Shown in pieces: positions 1 to 64,000 of a stretch of DNA of 64,000 nucleotides. The position numbers and the translations under genes were made by a program. Source of the stretch: Smithellaceae bacterium (GTDB taxonomy: Bacteria > Desulfobacterota > Syntrophia > Syntrophales > Smithellaceae); NCBI GenBank assembly GCA_963682015.1, contig OY820932.1:3034618-3098617 (forward strand). The letters run 5' to 3'. Numbering within the stretch: position 1 is the stretch's first letter; every line of letters starts with the position of its first letter. The notes beneath the pieces are model-generated. The model ran no database searches, was not told where the DNA came from, and saw nothing but the letters and a program-made list of their open reading frames with translations.

Positions 1-881
1 CTTATGGATGCGCCCGGGGAGATGTGATGAGGGCGGTTAACGACTGTATGTTTTCCCCCTCTTTTCTGACCGTGGAGGTGATGGCGGAGCTTTTGAACAG
101 AGCCCGTGCCCTGGACCGGGAAGGTCGGATTGCCCCCCTTGTCAATTTGCAAACAAAAGGGGTTTATCTGTTCAGTGGTCTGGTTGACAAGACGGTACAG
201 CCCGGTGTGGTGGACAGGGTTTTCGACTGGTACCTGAAAGCCAGTGTTCCACGAAGCCGGATTTATTATAAAAAAAGCATTCCGGCAGGTCATGCCATGC
301 CGACGCTGGACTATGGCAACCCCTGCGACGATGTGGACAGGCCACCCTGGATCAGCGCCTGCAATTATGACGGAGCGGGCGAGGCGCTCAAACATATTTA
401 TGGCGGGTTGAATCCCCCGCGGCCGGTAACCGGCGCCAGCGGCAGACTGATCGAATTTAATCAGAAGGATTTTGTCGAACCTCGGGCACTTACCGACAAA
501 GATCTGGCGGAGAAAACCGGCCTCAATGAATTCGGCTATGCTTTCGTTCCCCGGTCCTGCGAGCAAGGTCAGATGTGCCGGATTCATGTGGTATTTCACG
601 GGTGCCGGCAGGTGTACAACGCGGATCCCGAGGGGCTGGATTTAAAGCAAGGCGGCACGGCGTTTGGCCTGCAAATGGTTCTCCACGCCGGTTACAACGA
701 ATGGGCTCATACCAATTCCATCATTATTCTGTATCCTCAGGCGCAGAAAACTAAAGCGAATCCTGGGGGATGTTTTGACTGGTGGGGGTATTTGGAAGGC
801 GCCAAAGACACCTACCTGACAAGGGAAGCTCCGCAAATGAGGGCGGTGCGCGCCATGATCAAGGGCCTGAGCGGGAAATGA
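1..881 (+). CDS. PHB-depolymerase-family esterase, 5' end outside window
   Basis: Frame is open from nt 3, so the listed start at 24 is probably internal. Motifs HVVFHGCRQ, IIILYPQAQ and GCFDWWGY resemble the esterase/PHB depolymerase (LpqC-like) family. Confidence 0.55.
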   Translation, partial: YGCARGDVMRAVNDCMFSPSFLTVEVMAELLNRARALDREGRIAPLVNLQTKGVYLFSGLVDKTVQPGVVDRVFDWYLKASVPRSRIYYKKSIPAGHAMPTLDYGNPCDDVDRPPWISACNYDGAGEALKHIYGGLNPPRPVTGASGRLIEFNQKDFVEPRALTDKDLAEKTGLNEFGYAFVPRSCEQGQMCRIHVVFHGCRQVYNADPEGLDLKQGGTAFGLQMVLHAGYNEWAHTNSIIILYPQAQKTKANPGGCFDWWGYLEGAKDTYLTREAPQMRAVRAMIKGLSGK

Positions 882-1145
882 CGGTTTGAACCGTGTTATT
901 CCGTGAAGATTTTCTTGACATCGCGGGCCACGTTTCCTATATTGCCACGCACGAAAGGGATGGTTTGATCCATCGTGAAAAATAAGCTTTCGGACCTGCA
1001 GAAAGCAGTATTTCCCCCTTGCAGGGTTTAAAAGATTCAATCCCGACAGGCGTGGAATATATTTGTAAATAATGAACCGGGAAGGCCGCCGGAACCCGGC
1101 AAGGGGATCATCCGGGGTTATATAAAATGATAAACGGAAAAAACT

Positions 1146-2390
1146 ATGCTTCGTATCAGTGACCATAATATCGTATTCTCAGGTAATCTTCTTTTCTTAC
1201 CTCTTGCCGATGTTTTTCAGTTGCTCGGGGGCAATAACTGCACTGGCATCCTGATTTTACGCAGTCCCCATTCATCAGATCCGGGTATCGTGTATTTCAG
1301 AGGCGGAAATCCGGTTAACGGTTCCTGGGGAAAACTGAAAGGACGTGAAGCCGTCTATGCCCTGTTTGGGTTAACGGACGGTAAATACGAATTTTCCGAA
1401 GAGGAAATAACCGGGATCGATCCGGTTATCAAGCAGGGCACGATGGAAATGGTCATGGATGCGATGCGTCTGATCGATGATGGACAAATTGCCCGGGTTG
1501 GTCCTGATCCTCTCCATCAGCAAAACATGAAAAAGACGGATCCCGCGCGGGTCGATATGAATTACGTGCATCCGATTAAAGGGCCCCAGGTTGATTATCG
1601 CTATATCACGATAGAACGGAATTATCCGGACGGCACCACGATTTTACGGGAAGGAGAGCACGGTAAATGGCTGTGGGTGATTTCCGAAGGAACGGTAAGG
1701 ATCGTCAAGGAGACGCCCAAGGGCGCTATTACCCTGGCCAGACTGGGTGAAGGCAGTTTTATTGGAACGATCCGGTCGTTTTTATACGGGGAATACGAGC
1801 GTAACGCAACGGTGATTGCAGAAGGAGCCGTGGAACTGTGTCTGCTCGATGCGGAAGCCCTGCACCGGGAATATTCCTCCCTGTCGCCTGATTTCAAAAA
1901 AATTCTAATCAGCGTCGACAACCGGTTCAGAATGATCAACACGAATGCCGTCAATGCCTATATCGGGGCGCATCCCGACGGACTGCCCCCGGACAAGTTC
2001 ATTGATGATCGGTTCCTGAATACGACGGATCTCTATGTCATCAGAGAAGGAACGGCCGATATTATCGGCAAGGGACCTGACGGTGACGTACATCTTCTGC
2101 CACTGAGCAAGGACGATGTTTTCGGCAAGATCCCTTTCATGGCTTTCGGCCACGAACCCGTATCCGCGTCCGTCGTGGTATCGGAGGTTTTCGAGGCCGA
2201 TCTCCTGGACAGCAAGGCGCTCCAGCAGGAATATGACAATATTTCTCAAACATTAAGGAATTTCATTTTCGGTACGGCAACCAATATCTCCATGACGACA
2301 AGACTTTTCTATGAACTGCTGGGCAAGATCCAGCCTTCTCCGGGGCAGAGCCCGGAAAAAGTTCTGGACGAGGACGACGACGAAAACTGA
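1146..2390 (+). CDS. DUF4388 (PatA-N-like) domain protein with two cyclic-nucleotide-binding-like domains
   Basis: The N-terminus LLFLPLADVFQLLGGNNCTGILIL is typical of DUF4388. Two later segments (GEHGKWLWVISEGTVRI.., LYVIREGTADI..) look like cNMP-binding beta-barrels. Confidence 0.55.
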   Translation: MLRISDHNIVFSGNLLFLPLADVFQLLGGNNCTGILILRSPHSSDPGIVYFRGGNPVNGSWGKLKGREAVYALFGLTDGKYEFSEEEITGIDPVIKQGTMEMVMDAMRLIDDGQIARVGPDPLHQQNMKKTDPARVDMNYVHPIKGPQVDYRYITIERNYPDGTTILREGEHGKWLWVISEGTVRIVKETPKGAITLARLGEGSFIGTIRSFLYGEYERNATVIAEGAVELCLLDAEALHREYSSLSPDFKKILISVDNRFRMINTNAVNAYIGAHPDGLPPDKFIDDRFLNTTDLYVIREGTADIIGKGPDGDVHLLPLSKDDVFGKIPFMAFGHEPVSASVVVSEVFEADLLDSKALQQEYDNISQTLRNFIFGTATNISMTTRLFYELLGKIQPSPGQSPEKVLDEDDDEN

Positions 2391-2555
2391 TTGCCCTATG
2401 GCCGTTCGGGACTGAGGCAGCTCTTCCCTATTGACGCACAAAACATCTTTCCTTATATTAGCAAAGCAGTTGGGTCCGTGCCGTTTCACGATTCGCCGGG
2501 TTTGGAGGGAAGGTAATGGCGGTTTACAGGATTAGCGAGTCAGGGAGGCGTTATC

Positions 2556-3464
2556 ATGCAGGAAACTGATTCCCGTCAGGAAGCGGAGAAATTTTTCAAC
2601 CTGGGCAAAAACATCCGCCGGACGCAGATAGCAAAACTGAAGCAATTCCTGATCATTGTGGTGATGCTGATTCTTACCACGATCCTCAATATATTTCTGG
2701 AACATCTGATTCAACCATCGTCCCTGATCTTTGTCTATCTGGTGCCCGCCATTGCGGGCGCGATTTACTATGGCAGCTGGGCCTCTGTTTTATCCTTTAC
2801 CGCCGGTTTTCTGATCTTTGACTTTTGCTTTGTGGAACCATACTATTCACTGCATATTTCCAAACCTCAGGATATCTATAATATCACGGTCTATTTTGTC
2901 GTCGCCGGTCTGATTACGTATTTAATCCACCTGGTCTACCGGCAGAATGCTTTCCTGAAAGGCAGACTGGATCGTGTATCTCTTCTTGAAGATATGAGCA
3001 GGGATTTCATGTTGCTGGCGCCGCTCGAGCAGGGATCTTCGGACCTTCCGCTTACCGGCACTCTGCAGGTCAGAGCACTGGGGCTCCTGGGTCAGCTGGC
3101 GCTGAAATATACCAAAACCATATTTGATGTGCCGGCGGTAGTTTTTTTTCGCGAAGATAACGGCAGCCTTAAAATCTGGGCGAAAAGCAGTGTGGATCTG
3201 GAAATCAGGCAACAAGAACAGGATGCCGCATTCTGGACGTACAGCAACGGCGAAGTTTCCGGCGCCGGGACGTACACTCTTTCCGACACGTCTTTTTATT
3301 TTATCCCGATGAAATCTCTGGAAAACGTAATCGGGGTGATCGGCATTTCATACAATTCCAGGGATCTTTTTCCCGAACAGCGCCGTTTTCTGGGAACGAT
3401 TATCAACCTGACAACCATTGTCGCATCCATGTGGATGAACCTGAAATTGAAACGGCCGCAATAG
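2556..3464 (+). CDS. KdpD-like membrane sensor module (DUF4118 + GAF-like), no kinase domain
   Basis: Four predicted TM helices with VYLVPAIAGAIYYGSWASVL...FDFCFVEPYYSL match the DUF4118 pattern of KdpD. The C-terminal ~150 aa look GAF-like. No H-box or ATPase motifs are present. Confidence 0.5.
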   Translation: MQETDSRQEAEKFFNLGKNIRRTQIAKLKQFLIIVVMLILTTILNIFLEHLIQPSSLIFVYLVPAIAGAIYYGSWASVLSFTAGFLIFDFCFVEPYYSLHISKPQDIYNITVYFVVAGLITYLIHLVYRQNAFLKGRLDRVSLLEDMSRDFMLLAPLEQGSSDLPLTGTLQVRALGLLGQLALKYTKTIFDVPAVVFFREDNGSLKIWAKSSVDLEIRQQEQDAAFWTYSNGEVSGAGTYTLSDTSFYFIPMKSLENVIGVIGISYNSRDLFPEQRRFLGTIINLTTIVASMWMNLKLKRPQ

Positions 3465-3481
3465 TAAGAGTCTGATTCCGT

Positions 3482-3535
3482 TTCCCGATCCGTGGATGAG
3501 CGGAAACAGTTTCAAACCGTTTCTGCGGTCGGGAA
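3482..3535. terminator. Bidirectional hairpin between convergent genes
   Basis: Nested inverted repeats TTCCCGATCCG...CGGTCGGGAA and GAAACAGTTTCAAACCGTTTC lie between the stop codons at 3464 (+) and 3540 (-). Confidence 0.45.
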
Positions 3536-3539
3536 TCAT

Positions 3540-5483
3540 TCACAGTTCGATTTGCGTTCCCAGTTCAACAACACGGTTGGCCGGAATTCCAAAGTAGGTA
3601 GTCGGATTGCCGGCATTTCTGGACATGAAGGCGAAAAGGGTTTTACGCCAGCGCATCATCTTCGATGATCCGCCGGTCAGGAGTGTTTCTCTTCCCAGGT
3701 AATAGGTCGTGGTCATGGGGTCTGTAACGAGTCCGTACTGGGCGGCCATTTTCATGATTTGCGGTACGTTGGGTTTCTGCATGAAACCATAGATTGCTTC
3801 CAGCCGGTAAAAGTCCTGGCCCAGGTCGGTAATCACAATTCGGTTGCCGGCGGGAACCGTCGGCACGTCTTTTGATATAATGGAAAGCAGAATAACTTTT
3901 TCATGCAAAACATGATTGTGCTTGATATGATGAAGCAGTGTCGGCGGTGTTCCGATCGGGGATAATGTCATGAATACGGCGGTTCCCGGCACATGCGGCA
4001 TCCGGCTGTTCTGCATACTGGTAAGAAAACTGTCCAGCGGAAGTCTTGATCCGATCAACTTATTGTAAAGTTCATCCCGACCTTTTTTCCAGGTGGTCAT
4101 GGCGATGGCGATGACGGCGGCAACCAGAAGAGGAAACCACCCTCCGTCGGCGATCTTGAAGAAGTTGCCGGTAAAAAAGGCGGCATCAAACGCCAGGAAG
4201 ATTGCGATCAGGGGAAGGATTTTCCACCACGACCACTTCCGGTCATAGATCAGCACGAGGAAATACAGGATGGTTGTGATGATCATGGTTCCCGTAACGG
4301 CAATGCCATATGCTCCCGCCAGACCTCCGGACTCTTTGAACCCGATCACAACGGCAAGACAGGCGATCATCAAGGCGTAATTGACAAAAGGAATGTAGAT
4401 CTGTCCCTGCATCTCGCTGGAGGTGTGGATAATCCGCAGGCGCGGGCAGTAGCCCAGTTGAACCGCTTGCTGAGTAAGCGAGTAGGCGCCGGATATCAGC
4501 GCCTGGGATGCGATTACAGTGGCGATCGTGGCCAGCCCGATCATGGGATACAGAAGGATCTGCGGAACGATGTTGTAAAATGGATTGACGCTCATTTCGG
4601 GATGTTGAAGCAGCAGAGCCCCCTGCCCGAAGTAATTGCACAACAGCGCCGGCAGGACGAACAGAAACCAGGAAAACCGGATAGCGTCTCTGCCGAAATG
4701 CCCCAGATCGGCATAAAGCGCTTCGCATCCCGTAATGCAGAGCACAACCGAACCGAGTACGATAATGCCGTGCGTTCCGTTGTTCAGAAAAAAACGGATG
4801 GCGTGGAGCGGATTGACTGCCTGAAACACCGCGGGTTCCCGGACAATTTCGAGAATGCCGAAAGCGCCGATGGTGACAAACCACAACATCATGATGGGCG
4901 CAAACAATTTCCCGATGTGTGTCGTGCCCCTGCGCTGCAGTGAAAAGAGCACTATGAGGACAATGCAGGTCAGCGGCATAACAAAAGGCGTATAGGCTTT
5001 GGTGACAACTTCCAGCCCTTCAATGGCCGAAAGAACGGAGATGGCCGGTGTAATGACGCCGTCTCCGTAGAGCAGCCCGGCGCCTAGGATTCCGCCCAGC
5101 AGAAGGAATGCCCGGACGCGGTACATTTTCTTATCGGTTGTATTGAGCAGTCTGACATGCAGCAGGCCGAGCAGGGCAAAGATACCTCCTTCTCCCCGGT
5201 TGTCCGTTTGCAGAATAAAAATGACATATTTGATGCTGACAACAACAATCATTGACCAGAAGATCAGCGATAAAACACCCAGAATATTGGCCGTGCTGGC
5301 TGTGATGGCATGGGTTCCGTGAAAGCATTCTTTGAGGGTGTATAGAGGGCTGGTTCCGATATCGCCGAAGACAACACCGATGGAGCCGATGGCTAGAAAT
5401 AGTTTTTTTTTATCGAGCAATCTGCCGGGGATTGTTTCCGGTGACTCGATAGAGCCCTCATCTTCATTACCGGGGTGTGACAT
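3540..5483 (-). CDS. kup: KUP/HAK/KT potassium uptake transporter
   Basis: GVVFGDIGTSPLYTLKECF and the 12-TM layout plus cytoplasmic tail are diagnostic of Kup. The second ATG (5483) is preferred because GGAGG sits 6 nt upstream. Confidence 0.9.
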   Translation of the reverse strand: MSHPGNEDEGSIESPETIPGRLLDKKKLFLAIGSIGVVFGDIGTSPLYTLKECFHGTHAITASTANILGVLSLIFWSMIVVVSIKYVIFILQTDNRGEGGIFALLGLLHVRLLNTTDKKMYRVRAFLLLGGILGAGLLYGDGVITPAISVLSAIEGLEVVTKAYTPFVMPLTCIVLIVLFSLQRRGTTHIGKLFAPIMMLWFVTIGAFGILEIVREPAVFQAVNPLHAIRFFLNNGTHGIIVLGSVVLCITGCEALYADLGHFGRDAIRFSWFLFVLPALLCNYFGQGALLLQHPEMSVNPFYNIVPQILLYPMIGLATIATVIASQALISGAYSLTQQAVQLGYCPRLRIIHTSSEMQGQIYIPFVNYALMIACLAVVIGFKESGGLAGAYGIAVTGTMIITTILYFLVLIYDRKWSWWKILPLIAIFLAFDAAFFTGNFFKIADGGWFPLLVAAVIAIAMTTWKKGRDELYNKLIGSRLPLDSFLTSMQNSRMPHVPGTAVFMTLSPIGTPPTLLHHIKHNHVLHEKVILLSIISKDVPTVPAGNRIVITDLGQDFYRLEAIYGFMQKPNVPQIMKMAAQYGLVTDPMTTTYYLGRETLLTGGSSKMMRWRKTLFAFMSRNAGNPTTYFGIPANRVVELGTQIEL

Positions 5484-5544
5484 AAATAACCTCCGAAACA
5501 TGTTTCCGGGAGAATCATTCTCCCGGACGGTTCCGGAACTGGTT

Positions 5545-5662
5545 CTCCTCGTCGAAGCCGACGAAGTTAGCTGAAGGGCTCGGGCCGAAAAGGTTACCCT
5601 ACGCTGATGCGATGCGCCCCCAAAAATTGGGTCCTCCGCTCCTGAGAATCAGGATTAGGCAT
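5545..5662 (-). promoter_or_regulatory. c-di-AMP riboswitch (ydaO/kimA class) in the kup leader
   Basis: The minus strand reads CCUAAUCCUGAUUCUCAGGAGCGGAGGACCCA...GGGGGCGCAUC...CCCGAGCCCUUCAGCUAACUUCGUCGGC. This matches the remembered ydaO consensus blocks (GAGCGGGGGACCCA, GGGGUGAAUC, CCCGAACCCGnCAGCUAACCUCGUAAGC). A hairpin CCGGGAGAAUGAUUCUCCCGG follows, then the RBS. Confidence 0.75.
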
Positions 5663-5707
5663 ATGTGCTGTAGTTTCTAGAACATCTTTTAATGCCTGTC
5701 AATCAGC

Positions 5708-6850
5708 TTAACAGGTTCCATCCGTTTTGACCGACAACTTTTCCCGGTGGCGCATGAGCGCCAGATCGATCAGACGGTCCAGCAGCCTGCCATATGGAAG
5801 CCCGGTGGCTTCCCAGAGCTTGGGGTACATGCTGATACTGGTGAAACCCGGCAGCGTGTTGACTTCATTGAGATAATACTTCCCTGTTTTCCTGTCCAGG
5901 AAGAAATCCACTCGCGCCATCGAATTCAGGTTGAGTGCCCGGAAGCCGAGAACGGCGCATTTGCGGATCGCAGCAGTGACTTTTGCGGGAAGCTTTGCGG
6001 GGATGCTCATCCTTGCCCCCTGGGGGTCAAGGTATTTGGCTTCGTAGGAATAAAATTCATGCATGGGGAGGATTTCACCCAGGATGGACGCCTGCGGCTG
6101 ATCATTGCCCAGCACCGCGCATTCGATTTCACGGCAGTCAATACCGGTTTCGATCATGATCCGGGTATCGAATTGAAAGGCGTAATCAATGGCGGCCATC
6201 AGGTCTTTTTTGACTTTCACTTTCTTGATTCCCACGGAAGAACCGGTACAAAGCGGTTTTACAAAAAGAGGGAAAGCCAGCTCTTTTTGCGCTCTGCGCA
6301 GAATTTTTTGCGGCTGTTCGCTCCATTCCCGCCTGCCCGCCGTGATCCAGGGAACTACCGGAATTCCGGCCTGAGCAAGCAAACGCTTGGCGATATCCTT
6401 GTCCATGCCGATTGCCGAACCGGCCACATCAACGCCCACGTAGGGAACCATGGCCAGTTCCAGGAGGCCCTGCAGCGTGCCGTCCTCTCCGTAGGTGCCG
6501 TGCAGCACGGGAAAGATTACATCGATAATCACTTTTTCACCGTCCGCTTCCAGATTGCAAAGGGAAAGTTTGTTTTGCTGTTCAAAATGATTAACCAGCC
6601 AGGTTCCGCGTTTTTTCAGAGACAGGATCTTGCCGAAGTCGCGGTCCGCCACGATTTCCGGCCGCTCCTGGACGTACCAGCGTCCGTCGCGGTCGATGCC
6701 GATGGCGACAATGTCATATCTGGTTTTATCAAGCGCTGAAACAACAGAGGCCGCCGAACACAGCGACACATCGTGTTCGCCGGACCGGCCGCCATATAAA
6801 ACACCGATGGTTATTTTGTTTTTGCGTTTCGTTTTGAAAGAGGATTGCAT
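5708..6850 (-). CDS. ddl: D-alanine--D-alanine ligase
   Basis: IGVLYGGRSGEHDVSLCSA and the ATP-grasp motifs (EIECAVLGN, LNEVNTLPGFT) support the call. The start at 6850 has an AAGGA RBS and avoids overlap with the upstream gene. Confidence 0.9.
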   Translation of the reverse strand: MQSSFKTKRKNKITIGVLYGGRSGEHDVSLCSAASVVSALDKTRYDIVAIGIDRDGRWYVQERPEIVADRDFGKILSLKKRGTWLVNHFEQQNKLSLCNLEADGEKVIIDVIFPVLHGTYGEDGTLQGLLELAMVPYVGVDVAGSAIGMDKDIAKRLLAQAGIPVVPWITAGRREWSEQPQKILRRAQKELAFPLFVKPLCTGSSVGIKKVKVKKDLMAAIDYAFQFDTRIMIETGIDCREIECAVLGNDQPQASILGEILPMHEFYSYEAKYLDPQGARMSIPAKLPAKVTAAIRKCAVLGFRALNLNSMARVDFFLDRKTGKYYLNEVNTLPGFTSISMYPKLWEATGLPYGRLLDRLIDLALMRHREKLSVKTDGTC

Positions 6851-6860
6851 GGATTGTCCT

Positions 6861-7667
6861 TTAATATGTATAGGTAATGGCCGTTCCAATGGAGACACGT
6901 CCCGTGTACTGCCCTTCGATATTCAGGCGAAAGCCCTTCGCCAGCGGTATATCGGCTCCGAAATATCCTCCCGCCGGCGATTTGCTTTTCCATAAAACTT
7001 TTTGCGTTCCGGACTGGATACCGGGAATGGCGCAGGCTAGAAAAGCGTCGGCTTCCGAATAATAAAGATAGGGACCGGCATAGAGCCTGATACCCGCGGG
7101 AACCGTGGCCTGCAGGGCCGCGCCGAAATTGACGTCCCAGAAGTTCTTCACTTTCAAATCGACTACGTAAGGCGTCGAGCCATAAAGCCCGCCCACGTCA
7201 TCCGTAAAGTTGCTGAAGTTATAACTTCCCTGCAGGAAGGCGCCGATACCGAAAATGCCGTTGATCGGATAGAACGCTTTAGCCCCCAAGGTTCCGAAGA
7301 ACTTCCAGTTTTCCGCAAAGTGGGTTTTGGAGGTGGTTGTCAAAGAGTTCCCGGAGCTGTAAGCGTCGAATATTTTTAAATCGCTGATACCGATGCGTCC
7401 GTAAATTTCCCAGATACCCGAAGCGCCGTAGGATGCCTGAGAGTAGATCTGATTCTGCCGGATGACATGGTCCGCGGAGGTTTTGAAGACGTCTTCGGCA
7501 TACCGGAACCCGATGGCGGTATTGAGTCCGCCTTCCAGTCTGGAAATCGTTTGCGGCGGCCCGAACATTCCACCGGCAAATGCGTTGGAACAGACGGACA
7601 GCAACCACAGCACGGCAATGGCAAGAACGAAATATTTCTTTGGAAAATCGGCTTTCTGGCTCCTCAT
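6861..7667 (-). CDS. Outer-membrane beta-barrel protein (porin-like), unknown family
   Basis: Signal peptide, alternating beta-strand pattern and a C-terminal aromatic end (..AITYTY). The start overlaps the mlaA stop (TAATG). Confidence 0.5.
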   Translation of the reverse strand: MRSQKADFPKKYFVLAIAVLWLLSVCSNAFAGGMFGPPQTISRLEGGLNTAIGFRYAEDVFKTSADHVIRQNQIYSQASYGASGIWEIYGRIGISDLKIFDAYSSGNSLTTTSKTHFAENWKFFGTLGAKAFYPINGIFGIGAFLQGSYNFSNFTDDVGGLYGSTPYVVDLKVKNFWDVNFGAALQATVPAGIRLYAGPYLYYSEADAFLACAIPGIQSGTQKVLWKSKSPAGGYFGADIPLAKGFRLNIEGQYTGRVSIGTAITYTY

Positions 7668-8587
7668 TATTTCTCCGTTTCGGACGATTTTGCCGCCGGT
7701 TGAACCGTATCCGTGCCTTTAAACAGTAGAGACCTTGCCTTGCGCGCTTTGACTTCCTTCAGGCGATACTGGATATAGCCGTTGCGGATAGCTACGTAAG
7801 GATCGATGGCAGCTCCGATGAGTGATTCATAATCTCCGATTCTCAGGGATACGGAATTGACCTTTTCGTATGACCAGACCCCTAATGAAACATACCAGGG
7901 ATAAAAATAGGGGGGTGGATATAAGAACTGATCACCAATGATCGTTACAGAATCCCGGGGGCTGGACGGTCCGTAAAACGGCCAGACGATGTAGAAACCA
8001 TGGCCCACGCCGTAAACACCCAGTGTGTGCCCCAGGTCGGTGTCCTGCTTCTGTAAATTCATCTCCCTGCCCGCAGCGGGGTCCATCAGTCCGCCGATGC
8101 CCCAGACCGTGTTGATGGCAAAGCGGCCGGTTTCCATAGCCGCGCCTTCAAAGTCCGCCTGCAGAAGACAACTGACCAGGCGTGCAGGGTAGCGCAGGTT
8201 GAAAAAAAAGTTTTTCACGCTGATGCGCGCAGGTTCCGGAACCACAACCTTGTAGCCCCTGGCGACGGGCTTGAGTACCCAGAAATACAGTTTATCGTTG
8301 AATTGATGCATGGCCCGGTTGAACGGCTCTATCGGGTCGGCAATCGTTACTTTTTCCTCGGCCGGTTCGTCTTCGTAATCGAGGTCTTCTTCATCGTCGT
8401 AATCGTCGTTAACCGGTTCATCCGGTTTTTTTGACGTCTTTGCCGCTGTGACATCCGTACCGGTGGACGGCAAAGTCTGAGAGGATAAAGACGGAGCCTG
8501 TTTAGTCTCCGCGGCCGGACAGTAACCGGGGGCAATCCATGCCGAAAGCAGGATAAACAAAAAAATCAGGGACAGACAGTATCTCAT
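7667..8587 (-). CDS. mlaA: MlaA/VacJ family lipoprotein
   Basis: DPIEPFNRAMHQFNDKLYFWVLKPVARGYKVVVPEPARISVKNFFFNLRYP matches the VacJ core. A signal peptide and an acidic linker precede it. Confidence 0.8.
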   Translation of the reverse strand: MRYCLSLIFLFILLSAWIAPGYCPAAETKQAPSLSSQTLPSTGTDVTAAKTSKKPDEPVNDDYDDEEDLDYEDEPAEEKVTIADPIEPFNRAMHQFNDKLYFWVLKPVARGYKVVVPEPARISVKNFFFNLRYPARLVSCLLQADFEGAAMETGRFAINTVWGIGGLMDPAAGREMNLQKQDTDLGHTLGVYGVGHGFYIVWPFYGPSSPRDSVTIIGDQFLYPPPYFYPWYVSLGVWSYEKVNSVSLRIGDYESLIGAAIDPYVAIRNGYIQYRLKEVKARKARSLLFKGTDTVQPAAKSSETEK

Positions 8588-8619
8588 GACCGGGGATCCG
8601 TTTAATGGCCTTGCAGTGC

Positions 8620-9210
8620 TTACTGTTCTTTTACCTTTTTGCGCAGGGTTTCCAGAAGTTTTTCCGGCGTGCCGTCAGCCAGAATCTCCTTGAACTGATC
8701 CCGGTAGTTTTGAACCAGACTGACATTTTCCACGACCACATCGTAGACTTTCCATTTGCCGTTTTTCAGGATCATCCGGTAAAAAATCGGGATTTCTTTC
8801 GAGGCTGTGACGATCTTCGATTGAACCTCCGCCTTGTCATCCGTTAAAGTTTCCTTGTAGAAGACGACCTTTTCGTTTGAATAATCGAGGATTTTATCCA
8901 GGTAGGTCTTTTCCATTACTCTCTCGAACAGGTCGACAAATTCCCTGCGCTGTTCCGGAGAAAACTTGTTCCAGTTTTTCGCGAGTGTTCTTTTGGAAAA
9001 TTCCATTTCATCGAACATGTCCTTGTAAATGACACGCAGCTTTTCTGTTTTGGCTGCCTTGGAGGCGGGACTTTTCAGTTTGGGGTCTTTGAGAACGTCC
9101 AGTACCCGGTTGACGGTGCCTTCCACGGCGGTGGTTGGGGCTCCGGCGTAAACCGGAACGGCTAATATCAGAATCATCAGCAGATTGAATATGAGTAAAT
9201 GTTTTTTCAT
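8620..9210 (-). CDS. mlaC: MlaC/Ttg2D-like periplasmic phospholipid-binding protein
   Basis: Signal peptide from MKKHLLIFNLL (GGGAGG RBS before 9210). Motifs FSKRTLAKNWNKFSPEQRREFVDLFE and YRDQFKEIL are typical of the Tol-tolerance Ttg2D family. Confidence 0.7.
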   Translation of the reverse strand: MKKHLLIFNLLMILILAVPVYAGAPTTAVEGTVNRVLDVLKDPKLKSPASKAAKTEKLRVIYKDMFDEMEFSKRTLAKNWNKFSPEQRREFVDLFERVMEKTYLDKILDYSNEKVVFYKETLTDDKAEVQSKIVTASKEIPIFYRMILKNGKWKVYDVVVENVSLVQNYRDQFKEILADGTPEKLLETLRKKVKEQ

Positions 9211-9223
9211 GAAGTATGCCTCC

Positions 9224-9715
9224 CTATTTCTTTTCCTTTTCTTTTTCTGAGTCTTTGTTTTTATCCTTTTTGATTTCGCCAAAGGCGTATTTGCTGATCA
9301 ATTGCTCGATATCCAGAGCGGCCTGTGTTTCCGTAATCACGCCGTTGGGCTTGAGAACATCACCGCCGCCGCCCGGATCGATACTCAGATACTTGTCCCC
9401 GATTAATCCTTCGGTTTTAATCGAGGCGATGGCGTCGTCATAGATTTTGATACCTTTGTTGATCCGGATTTCCACCACGGCTTTCTGGTTTTCCTGGTCC
9501 ATGGTGATCTGTTCCACCCGTCCGACGTTGATGCCCAGAATGTGCACCGGATTGCCGATTTTCAAACCGGTGACGGATGTGAATTTGGCGGTCAGCGGGT
9601 ACGTGTCGTCACCGAACAGATTGAGTTTGCCGAGTTTCACGGTCATATAGCCGACGCAGAGCAGTCCGCAAATGACAAAGATGCCGACGATGGTTTCCAT
9701 GGTATATTTTTTCAT
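9224..9715 (-). CDS. mlaD: MlaD (MCE-domain) protein
   Basis: N-terminal TM anchor followed by an MCE fold (FTSVTGLKIGNPVHILGINVGRV..). Confidence 0.8.
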   Translation of the reverse strand: MKKYTMETIVGIFVICGLLCVGYMTVKLGKLNLFGDDTYPLTAKFTSVTGLKIGNPVHILGINVGRVEQITMDQENQKAVVEIRINKGIKIYDDAIASIKTEGLIGDKYLSIDPGGGGDVLKPNGVITETQAALDIEQLISKYAFGEIKKDKNKDSEKEKEKK

Positions 9716-9719
9716 AGGC

Positions 9720-10946
9720 TTACTCCCCGGCGGCGCAAGAAAGCCGCCCGATTTCTTTTTGTTGAGACCTTGCCAGTGTGATCACTGAGTCGATATTGCT
9801 GTCCGCCTTACCTTCGGCGATTCCGGCGATAAGCGTCAATTCCACGGACTCGCCCGCTTCGGCGTGGCAGGTTTTTTCCCGGAGCATGGGAATCATATGC
9901 CGGTTAAAATCCTGGGCAAAATCATTCACGATATTTTCAGTTTCGGTGACCGTCGAATACGGAACCATGGTGAGGATTTCATTGGCGCTCCGGCGTGTGG
10001 AAAAGCCGCCGAAATCGCTGAAATGCCTGTCAATATATATACCCATGGTTTGTAATGCCTCCTGCGTTGTATCGTATCCGACGTTGAATTCCTCCAGCCG
10101 GAAGACCACCAGGCAGTATGGTTCGCCAAGCGATCTGCGCTTCATCTGGACGTGATTGAGAATCTTGAACTGGCGCTGGGAATACAGGCCGGTCAGTTCT
10201 TTTTGCAGCGCCTCCAGCGAATTGATGACCTCGTCCATGAATGGATGGTCAAAATCTTCCAGCTCTTCCGGTGTTCCCTGGAAAACGATCTGGCGGTTGT
10301 ACAGGGCGAGGATGCGGTTGGAGATAAAATATACGTCAGGAATTTCATGGCTCACCAGGATGGCGGTAAAATTAAATTTCCGCTGATACTGGGCGATCAT
10401 GCTCAAAATGGCATTTTTCCGGACCGGGTCCTGGCCGGTGGTCGGTTCGTCAAACAGCACAATTTGCGGATCGGTGATCAGCGCGCGGGCCAGCGCCGCT
10501 CTTTTTTGCATGCCTCCGGAGAGTTCTGACGGGTATTTGTTTATGGCTTCCGTCAGTTCCGTTTGCTTGACCCGGGCCATGACACGCCGGTGAATTTCCG
10601 ATTTCTTTAAACTGGTGGTTTCCCGGAGCGGCAGAGCGATATTGTCATAAACCGTCAGGGAATCGAAAAGGGCGTTGCCCTGAAACATGTAGCTGATCCG
10701 GGCATAAGACGCATCCACCTCCGATTTTTTAACCCCCGTGATGGGTTTTCCGCGGAAGAGAATGACGCCATCATCGGGCTCGATAAGTCCGATGATATGT
10801 TTGAGCATCACGCTTTTACCCGACCCGGAAAGCCCGATAATCGTCGTAACCTGCCCTTCGTAAATTTGCAGATTCACGCGGTCCAGGACGGTTTTTTCGC
10901 CGAAGCGTTTAGTTACATTTTGAAATTCAATCAGTGGTGTATCCAT
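9720..10946 (-). CDS. mlaF: MlaF-type ABC ATPase with a C-terminal degenerate GGDEF-like domain
   Basis: Walker A GLSGSGKS, signature LSGGMQKR and Walker B VLFDEPT are present. The extra ~160 aa align by eye to GGDEF (LTGLYSQRQF, LVVFRLEEFNVGYD, RRSANEIL in place of RxGGDEF, IAGIAE). Confidence 0.8.
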   Translation of the reverse strand: MDTPLIEFQNVTKRFGEKTVLDRVNLQIYEGQVTTIIGLSGSGKSVMLKHIIGLIEPDDGVILFRGKPITGVKKSEVDASYARISYMFQGNALFDSLTVYDNIALPLRETTSLKKSEIHRRVMARVKQTELTEAINKYPSELSGGMQKRAALARALITDPQIVLFDEPTTGQDPVRKNAILSMIAQYQRKFNFTAILVSHEIPDVYFISNRILALYNRQIVFQGTPEELEDFDHPFMDEVINSLEALQKELTGLYSQRQFKILNHVQMKRRSLGEPYCLVVFRLEEFNVGYDTTQEALQTMGIYIDRHFSDFGGFSTRRSANEILTMVPYSTVTETENIVNDFAQDFNRHMIPMLREKTCHAEAGESVELTLIAGIAEGKADSNIDSVITLARSQQKEIGRLSCAAGE

Positions 10947-10955
10947 TCCATCTCT

Positions 10956-11741
10956 CTAGATCAACAGGGATGTTACAACATAATCCGAAACCAGGATCAG
11001 TACGCAGGAAGTCACTACCGCCGACGTGGTGGCCAGCCCCACGGCCTGAGCGCCGTGACTGTCATGGCGCATATGAGCGAAGTAACCCTGGTAACAGCAC
11101 ACCGTTGCGACGATTACCGCGAACACGATGGATTTGACAAAGCCGTTGGTGACATCGCTTAACGCCACATAAACTTGCGTGCTGTGCCAGTAATTGCCGG
11201 CATTGAGGCCCAGCAGGATTACTCCGGAAAAATAGCCGCCCAGAATGCCGATCAGATCAAACAAGGCCGTAAGCAGCGGAAAGCTGATGATGGCGGCAGT
11301 AATTTTGGGGCTGACGATATAGCGCATCGGATCAATCCGCATGGTTGAGAGCGCGTCAATCTGCTCGCTGATGCGCTGGATGCCGATTTCGGCGGCGATC
11401 GCCGAACCGGCACGGGCTGTAATCATGATAGCAGTGAGCACCGGTCCCAGTTCCATGATCAGCGAGAGGGCCACCAGGGATCCGACGGCGCCCTCCGCCC
11501 CAAACTTGGTCAACGAGTGATAGGATTGCAGGCCCAGCACCATCCCGGTGAAGAGGCTTACCAGCATGATGATTGTAACGGACCTGGCTCCGATATAATA
11601 AACCTGGCCGATAATTTTCGAAAACTGTTTACGGCTGAATGTTTGTCCCAGCGCCAGAACAAGGAATATGGCCGCCGCTCCGAGATTGCCGACCCAGCCG
11701 ATGACCTTCCCGCCGATAAACACCAGGGGGCGGGTAAGCAT
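10956..11741 (-). CDS. mlaE: MlaE permease
   Basis: The multi-TM MlaE pattern is present (EQIDALSTMRIDPMRYIVSPK). The start at 11741 (AAGGAAG RBS, 261 aa) is preferred over the ORF-track start at 11816. Confidence 0.8.
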   Translation of the reverse strand: MLTRPLVFIGGKVIGWVGNLGAAAIFLVLALGQTFSRKQFSKIIGQVYYIGARSVTIIMLVSLFTGMVLGLQSYHSLTKFGAEGAVGSLVALSLIMELGPVLTAIMITARAGSAIAAEIGIQRISEQIDALSTMRIDPMRYIVSPKITAAIISFPLLTALFDLIGILGGYFSGVILLGLNAGNYWHSTQVYVALSDVTNGFVKSIVFAVIVATVCCYQGYFAHMRHDSHGAQAVGLATTSAVVTSCVLILVSDYVVTSLLI

Positions 11742-11968
11742 GGTTTCCGCTTCCTTTATTGCCTTGCTCCGGGAACCGTTTGGAGGATTTGCAGCCAGAA
11801 ACATTAAGATTTTCATCCTTTACAGTTTAGATTATAATCGGACGGTTGCGGATACTAACATCGCCGACCCTATTTGACAAGCACTTCCTTGAAGCGACAC
11901 ATGGTCTTGACATCAAAAAAAATTATGTCTAAATTACCGCAGCAAATATAAGGTGGAGAAAAAGGCAG

Positions 11969-12502
11969 ATGACCCGCTGCTTCAGCAAAACGGAAATTCC
12001 GCTGGCGACAAGAGCGTTTAACGATGCGGAAAAACTGATTTCCCGCCAGTTTCGTCTTGGCGAAGACGTTTTGCGTAGTAACAAATATGAAGTAAAAACG
12101 CTTGCTTTTTTGCAGGAGCATGAAGTAAAAGACGGCGCGTTTGCACATCTGTGCAAGTATTCTTTTGAAAAGCCTTCGGTTCTGACGCCTGAAGGTAAGG
12201 AAGGTTTTGATTTTTATCGGGTTTGTCTGCAGGACAACATTATCCTCGATGCCGTGCATCGGGCGAATTCTTTTATTAAATTAAGCCCTTTGATGCTTTA
12301 CATCGCCGTCCACGAATTGATTCACGTCATGCGCTTCGGCGATGGAACCATTGATTTTGACGCATCACAGGCAGATAGAGAGCAGGAAGAAAAAATTGTG
12401 CATAACCTGACCCGTGATACCCTGCGGGCGGTTCGGCAAAGTGATATGGATATGATACTGGACTGCTTCAGCAGCCGGTTTGCGATTAACGATATTAATT
12501 AA
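11969..12502 (+). CDS. Hypothetical protein with HExxH motif
   Basis: The ORF is well separated from its neighbours and contains IAVHELIHVMRFGDG, a possible zinc-metallopeptidase motif. I did not recognise a family. Confidence 0.4.
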   Translation: MTRCFSKTEIPLATRAFNDAEKLISRQFRLGEDVLRSNKYEVKTLAFLQEHEVKDGAFAHLCKYSFEKPSVLTPEGKEGFDFYRVCLQDNIILDAVHRANSFIKLSPLMLYIAVHELIHVMRFGDGTIDFDASQADREQEEKIVHNLTRDTLRAVRQSDMDMILDCFSSRFAINDIN

Positions 12503-12519
12503 TGTGAGGAGATATACAC

Positions 12520-12801
12520 ATGCCAATCTACGAATATAAATGCAAAAAGTGCGGAAAGCAGTTTGAAGCGTTTCAGGGGATCAGTGAGCCGGATTTGAAA
12601 ACCTGCACGTTCTGCAAGGGAAAAGTTCAGAAGATGATGTCCCTTTCTTCTTTCAGTTTGAAGGGTTCCGGATGGTACGCGACTGATTATGCCGGGAAAA
12701 AGCCGCAGCCGGCCAAAACGGAAAAAGCAGAATCATCGACCGGTGAAAGCGCTACGGCATCGACGGAGTCCTCATCGACTTCGGCAAGCAAGGAAGATTA
12801 A
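12520..12801 (+). CDS. FmdB-family zinc-ribbon protein
   Basis: [16 protein letters not shown]....CTFCKG is the CxxC..CxxC FmdB signature. A Ser/Thr-rich tail follows. Confidence 0.8.
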
Positions 12802-12882
12802 AAAAATAAGCTATTTAACGCGGACGTACATCACGGTCTGTAGATTCAAAGATCTCTAAAGTAAAGCTCGACAAGATCACAT

Positions 12883-12916
12883 AAAAAAGCGGCGTATCCA
12901 AATGCCGCTTTTTTTG
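12883..12916 (+). terminator. Rho-independent terminator
   Basis: AAAAAAGCGGC-loop-GCCGCTTTTTTT lies downstream of the FmdB gene. Confidence 0.7.
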
Positions 12917-13075
12917 TGGCCGGGCTGCTTTAACTGCCAGTTATGATCGGGATATTTTAGTTGGAAGGCGATCTTTCCGATAAGAGATATGTAACTGTTT
13001 TAAAAAGAAATCAGGAATGAGATCCACAGAGGGAAGGCTGTTGCCAGAACTTTAACAAGGAATAAATGAGCTGCA

Positions 13076-13885
13076 ATGATAAAAGTGAAGCATAAATTGT
13101 CTGCATCAAGACCACGGAATCCGGCATTTTTAAAATGGTTGCCCTATTGGATGTTAGGGATATTCGTAGCGCCTTCCTGTCTGTTTGGCGGGGAGATGCC
13201 CACTACCTATGATAAAACGACAATCCGGTATCCGTCCATGTTTGTCGGCCAGATCTGGGCGAAGAGCGGAGAATCTTCGACGCCTGTTCACGAAAGTCAG
13301 GAGGGACAGGCTTCAGCCAGGAGCCGGGAAAACTCTTCATCCGATCTAAAAACAAACCCCGGCAACAAAGGGGCGGCAACCGAGAAAAATTCGACTCCGG
13401 TCAAGAAGAATTTGTCCCCCGCCGGTGCTCAACGTTCTCCGGCGGTAAATAAAGAAGCAGCTCAGGATTCTGAAGCTAAAAAGAAATTAAAGCAAAGACG
13501 TTTGAAAACCGTACAGGCGTTGAAAGGGCGAAACGAGTCTGCCAAAGCCTCAAATCAGGAATCACCTCTACCGGCTGCCGGTAAGGAAATTCAGAAAACC
13601 TCCAATGAAAAAACCATGCAGCTGAAAAAAACGGCATTGTCCAGGGGAACCGGTATCGCAACCTCCAGAGCGAACTATCCGGGGAAAAACTGGCATCACA
13701 AGAAGGAACTTTACGATGTAGAATGCGGACAAAAACTGGCAAGGGTTGTTGTTACATATTATTTCGATAAAGAAGAAACGCTGCTTAACTCAAAAGTAAC
13801 ACCCGATGCAGAGTGGTACCATATTTACCCCGGATCACTGGAGGAAAGGCTTTACGTGGAACTGTGCCATCCCAGTATGTATTAG
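13076..13885 (+). CDS. Hypothetical membrane-anchored or secreted protein, low-complexity middle
   Basis: N-terminal hydrophobic segment, a Ser/Lys/Ala/Pro-rich linker and a small C-terminal domain. No family recognised. Confidence 0.4.
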   Translation: MIKVKHKLSASRPRNPAFLKWLPYWMLGIFVAPSCLFGGEMPTTYDKTTIRYPSMFVGQIWAKSGESSTPVHESQEGQASARSRENSSSDLKTNPGNKGAATEKNSTPVKKNLSPAGAQRSPAVNKEAAQDSEAKKKLKQRRLKTVQALKGRNESAKASNQESPLPAAGKEIQKTSNEKTMQLKKTALSRGTGIATSRANYPGKNWHHKKELYDVECGQKLARVVVTYYFDKEETLLNSKVTPDAEWYHIYPGSLEERLYVELCHPSMY

Positions 13886-14030
13886 CCGGCGTGTCTTATC
13901 TTCCGTCGTATGAACGCACCCCTTTCTCATGCTTCATGATAAAATCGCATGAAGAAACCTTCCTTTTCCAAAGGGAGGATTTTGAGAAGAAAACCCTGCA
14001 TTCGGGAGAGCTTTGACGACTTACCCATTT

Positions 14031-15071
14031 TTATTCTTGTGCAAAGTACGCCTGCAATTCCCTGCACAACTGCTCCGGAACGATGGGGCAGATGATTTCG
14101 TCGTGCAGCTTTTCAAAATAGTTCAAATCGCTGGTACCCAGGGGATTGAGTTCAAAACGCGGTACGATCTTACCCTGCACCCAGAAGTTTTTGTCCGGGG
14201 TCATTGTCGCATACAGTGACAGGTTGAAACTCATAAAATTGTTGATATATAAATTCTGGAACACCCGGGAAAGTCCTGAGAGCAGCTCATCAAAGTTGGC
14301 CTGTGTCAAATCAAAGAAACAAGTTTTCTCTTTGAAGTAAAAATCAACTTCACCGGCCATTCCTTTTGGTGAGAAAGCGGTAAGCCAGGAAATGACGCCG
14401 GTTGTGGAGATAAAGCGCTCTGCGGTTTCCTGTTCGATCACCAGAAGATTTCTCCAGAGATTGCCGCCTCCGGAAGCCTGCGCATAGTTTTGCGCGCTGG
14501 CCAGGAGCCGCCGCATGAAACTGGTCGGATTTTTACCCACGATGGTCTGCAGGTGGGGATGGATGAGGCCACCTCCGGCGGGCGGCATGTAATTCCAGTT
14601 GATGGAACAGTACTGATAGCCTTTCTGCAGCTCGGCCATGCGGTACAGATAATCCCTGCAGACGGCAAAGCCGTCGCGCATCGTGTCCGCTGTCAGCTGA
14701 TCGAGTCCGATAAAATGCCGCGGGGAAAAGGTCGCCACGGTATTGGTGGCGTCATAAGGAAAGGCGTTGGGAAAAAGCCAGGCTTCGCCATGTCTGAACT
14801 TTCCTTCCTCGATAATATCCGGTACGAATTTCGGCGTCAGCTTTTCAAAGAGGTCCGGGCAAAACGGGCAGATGGAAGACGGCGATTTTTCCAGGTAGGC
14901 CTCTGTGTCGGGTTTCTGGGCCGGGCGCACCCGATAGGGCAGAATGCGGCTGGCCACGCCTGTGATTTCATCGTAGCGAACTTCGATTGGCAGTTCCTTG
15001 GGATTGAATCCGTCAAAGGGATTCAGATAGCAGCCCGTGGTCAACTCTCTGTGGAATCCGATTTCTTTCAT
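14031..15071 (-). CDS. GalT-branch HIT-superfamily nucleotidyltransferase (galactose-1-phosphate uridylyltransferase-like)
   Basis: A CPFCP zinc motif and GGGLIHPHLQ (HxHxQ) are present. The start at 15071 overlaps the upstream stop as ATGA. Confidence 0.65.
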   Translation of the reverse strand: MKEIGFHRELTTGCYLNPFDGFNPKELPIEVRYDEITGVASRILPYRVRPAQKPDTEAYLEKSPSSICPFCPDLFEKLTPKFVPDIIEEGKFRHGEAWLFPNAFPYDATNTVATFSPRHFIGLDQLTADTMRDGFAVCRDYLYRMAELQKGYQYCSINWNYMPPAGGGLIHPHLQTIVGKNPTSFMRRLLASAQNYAQASGGGNLWRNLLVIEQETAERFISTTGVISWLTAFSPKGMAGEVDFYFKEKTCFFDLTQANFDELLSGLSRVFQNLYINNFMSFNLSLYATMTPDKNFWVQGKIVPRFELNPLGTSDLNYFEKLHDEIICPIVPEQLCRELQAYFAQE

Positions 15072-16126
15072 AGGGTGTCCTTTTCTGGCGATGCTGGTGT
15101 TTGTACTGTAGGCTGACTTTTCTTCAGGCATTGATCGAGAAAGCGATCAATGCTTTGCTGGGACAGGTCTCCCTGTAATTCCGTTTTCAGAACCTCCAGG
15201 GGAATCTCCATACGGGCGGCGCTGCGGTGGCCGCCTCCCTGGCCGATGAGGCCGCAGGCGCCCTGCGCGATAGCCCCGCAATCCTGACGGTAGCCGTCGC
15301 TCCGGAAAATAATAACCAGTTTGTCTTTGACGATTCCCGCGACGACCACATAGTACGTGCCGATCAGGTGCAAATAGAAATCCGCCACCTGTACGCAGAC
15401 ATCGGGGCTTTCCACGGCTCCCAGGAAACCGACGCGTCGGCCGCGGTGATGCTTCATGGCATGGAAGGCATGATCGAAATATTTCAGGTAACTCCTAGGC
15501 GTCTGGTTGAGTTCGATGCGCCGGATCAGCCTCATATTGGCGCGCCGCGAATGAAAGGTGTAGGCGCGGATGTCTTCGGTCAGCGTGGCGCGATCGAAGT
15601 TGTCCGTGTCTGTTTTGATTCCATAGAGCAGGGCCGTGTGCAGACTGCGGGGAATGCGCATATGCGCGCAGAGCAGGTACTCCGTTAAGACTGTGGACAG
15701 CGCTCCGTACTCGGGGCGGATGTCCGTGACGGGAGCCTCCCAGTCACCCCGGCGGGGATGATGATCGAAAACAACGGTAGGTTTGATATGCGAAAATGGT
15801 TCTGAAAAAAATGAAGGCTGTGCGTCGACCAATGCGATATGACTGTAGGCGGCGGCATCCACCTGGGCAAGCAAGCGGATATTCAGGCGCAGGGCGTTGG
15901 CCAGTTCTCTGTTCTGATGCCGCCGGAAGGGCTCCGTTGCGGCAAGCGTACAGTGGGACAGCCCTTTGAGGCGTCGTAACATTTCCCGCAGCGCCATGGC
16001 GGAGGCGATTGCGTCCGGGTCCGGGCTTCCATACATTAAAATAAGCAGGGAATTGTCAGGGTGAAAAAGATCAAGGAGCTTTTTCAAATTCTGTTGCGTT
16101 TCGGTTTGGGGGGGCAATCGATTCAA
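15068..16126 (-). CDS. DHH/DHHA1 phosphoesterase (NrnA/Pde2-like)
   Basis: Motifs DPDAIASAMAL, DHHP and GGGHRSAA (DHHA1) are present. The size is typical of stand-alone DHH-DHHA1 enzymes. Confidence 0.75.
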   Translation of the reverse strand: MNRLPPQTETQQNLKKLLDLFHPDNSLLILMYGSPDPDAIASAMALREMLRRLKGLSHCTLAATEPFRRHQNRELANALRLNIRLLAQVDAAAYSHIALVDAQPSFFSEPFSHIKPTVVFDHHPRRGDWEAPVTDIRPEYGALSTVLTEYLLCAHMRIPRSLHTALLYGIKTDTDNFDRATLTEDIRAYTFHSRRANMRLIRRIELNQTPRSYLKYFDHAFHAMKHHRGRRVGFLGAVESPDVCVQVADFYLHLIGTYYVVVAGIVKDKLVIIFRSDGYRQDCGAIAQGACGLIGQGGGHRSAARMEIPLEVLKTELQGDLSQQSIDRFLDQCLKKSQPTVQTPASPEKDTL

Positions 16127-16156
16127 GCTAAAGAGTCCTTTGCGTCCGCCGTAATT

Positions 16157-17209
16157 TTACACAATGAGAATTTTACCCGGATGATCGCCGGTGACTTCTC
16201 CCACAATTGCCGCTCCTGCGATTCCTGAGGAGCGCATGGTTTCCACCAGGGTGTCGGCCCCGGATGAAGGCAGGCTGAAAAACAGTCCGCCTGCCGTCTG
16301 CGGATCAAAGCAGATGTCAAAAATCCAGTCCGGGCAGGAAGGTGCTTTTTCCACCTGGTGCATACGGTAATTGCGGTTGCGGTAAAGACCGCCGGGAATA
16401 TAGCCGGTTTCCACCAGGTCCTGCACGCCCTCCAGAATCGGTATCGACTTTGCGTAAATCCGCAGCCCGACTTCGCTGTCCTCGATCATTTCGCAGGCGT
16501 GTCCGAAAAAACCGAATCCCGTTATGTCCGTGCAGGAATGAATCTCTCCCGCGGCAATCATCAGATCGGCGGCTTTTTTGTTAAGCTCGGTCATGCACGC
16601 CGTTGCTTTTTGCACCAGCGCCGGATCTGCCGCGCCGGCTTTGAGCGCCGTGCTGACAATCCCGGTGCCCAGCGGCTTGGTCAGGATCAGCCTGTCGCCC
16701 GGTCTGGCGCCCCGGTTGAAGAGTACTTTTGCGGGATGAATCGTTCCGGTTACCGCGAGGCCGTACTTGATTTCATTGTCTTCCACGCTGTGCCCGCCGA
16801 CCAGCAGCACGCCTGCTTCGCGCATGGTATCCAGTCCTCCGCGCAGCACTTCCTTGAGCACGGATTTGTCCATGGTCTTTACGGGAAAACAGACAATATT
16901 CATGGCGGTGAGGGGCTTGCCGCCCATCGCGTAAATATCGTTGAGGGCGTTGACCGCAGCGATCCGGCCGAACGTATAGGGATCATCAACCGTCGGCGTG
17001 AAGAAATCCACGGTCTGCACCAGCGCCAGCTCGTCGGAAATTTGATACACGCCCGCGTCTTCCGCATGTTCAAATCCGGTCAGCAGATGCGGATCGGAGA
17101 TGAGCGGCAAATCAGAAAGAATTTCAGACAGGTCACCCGGACCGATCTTGCAGGCTCAACCCGCGCTCTGGACGGTTTCCGTCAAACGGACTGGAATTTT
17201 CCCTTCCAT
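16157..17209 (-). CDS. selD: Selenide, water dikinase (selenophosphate synthetase) with in-frame UGA selenocysteine
   Basis: The ORF-track product starts at PLISDPHLL. Reading upstream in frame gives MEGKIPVRLTETVQSAG-U-ACKIGPGDLSEILSDL, with TGA at 17156-17158 in the position of the catalytic Cys/Sec of SelD. An AIR-synthase-like fold follows. Confidence 0.85.
17126..17148 (-). promoter_or_regulatory. Candidate bacterial SECIS hairpin
   Basis: Eight nt after the UGA lies AGAUCGGUC-CGGGU-GACCUGUCU, a 9-bp stem with one mismatch and a G-rich apical loop. Confidence 0.45.
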
Positions 17210-17467
17210 TGTCTCCTCAATTAAAATCGAATTGAATTCGCTTCACCGGGGGAAGCTCTTCAATTTTTTAACATAGAAGTCCGCATTTTCCAACATGATT
17301 TACATCTCCGCGGGGAATGATTTGCCCGTCCGGTGTGTGCCGGATGCAATCCCCGCGCAGGGAACGGTTTCAAACCGTTCCCTGCTTTTATCCGGTGTCA
17401 TTTTTTGTTGATTTATTGCCGACAATCAGATTATAGAACAATACCTTTTTTGAAAAGGATGAAGAGG

Positions 17468-18850
17468 ATGTCGATTCGTTATTACAGCACCAATCGCCTT
17501 GTGAATTCTGGGGGCATAACGCCCTTTACCGGGAACGTCTCTTTCAGGGAAGCATTACTGGCAGGGCAGGCGCCGGACGAAGGTTTGTTCGTCCCCGACA
17601 CGATTCCGCAGTTGTCACCCGAAGATATCCTCAGCCTGCGGGACAAGCCATACTGGCAGGCGGCGCTTCTGATCGCAGAGGCTTTTTTATCCGAAGAATT
17701 TTCCGGCGACGTTTTAACCGCCGTCGTGCAGGACGCTTATGATTATCCTGTACCGCTGGAAGCGGTCTATCCGCGCGCATTCATTCTGCGTCTCGATCAG
17801 GGGCCGACCGCTTCCTTCAAGGATTTTGCCGCCCGGATGATGGCCCGGCTCATGAGCCACTGCCGTCCTGAAGGCGAACGGCTCAATATCCTCGTGGCGA
17901 CCTCCGGAGACACCGGCAGCGCCGTCGGCGAAGCATATAAGGGAGTGCGCGGGATTGACGTAACCATCCTGTATCCCAAGACGGAAGTGAGCCTGATACA
18001 GAAAAAACAGCTCGACACCATCGGCGGCAACGTGCAGGCTCTGAGCGTGGATGGAAAATTCGACGACTGCCAGAATCTGGTGAAGGAGGCTTTTGCCGAT
18101 AAAGAGCTCTCGCGGTTTAATCTGTCCTCGGCCAATTCCATAAATTTCGGCCGCATCCTGCCCCAGATCGTCTACTATGTTTATGCGTACGCGCAGCTTG
18201 CCGGTTCAGGAGAGGAAGTGGTGATTTCCGTACCGTCCGGCAATTTCGGCGACGCGCTGGGCTGCGAATACGCCCGCCGCATGGGGATGCCTCTGGCCAG
18301 GCTGGTAATGCCCACCAACGAAAACGACGAATTTCCCATATATCTCGAAACCGGCAAATACACCAAAGTGTCGCCTTCGCGCGCCTGCATTTCCAACGCC
18401 ATGAACGTGGGCCATCCCAGCAACCTGGCACGATTCTTTGAGCTCTATGGCGGAACCGTCGATCGCGTGGGTGTTGTGCACCGTTATCCCGACCTGGAGG
18501 AAATGCGCCGCCGCATCTTTTCCGTCAGCATCACCGACGGGGAAACCCGGCGGACCATCAAAAGCGTTTACGAGCGCTACCGCGTGATCCTGGAGCAGCA
18601 CGGAGCGGTGGGCTGGGCAGGCCTGGAAGCCTACCAGAAGAAAACAGGCGATTCCAAACTGGCCATCTGCCTGGAAACCGCGCATCCCGCGAAGTTTCCG
18701 GAAGAAATCAAAAGCCTGCTGGGCATTGATCCCGAACTTCCGGAAAGCATGAGGGGCCTGGAAAAGCGCACGGGCAGCGCGGTCGCCATGTCCGGAGATT
18801 TCCCGACATTTAAAAAATACCTTCAGGACAATTTAAAAATAAAAGAGTGA
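17468..18850 (+). CDS. thrC: Threonine synthase
   Basis: SFKDFAARMMA (PLP lysine) and TSGDTGSAV are present and the length is right. The start at 17468 follows a GAAGAGG RBS, and product-like sequence begins at MSIRYYSTN. Confidence 0.85.
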   Translation: MSIRYYSTNRLVNSGGITPFTGNVSFREALLAGQAPDEGLFVPDTIPQLSPEDILSLRDKPYWQAALLIAEAFLSEEFSGDVLTAVVQDAYDYPVPLEAVYPRAFILRLDQGPTASFKDFAARMMARLMSHCRPEGERLNILVATSGDTGSAVGEAYKGVRGIDVTILYPKTEVSLIQKKQLDTIGGNVQALSVDGKFDDCQNLVKEAFADKELSRFNLSSANSINFGRILPQIVYYVYAYAQLAGSGEEVVISVPSGNFGDALGCEYARRMGMPLARLVMPTNENDEFPIYLETGKYTKVSPSRACISNAMNVGHPSNLARFFELYGGTVDRVGVVHRYPDLEEMRRRIFSVSITDGETRRTIKSVYERYRVILEQHGAVGWAGLEAYQKKTGDSKLAICLETAHPAKFPEEIKSLLGIDPELPESMRGLEKRTGSAVAMSGDFPTFKKYLQDNLKIKE

Positions 18851-18908
18851 TTGCCTGAAAATGTCATCTGACAGGCCAGGCTGAACGAATCCATGGAAAC
18901 AATGGAGT

Positions 18909-20168
18909 GTGATGATGAAAAGAATACTTTGCGGTTTTCTGATCATGGTGGCCCTTTCCCTCTTTTTTTCTGTCGCTCCTGCATCGGCCGAAACAAGAAT
19001 ATTCGTTAAAGAATACAGCTACCAGGCAAGTGAAGCGGACAGTAAGCTGACCAGCCGGGCCATCGCGCTGGAGCAAATCAAACGGCTGCTTCTGGAAGAG
19101 CTGGGCACGTACCTGACCAGCCGCACGGAAGTTAAAAACGCTCAGTTGACCAGGGATGAAATTATTTCCTTCACGGCGGGTTCCGTAGCCACGATCATCA
19201 TTACGGAAAGCTGGAATGGTTCGGAATATTACCTGAAGGCGCAGCTCAAAGCGGATCCGGACCAGGTTGCTGAGGCGATTACCGCCATTAAGAAAAATGA
19301 AGAAACCGCCGAGGAACTCCAGCGTTTACGGACCAGGGACAATGAGTCGCTCAGGGAAATTGAGCGTTTGAAAAAAGAACTGGCCGACCTGAAAAAGAAT
19401 TCTTCTTCAGCCAACGAAGATAAAATTGCTAAAGCTCAAAAGGAATACAATCAGAAAGTCGCCGGTCTTTCCACCAAGGACATTGTTCATGAAGGCCTTT
19501 CTCTGATGAGGGAAAAGAAATATCCGCAGGCGATTGAGCAGTTCGACAAAGCTATACAGAATGATTCAAAAGCGGTATCTCCTTACATACTGAGAGGGAT
19601 AGCGCTGAACCGGTCCAGAGAATACGATAAGGCCTTAAACAACTTCAATCAGGCCATCGCGGTTTCGCCGGATGAAGCCCTGTTCTACCTGCATCGCGGC
19701 AATGTCTATATGGTCATGAAAGATTACGATCGGGCCATGCAGGACTATGATTCGGTTCTCCGCCTGCGTCCGAATCTGGTCGGGGCGATGATCATGAAAG
19801 CCCGCGTATACCGACAGCGCAACGATTACGAGGCTGCGGCAACCGAACTGGTCGGGGCTTCTCAGTTATACAGGCAGCATTACGGCCTTTACTGTGAACT
19901 GGGAAATACGTATTTTCGCATGAAACGGTACGGGGATGCAGTCAAAGTTTTATCCACTGGAATTGAGATTAAACCGTTAATGACACCCGCCTACGTGCTT
20001 CGTTCACAGTGCTATCTGGCCATGAAGATGAAGAAAAAGGCGATAGTGGATCTTGAGAAGGCCGCCAGCCTGGGAAATAAAGCGGCACAAAGCCGGCTGG
20101 ACCGGCTAAAAAGAAACGGCAAGCCTGACAAAAGCGACATCGATACGGACCCGATGAATAGCGAATAG
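18909..20168 (+). CDS. Secreted TPR-repeat protein
   Basis: Signal peptide, a coiled-coil segment, then 5-6 TPR-like repeats (AIEQFDKAIQNDSK.., ALNNFNQAIAVSPDEA..). Confidence 0.6.
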   Translation: MMMKRILCGFLIMVALSLFFSVAPASAETRIFVKEYSYQASEADSKLTSRAIALEQIKRLLLEELGTYLTSRTEVKNAQLTRDEIISFTAGSVATIIITESWNGSEYYLKAQLKADPDQVAEAITAIKKNEETAEELQRLRTRDNESLREIERLKKELADLKKNSSSANEDKIAKAQKEYNQKVAGLSTKDIVHEGLSLMREKKYPQAIEQFDKAIQNDSKAVSPYILRGIALNRSREYDKALNNFNQAIAVSPDEALFYLHRGNVYMVMKDYDRAMQDYDSVLRLRPNLVGAMIMKARVYRQRNDYEAAATELVGASQLYRQHYGLYCELGNTYFRMKRYGDAVKVLSTGIEIKPLMTPAYVLRSQCYLAMKMKKKAIVDLEKAASLGNKAAQSRLDRLKRNGKPDKSDIDTDPMNSE

Positions 20169-20493
20169 CCGGTGAGTCTGCCAGAGAATTGTTGAAGTAT
20201 TGGGAATAGTTTCACGGCTCTGCTCCAGAATATTTCGGTTCGGTTTGCGGGCGTTAACCGGTTATCGCGTCTGTCGTTGCTTTTCACGTGGGATCAATGC
20301 TCTGCGCCTCCCTCCCCTTACGCTGGATTCATCATTCTTTTATTGATTCAAAATATTTTAGCCGCGACAGCCTGTATAAGCCTGGACCGGCAGATGCGTT
20401 TTCCTCGCCGGGTTGGAAAACCATGATCAGCATTTTTCAACCCGGCGCCAGAATATTCAGATACTGCCTTCCCGGACCTCTGTCTTTCCGCAT

Positions 20494-21525
20494 TTACCGG
20501 ATCGGATTCATGACCGGAAGATCGAGCGCATATTTCAGGCCCGGTTCCGCGGCAACCACAGCGGGAATGATATGAATCGTCGGCGCAACGCTGGTTTCAA
20601 AACTTTGATCAAACGGAGGCATCAGCCCTTTGATTTCCGCATCGATAGCGGATGGCGAACCCTCCAGACGGATTCTTTCGACAATCCTGGGGGCCTCAAT
20701 CTGGTCGTTGCAGACATTGTGAACATAAACCAGCGTTACTTTTTCCGCATCGCCGACCATGCCGTGCCAGACAAATTTGTGCCCGCAAATGGTTCCCGCG
20801 GGAACGGATCCCCGGACCGTTTTCAGGGGAATGGAGGTTGTGAATACTTCATCTGTGCAATGAACATCCGTCAGATGAAAACCAAGTCTGTCGCCGACTT
20901 CCCAAACACCGTCTCCGTAATAAGTGGAAATTCCCCGCCGGATGGCTTCGATGTCCACGTCTTCCGGTTTTAAGCCGTAACCGAAAAACCTGACCCAGTC
21001 GGATGTGTTGCCCTGATCGTCTTCGCCGCATTCCATAAGCACCCGGTCGACTCTTTCCATGGCGGAGGAGAGTACAACGGGAAAATAGCTGGAATAAAGA
21101 CCGGGCATCAGGCCCATTTGCAAAAAGGTTACGCCGTGTTCCCTGGCCGCGTCGTCAAGCATTTTCGTGACGGCCGGGTCCGATTGCCGTGAATAGGAGA
21201 TCGGAATGGTCGTGATAACGTTTTTCCCGGCGCTGATCGCTTTAACGATATTGTCCGCACTGGGTTTGAGCGATCCTTTTTTCATCAGGCAGGGGAGGTA
21301 GCACATGATCACATCGGCATCCATGGTAAAAGCCTTCTCGGCATCGCTGGTTACCGTGACGCCCGCTTTCCCGAAACCGAATACCTCTCCTGCATCCCGA
21401 CCAACCTTGTCGGGGGCCATATCAATCGCGGCAACCAGCTCCAGACTTTCTTTCTGCATGCACATTCTGATTGCGACTCTTCCCACATTACCTAATCCCC
21501 AGATAATTACACGATGCTTTTTCAT
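20494..21525 (-). CDS. NAD(P)-binding oxidoreductase, DapB-like / amine-dehydrogenase family
   Basis: An N-terminal Rossmann motif (RVIIWGLGNVGR) and the overall layout resemble 2,4-diaminopentanoate-dehydrogenase-like proteins. Confidence 0.5.
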   Translation of the reverse strand: MKKHRVIIWGLGNVGRVAIRMCMQKESLELVAAIDMAPDKVGRDAGEVFGFGKAGVTVTSDAEKAFTMDADVIMCYLPCLMKKGSLKPSADNIVKAISAGKNVITTIPISYSRQSDPAVTKMLDDAAREHGVTFLQMGLMPGLYSSYFPVVLSSAMERVDRVLMECGEDDQGNTSDWVRFFGYGLKPEDVDIEAIRRGISTYYGDGVWEVGDRLGFHLTDVHCTDEVFTTSIPLKTVRGSVPAGTICGHKFVWHGMVGDAEKVTLVYVHNVCNDQIEAPRIVERIRLEGSPSAIDAEIKGLMPPFDQSFETSVAPTIHIIPAVVAAEPGLKYALDLPVMNPIR

Positions 21526-21850
21526 GATACTCCTCCTTCTATTTACGTATTGAAAATTCGCCCCTCCGGACCAAACCTGCCCTGATGCAGGGGTTTTGAT
21601 TATCGCCCTTTCATTGGTATTAAAAACATAATTTTTATACTTAATATATTATAATTATTTATTATTTAATATAAATAATATAATTATAAGTATTAATAAA
21701 AAACAATGTTTTTTATCCTGAAATAAACAGACTGTCAAGTTTTTTCAGATGTCTGTGCCGGAAAGGGCGGCGGGGATCAGCCGGAGGAAAATTGAATCAG
21801 GGATACAGGCTTAAGGATCCGGTTGACATGTTTTTGCAGACAACCGGGAA

Positions 21851-22456
21851 TTATCTGTCCGGATTTTCAATGGCGCGCCAGATCACATCAAAATACATGT
21901 TGATCTTCGCGGTCATGCTTTCCTTCTTTTTTAAGTAAAGCCATATGTAAACAATGCGGTGAATGACGCCGAACAGGATATCGAACATGAAATTGGCGGG
22001 AATCCGTGCATTGAGGATTCCCTTGCGCCGACCCTCTTCCAGAAGAGTGATAATCCGTCCGGCCAGTTCCTTTTGCTTGAACGTGGCGTCGGTCATCCAG
22101 GTCCTGAATGGCACTGTTATGATGACGATGGTTCCGATATCCGGATTCTTTTCATAAAAATCCAGGATAACCCAGATGATTTTGCGTATTTTTTCCTTGA
22201 TTTCTTCCAGTCCCTGGAGGTGTTCATCCAGACGGTGGTCGAGGCGCTGAATCCATTCATCGACAAATGAGAAAAGCAGGCGTTCCTTACTTTCATAATG
22301 CATATAGATGGTGTTGAGACCGATACCGGTTTTTTGTGCGATTTGACGCATGTTGACCTGGTGAAAATCCTGTCGGCTGAACAGTTCCTTCACTGCGGCT
22401 TCCAGTCTGGATTTGGCCTCCGGGGGAAGCATTTTTTTTGAGACGGTTTTCTTCAT
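21851..22456 (-). CDS. TetR/AcrR family regulator
   Basis: The HTH segment FHQVNMRQIAQKTGIGLNTIYMHYESKERL is typical of TetR_N. Confidence 0.8.
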   Translation of the reverse strand: MKKTVSKKMLPPEAKSRLEAAVKELFSRQDFHQVNMRQIAQKTGIGLNTIYMHYESKERLLFSFVDEWIQRLDHRLDEHLQGLEEIKEKIRKIIWVILDFYEKNPDIGTIVIITVPFRTWMTDATFKQKELAGRIITLLEEGRRKGILNARIPANFMFDILFGVIHRIVYIWLYLKKKESMTAKINMYFDVIWRAIENPDR

Positions 22457-22715
22457 GTGCGATTCTGAAAAACATCATTATTATGAAAAAGTTTCAGGTT
22501 GCCCGTAACTTAAATAAAACGGTCGGCCTTGTCAAGCGGGATGGAAAAAATATCCGCATTCATGGTAAAATGGGGGCAAAGAAACGGCCGGTGGTTTTCT
22601 TTCCGACTTGCCTGGAAAATACTGCTGATCTTTTTTCCGGGGCGATGTTGGAAGAATCGTTTTTTGTAAATATGAAAATTCAGCTTTTTGTTAATCGAAA
22701 ACAGGGTGAAGGACC

Positions 22716-23489
22716 ATGGAAGAAGAAATATATCATTCAGAGAGGACCGAGATCTGGCAGTGCGTGCTTGCTCAGGATTTGTTTCCGGGCGATCTGATTG
22801 CGGAGATCGGCCGGTCGTTTCTGGGCAAGCCTTATCAGACGGGTACCCTGGAGAAAAAAGGTCGGGAAAAACTTGTAGTGAATCTGTCCGCATTTGACTG
22901 TACAACCTTTGTGGAAACAGTCCTCGCGCTTGCCCGTTGCATGCGGAATGGAAAACTTTCCGCTCCGGAATTTCGTAAAAACCTGAAGTATATCCGTTAC
23001 CGCAGGGGGCAAATGAACGGGTACTCATCACGCCTGCATTACTTTACCGACTGGTTGCGCGACAATGAACAAAAGAAAGTCGTTACGGATATTTCACGTA
23101 AGCTTGGTGGAAAGCCCCGCCGTAAAAAAATCGACTTCATGACTGCCCATCGGGATTTGTACCCGGCCCTGGCTTCTTCAGCCGCCTTGGCCGGGATGCG
23201 AACCGTAGAGAAACATCTGGCGTCAAAAACGATGAACGTCGTTGCCGGCGGGCAGGTGTTTCGCAAGAAAGCCGGAATTCGAACGGGTGATGTCATTGCC
23301 TTTACAACGGACCAGCAGGGGCTGGACGTTGCTCATATGGGTTTTGCCGTAAAGACAGGAAGAAGCCTGCGCCTCCTGCATGCGTCGAGCAGGGAAGGAG
23401 CGGTGGTCATTTCGAAGGAAACGCTGCCCGTTTATCTGAAAAGCAATAAAAAATTCAGCGGTATGATCGTTGCCCGGTTTTTGGCATGA
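22716..23489 (+). CDS. DUF1460 (amidase-like) protein
   Basis: FDCTTFVETVLAL and SSRLHYFTDWLRDNE match the DUF1460 pattern from memory. Confidence 0.55.
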   Translation: MEEEIYHSERTEIWQCVLAQDLFPGDLIAEIGRSFLGKPYQTGTLEKKGREKLVVNLSAFDCTTFVETVLALARCMRNGKLSAPEFRKNLKYIRYRRGQMNGYSSRLHYFTDWLRDNEQKKVVTDISRKLGGKPRRKKIDFMTAHRDLYPALASSAALAGMRTVEKHLASKTMNVVAGGQVFRKKAGIRTGDVIAFTTDQQGLDVAHMGFAVKTGRSLRLLHASSREGAVVISKETLPVYLKSNKKFSGMIVARFLA

Positions 23490-23627
23490 TTGATCATTAC
23501 TCAGGATCAGGCTGCCGCCGATATGGCTGCTGAACGGTACAGCAGGATTATCGCCACACTGCCTGGCGGATTTGAGGTTAAGGGCAGATGATAACGTTAT
23601 TCTTCTATATGCCGAGAGGAGATTTCC

Positions 23628-25151
23628 GTGCCTGTTCCCGCCGACCGAGAAATAGGATCAGAAAAAATTTGGTTAACCCTCATCAATCCATTTTCCCGGT
23701 TCCTGATGATTCTGGTTCCTCTGGTCGTGGTCGGCTGTGCTGTTGGTCCGGATTTCAAAAAACCGGATGCGGCCCCGCCCGGGCATTATACATCGACACC
23801 GCTTCCCGCAACAACGGTTGCCATTGCTGCGAAAACCGGCCAAGCGCAACGGTTTGCTTTTGCCGGAGAGTTGCAGGGCGAGTGGTGGCGTCTGTTCGGT
23901 TCGCCAGAACTTGACGGCCTGATTCAAAACGGCTTTGAACATAATCCCACCCTGGCGGCCGCCCGCGCCGCGCTGACGAAAGCGCAGGAGGATCTGCGCG
24001 CGATGAAAGGCGCCATCCTGCTTCCAGCTGTGAATGCCAATCTTCAGGGGTCAAGGCAGAGGACATCAGCGAATGCCGGAGCGGGTGACAGCAATACATA
24101 CAATCTTTTCAACGCATCCGTGGCCGTTTCCTATACACTGGATGTTTTCGGCGGGGGACGGCGTCAAATAGAATCCTATCAGGCCCAGATCGATTATCAG
24201 CGTTTTATGATGGAGGCGGCGTATTTGACGCTGACGGCGAATATCGTGACGACGGCGATTACGGAAGCCTCTCTTGCTGAGCAGGTTGCGGCAACCCGGG
24301 AAATTATCACCGCCGAAGAGAGACAACTGGAGTTGTTCAACAGGCAGTTCGAACTGGGCGCGGTTTCCAGGGCTTCTGTGCTGGCCCAGGAATCGCAACT
24401 GGCCATCACGCGTGCGGGATTGCCGCCGCTGGAAAAACAACTGGATACAACCCGGCATGCGCTGGCGGTTCTTGCCGGACGGTTTCCCGGCAGCGGGCAG
24501 ACGGCGCGCTTTCGTCTGGATACCCTGCAATTGCCCGGAGAATTGCCCGTCAGCCTGCCTTCCGCCCTGGCGCGGCAGCGTCCGGATATTCAGGCCTCGG
24601 AAGCTTTGCTGCATCAGGCCTGCGCAGCGGTAGGCGTCGCGACGGCGAACCTGTATCCGCAGATTACGCTTTCCGCCGGATACGGTTATCAGGGAATCAG
24701 CACGGATATTCTGTTTACCGGGCAAAGCCTGATCTGGAATCTGGGAGCCGGCCTTTTGCAGCCCGTTTTCCGCGGTGGCGAACTGCTGGCCAAGAGGCGC
24801 AGCGCCATTGCCGCCTATGAGCAGGCGGCGGCCCAGTACCGGCAGGTGGTGCTGAAAGCGTTTCAAGATGTAGCGGATGTCCTGCGCGCCCTGGAGACGG
24901 ATGCCCGGACATTACAGGCCGGCGTCCAGGCGGAATCCGCGGCGAAGGCATCGCTGGAGTTGACTGAAAAACAGTTTGAACTGGGCGCGGTAAATTTTGC
25001 AACGCTTTTAATGGCGAAGCGGGATTATCAGAAGGCGCGAATCAACGTCATTACCGCACGGGCTCAGCGATATTCTGATACGGCTGCGCTTTTTGCGGCT
25101 CTGGGCGGCGGCTGGTGGAAAAGGGATGGGGGAGCGGGTGCGGCAAAATAA
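23628..25151 (+). CDS. RND efflux outer-membrane factor lipoprotein (NodT family)
   Basis: Lipobox VVVGC followed by PDF, and two OEP repeats with the LPxxxL / QRPDI motifs. Confidence 0.85.
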   Translation: MPVPADREIGSEKIWLTLINPFSRFLMILVPLVVVGCAVGPDFKKPDAAPPGHYTSTPLPATTVAIAAKTGQAQRFAFAGELQGEWWRLFGSPELDGLIQNGFEHNPTLAAARAALTKAQEDLRAMKGAILLPAVNANLQGSRQRTSANAGAGDSNTYNLFNASVAVSYTLDVFGGGRRQIESYQAQIDYQRFMMEAAYLTLTANIVTTAITEASLAEQVAATREIITAEERQLELFNRQFELGAVSRASVLAQESQLAITRAGLPPLEKQLDTTRHALAVLAGRFPGSGQTARFRLDTLQLPGELPVSLPSALARQRPDIQASEALLHQACAAVGVATANLYPQITLSAGYGYQGISTDILFTGQSLIWNLGAGLLQPVFRGGELLAKRRSAIAAYEQAAAQYRQVVLKAFQDVADVLRALETDARTLQAGVQAESAAKASLELTEKQFELGAVNFATLLMAKRDYQKARINVITARAQRYSDTAALFAALGGGWWKRDGGAGAAK

Positions 25152-25195
25152 AACGATGGATGTGTAATCAGGTAACGAGGGCGAGGGGAAGGAAA

Positions 25196-26326
25196 ATGAT
25201 GAAAAAAATGATCATCATGCTGATTGCGGTTGGTGTGATTTTCGGCGGCATTTTCGGATATCAGGCATTCCAGTCCTATATGATGAAAAAATACATGTCA
25301 GCAGGCGGAGCCCCGGTTGCGGTTGTCTCCGCTGTCAAGGTGATTACCGACGAATGGCAGCCGCAGATTTCAGCTGTGGGCAGCCTTCGCGCCGCGCGCG
25401 GTGTGGACGTGGCCGGCGAAACAGCCGGTCTGGTGCAGAGCGTGAATTTTCAATCGGGAGAAAACGTCAGAGCCGGCGATATTCTGGTGCAGCTCAACGC
25501 CGATACCGACACGGCACAGATGCAGACGCTTACGGCGTCGCGTGACCTGGCCAGGAGTGTGTATGAGAGGAATCAGAAGCAGTATCTGGCCCAGGCAGTG
25601 AGCAAGGCTTCCCTGGATGCGGATACGGCCGATCTGAAAGTCAAGGAAGCGCAGGTGGCCCAACAGCAGGCGCAGCTTGTTAAAAAAACGATCCGCGCGC
25701 CGTTTGCGGGTCGAGTGGGCATTCGCCTGGTCAATCCGGGACAGTATTTGAATGCGGGAGATAAAATCGTCACGCTCCAGTCCCTGGACTCGGTTTATAT
25801 CGATTTTAATCTGCCGCAGCAGGAGCTGGCCCGGATTGCGGTTGGACAGACCATAACCGCGGCAACCGACACCTACCCGAATAAAACCTTCCATGGAAGA
25901 ATCACCGCCATCAGCCCCAAAGTGGACGCACAGACGCGCAATGTACAGATCGAGGCCCTTGTGGCCAATCCTCGACATGATTTGCTTCCGGGCATGTATG
26001 CGACCGTCAGAGTTCAGGCGGGCAGGACCGCGCGCTACCTGACGATTCCCCGTGCCGCCGTAACGTTCAATCCTTACGGAGAGACGGTTTACGTGGTGGA
26101 GGAAAAGGGCAGGGGAGCCGACGGCAAACCGGCGCTGGCCGTGAGGCAAAGTTTTATTACCGTCGGACCTTCACGTGGCGACCAGGTGGCCGTGCTCAAA
26201 GGCCTCAAAGAAGGCGAAACCGTGGTGACGGGCGGCCAGCTCAAACTGAAACCCGGTAGTTCTGTCTTGCTCAACAACACCGTGCAGCCGTCCAATGATC
26301 CCCATCCCGCCCCCAGAGATCCGTGA
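25196..26326 (+). CDS. RND efflux periplasmic adaptor (MFP)
   Basis: TM anchor, lipoyl/hairpin motifs (IRAPFAGRVG) and a beta-barrel domain. The start at 25196 follows a GAGGGGAAGG RBS. Confidence 0.85.
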   Translation: MMKKMIIMLIAVGVIFGGIFGYQAFQSYMMKKYMSAGGAPVAVVSAVKVITDEWQPQISAVGSLRAARGVDVAGETAGLVQSVNFQSGENVRAGDILVQLNADTDTAQMQTLTASRDLARSVYERNQKQYLAQAVSKASLDADTADLKVKEAQVAQQQAQLVKKTIRAPFAGRVGIRLVNPGQYLNAGDKIVTLQSLDSVYIDFNLPQQELARIAVGQTITAATDTYPNKTFHGRITAISPKVDAQTRNVQIEALVANPRHDLLPGMYATVRVQAGRTARYLTIPRAAVTFNPYGETVYVVEEKGRGADGKPALAVRQSFITVGPSRGDQVAVLKGLKEGETVVTGGQLKLKPGSSVLLNNTVQPSNDPHPAPRDP

Positions 26327-26342
26327 CGGAGAGAACCTGCTC

Positions 26343-29300
26343 ATGAAATTTACCGATATCTTTATTAACAAACCTGTTCTGGCCGTCGTCGTAAGCCTTT
26401 TGATTCTGGTACTGGGACTGCGCTCCATCAACCTGCTGCCGGTGCGTCAGTATCCCAAAACGCAAAACGCGGTTATTACCGTCAGCACGATCTATACCGG
26501 CGCCGATCCGGAACTGGTTTCCGGCTTCATCACCACGCCGCTGGAAAATTCCATCGCGCAGGCCAACGGCATCGATTACCTTACGTCAAAGAGCACGCAA
26601 AGCATGAGCACCATTACCGCGAACATGCGCCTCAACTACGATGCCAATGTGGCGCTCTCCGAAATCAACACCAAAGTCAACGCCGTTCTCAACCAGCTGC
26701 CCAGGGCTTCCCAGCAGCCGGTGATCACCATCTCCACCGGCGAAGACATGGGGTCCATGATTTTCGGGTTTTACAGCAAAGACCTGCCGACGAATAATAT
26801 TACGGACTACCTGATCCGCGTGGTGCAGCCCAGGCTTCAGGCGGTGGAGGGCGTACAGACCGCCGAGATTCTGGGAAAACAGGAATACGCGCTTCGGGCC
26901 TGGCTGGATCCGGATAAAATGGCGGCTTACGGATTGACCGCCGCGGATGTGACGGCGGCGCTGACCGCCAATAATTTCATTTCGGCGCTGGGGCGGACCC
27001 AGGGGCAGATGGTGACCGTGGACCTGACGGCGGCGACGGGTCTGCATACGGTGGAGGAATTCCGCAAACTGGTGATTAAATCCTCCAATGGCGCGATTGT
27101 CCGGCTGGAAGACGTCGCGCATGTCAGCCTGGGCGCCGACAGTTATGATATGACGGTGCGTTTCGACGGCAAGGCCGCCGTGTTCATGAGCATCAAAGTG
27201 GCGCCAAACGCCAACCTGCTGGCGGTTTGCGACCGTGTTGCCGAGGCTTTCCCGTCCGTGGCGAAACAATTGCCCGAAGGGCTGGAAGGGAAAATCGTTT
27301 ACGACGCAACCGACTATGTGGACAGTTCCGTTAAGGAAGTGATCATCACCCTGATCGAGGCGCTGCTCATTGTGACGCTGGTCATTTTTCTGTCGCTGGG
27401 CTCCGCGCGCTCCGTGCTTATTCCCACGGTGGCCATTCCGCTTTCTCTCGTCGGCGTGTTTGTCATCATGCTGGCTCTTGGATACACGATTAATCTGATG
27501 ACACTTCTGGCGCTGGTTCTGGCTATCGGTCTGGTTGTGGACGATGCCATCATCGTCGTGGAAAACGTTCAGCGCCATCTGGAGGGCGGCGCCGGGCTGA
27601 TGCAGGCGGCGATCATGGGCGCGCGGGAACTGGCCAGCCCGATTATCGCCATGACGGTCGTGCTCATTGCCGTGTATCTGCCCATTGGCTTCATGGGCGG
27701 ACTGACCGGGGCGCTTTTTACTGAATTCGCCTATACGCTGGCAGGCGCTGTCCTGGTTTCGGCCATTGTTGCCCTGACTCTTTCACCCATGATGTGCTCG
27801 CGGATACTTAAAGCGCCGGAGCCGGGTGAGCGCCACCGGTTTACGGAATTCATCGACCGGCAGTTCAATCGGCTCCGCGGCGGCTATTCAAAACTTTTAC
27901 GGGGGGCGCTGAATTCCATGCCCGTCGTTCTGGTTTTCGCCGTCCTGATTTTAGGCAGCAATTATTTTTTATTTACCAACTCCAGAAGCGAACTGGCGCC
28001 GCAGGAAGACCAGGGTTTCATCATGGGCATGCTGACCGCCGCCCCGGATGCTACGCTGGAGCAGACCAGACTTTACTCTCTGCAGACGTTTGACCTGCTG
28101 AAAGGCATTGCTGAAATCGATCATATCTTCCAGGTGGAAGGATTCAATGGTTTGAATTCCGGATATACCGGCGTCGTCCTGAAACCCTGGGACAAACGCA
28201 CCCGGACCACCAGAGAACTGCAACCGGAAATCCAGGGTAAAATCGGCGCAATCGCCGGGGCCAATGCCGTTTTCTTTCAGCCTCCGCCTCTGCCCGGCAC
28301 CGGCTTTGGACTGCCGGTGGAGTTTGTCATCGGCACGACGGATTCCTTTGCCAGACTCGATGAGGTTTCGAAAAATTTCCTTCAGGAAGCGCAAAAAAGC
28401 GGTCTGTTCATGTATGTGGACAAGGATCTGAAAATCGACAAGCCGCAGACAACGCTGGAGGTCGACCGGGATAAAGTGGCGCAGATGGGGCTGACCATGC
28501 AGGATGTGGGTTCGGCAATGGCCTCCATGCTCGGCGGGGGCTACGTCAACTATTTCAGCATGTCAGGCCGGTCCTATAAAGTTATCCCGCAAGTCCGGCA
28601 AAGTGAAAGGCTGACGCCGGAACAATTAATGAATTATCAAGTCAGAACCACGGGTGGGACGTCCGTTCCCGTATCCACCTTCGCCACACTCAAAACCCAG
28701 GCGGTGCCCGTGTCCATCAACCATTTTCAACAGCTCAATTCTTCAACGATCTCCGGGATCCTCACTCCCGGCGTCACGCTGGGGCAGGCCCTGGAAGAGC
28801 TCAAGAACATTGCCGGCCGGGTGCTACCCGAAGGATACAGCATCGACTACGGCGGAGAGTCCCGGCAGTATATCAAGGAGTCGAGCGCGCTTCTGGTCAC
28901 CTTCGCCTTTGCCATGGTGATTATTTTTCTGTGTCTGGCTGCTTTGTTTGAAAGTTTCCGTGATCCGGTCATTGTGCTGGTCAGCGTACCCATGTCCATC
29001 TGCGGAGCGCTGGTTTTTATCAGCCTGGGCGTCGGCGATGCCAGTTTGAACATTTATACGGAGGTTGGCCTGGTGACGCTCATCGGGCTTATCAGCAAGC
29101 ACGGCATCCTTATCGTGCAGTTTGCCAATGACCTCCAGCGCGAAGGGAGAACAAGGCGCGAAGCCATAGAGCTGGCGGCAGCCACGCGTCTTCGCCCGAT
29201 CCTGATGACCACGGCGGCCATGGTGCTGGGCGTCATGCCGCTGGTCTTTGCGGACGGAGCCGGCGCGGCGGGCCGCTACAACATGGGACTTGTGATTTCC

Positions 29301-29408
29301 TCCGGCATCGCCATCGGCACGCTGTTTACGCTGTTTGTCGTTCCGGCCATGTATCTGCTTCTGGCCCATGAACACACAAAGGCCGTGCGTCAGGATGCTG
29401 CGCCGTGA
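26343..29408 (+). CDS. RND efflux permease (AcrB/MdtB-like)
   Basis: MKFTDIFINKPVLA, GLVVDDAIIVVEN and 12 TM helices with two large periplasmic loops. Confidence 0.9.
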   Translation: MKFTDIFINKPVLAVVVSLLILVLGLRSINLLPVRQYPKTQNAVITVSTIYTGADPELVSGFITTPLENSIAQANGIDYLTSKSTQSMSTITANMRLNYDANVALSEINTKVNAVLNQLPRASQQPVITISTGEDMGSMIFGFYSKDLPTNNITDYLIRVVQPRLQAVEGVQTAEILGKQEYALRAWLDPDKMAAYGLTAADVTAALTANNFISALGRTQGQMVTVDLTAATGLHTVEEFRKLVIKSSNGAIVRLEDVAHVSLGADSYDMTVRFDGKAAVFMSIKVAPNANLLAVCDRVAEAFPSVAKQLPEGLEGKIVYDATDYVDSSVKEVIITLIEALLIVTLVIFLSLGSARSVLIPTVAIPLSLVGVFVIMLALGYTINLMTLLALVLAIGLVVDDAIIVVENVQRHLEGGAGLMQAAIMGARELASPIIAMTVVLIAVYLPIGFMGGLTGALFTEFAYTLAGAVLVSAIVALTLSPMMCSRILKAPEPGERHRFTEFIDRQFNRLRGGYSKLLRGALNSMPVVLVFAVLILGSNYFLFTNSRSELAPQEDQGFIMGMLTAAPDATLEQTRLYSLQTFDLLKGIAEIDHIFQVEGFNGLNSGYTGVVLKPWDKRTRTTRELQPEIQGKIGAIAGANAVFFQPPPLPGTGFGLPVEFVIGTTDSFARLDEVSKNFLQEAQKSGLFMYVDKDLKIDKPQTTLEVDRDKVAQMGLTMQDVGSAMASMLGGGYVNYFSMSGRSYKVIPQVRQSERLTPEQLMNYQVRTTGGTSVPVSTFATLKTQAVPVSINHFQQLNSSTISGILTPGVTLGQALEELKNIAGRVLPEGYSIDYGGESRQYIKESSALLVTFAFAMVIIFLCLAALFESFRDPVIVLVSVPMSICGALVFISLGVGDASLNIYTEVGLVTLIGLISKHGILIVQFANDLQREGRTRREAIELAAATRLRPILMTTAAMVLGVMPLVFADGAGAAGRYNMGLVISSGIAIGTLFTLFVVPAMYLLLAHEHTKAVRQDAAP

Positions 29409-29668
29409 GGGTGCAGGCTGGCGGACAAATGATTGTTCCATGATGGATTGCAGGTATTCCTCCTGTCGGAAATACGAAGAATCATGATTTGAAAGGGAAA
29501 GGTGTCATCAGCCATGAGCACCAGCTTCTTTCCGAAAATCATCGGGTTTTTTAACCTCTTTGAAAAGCAAAGCGGCCTGATCCGGGAAGCGCAGGTCTCA
29601 GGTGGCATGCGGAAATAATGATGAATACTGCATAAATGCGGATTCGTCAGGGCTGAAACAAAAATACC

Positions 29669-29718
29669 TTGACAAAAAGACTTTCCCTGAACTAGTACAG
29701 ACAACAACGTTTGTTGTA
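29669..29718 (+). promoter_or_regulatory. Promoter P1 with shared operator
   Basis: TTGACA-N17-CTAGTA, then ACAACGTTTGTTGTA (CAAC-N4-GTTG inverted repeat). The same architecture recurs at P2-P4. Confidence 0.55.
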
Positions 29719-30043
29719 TAAATTCCCGTCGCAAGGTTGGATCTTGCGACGGGAAGCAGGGTGTGTCTCGGTAAAAGGTTGAATCAGCATAATGGGTTAC
29801 AGATGATGAAACGGAGCGGTCGCCTGGGCGCCTGCCTGCTCCGGATCGCCTTATCCCCGGCGGTTCGGTTTTCTTACATTCCGGGGATGAATAAGTGGAT
29901 CAACATTCTGAATTTAAGGGCCATCGGTATCTGCTGATGAATATCAGGGAGATATGCCGTTGATCTGCGACGAATACTGTTCTACCAGCCGTGTTGTGAA
30001 TGCGAAATTTCATAACCGGCAATAATATCTTAAAAAGGGGGAT

Positions 30044-31282
30044 ATGAAGATGAAGAGTTGGAGAAGTTCGTTGTGTTCATTTCTTGTGACAATTCTCGTG
30101 GTATGGGCGACGGCAGCTTCCGCTGCCGAGATTGTTATCGGGTTTACCGGGCCGCTTTCCGGCCCCGCCGCCGAATATGGTCAGGATTGCGTCAACGGCA
30201 TCGATATGGCTGTAAAAGAACTTAATGCCGCTGGCGGCGTTACGGTCAAGGGCCAGAAATATACGTTTCGGCTGGAAAGACTTGATGACCGCGTGGACCC
30301 AACACAGGCCAAGAACAATGCCCTGCGTCTGGTCAACCAGAATAAGGCCATTGCGGTTTTCAACCCCATCGTCACCACGCTTGCTTCCATTATGGGAATC
30401 CCCGAGCAGAATTTCATTATCGTGGCCTACACAAGCATTCATACCATTCTGGACAAGGGCCATCCGATGATTATCAATCCCGTTCCCAATTTTGTTACTT
30501 ATGCCCAGTTGATGGCCGACCAGGCCTGGGATAAAGGCTATCGCAGATGCGCCATGGTGGTAACGATGGGCGGCTACGGCGATGCCTGGCGTTCAGCATT
30601 TAATCATCTGTGGACGAATAAAGGCGGCCGTGTTGTCGGAGATTACCCAGCGAATTATTACACGGAAACGGATTTTTCAACGCAGCTGGCCTCGGCGCTG
30701 GCGAAAAAACCCGATTTCCTTTTAATCGGCGGTCCCTCGGCCACCACCGTTCTGGTGATTGAACAGGCCAGAGCCATGGGGTTCAAAGGCGGCTTCGTTG
30801 TGATCGACCAGGCCAAGCCGGACTACATCGCCAAAGTCATCAAGGACATGAAACAGCTTGAAGGCATGATCAGCACGGGCGCCCTGAAAGACCTGCCCCT
30901 GCCGTCCGTTCCCGCTTTTTCCGCTAAATACAAAGCGAATTACAAAAGAGACATGGGAGCCGAATGTGTGCTGAATTACAACTCGATGTATGTGCTTGCC
31001 CGCGCCATTGAAGCGGCGCAGTCAACCGATCCCAGGGTGATCCGCCGCAACATTCCCAGGGCTTTGCCGACCACCGGCGACAAAGTTCCCAACGAACTGT
31101 TCGCCATGCAGGACAACGGTTTTATGTACTGCGGGCTGATCATGCAGCAGGTGAAGAACGGCAAATTCAGTAAAGTGGATTACATCCTGGCTTTCCCGAA
31201 AACGGCTGCTGAATTTCAGAAATACAAGAAAATGAGCAAGTCCAAGGAACCCGAAATGATTCGCTGGGTGCCGATTCAGTAA
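30044..31282 (+). CDS. ABC-type periplasmic solute-binding protein (LivK/branched-chain amino-acid family), orphan
   Basis: Signal peptide and IVIGFTGPLSGPAAEYGQD, typical of Peripla_BP_6. No permease or ATPase genes are adjacent. Confidence 0.8.
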   Translation: MKMKSWRSSLCSFLVTILVVWATAASAAEIVIGFTGPLSGPAAEYGQDCVNGIDMAVKELNAAGGVTVKGQKYTFRLERLDDRVDPTQAKNNALRLVNQNKAIAVFNPIVTTLASIMGIPEQNFIIVAYTSIHTILDKGHPMIINPVPNFVTYAQLMADQAWDKGYRRCAMVVTMGGYGDAWRSAFNHLWTNKGGRVVGDYPANYYTETDFSTQLASALAKKPDFLLIGGPSATTVLVIEQARAMGFKGGFVVIDQAKPDYIAKVIKDMKQLEGMISTGALKDLPLPSVPAFSAKYKANYKRDMGAECVLNYNSMYVLARAIEAAQSTDPRVIRRNIPRALPTTGDKVPNELFAMQDNGFMYCGLIMQQVKNGKFSKVDYILAFPKTAAEFQKYKKMSKSKEPEMIRWVPIQ

Positions 31283-31306
31283 TTCAAAAATCGTTCATGA
31301 CGATTA

Positions 31307-31341
31307 AACCCCGTTCCCGGAAACAGGAACGGGGTTTTTTT
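31307..31341 (+). terminator. Rho-independent terminator
   Basis: AAACCCCGTTCC-loop-GGAACGGGGTTTTTTT. Confidence 0.7.
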
Positions 31342-31452
31342 GACATCTTGCCCCGGAAAGCCGGGAGGCGTTTTGCTTTGATTAAAAACCATAAAGTGAT
31401 TGGCGCCGGGGCAAGCCGTCTTAGCGCTGCTTCCGCCCGGCACCGTTTCGGA

Positions 31453-31839
31453 TTATTTTTTTGAAAGAATCGCGCTGAATTTTACCGGATCCGTCGCATA
31501 GAGCACGGTGCGTTCAACTGCTTCGGCCCGGAACTCGTGAATCTTAAGGTAGTCGGGGTTCTGGATCATTTTCTGAAATGCCCTGCGGGACGGATACTGA
31601 ACCAGCATCAGCAAGTCCCACTCTTCCTTTCCCTGCAGCAATTCTCTGGGGATGCCGAAATACAATACCTTCGCGCCGACGGCTTCAACAAAAGGGCCGG
31701 ATTCCCTGATATAGCGAAAATAGGCCTCACGGCCGCCGTCCTGTTTAAACTTCAGCAGATTGAGCATGACAAATGGTTCTTCGCTGGGATTGTCGGCCAG
31801 GGCCTGGAATTGATCTTCGTTGCTTGTAATTCCATCCAT
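31453..31839 (-). CDS. DUF1330 domain protein
   Basis: EEPFVMLNLLKFK...YIRESGPFVEAVGAKVLY and the ~100-aa dimeric alpha-beta-barrel-like pattern fit DUF1330. Confidence 0.6.
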   Translation of the reverse strand: MDGITSNEDQFQALADNPSEEPFVMLNLLKFKQDGGREAYFRYIRESGPFVEAVGAKVLYFGIPRELLQGKEEWDLLMLVQYPSRRAFQKMIQNPDYLKIHEFRAEAVERTVLYATDPVKFSAILSKK

Positions 31840-31862
31840 GATTATTCCTCCGGATTGCCAGA

Positions 31863-32729
31863 TTATTTAAAAAAAGCATTCATCGCTTCGGCAACTTCTT
31901 TCGGTTTTTCCTCCTGAAGGAAGTGCGCCGCTTTCACCTGCACCACCTGAATGGAATCAAAACAGTCTTCCAGGAAGGTGACATTGGCCGGGATAATGAC
32001 CGAGTCCTCGTTTCCATAAATATAGAGCGACGGCATGGTAAATCTCTTTCCGATCAGCGTTGCCCAGTGCGCGGCATCCAGAGCCATGGAACGATAAAGG
32101 GAGGCGGCGGTGGCCGGTGTATTTTCAATGCTGTAGCACCGTACATATTCGTCGATCGCTTCCCGGGGAATGGTGCCGTCCTGCCCTTTTTTGCCGAAGA
32201 AAAAGCTGACCCACTCGCGTTCTTTGCCTTTGATCATGGCTTCGGGCAATCCCGGCATCATCTGAAAGTACTGATACCAGTAAGGCAGATACCTCATCGC
32301 AATCATGGCCCTGGTGACTTCTTCGGCGCCCCTTACATTGGTCAGGATCGGAATATTCATGATCACGAATTTCTTCACGCGGTCGGGAACAAGAAAAGCC
32401 AGCTCCTGGGCGATAATGCCGCCCCAGTCGTGGCCGACCAGGAAGAAGTCCTTGATGCCAAGGGCATCGACTACCTCAATCACATCTTTCGCCAGTTCCG
32501 CTTTCTGATAGGCTTTGACGTCAAGCGTTCGTTCGCTGTCTCCCAGTCCCCGCAAATCCGGCGCGATGACGCGCCAGTTCGGGTCAAGGAATTTTGTCAC
32601 ACCCTCCCAGCAGTAGGAGCTTTCCGGCCACCCGTGAATCATCACAACGGGAAAGCCATCCTTGTTTCCCCGGTCCCGGACGTTAAAAGTACCTCTGGAT
32701 ACGGTGATTTTTGTCGTTTTCATGGTCAT
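31863..32729 (-). CDS. Alpha/beta hydrolase, epoxide-hydrolase/dehalogenase-like (Asp nucleophile)
   Basis: HGWPESSYCW and VGHDWGG nucleophile-elbow motifs, with a C-terminal AAHFLQEEKP. Confidence 0.8.
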   Translation of the reverse strand: MTMKTTKITVSRGTFNVRDRGNKDGFPVVMIHGWPESSYCWEGVTKFLDPNWRVIAPDLRGLGDSERTLDVKAYQKAELAKDVIEVVDALGIKDFFLVGHDWGGIIAQELAFLVPDRVKKFVIMNIPILTNVRGAEEVTRAMIAMRYLPYWYQYFQMMPGLPEAMIKGKEREWVSFFFGKKGQDGTIPREAIDEYVRCYSIENTPATAASLYRSMALDAAHWATLIGKRFTMPSLYIYGNEDSVIIPANVTFLEDCFDSIQVVQVKAAHFLQEEKPKEVAEAMNAFFK

Positions 32730-32761
32730 GCTCTGCCTCCTTGGGTGAAGTCCCGATGTTA

Positions 32762-32808
32762 TACAACGAGCGTTGGTTGTTATTAGATGGGGGGATGTTC
32801 TCTGTCAA
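32762..32808 (-). promoter_or_regulatory. Promoter P4 with shared operator (minus strand)
   Basis: The minus strand reads TTGACA-N17-TAATAA-CAA-CCAACGCTCGTTGTA upstream of the hydrolase/DUF1330 operon. Confidence 0.5.
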
Positions 32809-32869
32809 GCATTATTTTGCCGGGTGTTCCGGCGGCAAAAAGGGTGTTGGATACAGGCGGAAAAATATC

Positions 32870-32920
32870 TTGACAAAAGAGGTTCATCTAAATTAATTGA
32901 TTAAACCAACGTCTGTTGTA
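32870..32920 (+). promoter_or_regulatory. Promoter P2 with shared operator
   Basis: TTGACA-N17-TTAATT, then CCAACGTCTGTTGTA upstream of 33011. Confidence 0.55.
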
Positions 32921-33010
32921 GAAGTCGGGCATTGGGCTGAACGAAGGATGAATTTCTAATGAATTCATGATGATAATCGATAAGTAACTAAAAATAAAAG
33001 GAGATGTTTT

Positions 33011-34123
33011 ATGATCAAGTCAAGACTCTGTGAACTGATTGGCACCAAATACCCGATCATCCAGGCGGGTATGGGGCCGTTTTCCAACAACAATCTTTGC
33101 GTGGCGGCGGCCAATGCCGGCGTACTGGGGCTGCTTTCGACGAGCGGTCTTTTCGACAAGAAAGATCAGCCCTGGATTTATGACGCCTTTATTAAAACGG
33201 CCGATTCGACTATGAATGACGATATGGCACAAGTAATGGAAAATCTTTTGAAACGAACCTACCGTCTCACCAAGGACAAGGGCGGTGTTTTCGGTATCAA
33301 TGTTATGGTGTCGGCGGAGCTGGCGGAAAAATCAAAGGTGATCATCGAGACCGCCATCCGGGTGCGCGAACAGAATCCGGACATGAAGAAACATTTCAAA
33401 GTCATCTTTACGTCCGCGGGTGACCCTGTTCCCTGGCGCGACACCATCAAGAACGCCGGATTTACCTGGATGCATGTTGTCCCGTCCGTGAAAGGCGCGC
33501 AGCGCTGCAAGAAAGCGGGTGTGGATGTCATTGTGGCATCCGGGCATGAAGGCGGATTCCATACCTCCTGGGAGCCGGTTCATTCCATGATCCTGCTGCC
33601 CGCCGTGGTTGAGGCCGTATCCGATGAAAAGACGCTTGTGTGCGGAGCCGGCGGCTTCTGCGACGGCAAGACACTGGCGGCTGCCCTGGTTCTGGGCGCC
33701 GACGGCGCGCAGATGGGCACGCGTTTTCTGGCAACGCAGGAAAGCGATTTCCATCAAATCTGGAAAGAGGCCGTCGTGGCCGCCGGCGACAGAGGAACAC
33801 TGGTGGCCAGAGGCTTTGTGGGGCCGGCACGCTGGATCAAAAATAAGCGTAGCGACGAGCATGCCGTTAATACATTGAAAAAATCTCCGGGTGTATTCCT
33901 GGGAACTCCGGATGATTATACGACGCTGGACATGTCTTTGATTGATTACGAAGTTGAATCCATCAAGGCGGTATGCGAAGGCAATACAGATAAAGCCATG
34001 ATGGCCGCAGGTGAGGCCGCCCAGCGCATCAACAGCATGCCCAAAGTAGCCGACCTGGTGCAAACCATGGTGAAGGAAGCTGAAGATATCCTTCGCGGCG
34101 TTCAGAAAAAATATCTTGACTAG
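33011..34123 (+). CDS. Nitronate monooxygenase / FabK-like FMN oxidoreductase
   Basis: YPIIQAGMGPFS and the GADGAQMGTRFLAT motifs of the NMO (2-nitropropane dioxygenase) family. Confidence 0.8.
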   Translation: MIKSRLCELIGTKYPIIQAGMGPFSNNNLCVAAANAGVLGLLSTSGLFDKKDQPWIYDAFIKTADSTMNDDMAQVMENLLKRTYRLTKDKGGVFGINVMVSAELAEKSKVIIETAIRVREQNPDMKKHFKVIFTSAGDPVPWRDTIKNAGFTWMHVVPSVKGAQRCKKAGVDVIVASGHEGGFHTSWEPVHSMILLPAVVEAVSDEKTLVCGAGGFCDGKTLAAALVLGADGAQMGTRFLATQESDFHQIWKEAVVAAGDRGTLVARGFVGPARWIKNKRSDEHAVNTLKKSPGVFLGTPDDYTTLDMSLIDYEVESIKAVCEGNTDKAMMAAGEAAQRINSMPKVADLVQTMVKEAEDILRGVQKKYLD

Positions 34124-34225
34124 GAGAACGGGCTAAAAGGGGTAACAAGGCCGGGAGGAAAGAGGTTCTTCCTCGACGCCGCGTTATCCCTTTGAGCCGT
34201 AAACGGAACATTGGAAAAGGGGAAA

Positions 34226-34259
34226 CAAAAAAAGCCGGGGTTGGATCCCGGCTTTTTTT
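34226..34259. terminator. Bidirectional terminator
   Basis: AAAAAAAGCCGGG-loop-CCCGGCTTTTTTT lies between convergent genes. Confidence 0.65.
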
Positions 34260-34284
34260 GAATCGGCAGGAAAAACGGCCGCAA

Positions 34285-34908
34285 TCAGGACATAACCATT
34301 CTCATGACATGTTTTTCCAGCATATCGATCAGCTGGCTTTTGGAATATTCTTTCATATTCCAGTTCCGCAGCGCATGCAGGGACAGCTGGAAAACAATCA
34401 AATTGGCGGTAAAAGAACTATCTTCACACTGAAAAACTTTACGCGCCATCCCTTTCTTCAAAATGGTTTCAATATGACTGACAACCTGGCTTTCTCTGGC
34501 CAGAATATTTTTAAGCCAGCGCTTTGGCAGGGACTTGGATTCCCGGTACAGAAGGAGGACTTCTTCATCATAATTGAATCCGGTTTCAAGGATTCCGCGG
34601 ATGGCGGACCGCAGCTGGACAACCGGATCATCAATATCCATGATGCCCTGCGTCTCAAATAAATCCAGTTCCGGTTTGTGCAGGATATCAAATACCAGAA
34701 AAAGAATTTCTTCCTTGTTTTTAATAAAATAATAAAGATTCCTGATGTCGATTCCCGTTGCCTTGGAAATTTCGCGCATGGACGTCTGCGCGTAACCTTT
34801 CTTCATGAAAAGTTTCGTTGCTTTTTTGATAATCTGCGATTGCCTTTTTTTGAATAAGTCACTTTGCTTTTTCGGCGGAGCCTCATGACTGGAAACGTTT
34901 TTTCCCAT
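34285..34908 (-). CDS. TetR/AcrR family regulator
   Basis: The HTH segment KKGYAQTSMREISKATGIDIRNLYYFIKNKEE is typical of TetR. The gene is divergent from hbd promoter P3. Confidence 0.8.
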   Translation of the reverse strand: MGKNVSSHEAPPKKQSDLFKKRQSQIIKKATKLFMKKGYAQTSMREISKATGIDIRNLYYFIKNKEEILFLVFDILHKPELDLFETQGIMDIDDPVVQLRSAIRGILETGFNYDEEVLLLYRESKSLPKRWLKNILARESQVVSHIETILKKGMARKVFQCEDSSFTANLIVFQLSLHALRNWNMKEYSKSQLIDMLEKHVMRMVMS

Positions 34909-34991
34909 GAATAAAAGACTTGTCCTTTCCCAAAGATAAAATCTGTATATTAAAAACTTATTTACCTGTCAACGTAAAATCGAAATAATAC

Positions 34992-35041
34992 TTGACAAAA
35001 TAAGGTTGTCTTAATAGTTCATACATCCAGCGATCGTTGTA
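34992..35041 (+). promoter_or_regulatory. Promoter P3 with shared operator
   Basis: TTGACA-N17-TAGTTC, then CCAGCGATCGTTGTA upstream of hbd. Confidence 0.55.
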
Positions 35042-35111
35042 TCATGCGGCCACGGCGGGACTTTCACCGTGACGCTTCGGATGCATCAAATAAAGAAAGT
35101 GAGGATGAAAC

Positions 35112-35981
35112 ATGAAGATTGAAGATGTAAAAAATGTATGTGTTGTTGGCGCGGGTAACATGGGTCACCAGATTGCTCTGCAGTGCGCTCTGTCCGGCTT
35201 CAAAACCGTCAGTACGGACGTGATACCGGCCGTTCTCGAAAAAGCCGAAAAGTTTGTGGACAGCTATCTGGCCGGCCGTGTACAGAAAGGCAAGTTGACG
35301 GAAGATGCGGCCAAGGCCGCCCGCGCCAGAATCTCCTTCACGGGCGATCTGAAGGAAGCCGCCAAGGATGCGGATGTAGTGATCGAAGCCGTTCTGGAAA
35401 GGATCGATCTGAAGCGCAAGATCTTTGCCGATCTGGACAAGATCGCGCCGGCCGGCGCCATCCTGGCCACCAACAGCTCTTTTATCGTCAGCTCCCGCAT
35501 TGCCGATTCCACCAAGCGCCCCTCCCAGGTCTGCAATCTCCACTTCTTTAATCCGGCCCTGGTCATGAAACTGGTGGAAGTCGTTCAGGGACCCCATGTG
35601 TCCGACGAGACGGCAAAATGCATGATGGATTTCTGCCTGAAAATCGACAAAATTCCCATCCATATCAAGAAGGAAGTTGACGGATTTGTTCTCAACCGCA
35701 TTTTCTCCGTCATCCAGAAAGAAGCCCTCTGGATGCTGGAAATGGGCGTGGCTACCTATGAAGATATCGATAAAGCCTGTGTATACGGCGCCGGCCATCC
35801 GATGGGCCCCTTCCGCCTCAATGACCTGACGGGCATTGATCTGACCTACGATGTCTGCATGGGCCATTTCATGGAGTCCGGCAATCCGGCGGATCTGCCT
35901 TCTCCCAGTGTGGTGAAGAAATACACGGAAGGCAAGTTCGGCCAGAAGACCGGCGAAGGCTGGTACAGCTATAAGAAATAA
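35112..35981 (+). CDS. hbd: 3-hydroxyacyl-CoA (3-hydroxybutyryl-CoA) dehydrogenase
   Basis: VCVVGAGNMGHQIA Rossmann motif, HFFNPA, and the C-terminal GxGxY (GEGWYSY). Confidence 0.85.
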   Translation: MKIEDVKNVCVVGAGNMGHQIALQCALSGFKTVSTDVIPAVLEKAEKFVDSYLAGRVQKGKLTEDAAKAARARISFTGDLKEAAKDADVVIEAVLERIDLKRKIFADLDKIAPAGAILATNSSFIVSSRIADSTKRPSQVCNLHFFNPALVMKLVEVVQGPHVSDETAKCMMDFCLKIDKIPIHIKKEVDGFVLNRIFSVIQKEALWMLEMGVATYEDIDKACVYGAGHPMGPFRLNDLTGIDLTYDVCMGHFMESGNPADLPSPSVVKKYTEGKFGQKTGEGWYSYKK

Positions 35982-36173
35982 ATTGATCGATTCAGAACGG
36001 ATCTGATTTCTGCGTTCGTGAGACGCATGGCGGCTGCCGGATTTCGGGAAGGATGCCCGAAGTCCGGCAGTTTGTTGTCTGTGACGATTCCGTATCCGTG
36101 GCTGCTCGTACTGAAGTTTCACATTTTCGGCCCGCTTTGCCTGCGGCGTGGTGCTCCACGGCGGCAATCGCGC

Positions 36174-36202
36174 TTGACAGCTCTTCAAGAATATCCTTAT
36201 AA
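36174..36202 (+). promoter_or_regulatory. Candidate sigma70 promoter of cdaA
   Basis: TTGACA-N17-TTATAA lies 34 nt before the cdaA ATG. Confidence 0.45.
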
Positions 36203-36235
36203 AGCAAAAGACAATTTTAAAAACGGATAACAATT

Positions 36236-37687
36236 ATGGATCTTGTTCATGCTGTCGCATCGGCCGCCGGAAGCATTCGGATTCAGGATGTTCTGGACGT
36301 GGCCATTATTGCCGCGATGATCTTTGCGCTTTTAATGTGGTTCAAGACCCGGGCGTCGCGCTTTGTCCTGATCGGCATTTTTCTGCTGGGCGTTGTGTAT
36401 CTGGCTGCCCGCTTTTTTCAGCTTTATCTCACCATTATTGTGTTGCAGGGGTTTTTTGCCATTCTGCTCTTTGTGCTGGTCGTGATCTTTCAGGAAGACC
36501 TGCGCGGTTTTTTTGAACGGCTGGCCATGCTGGGCAATCTGCGCAAGGATGTCCGGCCTCTGTCCGAACTGGAAAAGGTCGCGGGCATTATTGCGGAAAC
36601 CACGGGAAATCTGGCCAAAAAGCGCGTCGGCGCTCTGATGGTCATTCAGGGGGATGATCCGCTTGATCGTCATCTTACCGGCGGGACTGCGCTTGGCGGA
36701 CGGATCAGCGAACCGCTCCTGGCCAGCATCTTCGATCCTCATTCCGCCGGGCATGACGGTGCGGTGGTGATCAAGGATGACCGGGTGATCCTTTTCGGCT
36801 GTCATCTGCCGCTGTCAATCAAGACTGCGCATTCTGAAAACATCGGCCTTCGGCACACGGCGGCGCTCGGGCTGACGGAGCGGTCGGATGCCCTGTGCAT
36901 TGTCGTTTCCGAGGAACGGGGAACCATTACCGTTGCCGAGGGCGAATCCCTCACCGTGGTTTCCGGCGCCTCCGCGCTCAATGAAGTGCTGGAGAAATAT
37001 TATATCCGCTTTCAACCCTCGCCCAGAACCCGGCCGCTTCGGGGCTGGCTCCGGGAAAACACCAGGGAGAAAATCATCGCTCTGGGGCTGGCCTGCGTTC
37101 TCTGGGTAGCTTTCGGATATCAGCGGGACATTGTCCGGCGTGATTTTCTGGTTCCCGTTGAATATAAGAATATTCCGCAAAGCTGGCAGATTGACGAGCC
37201 CCGCATCTCGGAAGCCAAAGTCATTCTGCAGGGGCCCGAACAGGCCTTTCATCTGCTCAATGAAAAATCGCTCAGGCTTTCGCTGGATCTAGCTCTCCTG
37301 ACGGAAAAAAAGCGGGAATTTGTTTTGACCAAAGATATGATCAACGCGCCGTCCAGCATATCGATTTCCGATATCAGTCCCGCAAAAATCCGCGTCTATG
37401 CAACGCGAATGGTCGGCGCGACGCTGGCGGTTCACGTTCCCACACGCAACCGGCCGCCCGATAGCACAGCGCTGCATAAAATCACATGGAGTCCGGCCAC
37501 CATCCGGGTACTGATGGATCCCCGGCTGAATCCCGAAGACGTCCGGTTGGAAACCGAGCCCGTTGATCTTGAAAACATATCATCCTCTGTCATCACGACA
37601 TTGAGGGTTTTACCGGTTGCCGGAGTTTCTTTTCCCGACGGCAAAGCGCCGCAGATCCGCGCCACCATCCGCGTCAAAAAGAAATAG
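36236..37687 (+). CDS. cdaA: Diadenylate cyclase CdaA fused to a YbbR/CdaR-like domain
   Basis: Three N-terminal TM helices and DAC motifs (GALMVIQGDD, DGAVVI, LGLRHTAALGLTERSDALCIVVSEERGTITVA). After a further TM segment come ~200 aa with YbbR-repeat character (VPVEYKNIPQSW.., VILQGPEQAF..). Confidence 0.8.
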   Translation: MDLVHAVASAAGSIRIQDVLDVAIIAAMIFALLMWFKTRASRFVLIGIFLLGVVYLAARFFQLYLTIIVLQGFFAILLFVLVVIFQEDLRGFFERLAMLGNLRKDVRPLSELEKVAGIIAETTGNLAKKRVGALMVIQGDDPLDRHLTGGTALGGRISEPLLASIFDPHSAGHDGAVVIKDDRVILFGCHLPLSIKTAHSENIGLRHTAALGLTERSDALCIVVSEERGTITVAEGESLTVVSGASALNEVLEKYYIRFQPSPRTRPLRGWLRENTREKIIALGLACVLWVAFGYQRDIVRRDFLVPVEYKNIPQSWQIDEPRISEAKVILQGPEQAFHLLNEKSLRLSLDLALLTEKKREFVLTKDMINAPSSISISDISPAKIRVYATRMVGATLAVHVPTRNRPPDSTALHKITWSPATIRVLMDPRLNPEDVRLETEPVDLENISSSVITTLRVLPVAGVSFPDGKAPQIRATIRVKKK

Positions 37688-37697
37688 GGAGGATTGT

Positions 37698-38759
37698 ATG
37701 GACGCCGCACTGACCAAAAGATCGCAAAAAGCCGGTTTTAGTCCGGGATCTCTCATTCACGTCGGCAATGCGTACTCGGACAAGTCCAGGATCATGCTGA
37801 CCCGCTATGGTGAATCGTCTCTGACGGAAAAGGAAATTCATTCCATCGACGAGATTCGCGAGGAAAAAGAGCGGCCGGGCGTGCTCTGGATCAACGTCGA
37901 CGGGCTGCAGGACGTGCAGCTTCTGGGAGAGATCGGCGGCCTGTTCGGCCTGCATCCCCTGATTCTGGAGGATATTCTGAATACGGATCAGAGGCCCAGG
38001 GCGGAGGATCTCACGGACTACGTTTTTATTGTTTTGAAGAATATTCATGATCATGCCGACCGCGCCCTTCATGCGGAGCAGGTCAGCATTGTCCTGGGCA
38101 AGGACTTCGTTCTCTCGTTTCAGGAGCGGGAAAGCGCGATCTTTAATCCCATCCGGGATAGGCTGCGCGCCTGCAAGGGCAGAATCCGCAAAGCGGGCGC
38201 GGATTACCTGGCGCATCATTTGATGGATGCCATTGTGGATCAGTATTTTATTGTCCTGGAAAAAATCGAGGATAAGATAGAACAGCTCGAAAATGACCTG
38301 ATCCGGCAAACCACACCCACCAAGCTGCAGGCGATTCAGCAGTTAAAAAAAGAGCTGATCCTGCTGCGCAAGTCCCTGTGGCCGCTCAGGGAAGCAATCG
38401 GATTGCTGCAGAGGGCCGATTCTCCTCTGATCGCCGGCTCCGATCTGGTCTATTTTAAGGATATTTCCGACCATATCATCGCGGTGATCGACACCGTGGA
38501 CACTTTTCGGGACATGCTGGGAGGCATGCTGGATATATACCTTTCCGCTTCCAGCATGAAAATGAATCAGGTGATGAAGGTATTGACCATTATCGCAACG
38601 ATATTCATGCCTTTGACATTCCTGGCGGGAGTTTACGGGATGAACTTCGAGTATATGCCCGGGTTGCACTGGCGATGGAGTTTTCTGTTTTTCTGGGGGG
38701 GCATGCTGGCGATTGCCGTGGTAATGCTCATATTGTTCCGCTGGAGGAAATGGATCTGA
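37698..38759 (+). CDS. corA: CorA magnesium/cobalt transporter
   Basis: YGMNFEYMP (GMN motif) between two C-terminal TM helices. A GGGAGG RBS is present, and the start lies 11 nt after the cdaA stop. Confidence 0.85.
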   Translation: MDAALTKRSQKAGFSPGSLIHVGNAYSDKSRIMLTRYGESSLTEKEIHSIDEIREEKERPGVLWINVDGLQDVQLLGEIGGLFGLHPLILEDILNTDQRPRAEDLTDYVFIVLKNIHDHADRALHAEQVSIVLGKDFVLSFQERESAIFNPIRDRLRACKGRIRKAGADYLAHHLMDAIVDQYFIVLEKIEDKIEQLENDLIRQTTPTKLQAIQQLKKELILLRKSLWPLREAIGLLQRADSPLIAGSDLVYFKDISDHIIAVIDTVDTFRDMLGGMLDIYLSASSMKMNQVMKVLTIIATIFMPLTFLAGVYGMNFEYMPGLHWRWSFLFFWGGMLAIAVVMLILFRWRKWI

Positions 38760-38839
38760 CAATTGCCAAAACGGTTGCAATTGCCGTGAAAGTATGCTCA
38801 ATTTAATTCAACAATTCAATCCTTCAGGAGGCAAGATTT

Positions 38840-39319
38840 ATGCAGGTATTCACAGCAAATGACATTGTGGAAGTTGCTGTCCGCATTGAAGAAAATGGTA
38901 TTTCTTTTTACAATTTCGCTGAAAAAATCGCCAGGACGGAAGATGCTAAAAAACTTTTCGCCCAGCTGGCCGTCGCGGAAGCCGCTCACAAGCGCACCTT
39001 TGAAAAACTTTTGTCAGAGATCGAAACCTACAAGCCGGCGGAGCGTTATACCGGTGAATATGCAGACTATCTTCGCAATTATGTCGATAACAACCTGATT
39101 TTCACCAAAGACGTAATGGACAAACAGCTGGCTGGAGTGACCGATACCGTCGGCGCTTTCGAGTTTGCCATGCAGCGCGAGCTGGATTCCGTTTTATATT
39201 ATCACGAAGTCAAAAACCTGGTTCCCGCTGCGCAGCACGAAACCATTGAAAAAATCATCAACGAGGAACGGAAACACTACACCATGCTGCTGGAAATGAA
39301 AAAGAAATATTCCTGCTGA
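38840..39319 (+). CDS. Ferritin-like / rubrerythrin-family protein
   Basis: A four-helix pattern with ExxH pairs (EAAHKRTFE, EERKHYTML). Confidence 0.6.
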   Translation: MQVFTANDIVEVAVRIEENGISFYNFAEKIARTEDAKKLFAQLAVAEAAHKRTFEKLLSEIETYKPAERYTGEYADYLRNYVDNNLIFTKDVMDKQLAGVTDTVGAFEFAMQRELDSVLYYHEVKNLVPAAQHETIEKIINEERKHYTMLLEMKKKYSC

Positions 39320-39339
39320 TCAAGGTTATGCAGCCGGAC

Positions 39340-39372
39340 AAAAAAGCCGCCTTGCACAGGGCGGCTTTTTTT
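39340..39372. terminator. Bidirectional rho-independent terminator
   Basis: AAAAAAGCCGCC-loop-GGCGGCTTTTTTT. Confidence 0.7.
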
Positions 39373-39439
39373 ATGACGTTTCCCGGTTCTGATGAAGCTT
39401 GATGATTTACAGTCTTGATTCACCGCTGAAAGAGTTTCT

Positions 39440-40072
39440 TTAACCCCGGTCGAAAAGGCTCATCAGCGCGTATTTGAATTCCATCACCTGCTGGACGAGG
39501 GCAAACAGCCAGACCGCAAAAAACATGATTGCCGCCTGTCCGTAGCCGGGCCAGACGGCCTGGACGCTCTGCTCGTAAGGCCGCAGATCGATCCGCACCA
39601 TGCTCAGCACACGCACCAGTGCAATCGCCGCAAAAAACGCTCCGAAATAAAGCAGAGCCTGGTAAACCGCCAGGTTGACGGAGGTCCTGGCCGGTGTCAG
39701 CGCGACGCGCAGCAGCATGGGCACGAAAAAAAGAAGAAACAGCGCGCCGAATTTCAACCCCATGCCAAACCATACCCCCGCCAGCATGCCCAGTGGCAAT
39801 ACAATCAATAAAAACAGCATGCCGACTGTCACGGCCAGACCGGCCGGGCCTGTTTGCGCAACTTCCCTGAACCCCTGAATCAGCGCCGGCCATCGTTCAT
39901 GCCCGCCAACCATGGCCAGCATGAAAACCACGGGAATCGTGGCCAGGCAGGCAAACATCAGCATCCGGGTATAGCCGATGTTTTCCGCGTGCCGGACGAC
40001 ATGCGCGACCAGCGAATAAATATAATATCCTGTAATCACCAGATTAACTAAAACGGCGATGCGCTGCAACAT
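39440..40072 (-). CDS. Hypothetical integral membrane protein
   Basis: Six hydrophobic segments. No family recognised. Confidence 0.4.
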   Translation of the reverse strand: MLQRIAVLVNLVITGYYIYSLVAHVVRHAENIGYTRMLMFACLATIPVVFMLAMVGGHERWPALIQGFREVAQTGPAGLAVTVGMLFLLIVLPLGMLAGVWFGMGLKFGALFLLFFVPMLLRVALTPARTSVNLAVYQALLYFGAFFAAIALVRVLSMVRIDLRPYEQSVQAVWPGYGQAAIMFFAVWLFALVQQVMEFKYALMSLFDRG

Positions 40073-40133
40073 GATGTCACCTCTACCCGTAAATCGCGGG
40101 CGCCTCCCTGCGGTTAATGCGCCTGCAAAGAGC

Positions 40134-40787
40134 TCAACGGGGTTGCTTCGCGTTATCCGGCGGAGCGCTTTGCAAGACGCGCCTGCCGGTCATCTTCTCA
40201 AAAGTACCGACAGGATTCGTAAATATCTTTTCTTTTCCCTGGGCCTTGATGAATTGCCTCAGGTTTTCCGTTTTATCCGTTATCCGGACACATTTTGTTT
40301 TCCTGTTTGATTCCGGATCCTTCTTCTGCGTGATTTCACCTTTTAAACGTCCCTCCAGAATGGCTTTTTCCAGCACTTCTTCATCCCAGTTGCTTAAAGA
40401 CAGATGATTATCGTCGGGAAAACTATACAGGACAAAGATATAGCCTTCATATTTCCCCTCCGGCAGCACCGCCGACTGGACATTGAGAAAACGGTCCTGG
40501 TCGATCGTGGAAGGGAAGGTTATAAACGCGGCATTGGACAGCGTTCCATCGCGCCTGTGTTCAACAAGCTGGATTTCGGTCAGGTTGCCTTTTCCCTTCC
40601 CGATGTGCAGATAGGCCTGGCCGCTGTCCGTATCCGTTCTCCAGGTGCCGGCAAGCTTCTCGTCAAATTTCGGATTGCCGGCGTCCGAAAGCGGGTATTG
40701 CGATGTCGTCGGGCAGCATCCAAAAAATATCAACGGCGCCGCCGTCAGCAAAATCAAAAATGCTTGTCTTAAATTGATGTGAATCAT
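40134..40787 (-). CDS. Hypothetical lipoprotein
   Basis: The start at MIHINLRQAFLILLTAAPLIFFGC (lipobox) avoids overlap with the upstream gene. Confidence 0.45.
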   Translation of the reverse strand: MIHINLRQAFLILLTAAPLIFFGCCPTTSQYPLSDAGNPKFDEKLAGTWRTDTDSGQAYLHIGKGKGNLTEIQLVEHRRDGTLSNAAFITFPSTIDQDRFLNVQSAVLPEGKYEGYIFVLYSFPDDNHLSLSNWDEEVLEKAILEGRLKGEITQKKDPESNRKTKCVRITDKTENLRQFIKAQGKEKIFTNPVGTFEKMTGRRVLQSAPPDNAKQPR

Positions 40788-40836
40788 CACCGAAACCTCC
40801 CTGCAAATCCGGCGCTCAATAAAAAAGGTGAGCATG

Positions 40837-41394
40837 TCAAGACAGGATTTTTTTCCGAATTTCCTCCGTGGAGACAACGCCTGCATAAATTCCCGATAAA
40901 GCGGCCAGGAAAGCCGCATGCACCTGAACGGCTTTGACCGTTTGTTTTTGAAACGTCAGATCTCTTGTCGCGCAAGCATCGTGGCTGATTGTACAGGTAA
41001 AGCCCAGATCAAAGGCTGCCCGCGCGGTTGCATCGATGCACATGTGGGTCATTGCGCCGCAGATCACCAGGTGCCTGCTCTTCGTCTCTTTCAAAGCTTC
41101 GAAAAGAGGAGTATCACGGAAACTGTTTGGATAGTTCTTCACAATGACCACTTCATCGTTTTGAGGAGCAACCGTCTGATGAAAGGCGGCACCCGTCGTT
41201 CCCGGCAGAAAGAAGGTTGCTCCGGGACGGATCGAAAGATGCTGAACATGAAGGACCGGTGACCCGGTTTCCCGAAACCTGTTCAGGAGGCGCTGCGCGT
41301 TCGCCGCCGCTTCTTCCATCCCGGCAAGCTCCATGTTCCCGCCCGGAAAATAGTCATTCTGCAGATCAATCAGCATCAGACAAGCGTTGTTCAT
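40837..41394 (-). CDS. Isochorismatase-family cysteine hydrolase
   Basis: LMLIDLQNDYF and the catalytic GAMTHMCID motif. Confidence 0.8.
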   Translation of the reverse strand: MNNACLMLIDLQNDYFPGGNMELAGMEEAAANAQRLLNRFRETGSPVLHVQHLSIRPGATFFLPGTTGAAFHQTVAPQNDEVVIVKNYPNSFRDTPLFEALKETKSRHLVICGAMTHMCIDATARAAFDLGFTCTISHDACATRDLTFQKQTVKAVQVHAAFLAALSGIYAGVVSTEEIRKKILS

Positions 41395-41468
41395 TGTATC
41401 CCCGCCTTTCTGTAAGGACGGAAAAACCAGGGCGCAACATGAGCATCACGAATCCCGGTTTGGCCGCC

Positions 41469-41855
41469 TTATCGCTTTTGTTTGATTCCCCTCTCTTTCA
41501 GAACCGCTTTGTATGGTAATAACTCGAATTCCCGATTATACCACTGAATCATCCCATTCTGACGACTGACCCGATAGCGGTCTACAATTGGATAGGTGTC
41601 CGGATCTCCGGGACAGGAACGATCATGCTTTTCGTGAATGGCGATATCGAAATAGGTTTTCGCTTCTTCCTCGATCCGGAAGGACAGACAGGACAGGGTT
41701 GTCCACTCATCGTAGAGCTTGTCTTTTGTAATTTGTTTTATCAGGATATCCAGGGCCTGCCGGTCAGTGAGGGTTGTTGCGGCATGGAGAGACACGGCCG
41801 GAAGGATGAACGACAAAACGAAAACGGCGATTAGAAAGAATAAAGTTTTTTTCAT
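41469..41855 (-). CDS. Hypothetical secreted protein
   Basis: Signal peptide. No family recognised. An attC-like half-site lies just upstream. Confidence 0.4.
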   Translation of the reverse strand: MKKTLFFLIAVFVLSFILPAVSLHAATTLTDRQALDILIKQITKDKLYDEWTTLSCLSFRIEEEAKTYFDIAIHEKHDRSCPGDPDTYPIVDRYRVSRQNGMIQWYNREFELLPYKAVLKERGIKQKR

Positions 41856-41990
41856 GGCGCTTGTTTTTCTCCCTGCGGATTTTGAGCGGCCCGCGATCGG
41901 CTGTCAGGATACTGCCGGATACAATGATCTTTCATGCCGCCGAATATTGAATGCATGGGATTGCTTTCACCAAAGGCAATGGTGCCGCTT

Positions 41991-42134
41991 TTATCTGATT
42001 TTTCCTTCCCCTACAGGCTTAACATCTCCGGGATTGCCCATAGCCAGTCTTTCAATTCTCACCTGTATTCGAGCACGAGCTTTAATATTTTCCATACCAT
42101 CAATCCACTCAGCGAATATTTCGGTTTTGCGAAT
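41991..42134 (-). pseudogene. Fragment of a HigB/RelE-type 'addiction module killer' toxin gene
   Basis: The minus frame reads IRKTEIFAEWIDGMENIKARARIQVRIERLAMGNPGDVKPVGEGKIR*. This resembles the N-terminal two thirds of that family. It has no start codon, being bounded by TGA upstream and a premature TAA. Confidence 0.4.
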
Positions 42135-42200
42135 TCAATCAGGGCATTACTGTGGCCTATTGGCTACACTTTGTCATTAGATTCTTGAATGAATTCTTAT

Positions 42201-42257
42201 GTCCAACGACGAAGTGAGCCGGGAGCAGCGCCCTGTCCCCATTATCTCTTGTTCATG
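42201..42257 (-). repeat. attC-like site (weak)
   Basis: The minus strand reads CATGAAC...GTTGGAC. The internal pairing is weak. It lies downstream of the PNPOx cassette. Confidence 0.35.
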
Positions 42258-42304
42258 ACCATTTTGTGCACTTTTGTGGCGTGGATTGCTACTGCCTTTT
42301 GTTA

Positions 42305-42676
42305 TCACCAGGTTTGAGTAGCAGATTCAATTGTTACGGCCAGGGTGGCACGTAACCAACTGAACTTCTCTTTCATAAAATCATAATCAGGGCCGGATGT
42401 AATGAAACTCGCCTTTCCCTTGATCAGGAAACCGGCCCCCGGTCCATGCAAGCCCTTAACCTTGCTGCTCCCCAATGTTATCAGCACATTGGGGTTGCAG
42501 GCAATGTTCGCCTCTGTCTTATGCATGTAACCTGCCGGAATGAACAATCGTCCATCTGATGATATTCTGAGATAGCTATTCCAGGTGTTGACCATATGCG
42601 GCCCATCAGGCCCCAGGGTGGCGATAGCAACAACTCCGTCCTTCTTCATGATTTCCTGCAGTTTCTCTGGGATCAT
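42305..42676 (-). CDS. Pyridoxamine 5'-phosphate oxidase-family (FMN-binding split barrel) protein, integron cassette
   Basis: GVVAIATLGPDGPHMVNTW and the size and pattern of small PNPOx-like proteins. Confidence 0.65.
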   Translation of the reverse strand: MIPEKLQEIMKKDGVVAIATLGPDGPHMVNTWNSYLRISSDGRLFIPAGYMHKTEANIACNPNVLITLGSSKVKGLHGPGAGFLIKGKASFITSGPDYDFMKEKFSWLRATLAVTIESATQTW

Positions 42677-42706
42677 TGTACGTTCCTCCTAATTGCCTAG
42701 TCTGCT

Positions 42707-42767
42707 GTTCAACCAAACGACGAAATCAGCCGGTGCGTAACGCTCGGGTGCATTGATTTTGTTACCC
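42707..42767 (-). repeat. attC site
   Basis: The minus strand reads GGGTAAC...GTTGAAC. The relE stop codon (TAA) lies inside the R'' box. Confidence 0.55.
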
Positions 42768-43058
42768 ATTATTTTTAGGTTCATTAGGTAATTGAGCGCC
42801 ATGCCATACCGCCACAATCCACACATTATTATCTTTAACCTTATAGAAAAAACGATAGGGATTTACAATAATTTCACGAAAAGAGAGTTCCGGAAATTCG
42901 GGAAGAGGTCTTCCTGATTCAGGAAACTTTATGAGCCGAGATAGTGATTTTTCTGCTTTCTTGCGGAAGCTAATAGCAGCAGACGGCTTATCGCGGTTAA
43001 TGTAAGCGATAGCCTCAAGAAACTGGCGGCGTGCGGTAGGTGTAAATAATATTCTCAA
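42762..43058 (-). CDS. RelE/ParE-family toxin
   Basis: The ~98 aa product ends ..YRFFYKVKDNNVWIVAVWHGAQ, typical of ParE/RelE. It overlaps the antitoxin stop by 4 nt. Confidence 0.8.
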   Translation of the reverse strand: MRILFTPTARRQFLEAIAYINRDKPSAAISFRKKAEKSLSRLIKFPESGRPLPEFPELSFREIIVNPYRFFYKVKDNNVWIVAVWHGAQLPNEPKNNG

Positions 43059-43336
43059 GGATTGTTAGCCTCAAGATAACGATCAGCTTCTCTCAACACT
43101 TCTTCGAGATCATAGCCTTTCCCCACTGCTATTTCTTTTTCGCCTCTGGCAAGTAAATGCAAAATATCTATTTCATGCTGTGTGTTTGTATAAGCTTCCA
43201 TGCTAACCATAACAGCCGCCGCTCTGCCGCGCTGAGTGATAAAAATGGGTTCTCGCGAAGATGAAACATTCTTTACTACTTCGCTGGCATTTTGCCTAAG
43301 ATCGGATATGGGAATAATTTTTGGTGCGCTTGCCAT
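43055..43336 (-). CDS. Phd/YefM-family antitoxin
   Basis: IPISDLRQNASEVVKNVSSSREPIFITQRGRAAAVMVSMEAY is the YefM fold signature. Confidence 0.8.
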   Translation of the reverse strand: MASAPKIIPISDLRQNASEVVKNVSSSREPIFITQRGRAAAVMVSMEAYTNTQHEIDILHLLARGEKEIAVGKGYDLEEVLREADRYLEANNP

Positions 43337-43412
43337 TGGTTGTACCTCCTATTGTATCGTCTATGGTACAATTAATTTAATCATTAGTCAATGATATCTT
43401 TTTAATATTTAA

Positions 43413-43448
43413 GGGTAACGGCGGCGCTAAGCCGGAGCGGCGCCCCAG
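43413..43448 (-). repeat. attC site, R' half (the other half is at 45376-45388, split by the IS1182-family element)
   Basis: GGGTAAC GGCGGCGCTAAGCCGGAGCGGCGCC on the plus strand carries the array-wide AGCCGGAGC core. The matching GTTGTGA box follows the IS at 45382-45388. Confidence 0.45.
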
Positions 43449-45375
43449 GAGAAGATAGGGGACGGAGAAGATAGGGGACGAGAAGATAGGGGACGTACTT
43501 AAAAATATGATTCCTGAGAAGTAACTCTTGCGATAGTAGTGTTGGTAATATAAAAGAACTCATGTATAAACGAACGAACCCACAACAGACGCTATTCGGT
43601 ATAGATACGCAACTATCTGACAGTCTATGTAAACGTTTACAATCTTCATGGGCGCACTTTTTCAAAGTCGAGATTCTTCCCATTCTATTTCGTCAAGAAG
43701 ATCAATACGCATTTCTTTATGGGAAAACAGGCCGTCCCAATTTCAGCATTGCACGCTTGCTGGGGTTGTGCCTGTTGCAAGAATCAAACAACATGAGCGA
43801 TCAGGAAGCCTTGGACGAATTCAGTTTTGACATTCGCTGGCGATACGCGCTGGACATCAACGAAGAAGACGATTATCTGTCCCGCCGTTCTTTGGTGGAG
43901 TTTCGCCGCCGCCTGGCCGCCAAAGACCCCGAGATGAAGTTGGTGCGAAACGTCTTTGACAGCATCCGGGATTCGGCGCTGAAAAAGCTGGAAGTGTCCA
44001 CAAAGGACCAGCGGCTGGATTCCAGCCACATCATTTCCAACATTCGCATTCGCGGGAGAATGTCGCTGTTTTCCGATACCCTCGACGTATTCCTGAAAAG
44101 CCTCAGTAAAGAACAGATGTTGCCCGTCCCCGAAGACATTCGAAAATGGCATACCACCGAATCCGAAGGCTGGTTTGGCCTTGGGCCGGCGGATCAGAAA
44201 GTGAAGCTAGAAGAACTCGCCTGGTATGTCTACACCCTGATCACTATCTTTGAGCAAGATGAAATCGTCAAAGCTACCGAGCCCTACCAGTTACTGACAC
44301 GCCTGTTTTCGGAGCAGTGCGAATATGAGAAAGAGCCGAATACCAATACCGATTCAGATACGAACTCCAGGATAACGGTTAAGAAAAGGACGGAGGGAAT
44401 AACCCTTCAATCGCCCTATGATCCTGATGCCTCATACGGGCACAAGGGTTCGGGATACAGCCTTCATGTCGCCGAAACCTGCAATAATTCCGATAAACCG
44501 GAAATCATCACCGACTACGAAGTCCATGGCGCGGGTCGATCGGATATCGGCAAAGCCCTTCCTGTTATCGAACGGCTTAGCGAAGCAGGCATGAAACCGA
44601 AAACGCTTTTTGCCGACGGCGGTTATCCCTCGGTTCCATCCGCCCTGAAAATCACCGAGCAACAGGTCGAATTTATGGCGCCGGTCAATCGGGCTCGTCT
44701 GGCAGGCGATGTTGTCGGCAGACATCAGTTCGAATACGATTCAAACGGCCATGCTACAAAATGCCCGATGGGGCATAGTCCAATCGATCACCGTGTCCTC
44801 AGCAGCAATAACAAAACTAACCGTTCGCTCCATGCCATCTTTGACGGCGATACTTGTCGTGCATGTTCGATGCTGGATCAATGCCCGGTGCGTGCTCCCA
44901 ACCATCGCGAGCGCGGCTGCCAGGCGCAGGACACCATCGGCGACTTCCGATTGGAGGTCACTGCAGAACTGCGATTGAGAGATCAGATGTATGCCGATCA
45001 ACAAACGCTGCAATGGAAAGAGCGTTATAAAATCCGTTCCGGCATTGAAGCCACTTTTTCTGAGTTGAAGCGGTCATACGGTATCGGGAAACTCCGTGTC
45101 CGCAAAATGGTTAAAGTCCTCTTCGCCGTCTCCTGCAAACTGATCGCTTGCAATATCAAGAGATGGGCCAAGACCCATTTGGCCTTTTTCAGAGGTATTT
45201 TTCAGTGGTTTATGTACGCGATGGAGGCTCTTTTAAGAAATGCTAAAACGTCTGTGCCCGAAAATCAGTGTTCATGCGCATGGACGTTTTTATGACTTCA
45301 AAAAAGGGGCCTTACTTCTCAGGAATCATATTTTTAAGTACGTCCCCTAGTGTCCCCTGTCCCCTAGTGTCCCCC
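43447..45375 (+). mobile_element. IS1182-family insertion sequence
   Basis: Perfect 36-bp terminal or sub-terminal inverted repeats lie at 43489-43524 and 45312-45347 (GGGGACGTACTTAAAAATATGATTCCTGAGAAGTAA). Additional TAGGGGAC repeats sit outside them at both ends, so the outer boundaries are +/-10 nt. Confidence 0.75.
43562..45295 (+). CDS. IS1182-family DDE transposase
   Basis: An N-terminal DUF772-like region and a C-terminal KIRSGIEATFSELKRSYGIGKLRVRKMVKV motif typical of IS5/IS1182 transposases. Confidence 0.8.
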   Translation: MYKRTNPQQTLFGIDTQLSDSLCKRLQSSWAHFFKVEILPILFRQEDQYAFLYGKTGRPNFSIARLLGLCLLQESNNMSDQEALDEFSFDIRWRYALDINEEDDYLSRRSLVEFRRRLAAKDPEMKLVRNVFDSIRDSALKKLEVSTKDQRLDSSHIISNIRIRGRMSLFSDTLDVFLKSLSKEQMLPVPEDIRKWHTTESEGWFGLGPADQKVKLEELAWYVYTLITIFEQDEIVKATEPYQLLTRLFSEQCEYEKEPNTNTDSDTNSRITVKKRTEGITLQSPYDPDASYGHKGSGYSLHVAETCNNSDKPEIITDYEVHGAGRSDIGKALPVIERLSEAGMKPKTLFADGGYPSVPSALKITEQQVEFMAPVNRARLAGDVVGRHQFEYDSNGHATKCPMGHSPIDHRVLSSNNKTNRSLHAIFDGDTCRACSMLDQCPVRAPNHRERGCQAQDTIGDFRLEVTAELRLRDQMYADQQTLQWKERYKIRSGIEATFSELKRSYGIGKLRVRKMVKVLFAVSCKLIACNIKRWAKTHLAFFRGIFQWFMYAMEALLRNAKTSVPENQCSCAWTFL

Positions 45376-45473
45376 AAAACGGTTGTGACGGTCAAAAAGA
45401 TAATACCATTTATGCACGGTGAAGGTAACAAAATAAATCCGGTCTTTAAGCTGCTTTCCAATGCGCACGGATG

Positions 45474-45552
45474 GCATAACATAGCCTTAACTTTTCTTTT
45501 ACTGGTTTTGCTGTTTCAATCTTTCAGATTGAAACAGCAGGAATCGTTTACA
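45474..45552 (-). repeat. attC-like site (tentative)
   Basis: The minus strand reads TGTAAAC...GTTATGC and encloses a perfect 12-bp stem (45510-45521 / 45527-45538). It lies 10 nt after the stop at 45562. Confidence 0.35.
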
Positions 45553-45561
45553 AGGTGTTGC

Positions 45562-45990
45562 TCACTGGCAAGATTCCCAGTTAGAAATTTTTTCAAATAC
45601 AACTTTGCCTTCGATAGAAAAGCATCTAGTTTGAAAGATGCAAACCAAATTATTACTTACGTTTGGGCCGTACTTCATACCAAAGTCCCTTTGATGTATT
45701 ACCTTTCGCTCACATCTTACAGGTCTACTTTGCTCTTTTGTGTCGGATGATGATCGGTTCCTTGTTTCAGCCTCAGATCTTATTCGTTCACGTTCCTGCC
45801 TGATTTGTTCACGATCTTGCTCAGAAAGTTCCTTATAGGTTTCCTTCGAGGAACAACGTTTCATCCCATCCTGTGGAGTGCTGGTGATAATTTTATCGCC
45901 GTTCGAATCTTCACAGACATATAACTCCCCGGCAGGAACGGGGCTTAAGCAAAAGAAAAGTAAAATCATGACCCAAAATGTTGTTTTCAT
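45562..45990 (-). CDS. Hypothetical secreted protein (DUF4124-like N-terminus, charged tail), cassette
   Basis: Signal peptide MKTTFWVMILLFFCLSPVPAG, then ELYVCEDSNGDKIITSTPQDG. The K/E/R-rich remainder has no family I recognise. Confidence 0.4.
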   Translation of the reverse strand: MKTTFWVMILLFFCLSPVPAGELYVCEDSNGDKIITSTPQDGMKRCSSKETYKELSEQDREQIRQERERIRSEAETRNRSSSDTKEQSRPVRCERKVIHQRDFGMKYGPNVSNNLVCIFQTRCFSIEGKVVFEKISNWESCQ

Positions 45991-46228
45991 ATGATCTCTC
46001 TTTTCAACGAAGTCTTTCTCAAGCATACTAATATCTGTGCCTTTCGCTTCAAGAATTATGCTTCTGACAAATTTACGATGATCGATGATTTTCTTTTAAA
46101 GTTTGGGTGACAATATACAATTTGCCGAAAAGAATGCAAGAAAAAAACGGGCAGAAAAAAACGGGCAACAGGTCATAGATGAAATTTGAGGATGCCCCAC
46201 GAATTCTGATTGCTGGTTCAATCTTTCA

Positions 46229-46419
46229 CGGGCTGTTGCCCAAACTATACCCTATTGAGCGGCCATTGAAAGCGTTTTGAAATATAATCTAGGCGAAGCG
46301 AAAGATCAGCGATGAAAACTGTCTGAGCCGAATGCGAGTTTTTTCATCGTCTGAAGCAAGCCTTAGATTTATACAAAACGCTTTCAGGCAAGAGATAAGG
46401 GTATTTGGGCAACAACCCG
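46229..46419. repeat. ~190-bp imperfect palindrome
   Basis: The arms CGGGCTGTTGCCCAAACTATACCC..AAAGCGTTTTGAAATATAATCTAGGC and GCCTTAGATTTATACAAAACGCTTT..GGGTATTTGGGCAACAACCCG enclose a second hairpin, GATGAAAA..TTTTTCATC. Confidence 0.6.
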
Positions 46420-46840
46420 AAAATGATCGAACCGACAGAAGTAAGTTTTTCACAGTAGAAGCAAAATCAAACTATTTTCTTTCCATTTCAATCTATTTTC
46501 GGATTCCGGCATCCGCGGGAAGGACGAAAATGGAATTTAGATGCAGATGTTGAGTGCCAAGACATCGTGGACACTCAAAGTTAATTAACGCAGTTTGTAT
46601 CGAAATTCCTCGACCTGGGTTTTATCCAGGAAGAGCTTTAATTTTTGTTCTTTGACATTTACGGTAGCTATTACGTATTCATATTTCAATTCGGGTGGCA
46701 CGAGAAAAGTCTCGCCAAATATGTCCACTTTTAAATTGCTCCGAATGAGACGGACGAAATGATACCGACCAATTTCCGGTTTCTTTAACGGATGCTTTGG
46801 CGGATCAGCTTCTTTCGGAAAACGGAAGAAAAAAGTAGAA

Positions 46841-47625
46841 AAAAGGGGACGGTTCTATTTATTACCTTTTTCCCTATCTTTTCCGCCTTCTTCTTTCCTT
46901 GGACGTCCACGCTTTTTGATCACGGCTTCCAGCTTATAGCGTTTCTGAACTCTCTGTGCAAAGTCGTTGCCTCCGTATATCGTCCTGCGATCCATTGCCC
47001 CGCGCATTGATTCATTTTTGAGCTTCATATGCTGAACAAAGGAACGGTATTCTTTTCTAACCGATTCATCCGTCGATAGTTGATCAAAGATGATATGATG
47101 ATCGATCAGATCATCTCTTTTCCCGCAGGCATTTGCCCGGTAGCTGCTCCACGGATAATCCTTTGGGTCCCTCACCATCCCGGCCCTCACAGGATTCAGC
47201 TCGACATAGCTGCCACAGGCTAGAAGATACTCGTCTTTGGAAATAATGATGCTCTTAAACCTGTCCTGCCAGAAGTGGCCTGAATATTTATATTTCTTTT
47301 TATAATGCTGAGCGTAAGAGAGGTTGATCCCCTTCATGATCTGAGAGAGATTACCGCCCTCTTGCGTGGCTTCCATGACCAGATGGACATGATTGGACAT
47401 CAAAACGTAATGGTAAAGTTTATACTTGTATTGATTTTTATATTTCCTGAGAATTTCAAGATATTTCCCGAAGTCTTCGTCATCACAAAATACATCCTGC
47501 TTGTTATTCCCGCGCGTCAGGACGTGATAGACAAACTCTTTTGGAGCTATTCTTGCTGATCTCGGCATGAAATTTTATTACCAAAACCAAGCCTTCCTGT
47601 CAATAAATAGAACCGTCCCCTTTTT
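46841..47625 (-). mobile_element. RayT (REP-associated tyrosine transposase) unit bracketed by 23-bp perfect inverted repeats
   Basis: AAAAGGGGACGGTTCTATTTATT at 46841-46863 has its exact reverse complement at 47603-47625. Confidence 0.6.
46855..47568 (-). CDS. IS200-like Y1 (HUH) transposase, RayT type
   Basis: YHVLTRGNNKQDVF, MSNHVHLVME (HUH) and YVELNPVRAGMV..YPWSSY motifs. Confidence 0.8.
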   Translation of the reverse strand: MPRSARIAPKEFVYHVLTRGNNKQDVFCDDEDFGKYLEILRKYKNQYKYKLYHYVLMSNHVHLVMEATQEGGNLSQIMKGINLSYAQHYKKKYKYSGHFWQDRFKSIIISKDEYLLACGSYVELNPVRAGMVRDPKDYPWSSYRANACGKRDDLIDHHIIFDQLSTDESVRKEYRSFVQHMKLKNESMRGAMDRRTIYGGNDFAQRVQKRYKLEAVIKKRGRPRKEEGGKDREKGNK

Positions 47626-47627
47626 CT

Positions 47628-47701
47628 CTTAAACGCCAAACGCTCCGGGAGCTTTGGTGGCTCGCAGAGCGTTTGGCTTACCGACTAACGGATTGTTGGG
47701 C
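47628..47701 (-). repeat. attC-like site
   Basis: The minus strand reads GCCCAAC...GTTTAAG. The internal arms GCCAAACGCTC / GAGCGTTTGGC are perfect 11-mers. Confidence 0.45.
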
Positions 47702-47976
47702 TGCTAATTTAAAAAGTGCGAAAGATTGTTGACACTACCAGCTTCGCAGGCTGGGAACGTCACTTGCCACGGCCATCTCTGTGGCGATAAGCCGCAAAGG
47801 GCCGTGGCGGCTGGCGAAGACGCTGGCAACGCAGACCGGCATGACGAATCGATGGTTAAAGGATCAAGGGTTGTTGTCTGTAAAAGACTTGTGGGTGAAC
47901 ATTCACTACCCGGCTAAGGCCCGGTAATCTCTGTGAACCGCCCGGTGCGGACCCGCATGCCGGGTGGTGTGGGGGC

Positions 47977-49518
47977 CAATGCTGTTGAATTAAGGAAAGG
48001 CAATATTGTCCGTGTCCGTAATATATTGGAATTAGTGAATAAACGCATTGACAACAATTTTCTTCTGTGCAAAATATCTTACAAAGTTCGGCAACTAAAG
48101 GCGAATTTTTTCGAAGAAAGTAACTGAAAGGACTTCATTATGGCACACATCATGACTTGAAAAAATATGCCACATTAACGCGTACGCAAAAAAATTTGTA
48201 AAGATTATTCCTCGGACAATTGATCCTTCAAAGAAACAGACCCCAAAAGATTTCACCCGTAACAACAAACTCACCTTTCCAAAACTCATCACCTTTATTC
48301 TCTCTATAACTGCCAGTGGAAGCAGCAAGGGTGTGGATATAAAATCGAGTGACTTTTTTCGAAACGCCAAACGTAGCGGTCTTTGGCCAGACGCCGAAGC
48401 GATCCACCGCAGCACCCTCACCAAAGCACGTGGTAAGATTGATTGGCAGGTTTTTCAATACATCCTCAAGGATGCGGTGCAGTTAGCTTATGATTGTTGG
48501 CCCAAAATCCCAAAATATCTGTGGCATGGTTTGTCGGTCTTTGCCATAGATGGTTCTTTCTACACTCTTCCGGCAACCCAAGACATCCGAAAAGAGTTTG
48601 ATCCAAAAAGTGGACTGCAACATTGCGGTAAAGGACACTTTCCGCAGTGTAGGGTTTCCACTGTCTATGATATCTTCAGACGTCTTCCTATAGCAAGAAG
48701 CGTGGTTACTGTTAATTCATCCGAACGTGATGAAGCGAAAAACCTGTTACCTTTCATTCCCATCAACAGTGTCTTGCTTTTCGACCGAGGTTACCCAAGC
48801 TATGAGTTCATCTCTTACTTGTTAAATACGTTCACAGGTTATTTTATCTTCCGTTGTCCGGCACAACATGCCTTCCCTGCTGTCGAAGAATTTATCGAGA
48901 GCGGCAAGCAGGAAGACGAGATTTTGATCGTTCCAAGCGGAAAATACCTGGCCAAGGTATCCGCAATGCAAAGAGAGACGCTTAAAGCCTTCAAGGTCAG
49001 GATTATAAAACTGGTAAGTCCTGATGGCACGGTATCTGTCCTTTTGACCAACCTGTACAACCAAAAAGAATTCCCGATGCAAGAAATCATCGCGCTTTAT
49101 TTCAGGCGATGGGAGATCGAAAACCACTATCGAGATGAAAAAATTGAGCTCGAAGTGGAAAGATTCCATGGCAAAACATGTAATAGTATTCGTCAGGAAC
49201 TATTTTCGGCCGTGATCATGACAGTCATTTCGAGAACTCTCATGGTTCTGTCATCGCAGCTATTCCAAAAGGAGTCCAAAGAACCCCAGTTTAAGAATGC
49301 TATTATGACTCTTGCAGCAGAAGCTGCGGTGCTCACTGCCGATGATCCTGAAAAATCCATTGAAATTTTTCGATCCATTTTGCATAATATCTACCGTGTA
49401 AAGTACTACCGCCCAAAACTTCCCAGACCAGGTCAACCGCGTGTGACTAAAAAAAGCCTGAATCGATGGGTTTTTAAGAAAATTAGGAATCTCGCTAATG
49501 CTTAATTCAACAGCATTG
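47977..49518 (+). mobile_element. IS4-family insertion sequence, copy A (1542 bp)
   Basis: 18-bp terminal inverted repeats CAATGCTGTTGAATTAAG, flanked by the 11-bp direct repeat GGTGTGGGGGC (47966-47976 / 49519-49529). Confidence 0.85.
48333..49505 (+). CDS. IS4-family DDE transposase
   Basis: DDE motifs VFAIDGS, LLFDRGY and YFRRWEIENHYRDEK (Y-2-R-3-E-6-K). The frame stays open upstream to 48156 and encodes a typical N-terminus (FTRNNKLTFPKLITFIL), so the true start is unclear. Confidence 0.85.
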   Translation: MDIKSSDFFRNAKRSGLWPDAEAIHRSTLTKARGKIDWQVFQYILKDAVQLAYDCWPKIPKYLWHGLSVFAIDGSFYTLPATQDIRKEFDPKSGLQHCGKGHFPQCRVSTVYDIFRRLPIARSVVTVNSSERDEAKNLLPFIPINSVLLFDRGYPSYEFISYLLNTFTGYFIFRCPAQHAFPAVEEFIESGKQEDEILIVPSGKYLAKVSAMQRETLKAFKVRIIKLVSPDGTVSVLLTNLYNQKEFPMQEIIALYFRRWEIENHYRDEKIELEVERFHGKTCNSIRQELFSAVIMTVISRTLMVLSSQLFQKESKEPQFKNAIMTLAAEAAVLTADDPEKSIEIFRSILHNIYRVKYYRPKLPRPGQPRVTKKSLNRWVFKKIRNLANA

Positions 49519-49685
49519 GGTGTGGGGGCTGGGGGAGAAAAACCCCCGGCTACCCGATTGAACTAACTCATCGCATAGGAGTATATCTTAAATGCTGCAC
49601 GCGTTTAAATTCCAATAGGGGTGGGTCCTGACTACATTGTTTGCAATGAAGCTTAAAATAAAATATTTCATGATCCATAAAAAAA

Positions 49686-51010
49686 CACTACTGTCCCAAC
49701 GTTTTCGTAAGGTGATGATGTAAGTTATAGAAAACAATGAGAATAAGCAATAAAAAGTTATTTATCGATTTGAAATATTTTTTTCTGGAATGCCATAGTC
49801 TCGCATTAAATGGCGAGGAGATGGCCGATGAATTCTGGAAGAACGATATTTGCGCAGATCATGGACTATTTGCCGACTTACGAATTCCGGCAATGCGTAG
49901 AACGATATGCAGGAAACTACAAAGTCAAAAGCTTTTCCTGTTGGGATCAATTCTTAAGCATGGCCTTTGCTCAACTGACATACAGAGAAAGTCTACGGGA
50001 TATTCAAGCCTGCCTTCGTGCAGCCAAACAGAAGACCTATCACATGGGCATCCGCGGAAAGATTTCCCGCAATACACTGGCTCATGCCAACCAGACAAGA
50101 GACTGGCACATCTACGCCGACTTCGCCCAAGTCCTGATCCGGAAAGCTCGACAACTTTATGCCAACGATTCGTTCGGCATAGAATTGGACCAAACCATTT
50201 ACGCGCTGGACGCCACAACCATCGACCTTTGTCTTTCGCTTTTCCCGTGGGCAACGTTTCGCAAAAACAAGGGTGCGGTGAAACTGCACGCTCTTCTCGA
50301 TTTGAAAGGAAACATTCCAACGATCGCCTTTATTACCAGCGGGAAAGTTCACGAAGTCAACATTCTCGACAAACTGCCGATAGAAGCAGGCGCTATTTAC
50401 ATCATGGATCGTGGCTATCTGGATTACGCGCGCCTTTACAGGTTACATCAATCAGCAGCCTATTTTGTAACACGTGCCAAGAGCAATGCCAGATACGATT
50501 GTTGTTATTACCAGAAGATCAACAAAACGACCGGTCTAAAATCCGACCAAGTCGTAACCTTACACGGCTACTACACCAGGAAAGATTATCCCGAAAGGCT
50601 CAGGCGTATTGCTTATTACGACGAAGCACGGAACAAGAAACTGATTTTTCTAACCAACAACTTCGCCGTACCGGCCCTGACCATCACGGAGATTTATCAC
50701 AAACGCTGGCAGATCGAATTGTTTTTCAAATGGATCAAGCAACACCTACGGATCAAAGCGTTTTACGGTACGTCCGAGAACGCGGTAAAAACACAAATCT
50801 GGATAGCCATCTCTGTTTATGTTCTGGTGGCAATTATCAAGAAGCAGTTGAACCTGGAGGAGAGTCTCTACACAATTTTACAAATTATCAGCGTAACGCT
50901 TTTTGAGAGAATACCGCTTTTACAAGCGCTTACGGATATTGAGGTTGCATCGGAAAATATAGAAATCAGCAACCAAATGAATTTATTCGATTAACGTTGG
51001 GACAGTAGTG
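49686..51010 (+). mobile_element. IS4-family insertion sequence (DUF4372-type transposase)
   Basis: 18-bp inverted repeats CACTACTGTCCCAACGTT (49686-49703 / 50993-51010) with the 9-bp target duplication ATAAAAAAA (49677-49685 / 51011-51019). Confidence 0.85.
49828..50994 (+). CDS. IS4-family DDE transposase with DUF4372 N-terminal domain
   Basis: MNSGRTIFAQIMDYLPTYEFRQCVERY.., with DDE motifs YALDATTIDL, YIMDRGYLD and YHKRWQIELFFKWIK. Confidence 0.85.
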   Translation: MNSGRTIFAQIMDYLPTYEFRQCVERYAGNYKVKSFSCWDQFLSMAFAQLTYRESLRDIQACLRAAKQKTYHMGIRGKISRNTLAHANQTRDWHIYADFAQVLIRKARQLYANDSFGIELDQTIYALDATTIDLCLSLFPWATFRKNKGAVKLHALLDLKGNIPTIAFITSGKVHEVNILDKLPIEAGAIYIMDRGYLDYARLYRLHQSAAYFVTRAKSNARYDCCYYQKINKTTGLKSDQVVTLHGYYTRKDYPERLRRIAYYDEARNKKLIFLTNNFAVPALTITEIYHKRWQIELFFKWIKQHLRIKAFYGTSENAVKTQIWIAISVYVLVAIIKKQLNLEESLYTILQIISVTLFERIPLLQALTDIEVASENIEISNQMNLFD

Positions 51011-51539
51011 ATAAAAAAATTATTGTAACTGTATTTGCAGTCCGTAGTGTTTTTATAACCTGGCTGACATGATAAGCGTGTTGGCTCTATATACTTATCT
51101 GTGTTAACAAACATTTTTGTCTCACATAATAATATATTATTGTTTGGTGATAATGGCGAATAGCTAATATCGATCGTAAGATCATTATTGTCATATTTCC
51201 ATTCCCATGGAATAAAAGGAAGAAATGGTGGACCAATAGATAGTTGCTCAATGCTAATCGAAGACCGAACATACATTGTAAATCCATCACATTTGTAACT
51301 GTATGTCGCAAACTTCGTCTCCCCTATGTACAATTCGGCGCCCCGATATTCCGTTTTTTCCCATCCCTTCGAATATTGCGCTTGATAGTACGTATCTTTG
51401 GACAAGAAGGAACAACCTGCTTGTAAGAAAATAAATATTATACTCAAGAAACTGATTATCTTACTTACTACTTTATTTGTACTCGCTGTTATCTCGTGGT
51501 TGAGATGATATTGATTATCATTCATTTATCATTCGTCCT

Positions 51540-51592
51540 GTTCAACGACAACATCAGCCGGAGCCGCGCAGCGGCGATCGGCTGTATGTATT
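51540..51592 (-). repeat. attC site, R' half (split by the group II intron; the remainder is at ~55036-55045)
   Basis: GTTCAAC GACAACATCAGCCGGAGCCGCGCAGCGGCGATCGGCTG on the plus strand is almost identical to the core of the attC at 55473-55533. Confidence 0.55.
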
Positions 51593-52063
51593 GTGTACGC
51601 CCGGCACGGGCGTGAACTTATGGGGTGCAAGTCCCCTGTACGAGAATCCTGTTAAAGTTTCAAAGTTGGGAAACATTAACAAAAGTATTAGCCGAAGGCA
51701 AGGGCGGAATCGCGAGAGACCGTCTGAAGGAAGCCGGAGTGCAAACCGATGAGCCGACGAACAGAAACAGCATACAAGGCCCAGTCTCCGGGCAAGTCAG
51801 CACAACATGACAACACCCCGGATTCGGGAGACAGGGTAAATGCTGCGGTTGCATCGGGACAGTTCACGTTCTTATCCGGGGAGACCTGCCCGACAAGGGA
51901 CCGTAATTGCGGAACCGCTCTGTGTGGCAACATGCAGGGTGATCGGGCAGGAGTCAGCAGCGGCCGTAGTAGGCGCGAGGAAACAAGCCCGGCGAAAGGA
52001 AAGAAAAGCCGGGAAAGACTTACCCCGCCGAAGGGCCAAACACAGAGAAGGGGAAGAACAACC

Positions 52064-53404
52064 ATGAGCTCTCATAACACGAAGAATCCGCACGGAGGAG
52101 TGTCCGTGAGGCGCGTGATGGAATCGTTCGACCCAGATGAGAACCTGCTTATGCGGATTTTCTCCAAAGAGAACATGGTGGAAGCGTGGAAACGGGTGAA
52201 GTCCAATCAAGGCGCACCCGGCGTCGATGGAATCAGCATTGAACAATTCCCCGAACACACCAGACCTCTCTGGGCTCAAATCCGACAATCTCTTTTAGCA
52301 GGCACTTACCAACCTCAACCGGTCAAACGGGTGGAAATCCCTAAAGCAACCGGGGGCACCCGCCCTCTGGGGATTCCAACGGTTCTGGACCGGCTGATCC
52401 AACAGGCGATCGCTCAGGTTCTGAGTCCGATCTTTGATCCGGGGTTTTCCGAATCAAGTTTCGGTTTCCGTCCCGGACGGTCCGCCCATCATGCGGTTTA
52501 TCAGGCCCGGGAGTATATTCGGGAAGGCTGCCGCATCGTTGTCGATGTGGACCTGTCGAAGTTTTTCGACACGGTTCATCATGATGTTCTGATGCTCCGG
52601 GTAGCGCGAAAGGTTCGCGACAGGCGGGTATTACGCCTCATCGGGAAATACCTGCGCGCCGGGGTCATAGTCAATGGCCGTCTCCAGGAAACCCTTTTGG
52701 GAGTTCCTCAGGGCGGACCACTGTCACCATTACTGGCCAACATCCTCTTGGATGATCTGGATAAAGAGCTGGAGAAACGGGGCCACCGGTTTGCCCGGTA
52801 TGCGGATGACTTCATGATTCTGGTCAGAAGCGAAAGAGCGGGCAAGCGGGTCATGGAAAGCCTGAAGCGCTTTCTGGAAAATCGTCTCAAGCTCAGGATC
52901 AATCAGGAGAAAAGCCGGGTGGTTCCAACAAATCAGGCCAAATTCCTTGGTTTCATTTTCCGTGGAACCAGAATTGTCTGGTCAGAGAAGGCCTTCCTTG
53001 AATGTAAGCGAAGGATCAGGGAACTGACCGGACGGTCGTGGTTTGTCTCAATGGACTACCGCTACAAGAAGCTTGCCGAATACCTTCGCGGTTGGATGAA
53101 CTATTTCGGGATTTCGGAATATTACCATCCGATTCCTGAAATCGATCACTGGCTGAGAAGGCGTCTGCGCATGTGCTATCTCAAACAGTGGCGCAAAGCA
53201 AAGACCAAGGTGAGGGAGCTTCGCAGGCTGGGAACGTCGCTTGCCACGGCCATCTCTGTGGCGATAAGCCGCAAAGGGCCGTGGCGGCTGGCGAAGACGC
53301 TGGCAACGCAGACCGGCATGACGAATCGATGGTTAAAGGATCAAGGGTTGTTGTCTGTAAAAGACTTGTGGGTGAACATTCACTACCCGGCTAAGGCCCG
53401 GTAA
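52064..53404 (+). CDS. Group II intron reverse transcriptase/maturase (no endonuclease domain)
   Basis: GAPGVDGISIEQF, RPLGIPTVLDRLIQQA, FARYADDFMILV (YADD) and the X-domain FLGFIF..YLRGWMNYF. The product ends right after the thumb domain. The ATG at 52064 has a GGGGAAG RBS. Confidence 0.9.
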   Translation: MSSHNTKNPHGGVSVRRVMESFDPDENLLMRIFSKENMVEAWKRVKSNQGAPGVDGISIEQFPEHTRPLWAQIRQSLLAGTYQPQPVKRVEIPKATGGTRPLGIPTVLDRLIQQAIAQVLSPIFDPGFSESSFGFRPGRSAHHAVYQAREYIREGCRIVVDVDLSKFFDTVHHDVLMLRVARKVRDRRVLRLIGKYLRAGVIVNGRLQETLLGVPQGGPLSPLLANILLDDLDKELEKRGHRFARYADDFMILVRSERAGKRVMESLKRFLENRLKLRINQEKSRVVPTNQAKFLGFIFRGTRIVWSEKAFLECKRRIRELTGRSWFVSMDYRYKKLAEYLRGWMNYFGISEYYHPIPEIDHWLRRRLRMCYLKQWRKAKTKVRELRRLGTSLATAISVAISRKGPWRLAKTLATQTGMTNRWLKDQGLLSVKDLWVNIHYPAKAR

Positions 53405-53453
53405 TCTCTGTGAACCGCCCGGTGCGGACCCGCATGCCGGGTGGTGTGGGGGC

Positions 53454-54995
53454 CAATGCTGTTGAATTAAGCATTAGCGAGATTCCTAATTTTCTTAAAA
53501 ACCCATCGATTCAGGCTTTTTTTAGTCACACGCGGTTGACCTGGTCTGGGAAGTTTTGGGCGGTAGTACTTTACACGGTAGATATTATGCAAAATGGATC
53601 GAAAAATTTCAATGGATTTTTCAGGATCATCGGCAGTGAGCACCGCAGCTTCTGCTGCAAGAGTCATAATAGCATTCTTAAACTGGGGTTCTTTGGACTC
53701 CTTTTGGAATAGCTGCGATGACAGAACCATGAGAGTTCTCGAAATGACTGTCATGATCACGGCCGAAAATAGTTCCTGACGAATACTATTACATGTTTTG
53801 CCATGGAATCTTTCCACTTCGAGCTCAATTTTTTCATCTCGATAGTGGTTTTCGATCTCCCATCGCCTGAAATAAAGCGCGATGATTTCTTGCATCGGGA
53901 ATTCTTTTTGGTTGTACAGGTTGGTCAAAAGGACAGATACCGTGCCATCAGGACTTACCAGTTTTATAATCCTGACCTTGAAGGCTTTAAGCGTCTCTCT
54001 TTGCATTGCGGATACCTTGGCCAGGTATTTTCCGCTTGGAACGATCAAAATCTCGTCTTCCTGCTTGCCGCTCTCGATAAATTCTTCGACAGCAGGGAAG
54101 GCATGTTGTGCCGGACAACGGAAGATAAAATAACCTGTGAACGTATTTAACAAGTAAGAGATGAACTCATAGCTTGGGTAACCTCGGTCGAAAAGCAAGA
54201 CACTGTTGATGGGAATGAAAGGTAACAGGTTTTTCGCTTCATCACGTTCGGATGAATTAACAGTAACCACGCTTCTTGCTATAGGAAGACGTCTGAAGAT
54301 ATCATAGACAGTGGAAACCCTACACTGCGGAAAGTGTCCTTTACCGCAATGTTGCAGTCCACTTTTTGGATCAAACTCTTTTCGGATGTCTTGGGTTGCC
54401 GGAAGAGTGTAGAAAGAACCATCTATGGCAAAGACCGACAAACCATGCCACAGATATTTTGGGATTTTGGGCCAACAATCATAAGCTAACTGCACCGCAT
54501 CCTTGAGGATGTATTGAAAAACCTGCCAATCAATCTTACCACGTGCTTTGGTGAGGGTGCTGCGGTGGATCGCTTCGGCGTCTGGCCAAAGACCGCTACG
54601 TTTGGCGTTTCGAAAAAAGTCACTCGATTTTATATCCACACCCTTGCTGCTTCCACTGGCAGTTATAGAGAGAATAAAGGTGATGAGTTTTGGAAAGGTG
54701 AGTTTGTTGTTACGGGTGAAATCTTTTGGGGTCTGTTTCTTTGAAGGATCAATTGTCCGAGGAATAATCTTTACAAATTTTTTTGCGTACGCGTTAATGT
54801 GGCATATTTTTTCAAGTCATGATGTGTGCCATAATGAAGTCCTTTCAGTTACTTTCTTCGAAAAAATTCGCCTTTAGTTGCCGAACTTTGTAAGATATTT
54901 TGCACAGAAGAAAATTGTTGTCAATGCGTTTATTCACTAATTCCAATATATTACGGACACGGACAATATTGCCTTTCCTTAATTCAACAGCATTG
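53454..54995 (-). mobile_element. IS4-family insertion sequence, copy B (appears identical to copy A, inverted)
   Basis: Same 18-bp inverted repeats and same 11-bp duplication GGTGTGGGGGC (53443-53453 / 54996-55006). Confidence 0.85.
53467..54639 (-). CDS. IS4-family DDE transposase (copy B)
   Basis: The protein in the ORF track is identical to 48333-49505. Confidence 0.85.
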   Translation of the reverse strand: MDIKSSDFFRNAKRSGLWPDAEAIHRSTLTKARGKIDWQVFQYILKDAVQLAYDCWPKIPKYLWHGLSVFAIDGSFYTLPATQDIRKEFDPKSGLQHCGKGHFPQCRVSTVYDIFRRLPIARSVVTVNSSERDEAKNLLPFIPINSVLLFDRGYPSYEFISYLLNTFTGYFIFRCPAQHAFPAVEEFIESGKQEDEILIVPSGKYLAKVSAMQRETLKAFKVRIIKLVSPDGTVSVLLTNLYNQKEFPMQEIIALYFRRWEIENHYRDEKIELEVERFHGKTCNSIRQELFSAVIMTVISRTLMVLSSQLFQKESKEPQFKNAIMTLAAEAAVLTADDPEKSIEIFRSILHNIYRVKYYRPKLPRPGQPRVTKKSLNRWVFKKIRNLANA

Positions 54996-55034
54996 GGTGT
55001 GGGGGCTGGGGGAGAAAAACCCCCGGCTACCCGA

Positions 55035-55463
55035 TTACGTTTTATTATTTAGTTCCATCCTGTAGTGGGATTCGAGAGCCTTTAGTAAGCTGTTTGTTGA
55101 ATTATTTATATGCTCAATGGCGGGTAAACGTTTAAGACCCGGATAAAAATATTCTAATTCCTTCCCTTTATACACTGGATTAATCATTATGATGCACTGT
55201 TGCAATTCTTGATTTTCTGGATAAATATTAGCAATTCCCATTTCTAAAGCTCTGGACCATGCTGCTTCAAGATTATGGCCAATGGATTTCAATTCATTTT
55301 CATCTTTATTCGCAAAATAGATATATGACTTTAAAGCTAATTCAATTGCATGCAAATACAAGTAGTATACTGGTAAAGGTGACGACGAACCATTATTAAT
55401 TTGATTCGCGCTCTCGCAGAAGCCCTGTCCAGTTGTCAGTAATCCAATGTGATGTGTGTCCAT
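55035..55463 (-). CDS. Integron cassette protein, HEPN-like helical domain (tentative)
   Basis: YLYLHAIELALKSYIYF....LKSIGHNLEAAWSRA resembles the helix-2/helix-3 pattern of HEPN domains. The start lies 9 nt after an attC R' box, and the stop abuts the intron-split attC. Confidence 0.4.
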   Translation of the reverse strand: MDTHHIGLLTTGQGFCESANQINNGSSSPLPVYYLYLHAIELALKSYIYFANKDENELKSIGHNLEAAWSRALEMGIANIYPENQELQQCIIMINPVYKGKELEYFYPGLKRLPAIEHINNSTNSLLKALESHYRMELNNKT

Positions 55464-55472
55464 ATTTTATAT

Positions 55473-55533
55473 ACGTAACGAAAAGCTAAGCCGGAGCCGC
55501 GAAGCGGCGATCGGCTTTAGCGACGGGTTATGG
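55473..55533 (-). repeat. attC site
   Basis: The minus strand reads CCATAAC...GTTACGT. Arms GCTAAGCCG/CGGCTTTAGC and GCCGC/GCGGC pair. The stop codon of 55528-56295 lies inside R''. Confidence 0.6.
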
Positions 55534-56295
55534 TTTTACATACTTTTCTAACCGCACAAGAAAGTGATGAATTACTAAAATTACAAGTTGTAGTCTGAAA
55601 GTTGAATCTAATTGCTCAGAAAGACCAGGATGCGAACCTTGTGGATGAAGACGCTTCCAGAATCCTTCAATAAACCCCGTGCCATTGTTCAAGTATTCGT
55701 TATAGTCTTTTATGAAAAAGCCCGCTTTTGCGAGAGCGATTTTTCTTTCATTACTCGTTTGGTAGTTACCAGGGCAGACTATATTTTGTGCTTTATCAAA
55801 AAATTCTTCCACAAATGTGCGAAGTTGCGAATTAGCGGACGCCCAATCACCACGCGCGTGTGCCGCCACTGCTTGATCATAATGCCCCTTAGCTGTGCTA
55901 AATCCAAGTTTTTCTAAGATAGCGATCATTTGATCTTCTTGATGAGCGATGGGCAATTCCGAAGGAAGAATCTTTTTCAATCCATCGTTTGTTAATTTAA
56001 AGCCGTCTCTTTCAAGTGAATGTGCAAGCTCTGGATGTCTTTCTGATAACGGTTCTAAACCTCGGCATTTTTTTATAATATGTTCGATTACTTCAATTGC
56101 TAATTTTGAACCATTCGGCCCCTTAGCATCTGGATTTGATATGAGGTATTTAACAATTGATGTTCCTTTTTGCTTCACGTATGCGCCTTCAATTGAATCT
56201 TCAAGCCCAAATTCAACTGCAAAACGTTCCACTTCGTCATGAGTTTGAAAATTCAAGGCATTGATTATTTCAAGAATTGTCTTTCGAGAAAACAT
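55528..56295 (-). CDS. Integron cassette protein of unknown function (possible C-terminal Rx6H HEPN-like motif)
   Basis: A clean 255-aa ORF that starts 15 nt after an attC R' box. The all-helical C-terminal half contains WKRLHPQGSHPG. No family recognised. Confidence 0.4.
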   Translation of the reverse strand: MFSRKTILEIINALNFQTHDEVERFAVEFGLEDSIEGAYVKQKGTSIVKYLISNPDAKGPNGSKLAIEVIEHIIKKCRGLEPLSERHPELAHSLERDGFKLTNDGLKKILPSELPIAHQEDQMIAILEKLGFSTAKGHYDQAVAAHARGDWASANSQLRTFVEEFFDKAQNIVCPGNYQTSNERKIALAKAGFFIKDYNEYLNNGTGFIEGFWKRLHPQGSHPGLSEQLDSTFRLQLVILVIHHFLVRLEKYVKP

Positions 56296-56308
56296 GATTT
56301 AATTTCCA

Positions 56309-56373
56309 CCATAACGAAAAGCTCAGCCGGAGCAAGCCAGCGGCTTGCGATCGGCTGTAGCGACGGGTTGAAC
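56309..56373 (-). repeat. attC site
   Basis: The minus strand reads GTTCAAC...GTTATGG. Arms GCTCAGCCG/CGGCTGTAGC and GCAAGCC/GGCTTGC pair. Confidence 0.6.
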
Positions 56374-56483
56374 GAAGCCGTGCAGGGCACGGCGGTTAAA
56401 TCATCCTGTCAATCTTCCCGCAAAAAGTATCTCCTTGATTCAGGTCAGAAACAAAAACGCAAAAACCTGAAAGGAGAAACATC

Positions 56484-57356
56484 ATGACACACTATTATCA
56501 AACGTTCTACGAAGACCTTAAGCTCACCGGCAAATCCAATCGAACCATAGCAATCTATGAAAAGCATTTGCAAAAGATTGAGGGATACTACAACAAATCC
56601 CCCGAACAAATCAATGAAGAAGAACTGCGGAAGTATCTGATTGCCATGAAGGATGAGAAACATTATTCCGAAGCGTTCTTCAAACAGGCCATCAGCGCTT
56701 TTCGCTTCTTCTACCATCACATCCTTGAACACGCCGACTGGAAAACCCTTAAATTTATCAAACCGCAAAAAGAAAGGCGATTGCCCGATGTTCTGTCCCG
56801 GGAAGAAGTGAAACTTATCTTGTTCCATGTCCGGGTTCCGCGGCAGAAAGCCTTCCTGTTTACCCTCTATTCCCTGGGCCTGCGCCTCTCGGAAGGACTT
56901 CATCTGCAGATCGGAGATATTGATTCATCCAGAATGCTGGTCCATGTCCGGGCGGGAAAAGGGAAAAAAGACCGGTTTGTCCCTCTGCCTCAGGCCACTT
57001 TGGATGTTCTCAGGAAACACTGGCTCACGCACCGGCACCCCTCGTTGATCTTTCCCGCGCCGGGACGGGGAGAAAACCGCTCGTCTTGCGCCCTGCGTCC
57101 GATGCCCTTTCAATCGGTGCAAAATGTTCTGCGGCTGGTTGTCCGCGAAACGGGAATTCAGAAATGGGTCCACTGCCAGACGTTGCGGCATTCCTACGCC
57201 ACGCATCTTCTGGAAGCCGGCGTTCATTTGAGATTGATTCAGGAATACCTGGGGCATACCTCACCCAAAACCACGGCTAAATACACGCATCTGACACCCC
57301 AGGCCCAGGTTTTTGCGGTTTCAACAATTAACGACATCATGAGCGGCGTCCTCTAA
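56484..57356 (+). CDS. Tyrosine recombinase (XerC/D-like) of the IS91-family element
   Basis: GLRLSEG, GKGKKDRFVPL, LRHSYATHLLEAG and the YTHL catalytic motifs. Confidence 0.85.
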   Translation: MTHYYQTFYEDLKLTGKSNRTIAIYEKHLQKIEGYYNKSPEQINEEELRKYLIAMKDEKHYSEAFFKQAISAFRFFYHHILEHADWKTLKFIKPQKERRLPDVLSREEVKLILFHVRVPRQKAFLFTLYSLGLRLSEGLHLQIGDIDSSRMLVHVRAGKGKKDRFVPLPQATLDVLRKHWLTHRHPSLIFPAPGRGENRSSCALRPMPFQSVQNVLRLVVRETGIQKWVHCQTLRHSYATHLLEAGVHLRLIQEYLGHTSPKTTAKYTHLTPQAQVFAVSTINDIMSGVL

Positions 57357-57357
57357 C

Positions 57358-58449
57358 GTGCGCCTCTCCGGGTTGTTTCAGATGTTCGGGGAGGAGTATC
57401 TCTCCCGGTATGCCGAAGCTATGCCGCCTGCGCACCGCAAGGCGATCGGGGACATTATGTCCTGCCGAACGCAGATGATGGGCGGGAAACGCTTTGATTG
57501 TCCCCGGTGCAAAGCCAAGCAGTACGCTTATCATTCGTGCAACAACCGCCATTGTCCCCGGTGCGGTGGAGATAAAACCGAAGGATGGCTGAAAATACAA
57601 TTCGACCGGCTGCTGCCCGTTCCCTATTTCTTTGCGACCTTTACCTTGCCGGATGCTTTTCGCTTCTTGTTCCGGGCGTACCAGAAGCTTTGCTATGGTC
57701 TCTTCTTTGAGGCATCCGCGCAGGCGCTGAAAGAGGTTGCTTCAAACAAACGCTTTGTCGGCGGGCAGATCGGTTTTTTCGGCGTTTTGCAAACCTGGAC
57801 GTCGGAGTTGTTCTATCATCCTCATATCCATTACATTGTCCCCGGTGTCGGGTTATCTCAAAATCGTAAAAACTGGATCAAGATCAAAAACAAGATATTT
57901 CTGGTTCACATTAAGCCGCTGGGGCTCCGGTTCAAATCCCTTTTTCAGCAGGCGCTGAAGAAGCATCCGGATCTCTATGCGCAAGTGCCGGATGCAGTCT
58001 GGCGTCGAGACTGGGTGGTTCACTGCGAACCGGCGGGCTACGGGCGGGAGGTGATTTCGTATCTTGCGCCTTATATCTTCCGAACGGCGATGACGGATCA
58101 GCGGACCTTGACGCTCCATGAGGATGCAACGGTTTCTTTTACCTGTAAAGATAACAAAAACGGGGAAAGAAAACCCTGCCGCCTTGAGGCGATGGAACTT
58201 ATCGGAAGATTCTTGCAGCATGTCCTGCCCAGAGGCTTTGTCAAGATCCGCTACTTTGGCCTGATGGCCGCCAATCAGGGACATTTGCAAAAACAGCTCA
58301 AATGGCTCATCCTGAAGTCGATCTCTCAAAAAGAACAGGCATGTTTCCTGGTGATTGTTTTTAAGCCCCGGGACAGGCAGATGCGGTGCCGGTGCTGCGG
58401 GTCGCCTCTCGTCTTATCAGAGATTCTGAAACCATCAAGAGGGCCGTGA
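57358..58449 (+). CDS. IS91-family (HUH Y2) transposase
   Basis: An N-terminal zinc-binding region (CPRCKAKQYAYHSCNNRHCPRCG), HPHIHYIVPG (HUH) and a C-terminal CxxC. The GTG start lies 2 nt after the upstream stop. Confidence 0.85.
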   Translation: MRLSGLFQMFGEEYLSRYAEAMPPAHRKAIGDIMSCRTQMMGGKRFDCPRCKAKQYAYHSCNNRHCPRCGGDKTEGWLKIQFDRLLPVPYFFATFTLPDAFRFLFRAYQKLCYGLFFEASAQALKEVASNKRFVGGQIGFFGVLQTWTSELFYHPHIHYIVPGVGLSQNRKNWIKIKNKIFLVHIKPLGLRFKSLFQQALKKHPDLYAQVPDAVWRRDWVVHCEPAGYGREVISYLAPYIFRTAMTDQRTLTLHEDATVSFTCKDNKNGERKPCRLEAMELIGRFLQHVLPRGFVKIRYFGLMAANQGHLQKQLKWLILKSISQKEQACFLVIVFKPRDRQMRCRCCGSPLVLSEILKPSRGP

Positions 58450-58733
58450 TGATATCGATGGTGTGTTGGGATGGTTGGTTATTGTTTGGTGGGTTTTTTC
58501 AAAGGCTGCTTTTGGCCTTAACGGGAAGGTGTTGCTCAAACGCCGTTTTAATGGCTTTTTGCGATGCCAAACGTTTATTACTCCCGCCGGAATCCGACGC
58601 TTTCTTTCCTGCGCGTTCCCGGCGATGCTTTTTGTATTCCTCTATGAACGCTTTTTACCGGTTTTTGCTCCCTCGTCGAGCTCCTTTGTCTTCCGTTTAA
58701 ATCGCATAATCATAAATCGGTGACAGCAGGCTT

Positions 58734-58796
58734 GTTCAACCCGCGATGAAATCGAGGCTCCTGCGTCGCTCGAATTCATCGCTTTATACGTTAGCA
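58734..58796 (-). repeat. attC site of the first cassette
   Basis: The minus strand reads TGCTAAC...GTTGAAC. The arms GCGATGAAATCGAG / CTCGAATTCATCGC pair with one mismatch. Confidence 0.6.
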
Positions 58797-58800
58797 TTTT

Positions 58801-59367
58801 TTATTCCATCTTTTTGCACTTAGAACACACTTGTTCGTTCTCTATGACTGAATACTTTTGCCTGCATTTTGAGCATGTGCGGATGAGTTCAGCGGTGACC
58901 TCAACGTGCAGTGCGAACCGTTCTTGAACCCCTAAAAATATCTTGTTTAGAAACTGCATTGTGAATTCATGAGGGGTGCTATCAGCGCTCAACTGCACAT
59001 TCACAATTCTCTCTGCGTGAGCCACCTTTTGAGCACCTTCCTGCAAACCAAGCGGACTAACAATGATTCCGCCCTGCGCACCGGTGTCAAGTATTCGATA
59101 AGCCAGTGAAGCCATTTTTTCTTGATTCTGTTTAGAAGTCGTGTGTCGGCGGCATTCGATAATGACAAACCCTTCATTCCCTTCACTTACGCCTTTAGCG
59201 TCTATTTCCCATTCTGTCTGTGAACGGAAACCAGGCACGCTCTGTTTCCCTTCAATCTTAGACAAACCAAACTCACAAGCACACTGGTTGAGCAAATATG
59301 TTGCCACTTCTTCATATGATTTCCATTCAGTAGTCATGGTTTCTCTTATCCTATTTTGTGCTAACAT
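58801..59367 (-). CDS. First integron cassette: PD-(D/E)xK (Mrr-like) restriction-endonuclease-fold protein with C-terminal zinc ribbon
   Basis: WEIDAKG...GFVIIECRRH..K fits a D...ExK/R nuclease core. GGIIVSPLGLQEGAQKVA resembles the Mrr_cat tail. The C-terminus has CSKCRQK...CSKCKK. An alternative start at 59337 has a better RBS. Confidence 0.55.
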   Translation of the reverse strand: MLAQNRIRETMTTEWKSYEEVATYLLNQCACEFGLSKIEGKQSVPGFRSQTEWEIDAKGVSEGNEGFVIIECRRHTTSKQNQEKMASLAYRILDTGAQGGIIVSPLGLQEGAQKVAHAERIVNVQLSADSTPHEFTMQFLNKIFLGVQERFALHVEVTAELIRTCSKCRQKYSVIENEQVCSKCKKME

Positions 59368-59520
59368 TTAATCTACACAATGACCGGTACTGGCCAGTCA
59401 GTGCGAAAACTACGCTTGCTTTGCTTGGGATCAAAAATAAAAACTTCTTGAAAATCAAGACAATATAAAATACACAATGTGTAATTAGTCCTTATTACCA
59501 CAAAATACACAATGCGTTTT
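59365..59520. other. attI region (candidate)
   Basis: It lies between the first cassette and intI. GTTAGCA (minus strand) overlaps the cassette ATG. Three direct copies of ACACAATG are present (59375-59382, 59472-59479, 59507-59514), and two of them extend to AAAATACACAATG. Confidence 0.45.
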
Positions 59521-59582
59521 TTATGGGTTTTTCGGCAAATGCCATGTTGTTTGCCCATTTTTATACTTGTGGAGGTGCTTCC

Positions 59583-60899
59583 ATGCATCATATTTTACCG
59601 GAATTTCAAAAGTTCATGACCGAAAGAAATCTCGCCCCGAAAAACCAGATTCCCTTTTACGCTTACTGGGCGGGCAAGTTCATTCGTTTCTGTAATGAGC
59701 AGGATGCTACCCCATCTGAATTAAAAGTTCAATTATTTCTTGACGATCTGAAAAAAGACCCGAAACTACAGGACTGGCAGGTCGCGCAGGGCGAAAATGC
59801 CGTCAAACTGTATGTTGATCATTATTTGTCGAAAAATCCGTCCATGCCGGTATCTGAAAAACAGAAGGAAAGACAGCGCAGCTTTTCCGACGCGGCCGCC
59901 GTTCGTCAGAAAATCCGGGAGGCACTGCGTATCAAACATTATGCCTATAGTACGGAAAGTACTTACACGGAATGGTTCCAACGCTTTTACGATTATGTGA
60001 CCAAAGTCAAAAACAAAGACTGGGAGACACAGGGGACGGATGAAGAAGATGTACGTGATTTTTTAAGCCATCTGGCAATCAAGCGGCGCGTGTCTTCTTC
60101 AACGCAGAATCAAGCGTTCAATGCGTTGCTTTTTGTGTTTCGTTATGTGCTCCAAATTGATTTGAAAGACATCAGTCAAACGGTGCGGGCCAAGCGCGGG
60201 CCTAAGCTGCCTGTTGTGCTGTCGGTCGATGAAGTCAGGCAACTGCTGGGGCATTTATCAGGGCGCGATCTGCTTCTGGTTCACATCCTTTACGGAACGG
60301 GCATGCGGTTGATGGAGGTGGCCAGGCTGCGGGTGAACGATGTCGATTTCAACGCCAATTCGATCTTCGTGCGTGGCGGCAAAGGGGATAAGGACCGGGC
60401 AACCGTTTTGCCTCAGGCTGTGATTGAACCGCTGAAAGAGCATCTTAAAGGCGTGAGAGAACTGCATGAGCAGGATCTGGCAAAAGGACATGGCGAGGTT
60501 TATTTGCCGGAAGCGCTGGCACGGAAATATCCGCAAGCAGGAACGGAGTGGCGCTGGCAGTATGTGTTTCCTGCCAGTAATCTTTCCGTTGATCCCCGTT
60601 CCGGCAAGGTGCGTCGTCACCATATCAGTGCAGGAACGATTCAAAACACGGTCGCGGATGCGGCTCAAAAAGCGGACATCCCCAAACATGCCACGGTCCA
60701 CACGCTGCGCCACAGCTTCGCGACGCATCTTTTGATGGCCGGGGTCAATATCCGCGAGGTGCAGGAGTTATTGGGGCACAAGAACGTTGAAACGACTATG
60801 ATTTACACGCATGTGCTGCGGGATATGTCCCACGCCCCGAAAAGCCCGCTGGATGCGCTGCTGGCGGGGTCGGGGGAACTTCTGAAAAAGACTTCCTGA
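59583..60899 (+). CDS. intI: Integron integrase
   Basis: The IntI-specific insertion [37 protein letters not shown] is present. The catalytic set is R (GMRLME), K (GKGDKDR), [10 protein letters not shown] and YTHV. The ATG at 59583 has a GGAGG RBS. The protein has ~100 extra N-terminal residues. Confidence 0.9.
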
Positions 60900-60940
60900 T
60901 TTCCAAACGCCTTCTTCAGGCGGCCGGATGAAAGACCGGT

Positions 60941-62212
60941 TTATTTGCCGTTCGGAATTTCGGCAAAGGTTTCCTTCAGGATGGCCGCGCACTCGTCCAT
61001 CTGCTCCCGGGTGTGATAGGCCGAGACGGACAGTCTCAGCCGGGTGCGCTTGGTCGACACGGCCGGGTAGGTGACAATGCCGGTGTACAATCCTTTTTCA
61101 TAAATCCGGCTGCCGACTTCCCTCAGGCGCGCTTCTTCTCCGACGAATACCGGCACGACCTGGGATTGCGTGTCTCCAATGTCGAGGCCGGCTTCTTTGA
61201 GGATTGCGTGCATGTACCGGGTGTTCTCCCAGAGTTTTTCGCGCTGGCTTTTGTCTTTCGAGTAAATATCCAGGATTTTTAAAATGCCCGCCGCCGTGTG
61301 GGGCGCCATGGCGCATGAAAAGATGTACGAGCGGGCGGAAAAACGCATGTAGTTGATCAGTTTCATATCGCCGGCCGCGAAGCCGCCGATGGCGCCGAAG
61401 GATTTGCTGAAGGTTCCGATGCTGATGTCGATTTCGTCTTCCAGGCCGAAATGCTCGGCCACCCCCCGGCCGTGCTCACCGAAGATCAATGTGGCGTGCG
61501 CTTCGTCAACCAGGATTTTCGCGCCGTATTTTTTGCAGATTTCCACGATTTCGGGCAGCCGGGCCAGGTCTCCGTCCATGCTGTAGACGCCTTCCACGCA
61601 GACAATGGCCCGCCTGGTGGTCAGGCTTTTCAACACCCTTTCCAGGTGACGCGGAGAGTTGTGGCTGAAAATTTTGATGTCCGCGCCGGCCAGTTTGGCG
61701 CCGTCGTAGATGGATGCATGAGAAAGAATGTCCAGAACGGCGGCGTCTCCCGGTTTCAGGATGCAGGACAGGACGCCCACATTGGCGCTGTATCCCGTCG
61801 GAAAAACCAGGGCCGCTTCCTTGCCTTTGAAGGCCGCGATACTTTCTTCCAGCTTTTTCGAAACGTCGTAATATCCGCTGAAAAGCGGGGCTGACGCGGC
61901 GCCGGTTCCGTACCGGGCCAGGGTATCCTGAACTTCCCGGATCACCTCGGGATACACGGAGTAGCCAAGGTAGTTATAGGAGGCGAAATTCAGATACGGC
62001 TTGATGCTGTCGCTGTAACGGTCATAGGCTTCCACCCGGGACACCGGCGCGGTGGAAAGCGGGTTTAAATAAACATAGTGCTTGCGGCGGATGCCGTCCT
62101 GATAGAATTCCCAGAATAAGTCTTTCACGCTGAACAGATCATCGCCGTGAAATTCGATAAACTCCTGGTGGGTGTGGTCTTTTGGTTTCTCTTCCTTCTT
62201 GCTTTGTTTCAT
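60941..62212 (-). CDS. Alpha-oxoamine synthase family PLP enzyme (BioF/Kbl/Spt-like)
   Basis: FASYNYLG, DEAHA and GTFSKSFG (PLP lysine) motifs. Confidence 0.8.
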   Translation of the reverse strand: MKQSKKEEKPKDHTHQEFIEFHGDDLFSVKDLFWEFYQDGIRRKHYVYLNPLSTAPVSRVEAYDRYSDSIKPYLNFASYNYLGYSVYPEVIREVQDTLARYGTGAASAPLFSGYYDVSKKLEESIAAFKGKEAALVFPTGYSANVGVLSCILKPGDAAVLDILSHASIYDGAKLAGADIKIFSHNSPRHLERVLKSLTTRRAIVCVEGVYSMDGDLARLPEIVEICKKYGAKILVDEAHATLIFGEHGRGVAEHFGLEDEIDISIGTFSKSFGAIGGFAAGDMKLINYMRFSARSYIFSCAMAPHTAAGILKILDIYSKDKSQREKLWENTRYMHAILKEAGLDIGDTQSQVVPVFVGEEARLREVGSRIYEKGLYTGIVTYPAVSTKRTRLRLSVSAYHTREQMDECAAILKETFAEIPNGK

Positions 62213-62238
62213 TGCGTTGCGATCCTTAAATATGATGA

Positions 62239-63675
62239 CTACCAGGAAAAGACAAGATCCACTTCCAGCTGGTCGTTGTTTTTATAGCGGCCGAACAGCG
62301 ACTGGGAATTTCCCCAGAAGCCGATGGCCGTGACGCCGACCTTCCACGAGTCTGACAGAATGTACCAGGCATTGGCTCTGGCCATCGCGCCGCCATGCTC
62401 GGGATTATAGGCGCCGTTGAGGTTGGTCTCGATTTTCTGATTCATAAAGCCGTTTTTCAGGTTGGCCCAGAAAACGGTTTCCAGTTTCTGTTCATATGCG
62501 GTGTAAGGTCTGTCGATGAGCAGGGTCTGCTGGGCCTGCATGGTGAGCACGCAGTCTTCAAATACACGGTAGTCGGCGCCAACGCCGTATTCCAGCGTGT
62601 CGCTTTTGAATTCGTTGGGATTCAGGGGGTAGACGCCGAGTACGGCGGTGGTCGGATATCCCCATCGTTCGAGATTGGTATTGAAGTAACGGCCAAACGC
62701 GTAGGCCGCTTCGGCCCGCACGCTCCAGTTGCCCTTGACGAAGGCCGCATCCGCGCCGACGGACGACATCTTGTGAAAGTCGGGCGTGACGCCCGGATCG
62801 ATGACAATCCGGCCGTTGGTAAATCCGGTGATCAACTGTGTGGTTTTCATGACCGGACGGGGATCGTAGCCGGTAAACAGATTGATGCTCCAGTCCACGA
62901 TGCCGGTTTTCTGGAGGCGGAGCCCTCCGGAGCCGGACGACAGGTTGCGGGAGGGGAGTTCGGCATCGGTGGTGAGAATTTCAACCGGTTCGTCTTTTAC
63001 CCGCGCGATGACCTGCGTAAAGGGCGACCAGCGTTCGTTGTTGAGCGGGAAGCGATACGGAATGAAAACGGGAACCCAGACCGCCTCCATGTTCCAGCTT
63101 TCCTTGTGCAGACGGGCGGAAAGCGACGGAACGCCGATCTTTCTTTCTTCCAGCGGTTTTCTCAGAAACTGGCTGTAGTCCCAGGGGTTCAAAAGGTCGT
63201 TGACGGGGTATTCGTCAAGCCTGCCCCAGGAGAAGCGCTGAATGCCCGCGCGGATTTCCAGTAAATCGGTGGAGTAGGATCCGAACAGTTCCTTGAATTC
63301 CAGGTAGGGCGTGGTGCTTTGATAGACCCGGTCGCCGAATTTGAGCGTGGAATGGTCTTTTACCGGAAGGTGGACGCTTCCGTCCCATCCTCCCTCCAGG
63401 CACATGTGAAAACGCCAGGGGCCGAGGTTTTTGGTGTCTGCTTCGACCTGTCCCAAGAGGCTGGGGTATTCCATGGCGCTGTCGCTTTTCAGCGGTACGA
63501 CGCCGCGCAGATGGAGTTTTCCCGTAACGGAAAGGATGTCTTTGGATTCCGCCGGAGGTTTGGCAACGGTCTTGCCGAAACCCGGTTTATCCGCAAAGGT
63601 AAGATAGTCTTCCGCGTTGCCGGCGGAAACGAAAAGAAACAGCAGCATGAATGCAACTGTCCATTGTTTTTTCAT
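62239..63675 (-). CDS. Outer-membrane beta-barrel protein (DUF1302-like?)
   Basis: Signal peptide, an alternating amphipathic strand pattern and a C-terminal ..VDLVFSW. Confidence 0.45.
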   Translation of the reverse strand: MKKQWTVAFMLLFLFVSAGNAEDYLTFADKPGFGKTVAKPPAESKDILSVTGKLHLRGVVPLKSDSAMEYPSLLGQVEADTKNLGPWRFHMCLEGGWDGSVHLPVKDHSTLKFGDRVYQSTTPYLEFKELFGSYSTDLLEIRAGIQRFSWGRLDEYPVNDLLNPWDYSQFLRKPLEERKIGVPSLSARLHKESWNMEAVWVPVFIPYRFPLNNERWSPFTQVIARVKDEPVEILTTDAELPSRNLSSGSGGLRLQKTGIVDWSINLFTGYDPRPVMKTTQLITGFTNGRIVIDPGVTPDFHKMSSVGADAAFVKGNWSVRAEAAYAFGRYFNTNLERWGYPTTAVLGVYPLNPNEFKSDTLEYGVGADYRVFEDCVLTMQAQQTLLIDRPYTAYEQKLETVFWANLKNGFMNQKIETNLNGAYNPEHGGAMARANAWYILSDSWKVGVTAIGFWGNSQSLFGRYKNNDQLEVDLVFSW

Positions 63676-63745
63676 ATTCCTCTCTCCCTGGTTTTTTTAT
63701 TCACTACAGGCCGGCCGCTGTTTCATCCAGCCGGAATCATCATTA

Positions 63746-64000
63746 TTATTTTCCGCCCCGTTCCAGCGTTCTCTGGGTGAAAAGTTCATCCGGGTAACTG
63801 GTGCGATAAACCACCCTGGTGACGGTCAGAGTTGTTTTGTGCTTTGTCTTGTAGTTTTCCATCACGGACTGGAAAGGCGTGGGAAAGCCGTCGGTCATCC
63901 GGATGTCCTTGAACGTTCCGGCGCGGTACAGTTCTTTTTCCCGGTAATATTCAATTTTTGTGACCACCCAGAGGTCTTTGGCCACCCAGGTAACATATCG
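63746..64000 (-). CDS. LolA-like outer-membrane lipoprotein-sorting family protein (N-terminus outside window)
   Basis: The frame is open to the window edge. The C-terminal region (...VVTKIEYYREKELYRAG.. TVTRVVY) is reminiscent of LolA_like/DUF1329-type partners of DUF1302 barrels. Confidence 0.4.
   Translation of the reverse strand, partial: RYVTWVAKDLWVVTKIEYYREKELYRAGTFKDIRMTDGFPTPFQSVMENYKTKHKTTLTVTRVVYRTSYPDELFTQRTLERGGK

Follow-up and report, generated by a model that had tools for sequence, protein, structure and literature searches.

Two identical copies of an insertion sequence (IS), in opposite orientations, interrupt group II intron DNA at exactly the same position, the J5/6 linker between domains V and VI, and very likely represent two independent, recent insertions of an IS4-subgroup element, one in a full-length intron and one in a nearby intron remnant. 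Two separate insertions are the most likely origin because the IS lineage favours G-run-rich targets and the intron site is the region's best match to this preference. What is new here is the target hot spot, intron J5/6, for a known kind of element. The window, a 64,000-nucleotide stretch of contig OY820932.1 from a Smithellaceae bacterium, contains the following features:

47740-47976, + strand: intron remnant A, upstream part (237 bp), with the 3' end of the gene for the intron-encoded protein (IEP), domain V at 47937-47968 and, at 47966-47976, the left target-site duplication (TSD) copy
47977-49518, + strand: IS copy A (1542 bp), IS4 family, putative IS4 subgroup, transposase on the + strand; terminal inverted repeats IRL 47977-47994 and IRR 49501-49518
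48153-48155, + strand: in-frame TGA of the transposase reading frame, kept in 7 of 8 close IS relatives
49519-49559, + strand: intron remnant A, downstream part, with the right TSD copy (49519-49529), domain VI (49523-49556) and the intron 3' end
51544-51586, + strand: GC-rich hairpin of repeat family D2, ending 6 nt before the 5' end of intron B
51593-53453, + strand: group II intron B upstream of the IS, with 5' end GTGTACG, ribozyme domains I-IV, the IEP gene (52064-53404), domain V (53414-53445), J5/6 (53446) and the left TSD copy (53443-53453)
53454-54995, - strand: IS copy B, exact reverse complement of copy A; called transposase ORF 53467-54639, - strand
54996-55036, + strand: group II intron B downstream of the IS, with the right TSD copy (54996-55006), domain VI with bulged A (55000-55033) and 3' end ...CCCGATT

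The IS copies share 100% identity and lie about 3.9 kb apart, inverted, within repeated intron sequence; a repeat search of the window returns 47976-49519 and 53453-54996 as inverted repeat arms of 1544 nt with 100% complementarity. Their 18-bp terminal inverted repeat, CAATGCTGTTGAATTAAG, occurs exactly four times (47977, 49518 on the - strand, 53454, and 54995 on the - strand), with a chance expectation of 0.08. The transposase frame at 48156-49505 matches NF033592 with 170.6 bits (cutoff 115) as well as PF01609. In alignment A2, its DDE residues D132, D210 and E322, at spacings of 78 and 112, are invariant, and so are the YREK residues Y315, R318, E322 and K329. The IS4 family is recognised by D(60-110)D(100-150)E spacing together with a Y(2)R(3)E(6)K motif, by terminal inverted repeats and by a target duplication of about one helical turn, all of which are found in the window element. 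Within this family, the IS4 subgroup, with IS4 of E. coli as its type element, comprises elements of 1400-1650 bp with direct repeats of 10-13 bp and the end signature -AATR--------WTW (De Palmenaer et al., 2008; Table 1, PMC2266710). The window IS shares the DDE and Y(2)R(3)E(6)K motifs of this subgroup; its ends, CAATG-CTGTTGAA-TTA, fit the signature, and the length of 1542 bp and the 11-bp duplication also fit. Its predicted placement in the IS4 subgroup is based on the end signature and duplication length only.

The 11-mer GGTGTGGGGGC occurs exactly four times (47966, 49519, 53443 and 54996; chance expectation 0.02), always on the + strand and always abutting an IS end. Since the IS-free intron relatives L121, L123 and L124 each hold this sequence once, GGTGTGGGGGC is a true TSD. 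When the IS is read as CAATG...CATTG, a perfect 11-bp duplication is present at 28 of 57 related loci. Read from the window alone, the element could also have 19-bp inverted repeats and a 9-bp duplication; this was rejected, as the base preceding CAATG is free to vary within the clade and the modal perfect duplication is 11 bp. The 11-bp duplication implies target cuts staggered by 11 bp. In the intron, the TSD covers 3 nt at the end of domain V, the single J5/6 nucleotide and 7 nt at the start of domain VI, and GGGTGGTGTGGGGGCTGGGGG is the DNA that encodes this domain V end, J5/6 and the start of domain VI. The reconstructed IS-less site folds into domain V (32 nt) and domain VI (with bulged A), joined by a 1-nt linker (-46.5 kcal/mol, z = -4.3). 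After insertion both domains are individually intact and stand 1553 nt apart, compared with 1 nt before. The motif named alongside the intron copies and the 11-bp flanks of the IS is GGTGGTGTGGGGGCTGGGGG.

The site of copy B is a full-length intron. Its 5' boundary was set by alignment with L121, L123 and L124, and its terminal CCCGATT is the end of all related introns, beyond which the sequences diverge. Rfam models match at 51706-51870 (RF02001, 132.5 bits) and 51916-52036 (RF01998, 49.5 bits), and the IEP, a reverse transcriptase with maturase (X) domain encoded in domain IV, carries RVT_1 and GIIM domains and scores 423 bits with TIGR04416 (cutoff 300). The fold agrees with the hallmarks of group II introns: a domain V of about 34 nt that has a 2-nt bulge and a tetraloop, followed by a domain VI whose bulged A stands 7-8 nt before the 3' end. 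Domain V shows compensatory changes among the window, L002, L121, L126 and L117. RF00029 was discarded as a marker of domains V and VI: it stays below threshold even on the intact introns of L121, L123 and L124, so its absence in the window is uninformative, and folding and alignment were used instead. The hairpin at 51544-51586 is likely the homing-site stem-loop of intron B; the related introns in L121 and L123 are preceded by the same motif, and unoccupied copies are found at 55477-55519 and 56313-56355. Several group IIC features are present: RVT_1 and GIIM are the only domains found in the IEP (no endonuclease domain), the intron lies just downstream of a stem-loop, and the neighbouring ORFs are on the - strand. 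Judged by these sequence features, intron B is a group IIC intron, possibly of the IIC-attC type. The repeated hairpins lie between small minus-strand ORFs, and their R''/R' core sites match the attC consensus only loosely.

The other site is a 5'-truncated, 276-bp (236 + 40 bp) 3' piece, whose homology to the full intron begins abruptly at 47740. Its upstream part, 47740-47976, equals 53217-53453 save for one mismatch, at 47763, and its downstream part, 49519-49559, is identical to 54996-55036. The initial annotation had reported identical IS copies in opposite orientations at the same site with the same 11-bp duplication, which is correct to the base, and had rightly named the IS4 family, the 18-bp inverted repeat and the placement between domains V and VI. 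Its statement that the flanks share one orientation at both places is borne out by the base-by-base comparison, in which they are direct repeats with one mismatch in 276 bp (47740-47975 against 53217-53452, and 49520-49559 against 54997-55036). The "two group II intron copies" that it described apply to site B, which is full-length; site A holds a 5'-truncated remnant only.

The target preference was derived from the wider IS clade, whose 11-bp duplications lie in G-run-rich sites. A run of at least four G or C is present at 23 of 29 duplication-confirmed sites (background 7%), the duplicated 11-mers have a GC content of 76% (background 51%), and the orientation of the IS relative to the G-rich strand is divided 14:14. 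The clade strongly prefers targets of phased G-runs on one strand, and GGGTGGTGTGGGGGCTGGGGG is the region's best match to this preference, in multiple copies. When a weight matrix trained on only 26 sites, all of them non-intron and from distant relatives, was run over the 121,740 positions of the IS-less window, the two J5/6 sites came out on top, in the exact duplication register. The intron site contains just three runs of three or more G and falls short of the canonical G-quadruplex motif, so the idea of a quadruplex stays speculative. Many target sites of the clade adjoin GC-rich hairpins, and J5/6 is located between two hairpin-coding palindromes. In the literature searched, neither an IS hot spot in intron domains V/VI nor G-run targeting by an IS was found described, and no IS4-subgroup member with a G-run target rule or a group II intron hot spot was encountered.

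In at least four other introns, J5/6 is likewise interrupted by an IS relative with 83-95% nucleotide identity. The IEPs of these introns share only 45-85% identity with that of the window, and one intron has no IEP gene:

L002/3/4/87/88: a single locus; IS sense to the intron; IEP 85% identical to that of the window
L001: ORF-less intron; IS sense
L117: IS antisense; IEP 45% identical; duplication GGTGTAGGAGG
L126/127: IS antisense; IEP 48% identical; duplication GGTGTGGGAGG
L128: IS antisense; only the domain VI side present

Altogether, the J5/6 insertions comprise three in sense and four in antisense orientation. The ISs are 83-95% identical, compared with 58-83% for the last 300 nt of their host introns. 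The close relatives do not place all or nearly all copies at one target, as strict site-specificity would entail: four of 12 contexts are outside introns (L085, L086, L130/132 and L131/133), and the IS is thus not dedicated to introns. Among relatives with 40-70% amino acid identity (L005-L120), no J5/6 insertion was seen in the sites whose flanks were read by eye, and a tblastn search with the IEP found an RT gene adjoining the IS in L046 only, and there the IS lies away from J5/6. The scan of genome contigs returned no relative above 68% amino acid identity.

The strongest competing explanation is a single insertion, followed by duplication or gene conversion of the intron 3' end, IS and domain VI to a second site and inversion of the IS interior by recombination between the element's 18-19-bp inverted repeats. 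What the two sites share is exactly the intron 3' end, the IS and the end of the intron, remnant site A could stem from a partial duplication, and inversion between the perfect inverted repeats would give the observed structure. Against this, two rare steps are needed, one of them recombination across only 18-19 bp, and the mismatch counts are unexpected for a single co-duplicated block: 0 of 1542 bp in the IS and 1 of 276 bp in the intron flank, when 5.6 mismatches would be expected in the IS at the flank rate (Poisson P about 0.004). These counts indicate that the IS copies are younger than the intron duplication, although mismatches could also have been erased by gene conversion from one IS copy to the other. 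In addition, the J5/6 site is the top-scoring predicted target, and both orientations occur at this site in unrelated introns (L117, L126 and L128 versus L001 and L002), so independent insertion either way is a demonstrable habit of the IS lineage. The recurrence of J5/6 in divergent introns and in both orientations favours targeting over duplication, and duplication with inversion is considered unlikely. Of the two origins offered in the initial annotation, this one proves unnecessary and a poor fit to the mismatch counts, and two independent, highly site-specific insertions are favoured by the J5/6 recurrence, the G-run target rule and the weight-matrix ranking. The annotation's view that the IS targets ribozyme-coding DNA does not hold as such; the clade-wide preference is for G-run-rich 11-mers, and close relatives also sit at non-intron sites. 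Copies at unrelated sites, which it would have taken as arguing against targeting, do exist in part among these relatives, yet the J5/6 recurrence in divergent introns still favours targeting.

An assembly artefact or population heterogeneity, in which identical repeats were mis-joined or the segment between the inverted IS copies is invertible, is very improbable. Two identical 1.5-kb inverted repeats 3.9 kb apart in repeated intron sequence are a classic assembler trap, and the short-read contig L129 of a relative has mutually reverse-complementary flanks, as from a chimera or an IS-IS inversion. However, the sequence around each copy in the window is unique outside the repeats (up to 47739 and from 49560 on for copy A, up to 53216 and from 55037 on for copy B), and each IS is bordered at its two ends by matching 11-bp duplications, oriented as a simple insertion would leave them, whereas an IS-IS inversion would yield reverse-complementary flanks; the 4.78 Mb source contig also suggests a finished assembly. 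Co-descent, in which one IS entry into an ancestral intron was spread as a composite by retrohoming or vertically and the shared position reflects ancestry, might draw on the J5/6 association in several metagenomes and on the individually intact domains V and VI, but it is scarcely credible and was rejected on incongruent divergence (ISs 85-91% identical in introns with IEPs only 45-48% identical), by the mixed orientations, by the absence of the IS from most close intron relatives and by the occurrence of the same IS subclade outside introns (L085, L086, L130-133).

For the two independent insertions, a cut-and-paste mechanism like that of IS10 and IS50, also of the IS4 family, may be assumed. 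The transposase complex would treat its two ends alike in target capture, and with equivalent ends one site could be used in either orientation, which would leave the same flanks around a flipped interior. Such an arrangement with identical flanks need not signal inversion or mis-assembly. The 1553-nt gap between domains V and VI would most likely abolish normal splicing and mobility of the intron; the separation of these domains recurs as a possible means of disabling bacterial group II introns, and bears on models of intron colonisation and extinction. The case provides a natural example of how the target preference of a transposase creates a hot spot inside another selfish element, with the IS nested in a group II intron and the intron beside a repeated hairpin. 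It also draws attention to an uncharacterised IS4-subgroup clade, as predicted here, that makes 11-bp duplications in phased, strand-asymmetric G-runs, a rule that predicts insertion sites to the base.

Several known systems can be compared with this arrangement. Some members of the IS4 subgroup have been credited with "spectacular apparent insertion specificity" (PMC2266710), and the terminal repeats of Tn4430 are a hot spot for IS231A (Hallet et al., 1991, 1994, cited in PMC2266710). IS231A is likewise an IS4-family element with duplications of about 11 bp and a preferred, G/C-triplet-rich target that is repeatedly used inside another mobile element; it differs in belonging to the IS231 subgroup, with CAT ends, and in having a Tn3-family transposon, not a retroelement, as its host. 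The IS231A target consensus, GGG N5 CCC, is palindromic, whereas the G-runs of the window IS are on the same strand, at both duplication ends and beyond. REP-targeting ISs prefer short, GC-rich palindromes that occur in repeated copies as insertion sites (Tobes and Pareja, 2006; PMC1525189), and the sites of the window IS clade are often beside GC-rich hairpins; here, however, the G-run sequence alone lets the weight matrix rank the intron site first, and the target is within a ribozyme gene instead of an extragenic repeat. Group IIC-attC introns are mobile elements specialised on a site within another mobile element (PMC3001079). They resemble the window case in the nesting of mobile elements in a "safe" repeated site, and the window intron lies just 3' of a repeated hairpin, opposite in orientation to the adjoining ORFs. 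In contrast to their RNA-DNA pairing and stem-loop recognition, the window IS would depend on protein-DNA recognition by a DDE transposase, and the intron is the victim, not the invader. Finally, IStrons (PMC4227781) also combine a self-splicing intron, in their case of group I, with an IS; they are functional chimeras whose ribozyme excises the IS from transcripts. In the window, by contrast, the IS breaks up the region of the catalytic core in a group II intron, and mixed orientations and incongruent phylogenies give no sign of a co-evolved unit.

The recurrent TGA near the 5' end of the transposase frame sets the window IS apart from the IS4 subgroup as described in PMC2266710. Other members of the IS clade have Cys, Trp or Arg at this codon. 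No ATG, GTG or TTG is present between the TGA and GTG 48333, which leaves no canonical start upstream of GTG 48333. This weighs against two recent insertions, as these copies may not be autonomous; the same TGA is, however, carried by relatives that have clearly moved. A joint reading of these observations, which is doubtful, is that this IS subclade may be on its way to becoming a group II intron hyperparasite, with non-B DNA recognition and a TGA-gated transposase. The transposase would then sense a non-B feature of phased G-run arrays, such as quadruplex-like or A-form tracts between the palindromes encoding domains V and VI, and not plain duplex sequence, and expression of the transposase would be gated through recoding or read-through of the TGA that stands in place of a conserved Cys codon. 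A programmed -1 frameshift on the A7 run at 48188 was rejected, as the run is not conserved among relatives. Selenocysteine at the TGA, considered because of the Cys of homologues, was also rejected: inspection by eye revealed no SECIS-like hairpin downstream, and Trp and Arg also occur at the codon.

A repeat search of the window recovered both insertion sequence (IS) copies exactly where the initial annotation had placed them, as inverted arms of 1544 nt (47976-49519 and 53453-54996) with 100% complementarity. The 18-bp terminal inverted repeat (IR) CAATGCTGTTGAATTAAG occurs four times, compared with 0.08 occurrences expected by chance, and the 11-mer GGTGTGGGGGC also four times (0.02 by chance), always on the + strand and each time touching an IS end. 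The surrounding intron sequence is in direct orientation at both copies: 47740-47975 and 53217-53452 differ by one mismatch, and the downstream flanks 49520-49559 and 54997-55036 are identical direct repeats. Copy B is hosted by a full-length group II intron whose 5' end lies at about 51593 (GTGTACG), 6 nt past the GC-rich hairpin 51544-51586. Rfam places its domains I-IV at 51706-52036, and profile searches of the intron-encoded protein (IEP) gene at 52064-53404 identify RVT_1 and maturase domains, without an endonuclease domain. Copy A is hosted by a remnant reduced to the 236 bp directly before the site and the 40 bp that follow it. Folding of the site with the IS removed gives a domain V of 32 nt (53414-53445), joined by one linker nucleotide (J5/6, 53446) to a domain VI that contains a bulged A (55000-33). 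The final 3 nt of domain V, the J5/6 nucleotide and the initial 7 nt of domain VI together make up the 11-mer. Since this stretch is present once in three IS-free intron relatives with 86-87% identical IEPs (L121, L123, L124), the 11-mer beside each IS is a genuine target-site duplication.

By sequence, the element classifies as a new member of the IS4 subgroup (De Palmenaer et al., PMC2266710), which it matches in its end signature CAATG...TTA, 1542-bp size and 11-bp duplication. The transposase frame scores 170.6 bits against the NCBIfam IS4-family model NF033592 (cutoff 115) and also matches Pfam DDE_Tnp_1; in an alignment with 23 homologues, none of the catalytic residues D132, D210 and E322 varies, nor does the Y315-R318-E322-K329 motif. 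In the wider clade, whose transposases are 40-70% identical and which was sampled at 116 additional loci in genomes and metagenomes, the IRs are conserved, and perfect duplications are most often 11 bp long. The frame contains an in-frame TGA at 48153-48155 (mirror position in copy B), within a conserved WHxx[C]xxxxCQ motif. TGA occupies the same codon in twelve relatives (L002, L085, L086, L126, L128, L130, L033, L034, L045, L060, L078 and L098), and codon usage at this position across the clade is TGC 21, TGA 13, TGG 6, CGC 5 and TGT 1. In the window, the stretch from this TGA to GTG 48333 offers no ATG, GTG or TTG although it codes for conserved family residues, which implies read-through, recoding or an unusual start.

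The closest relatives, a subclade with 83-95% nucleotide identity to the window IS and transposases at least 84% identical in amino acids, occupy 12 distinct contexts, window included. In seven of them, the insertion point is the homologous J5/6 within a group II intron:

Subclade insertions at J5/6 (orientation to the intron; host; duplication)
Window copy A, 47977-49518 (+): sense; 5'-truncated remnant; GGTGTGGGGGC
Window copy B, 53454-54995 (-): antisense; full-length intron; GGTGTGGGGGC
L002/3/4/87/88 (one locus): sense; 5'-truncated intron, IEP 85% identical; GGTGTGGGGGC
L001: sense; ORF-less intron, right flank apparently rearranged; left flank only
L117: antisense; IEP 45% identical; GGTGTAGGAGG (one flank seen)
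L126/127: antisense; IEP 48% identical; GGTGTGGGAGG
L128: antisense; only the domain VI side left; copies differ by 1 mismatch

Four of the 12 are non-intron contexts (L085, L086, L130/132 and L131/133). The ORF-less intron of L001 (157-730; Rfam domains I-IV 157-430, domain V ~690-725) has no IEP gene, and the IS is not followed by domain VI on the right, suggesting later rearrangement. In L129, a 1569-bp short-read contig, the intron 11-mer is found on either side of the IS, reading TGGTGTGGGGGC on the left but, reverse-complemented, GCCCCCACACCA on the right, a pattern expected from recombination between oppositely oriented intron-site copies or from an assembly chimera.

The metagenome relatives settle how copies A and B arose, in that they favor two independent insertions, the first of two explanations offered in the initial annotation. 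ISs at intron loci are 83-95% identical, whereas identity falls to 58-83% over the final 300 nt of the host introns and to as low as 45% for the IEPs; the IS has therefore moved between divergent introns rather than diverging jointly with them. Both orientations at J5/6 are routine (3 contexts sense, 4 antisense). In addition, copies A and B show no mismatch over 1542 bp compared with one in 276 bp of intron flank; as 5.6 IS mismatches would be expected at the flank rate (Poisson P about 0.004), the IS copies postdate the sequence that flanks them, and both are recent. A fourth argument for independent insertion is the lack of any sign of inversion between the two IS copies, which would yield reverse-complementary flanks, whereas matching direct duplications are present at both copies. 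The second explanation, duplication of an IS-bearing intron 3' end followed by inversion of the IS, is very improbable.

The choice of target was approached with 29 non-redundant wider-clade insertion sites, each with its duplication confirmed. In 23 of the 29, the duplication ± 3 bp includes a run of four or more G or of four or more C, compared with 7% of background 17-mers, and the duplicated 11-mers are 76% GC (background 51%). When sites are aligned on the G-rich strand, G predominates at positions -5 to -2, 0 to 3, 6 to 10 and 12 to 14; the target pattern is thus one of phased G-runs on one strand, with no palindromic consensus. Relative to this strand, the ISs are split 14:14 in orientation. 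When both strands of the window, with the ISs removed, were scored by a weight matrix trained on nothing but the 26 non-intron sites, the two J5/6 sites came first among 121,740 positions, and the register of these matches was exactly that of the observed duplication. The general rule is therefore sufficient to explain the choice of the intron segment, the same base and either orientation. The proposal that the IS targets the intron holds in that J5/6 is hit repeatedly; the specificity, however, lies in a G-run motif which the intron happens to contain. The IS is not intron-dedicated, since a third of the subclade contexts are non-intron sites and none of the distant-relative sites read is at J5/6. 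Targets in the clade include G-run repeats (L037, L040) and homopolymer G/C tracts (L014, L073). Two distant IS relatives occupy group II intron G/C tracts other than J5/6: one in L115 (~1510-1600), within intron CCCCCAGGGGGG encoding the reverse transcriptase 'PQGG' motif, and one in L046 (~490-516), near the 3' end of an IEP gene.

Strong target hot spots are known for IS4-family elements, including sites inside other mobile elements and used in both orientations, as for IS231A in the ends of Tn4430 (references in PMC2266710); REP-targeting ISs are a further example of target hot spots (PMC1525189). Neither a J5/6 intron hot spot nor a G-run rule for ISs came up in literature searches. The element anatomy, the staggered 11-bp target duplication, the G-run rule, the recurrence at J5/6 both ways and the recency of the window copies are direct observations. 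The transposase may read its G-run targets either as duplex sequence or through a non-B structure of such arrays. Transposition would proceed by cut-and-paste chemistry, by analogy with IS10 and IS50, and a transposition complex treating both ends equivalently would give random orientation. With 1553 nt now separating domains V and VI in place of a single nucleotide, the intron has probably lost splicing and mobility, and the IS may gain a 'safe haven' by landing in another selfish element.

The window carries several further elements. Located between copies A and B is another IS4-family IS, unrelated to the first (49686-51010; transposase 49810-50994, + strand, DUF4372 and DDE_Tnp_1), with IRs CACTACTGTCCCAACG and a 9-bp duplication ATAAAAAAA. 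It disrupts a minus-strand ORF, which starts at 51525, at its 3' end. Directly upstream of intron remnant A is an IS200-like Y1 transposase gene (46855-47568, - strand, 237 aa, PF01797), near a perfect hairpin at ~47633-47680; this IS200-like element may be behind the 5' truncation of the remnant at 47740. A conserved hairpin of ~43 nt, AACGAnAA..AGCCGGAGC-loop-GCGATCGGCTnTA, is found at 51544-51586, 55477-55519 and 56313-56355, and in weaker form at 36833-36875. The same hairpin precedes the introns of L121 and L123, on unrelated contigs, and its unoccupied window copies lie between small minus-strand ORFs; the arrangement resembles a cassette array in which attC-like sites are combined with a group IIC-attC-like intron. 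Unrelated to the IS, a c-di-AMP riboswitch (RF00379, 85 bits) is located at 5541-5671 on the - strand.

Follow-up and report, generated by a model that had tools for sequence, protein, structure and literature searches.

A class C group II intron, split by an insertion sequence, lies antisense in an attC site of a Smithellaceae chromosomal integron

Results

Organization of the integron and the inserted elements

The window analysed here is a stretch of 64,000 nucleotides from a Smithellaceae bacterium (contig OY820932.1, positions 3,034,618 to 3,098,617), and all coordinates below are those of the window unless given in Mb. It contains an integron integrase gene that diverges from a minus-strand cassette array, and a plus-strand group II intron that is itself interrupted by an insertion sequence (IS) in the opposite orientation. 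The features are as follows.

59523-60899, plus strand: intI, integron integrase gene (TIGR02249)
58715-58797, 56310-56375, 55473-55527 and 51540-51594: attC sites, as read in the window
55035-55463, minus strand: cassette ORF of 142 aa; the insertion point falls within its TAA stop codon, which the rejoined exons retain
51540-51594, plus strand: 5' exon, the bottom-strand sequence of an attC body
51595-55035, plus strand: intron, very probably of the IIC-attC group; ends 5' GTACG and CCCGAT 3'
51595-52063, plus strand: 5' part of the ribozyme (D1 to the start of D4), with Rfam matches
51802-51805, plus strand: EBS1, ACAA, in loop GCACAACA of a hairpin at 51796-51811
52064-53404, plus strand: intron-encoded reverse transcriptase (RT) and maturase (X), 446 aa (RVT_1, GIIM)
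53414-53445, plus strand: domain 5 (D5), with a 10-bp lower helix, 2-nt bulge, 3-bp upper helix and 4-nt loop
53443-53453: left target duplicate, GGTGTGGGGGC, 11 bp
53454-54995, minus strand: IS4-family IS of 1542 bp with inverted repeats, between D5 and D6
53467-54639, minus strand: transposase ORF of the IS (DDE_Tnp_1; NF033592)
54996-55006: right target duplicate, GGTGTGGGGGC, 11 bp
55000-55033, plus strand: domain 6 (D6), whose branch-point A (55029) is bulged; the last intron bases are GAU, up to 55035
55036-55042, plus strand: start of the 3' exon, with the IBS3 T (55036) and then the rest of the R'' box
47740-49558, plus strand: second, 5'-truncated intron copy, corresponding to 53217-55035, with 3' exon T/GAAC (here and below the stroke marks the insertion point)

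Given that the IntI protein scores 412-421 bits against TIGR02249, above the cut-off of 265 (match at 59907-60860), the host site is a genuine chromosomal integron. The attC body at 51540-51594 and the attCs at 55477-55519 and 56313-56355 are members of one repeat family. The 142-aa cassette ORF gave no family match in profile and domain searches.

Ribozyme and intron-encoded protein

Removing 1553 interrupting nucleotides, namely the IS and one target duplicate, leaves 1888 nt of the intron's own sequence, in agreement with the ~1.89 kb estimated in an earlier note on this DNA, which had read the element as a IIC-attC-type intron inserted antisense in an attC. A scan with Rfam covariance models, proposed in that note, matched the plus strand with RF02001 (51706-51870, 132.5 bits, gathering threshold 32) and RF01998 (51916-52036, 49.5 bits, gathering threshold 35), and the first 164 nt of the intron are kept in ~70 related loci. 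The Rfam model for D5/D6 (Intron_gpII) gave no match at E<=10 in the IS-split sequence 51400-55200, probably because the IS parts D5 from D6; both domains were instead identified by folding and a count of covarying pairs. The IS-free 3' end comprising D5 and D6 folds at -46.5 kcal/mol (z -4.05), and in the consensus fold of 30 distinct sequences 9 of the 25 D5/D6 pairs show compensatory changes on both sides. For D6 alone this holds for 7 of 13 pairs, and its bulged A is invariant. The branch-point A lies 7 nt from the 3' end, which fits A-XXX-RAY. The 5' end reads GUACG rather than the general GUGYG; it is common to 53/53 aligned members of the lineage and occurs in the class 1 integron introns as well, and it represents a variation within this lineage on a consensus that is general rather than class-defining.

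The 446-aa ORF is intact, with a YADD motif and no internal stop codon. Domain search found RVT_1 (E 2e-43) together with GIIM (E 4e-18) but detected no HNH/En domain, which bears out the earlier description of an RT/maturase without endonuclease. The endonuclease-less GsI-IIC RT (PDB 6ar1), the best solved-structure match, aligns nearly end to end (residues 28-434, E 5e-141).

An IS4-family element separates D5 from D6

The transposase of the IS scores 161 bits against NF033592 (cut-off 115). Five copies of the IS, 100% identical, are present in the genome, and their comparison gives an 11-bp duplication with a 1542-bp element; a 9-bp duplication (GTGTGGGGG) was rejected on this basis. D5 and D6 are separated by only 1 nt in 30/30 distinct relatives and by 1.55 kb here, while the 11-bp duplication leaves the sequences of both domains complete. 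An IS at the D5-D6 site was not found in the sampled relatives. The 1.3-kb insertion in one relative (L061) lies in D1, and apparent insertions in two others (L017 and L021, ~3.1 kb by a regular expression for intron ends) are artefacts caused by ORF-less intron derivatives upstream, indicating that, among these relatives, insertions do not generally favour the IS site.

Two further copies of the intron exist in the genome, both 5'-truncated, both at cassette-ORF ends and both carrying the identical IS at the same site as the main copy. In the copy at 47740-49558 the IS (47977-49518) has the opposite orientation. Inversion between the two IS copies was considered as a source of this arrangement and rejected, because inverting 49519-53453 would destroy the match between D5 and D6 flanks now seen in both intron copies. 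The genome holds no full-length IS-free copy, and since the only other two copies are 5'-truncated, no intact intron is left. The intron parts of the copies differ by up to 3%, whereas the IS copies are identical and occur in both orientations, suggesting repeated independent hits by the IS. That the identical 11-bp site GGTGTGGGGGC was used in 3/3 copies and in both orientations raises the tentative idea, which we regard as possible but not likely, that the IS4-family element parasitizes this intron family site-specifically.

A ribozyme carrying an IS at the D5-D6 junction would most probably be unable to splice or move, and the element is probably dead. The intact RT ORF and the complete D5 and D6 sequences could be taken to mean that the intron is still active and tolerates a long J5/6 insertion, for example through hydrolytic splicing, and the shared orientation of the IS in 2/3 copies is what retrotransposition of an IS-bearing intron would also produce. 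However, the spacing of 1 nt in all 30 distinct relatives speaks against such tolerance; the differing IS orientations, and introns up to 3% apart that carry identical ISs, point to later separate hits, and a full-length IS-free copy is missing from the genome. Continued activity is therefore improbable.

The intron occupies the bottom strand of an attC

In the 5' exon, the complement of the R' box (GTTCAAC) lies at 51540-51546, followed by an imperfect stem-loop (about 51549-51589) in which the T at 51585, on the plus strand, is extrahelical; the hairpin quoted in the earlier note corresponds to 51555-51584. IBS1, TTGT (51591-51594), directly precedes the intron and forms a 4-bp pairing with EBS1 (ACAA with UUGU). 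Position 55035 is both the last intron base and the third letter of the TAA of ORF 55035-55463, so that the 3' end abuts the cassette stop codon just as had been noted before. Insertion is thus at TTGT/T in the attC bottom strand, between this ORF and its attC, with intron and intI on the plus strand and the cassettes on the minus strand, and the antisense placement read earlier holds. The published IIC-attC site consensus is TTGT/T (PMC7923331), and insertion in R'' on the bottom strand, antisense and between a gene and its attC, is the described arrangement (PMC7923331, PMC3001079). The same geometry was seen at 45/45 distinct sites of relatives, with attC-like hairpins of the form AAC...GT/T upstream. 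The 5' exon ends in TTGT at 38/45 of these sites, in TGGT at 6/45 and in GTGT at 1/45, and T directly follows the intron at all 45. The EBS1 loop is conserved in relatives; two independent ACCA variants of EBS1 (L039 and L087) both sit at TGGT sites and are compensatory.

Lineage of the intron

In a quick tree, the RT fell into an attC clade of 46 rows (SH-aLRT 96) that includes those of two class 1 integron introns, from a Providencia plasmid (NZ_CP031121.1, L090) and a Klebsiella plasmid (NZ_CP124701.1, L091). The class C references (GsI-IIC and an E. rectale IIC RT) together with the intron clade were separated with support 97 from a small outgroup that consisted of three non-C plasmid RTs rather than named references of classes A, B, D, E or F. 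A more careful tree split the other IIC RTs, including GsI-IIC, from the attC-site RTs at 96/96, while outgroup-rooted monophyly of the attC-site group received only 69/57 and the root could fall inside this group. The RT phylogeny proposed in the earlier note thus groups this RT with attC introns found in class 1 integrons. The nearest relatives, 84-90% identical, were located in Syntrophales/Smithellaceae-like MAGs.

Class C introns generally home behind hairpins (PMC7923331, PMC3001079), and the element might be an ordinary terminator-homing IIC intron, outside the attC lineage, whose target hairpin is an attC only by coincidence. RT identities (~50-54% to GsI-IIC types against only 53-55% to class 1 integron introns) hardly separate the two possibilities, and the modest rooted support leaves room for this view. 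By contrast, the intron ends (GTACGCCC at the 5' end and GGCTACCCGAT at the 3' end) and the TTGT/T site recur in class 1 integron introns and at the 45 related sites, the other IIC RTs branch off as above, and all three copies in the genome are followed by T and abut cassette-ORF ends with a T/RRRY-like remainder of R''. A terminator-homing origin is accordingly very unlikely, and we assign 51595-55035 with high confidence to the attC-homing lineage of bacterial class C group II introns (IIC-attC).

Position of the 5' boundary

The earlier note had placed the 5' end at 51593 (GTGTA), ~8 nt after the stem, with exon flanks GTATT / T, whereas we find the true start, GTACG, at 51595, 10 nt after the stem and inside the attC. 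GTGTA is as near to GUGYG as GTACG is, and relatives almost invariably carry the GT at 51593-51594, which can therefore be read as intron sequence. However, keeping this GT in the 5' exon makes the joined exons of the Providencia intron reproduce the uninterrupted catB3 attC exactly (100% identity, ungapped at the junction), and one relative (L036) has GG in its place. Moreover, EBS1 ACAA pairs with TTGT rather than GTATT and covaries with the -3 position, and the conserved GTT of the R'' box is regained when the GT is joined to the T after the intron. A start at 51593 is thus highly improbable; the 4-bp EBS1-IBS1 pairing that had been sought is present and covarying, with flanks ...ATTGT / T.... 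On rejoining, the R'' box reads GT/TACGT, and the rejoined site folds as DNA at -17.6 kcal/mol (z -4.6). In this minimum-energy fold AAC of R' pairs with a second GTT 3 nt downstream (55039-55041) rather than with the junction GT/T, which makes the R'' register ambiguous by 3 nt.

Finally, that the ORF is a free-standing or domesticated RT of the retron, DRT or G2L type beside an attC, as weak sub-threshold matches to retron and DRT models might hint, is already contradicted by the ribozyme evidence (Rfam D1-D4 matches, covarying D5/D6 and conserved ends) as well as by the presence of GIIM and a TIGR04416 score of 423 bits (cut-off 300), and is hardly conceivable.

Discussion

The closest well-known counterparts are the IIC-attC introns of class 1 integrons, of the S.ma.I2, E.c.I7 and Kl.pn type (PMC3001079), represented here by the Providencia intron between catB3 and qacEdelta1 and the Klebsiella intron between blaIMP-4 and qacEdelta1. 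They share with the Smithellaceae intron an endonuclease-less RT/maturase of ~445-460 aa, both ends, the EBS1 loop, the side of the 96/96 split and antisense insertion at TTGT/T on the R'' side of the attC bottom strand, in the interval between gene and attC. They differ in the low RT identity given above and in residing on plasmids, whereas the present intron sits in a chromosomal integron, is interrupted by an IS and has no E. coli-type outward promoter that we could find. The latter search covered the minus strand within 51595-52200 for a sigma-70-like promoter, using an E. coli-type consensus that may not suit this host. Outward-oriented internal promoters have been reported for most, not all, IIC-attC members and do not define the group. 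Environmental and chromosomal IIC-attC introns, namely G.s.I1 (Geobacter sulfurreducens), N.e.I1, Sh.ba.I2 and UHB.F1 (PMC3001079, PMC7923331), belong to the published lineage and are set alongside by description; they likewise occur in sedentary integrons or attC clusters of environmental bacteria, including deltaproteobacteria. GsI-IIC and the Bacillota loci (L100-L135) also possess a class C RT without an En domain, but the 96/96 branch separates them from the attC-site introns, and the GsI-IIC type homes behind terminators rather than attCs, a contrast that for the classical IIC loci (L100-L179) rests on the literature.

Recognition by IIC-attC introns uses a short (~4 bp) EBS1-IBS1 pairing, with a hairpin in place of IBS2. 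If the established model of homing applies to this site, the intron RNA and its endonuclease-less RT/maturase would have recognised the folded bottom strand of the integron attC through the 4-bp EBS1(ACAA)-IBS1(UUGU) pairing, with the attC hairpin replacing IBS2 and a U at IBS3, and reverse-spliced at TTGT/T in the R''-side arm beside the cassette stop codon. Without an endonuclease, cDNA synthesis would be primed by a nascent DNA strand. Such an insertion would leave the intron antisense to the cassettes and separate ORF 55035-55463 from its attC, and the IS4-family element entered the D5-D6 junction later. The cumulative GC-skew minimum of the genome is at 2.36 Mb and dnaA at 2.39 Mb, while the window, at 3.03-3.10 Mb, has positive skew, which puts both the intron and the bottom strands of the attCs on the template for lagging-strand synthesis in this replichore. 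This position fits the nascent-strand priming route and is what the priming model for endonuclease-less introns leads one to expect.

The element is an ordinary intron of an already described kind, correctly identified in the earlier note: each of the tests proposed there came out in favour of an antisense attC insertion by a IIC-attC-type intron, with the 5' boundary and IBS1 displaced by 2 nt. IIC-attC introns were first described more than 15 years ago, and current understanding is unchanged. What the locus adds is a well-delimited attC-homing intron from an anaerobic, Syntrophales-like deltaproteobacterium, where it resides in a sedentary integron of the chromosome. The exact boundaries and EBS1 of this intron, together with a collection of 45 independent target sites, show that the published TTGT/T rule holds in many phyla. 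The locus also presents nested mobile elements collected by a cassette array: the attC houses an intron, which in turn houses an IS. If the IS4-family element is indeed a parasite of this intron family, its repeated hits would have left this genome with inactivated intron copies only.

A group II intron within an integron attC site

The window contains a true integron: its integrase ORF passes the cut-off of 265 on the integron-integrase model with 412-421 bits. Left of the integrase comes a series of short ORFs on the minus strand, none with a family match, spaced by imperfect palindromes ending AAC...GTT, and this cassette array has been invaded by several insertion sequences. A group II intron, delimited by Rfam matches, its ORF, the D5/D6 fold and conserved ends, runs antisense to the cassettes and separates cassette ORF 55035-55463 from the attC body of that cassette (51540-51594). 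The earlier note, which had placed an intron in an attC site at 51540-55045 antisense to the cassette ORFs, was correct on both counts.

Features of the intron and the integron

51595-55035, +: group II intron
51706-51870, +: 5' ribozyme, RF02001 match (Rfam, 132.5 bits)
51796-51811, +: EBS1 hairpin, loop GCACAACA
51916-52036, +: 5' ribozyme, RF01998 match (Rfam, 49.5 bits)
52064-53404, +: intron ORF in domain 4, from ATG at 52064, 446 aa
53414-53445, +: domain 5, 3' of the RT stop codon
53454-54995, transposase on -: IS4-family element, 1542 bp, directly 3' of domain 5 (NF033592, 161 bits)
55000-55033, +: domain 6, bulged A at 55029
55035, +: intron 3' end ...CCCGAT, downstream of domain 6
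59523-60899, +: integron integrase ORF

Only two domains, RVT_1 and GIIM (group II maturase), were recognised in the ORF, which confirms the predicted RT/maturase without an endonuclease domain. It scores 423 bits on TIGR04416 (cut-off 300); among solved structures the best match is the GsI-IIC RT, which likewise lacks an endonuclease (PDB 6ar1; E 5e-141, residues 28-434 aligned). Without the IS and one duplicate, a canonical D5/D6 pair forms in the fold of the 3' end (-46.5 kcal/mol, z -4.05) and the intron proper measures 1888 nt, in agreement with the ~1.89 kb estimated previously. The D5/D6 consensus of 30 distinct homologues has 25 pairs, of which 9 have changed on both sides with pairing kept, and the bulged A of D6 is invariant. 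Outward promoters have been described in IIC-attC introns by Leon et al., who also list members without one (PMC3001079); a consensus scan of D1/D2 found no sigma-70-like outward promoter of this kind.

Two further observations were made in the window. At 56374-58733, two attC sites flank an IS91-family transposase (Y2_Tnp + Zn_Tnp_IS91) and the tyrosine recombinase paired with it; the genome encodes this recombinase four times. On the minus strand, a c-di-AMP riboswitch (RF00379, 85 bits) is found at 5541-5671, upstream of ORF 3540-5501 of the same strand.

Intron boundaries and target site

Sequence from ...GTACGCCC onward is common to ~70 related loci in public genomes. Among 45 distinct insertion sites, the four bases 5' of GTACG are TTGT in 38, TGGT in 6 and GTGT in 1, while the base 3' of ...CCCGAT is T in all 45; hairpins bounded by AAC stand upstream of the intron. 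The published IIC-attC target is TTGT/T at R'' (PMC7923331), and by its bases the insertion site here is this target.

The earlier note had started the intron at 51593, with GTGTACG. To decide whether this GT is exon or intron, the exons of the class 1 integron homologue L090 (a Providencia plasmid, NZ_CP031121.1, with the intron between catB3 and qacEdelta1) were joined with GT kept in the exon and compared with an uninterrupted catB3 attC. The joined exons matched that of plasmid NZ_CP022533.1 with 100% identity and no gap over the junction, indicating that the intron of this lineage is GTACG...CCCGAT, here 51595-55035. Since in this one homologue the exons including GT reproduced the catB3 attC exactly, the start at 51593 was rejected and the 5' end shifted by 2 nt.

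The rejoined empty site reads ...ATTGT|TACGT..., and the TAA stop of cassette ORF 55035-55463 is kept either way (in the empty site from 55037, 55036, then 51594). In the minimum-energy fold of the rejoined site as DNA, the partner of the R' AAC is another GTT, located 3 nt beyond, leaving the R'' register uncertain by 3 nt. The R''-side arm holds the intron in both possible registers, and the 5' end lies close to the attC stem, as had been proposed.

In the EBS1 loop, which is conserved across relatives, ACAA (51802-51805) is complementary to IBS1 UUGU. The EBS1-IBS1 pairing anticipated earlier was therefore found, with IBS1 displaced by 2 nt (TTGT, not GTATT); EBS3 was not located. An ACCA variant occurs in only two relatives (L039 and L087, loci from different sub-clades), both at TGGT sites, and is a compensatory change of both partners.

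Phylogenetic placement of the RT

We built an IQ-TREE phylogeny of 116 RTs, comprising this protein, its relatives, two class 1 integron introns, 60-odd GsI-IIC-type and other IIC RTs retrieved with 6ar1 as query, two PDB class C RTs and, as outgroup, three non-C plasmid RTs. The window's RT and the class 1 integron introns fell in one 46-row clade (SH-aLRT 96), and in a careful 69-row run the other IIC RTs all split from the attC-site group plus outgroup at 96/96, so that the window's RT never mixes with terminator-type IIC RTs. The phylogeny suggested in the earlier note thus bears out the grouping; when the 69-row run is rooted on the outgroup, the attC-site group is a single clade at just 69/57, and our trees agree with the literature's claim that the attC lineage is monophyletic when rooted, without strongly showing it. 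The nearest RT relatives (84-90% identity) come from Smithellaceae/Syntrophales MAGs, some of them copy-rich.

Disruption by an IS4-family element

The IS4-family element is flanked by an 11-bp duplication, GGTGTGGGGGC. The gap between D5 and D6 is 1 nt in every one of 30 distinct homologues but 1.55 kb in the window's intron, from which we infer that the ribozyme has probably lost its function, despite an intact RT ORF.

The genome holds one full-length and two 5'-truncated intron copies. All three carry this IS at one common 11-bp site, inserted in the full-length copy the other way round from the two truncated ones.

Truncated intron copies

47740-49558: copy 1, at the end of the neighbouring cassette; 3' exon starts T|GAAC
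3.603 Mb: copy 2, from intron nt 1370, 97% identical; 3' exon T|AGCG, directly adjoining the stop TAA of a 175-aa ORF

Five IS copies, 100% identical to each other, are present in the genome (with flanks: window 47966-49529 and 53443-55006; source-genome coordinates G000:C1 3603235-3604778, 3769523-3771065 and 1683132-1684674). Three occupy the D5-D6 junction of the intron copies, an identical site (GGTGTGGGGGC) in each, and show both orientations; the remaining two, with duplications GCCCCCTCCGG and CCCCACACCCC (reverse complement GGGGTGTGGGG), each lie within the 5' arm of a GC-rich hairpin. This distribution suggests a strong target preference of the element.

The 47740 copy looks like the result of a deletion that took both adjacent cassette DNA and intron nt 1-1622. 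Within 47628-47739, an apparently intact attC with an empty TTGT|TGGGC site (~47630-47712) ends about 30 nt before the copy, and the cassette expected after this attC is missing. The 3.603-Mb copy is located in a small cluster of attC-bounded ORFs with no integrase in view. This second cluster of cassette-like ORFs (G000:C1:3602882-3605400; loci L092 and L098), far from intI, has 175-aa and 110-aa minus-strand ORFs and the truncated copy at one end; a further attC of this repeat family (L092 3625-3685) is empty and keeps its TTGT|T site intact.

Rearranged relatives were also seen elsewhere. The Syntrophales MAG CAXXWJ01, with at least 9 full-length copies of the intron family, has beside them ORF-less derivatives of ~700 nt (L017 841-1577; L021 785-1496 and 5727-6275), in which 5' positions 1-500 are fused to the 3' ~120 nt. 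In a Thermodesulfovibrionales MAG, domain 1 of a related intron (L061 736-2061) is interrupted by 1.3 kb of inserted DNA, located between intron nt 112 and 128.

Replication strand and proposed homing

Lacking an endonuclease domain, the intron must rely on ends of host DNA to prime cDNA. Over the whole genome, cumulative GC skew reaches its minimum at 2.36 Mb and dnaA lies at 2.39 Mb, so forks travel rightward through the window; as the + strand carries both the attC bottom strands and the intron sense strand, it is the lagging-strand template. Hairpins could extrude on this template, and Okazaki fragments could prime cDNA there. The lagging-strand placement fits the accepted model for endonuclease-less introns, as a correlation. 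In large sedentary integrons, attC bottom strands are reported on the leading-strand template; the present integron, by GC skew and dnaA position, has them on the lagging-strand template.

Taken together, these data add a new member, disrupted by an IS, to a known lineage; the element is ordinary for integron arrays.
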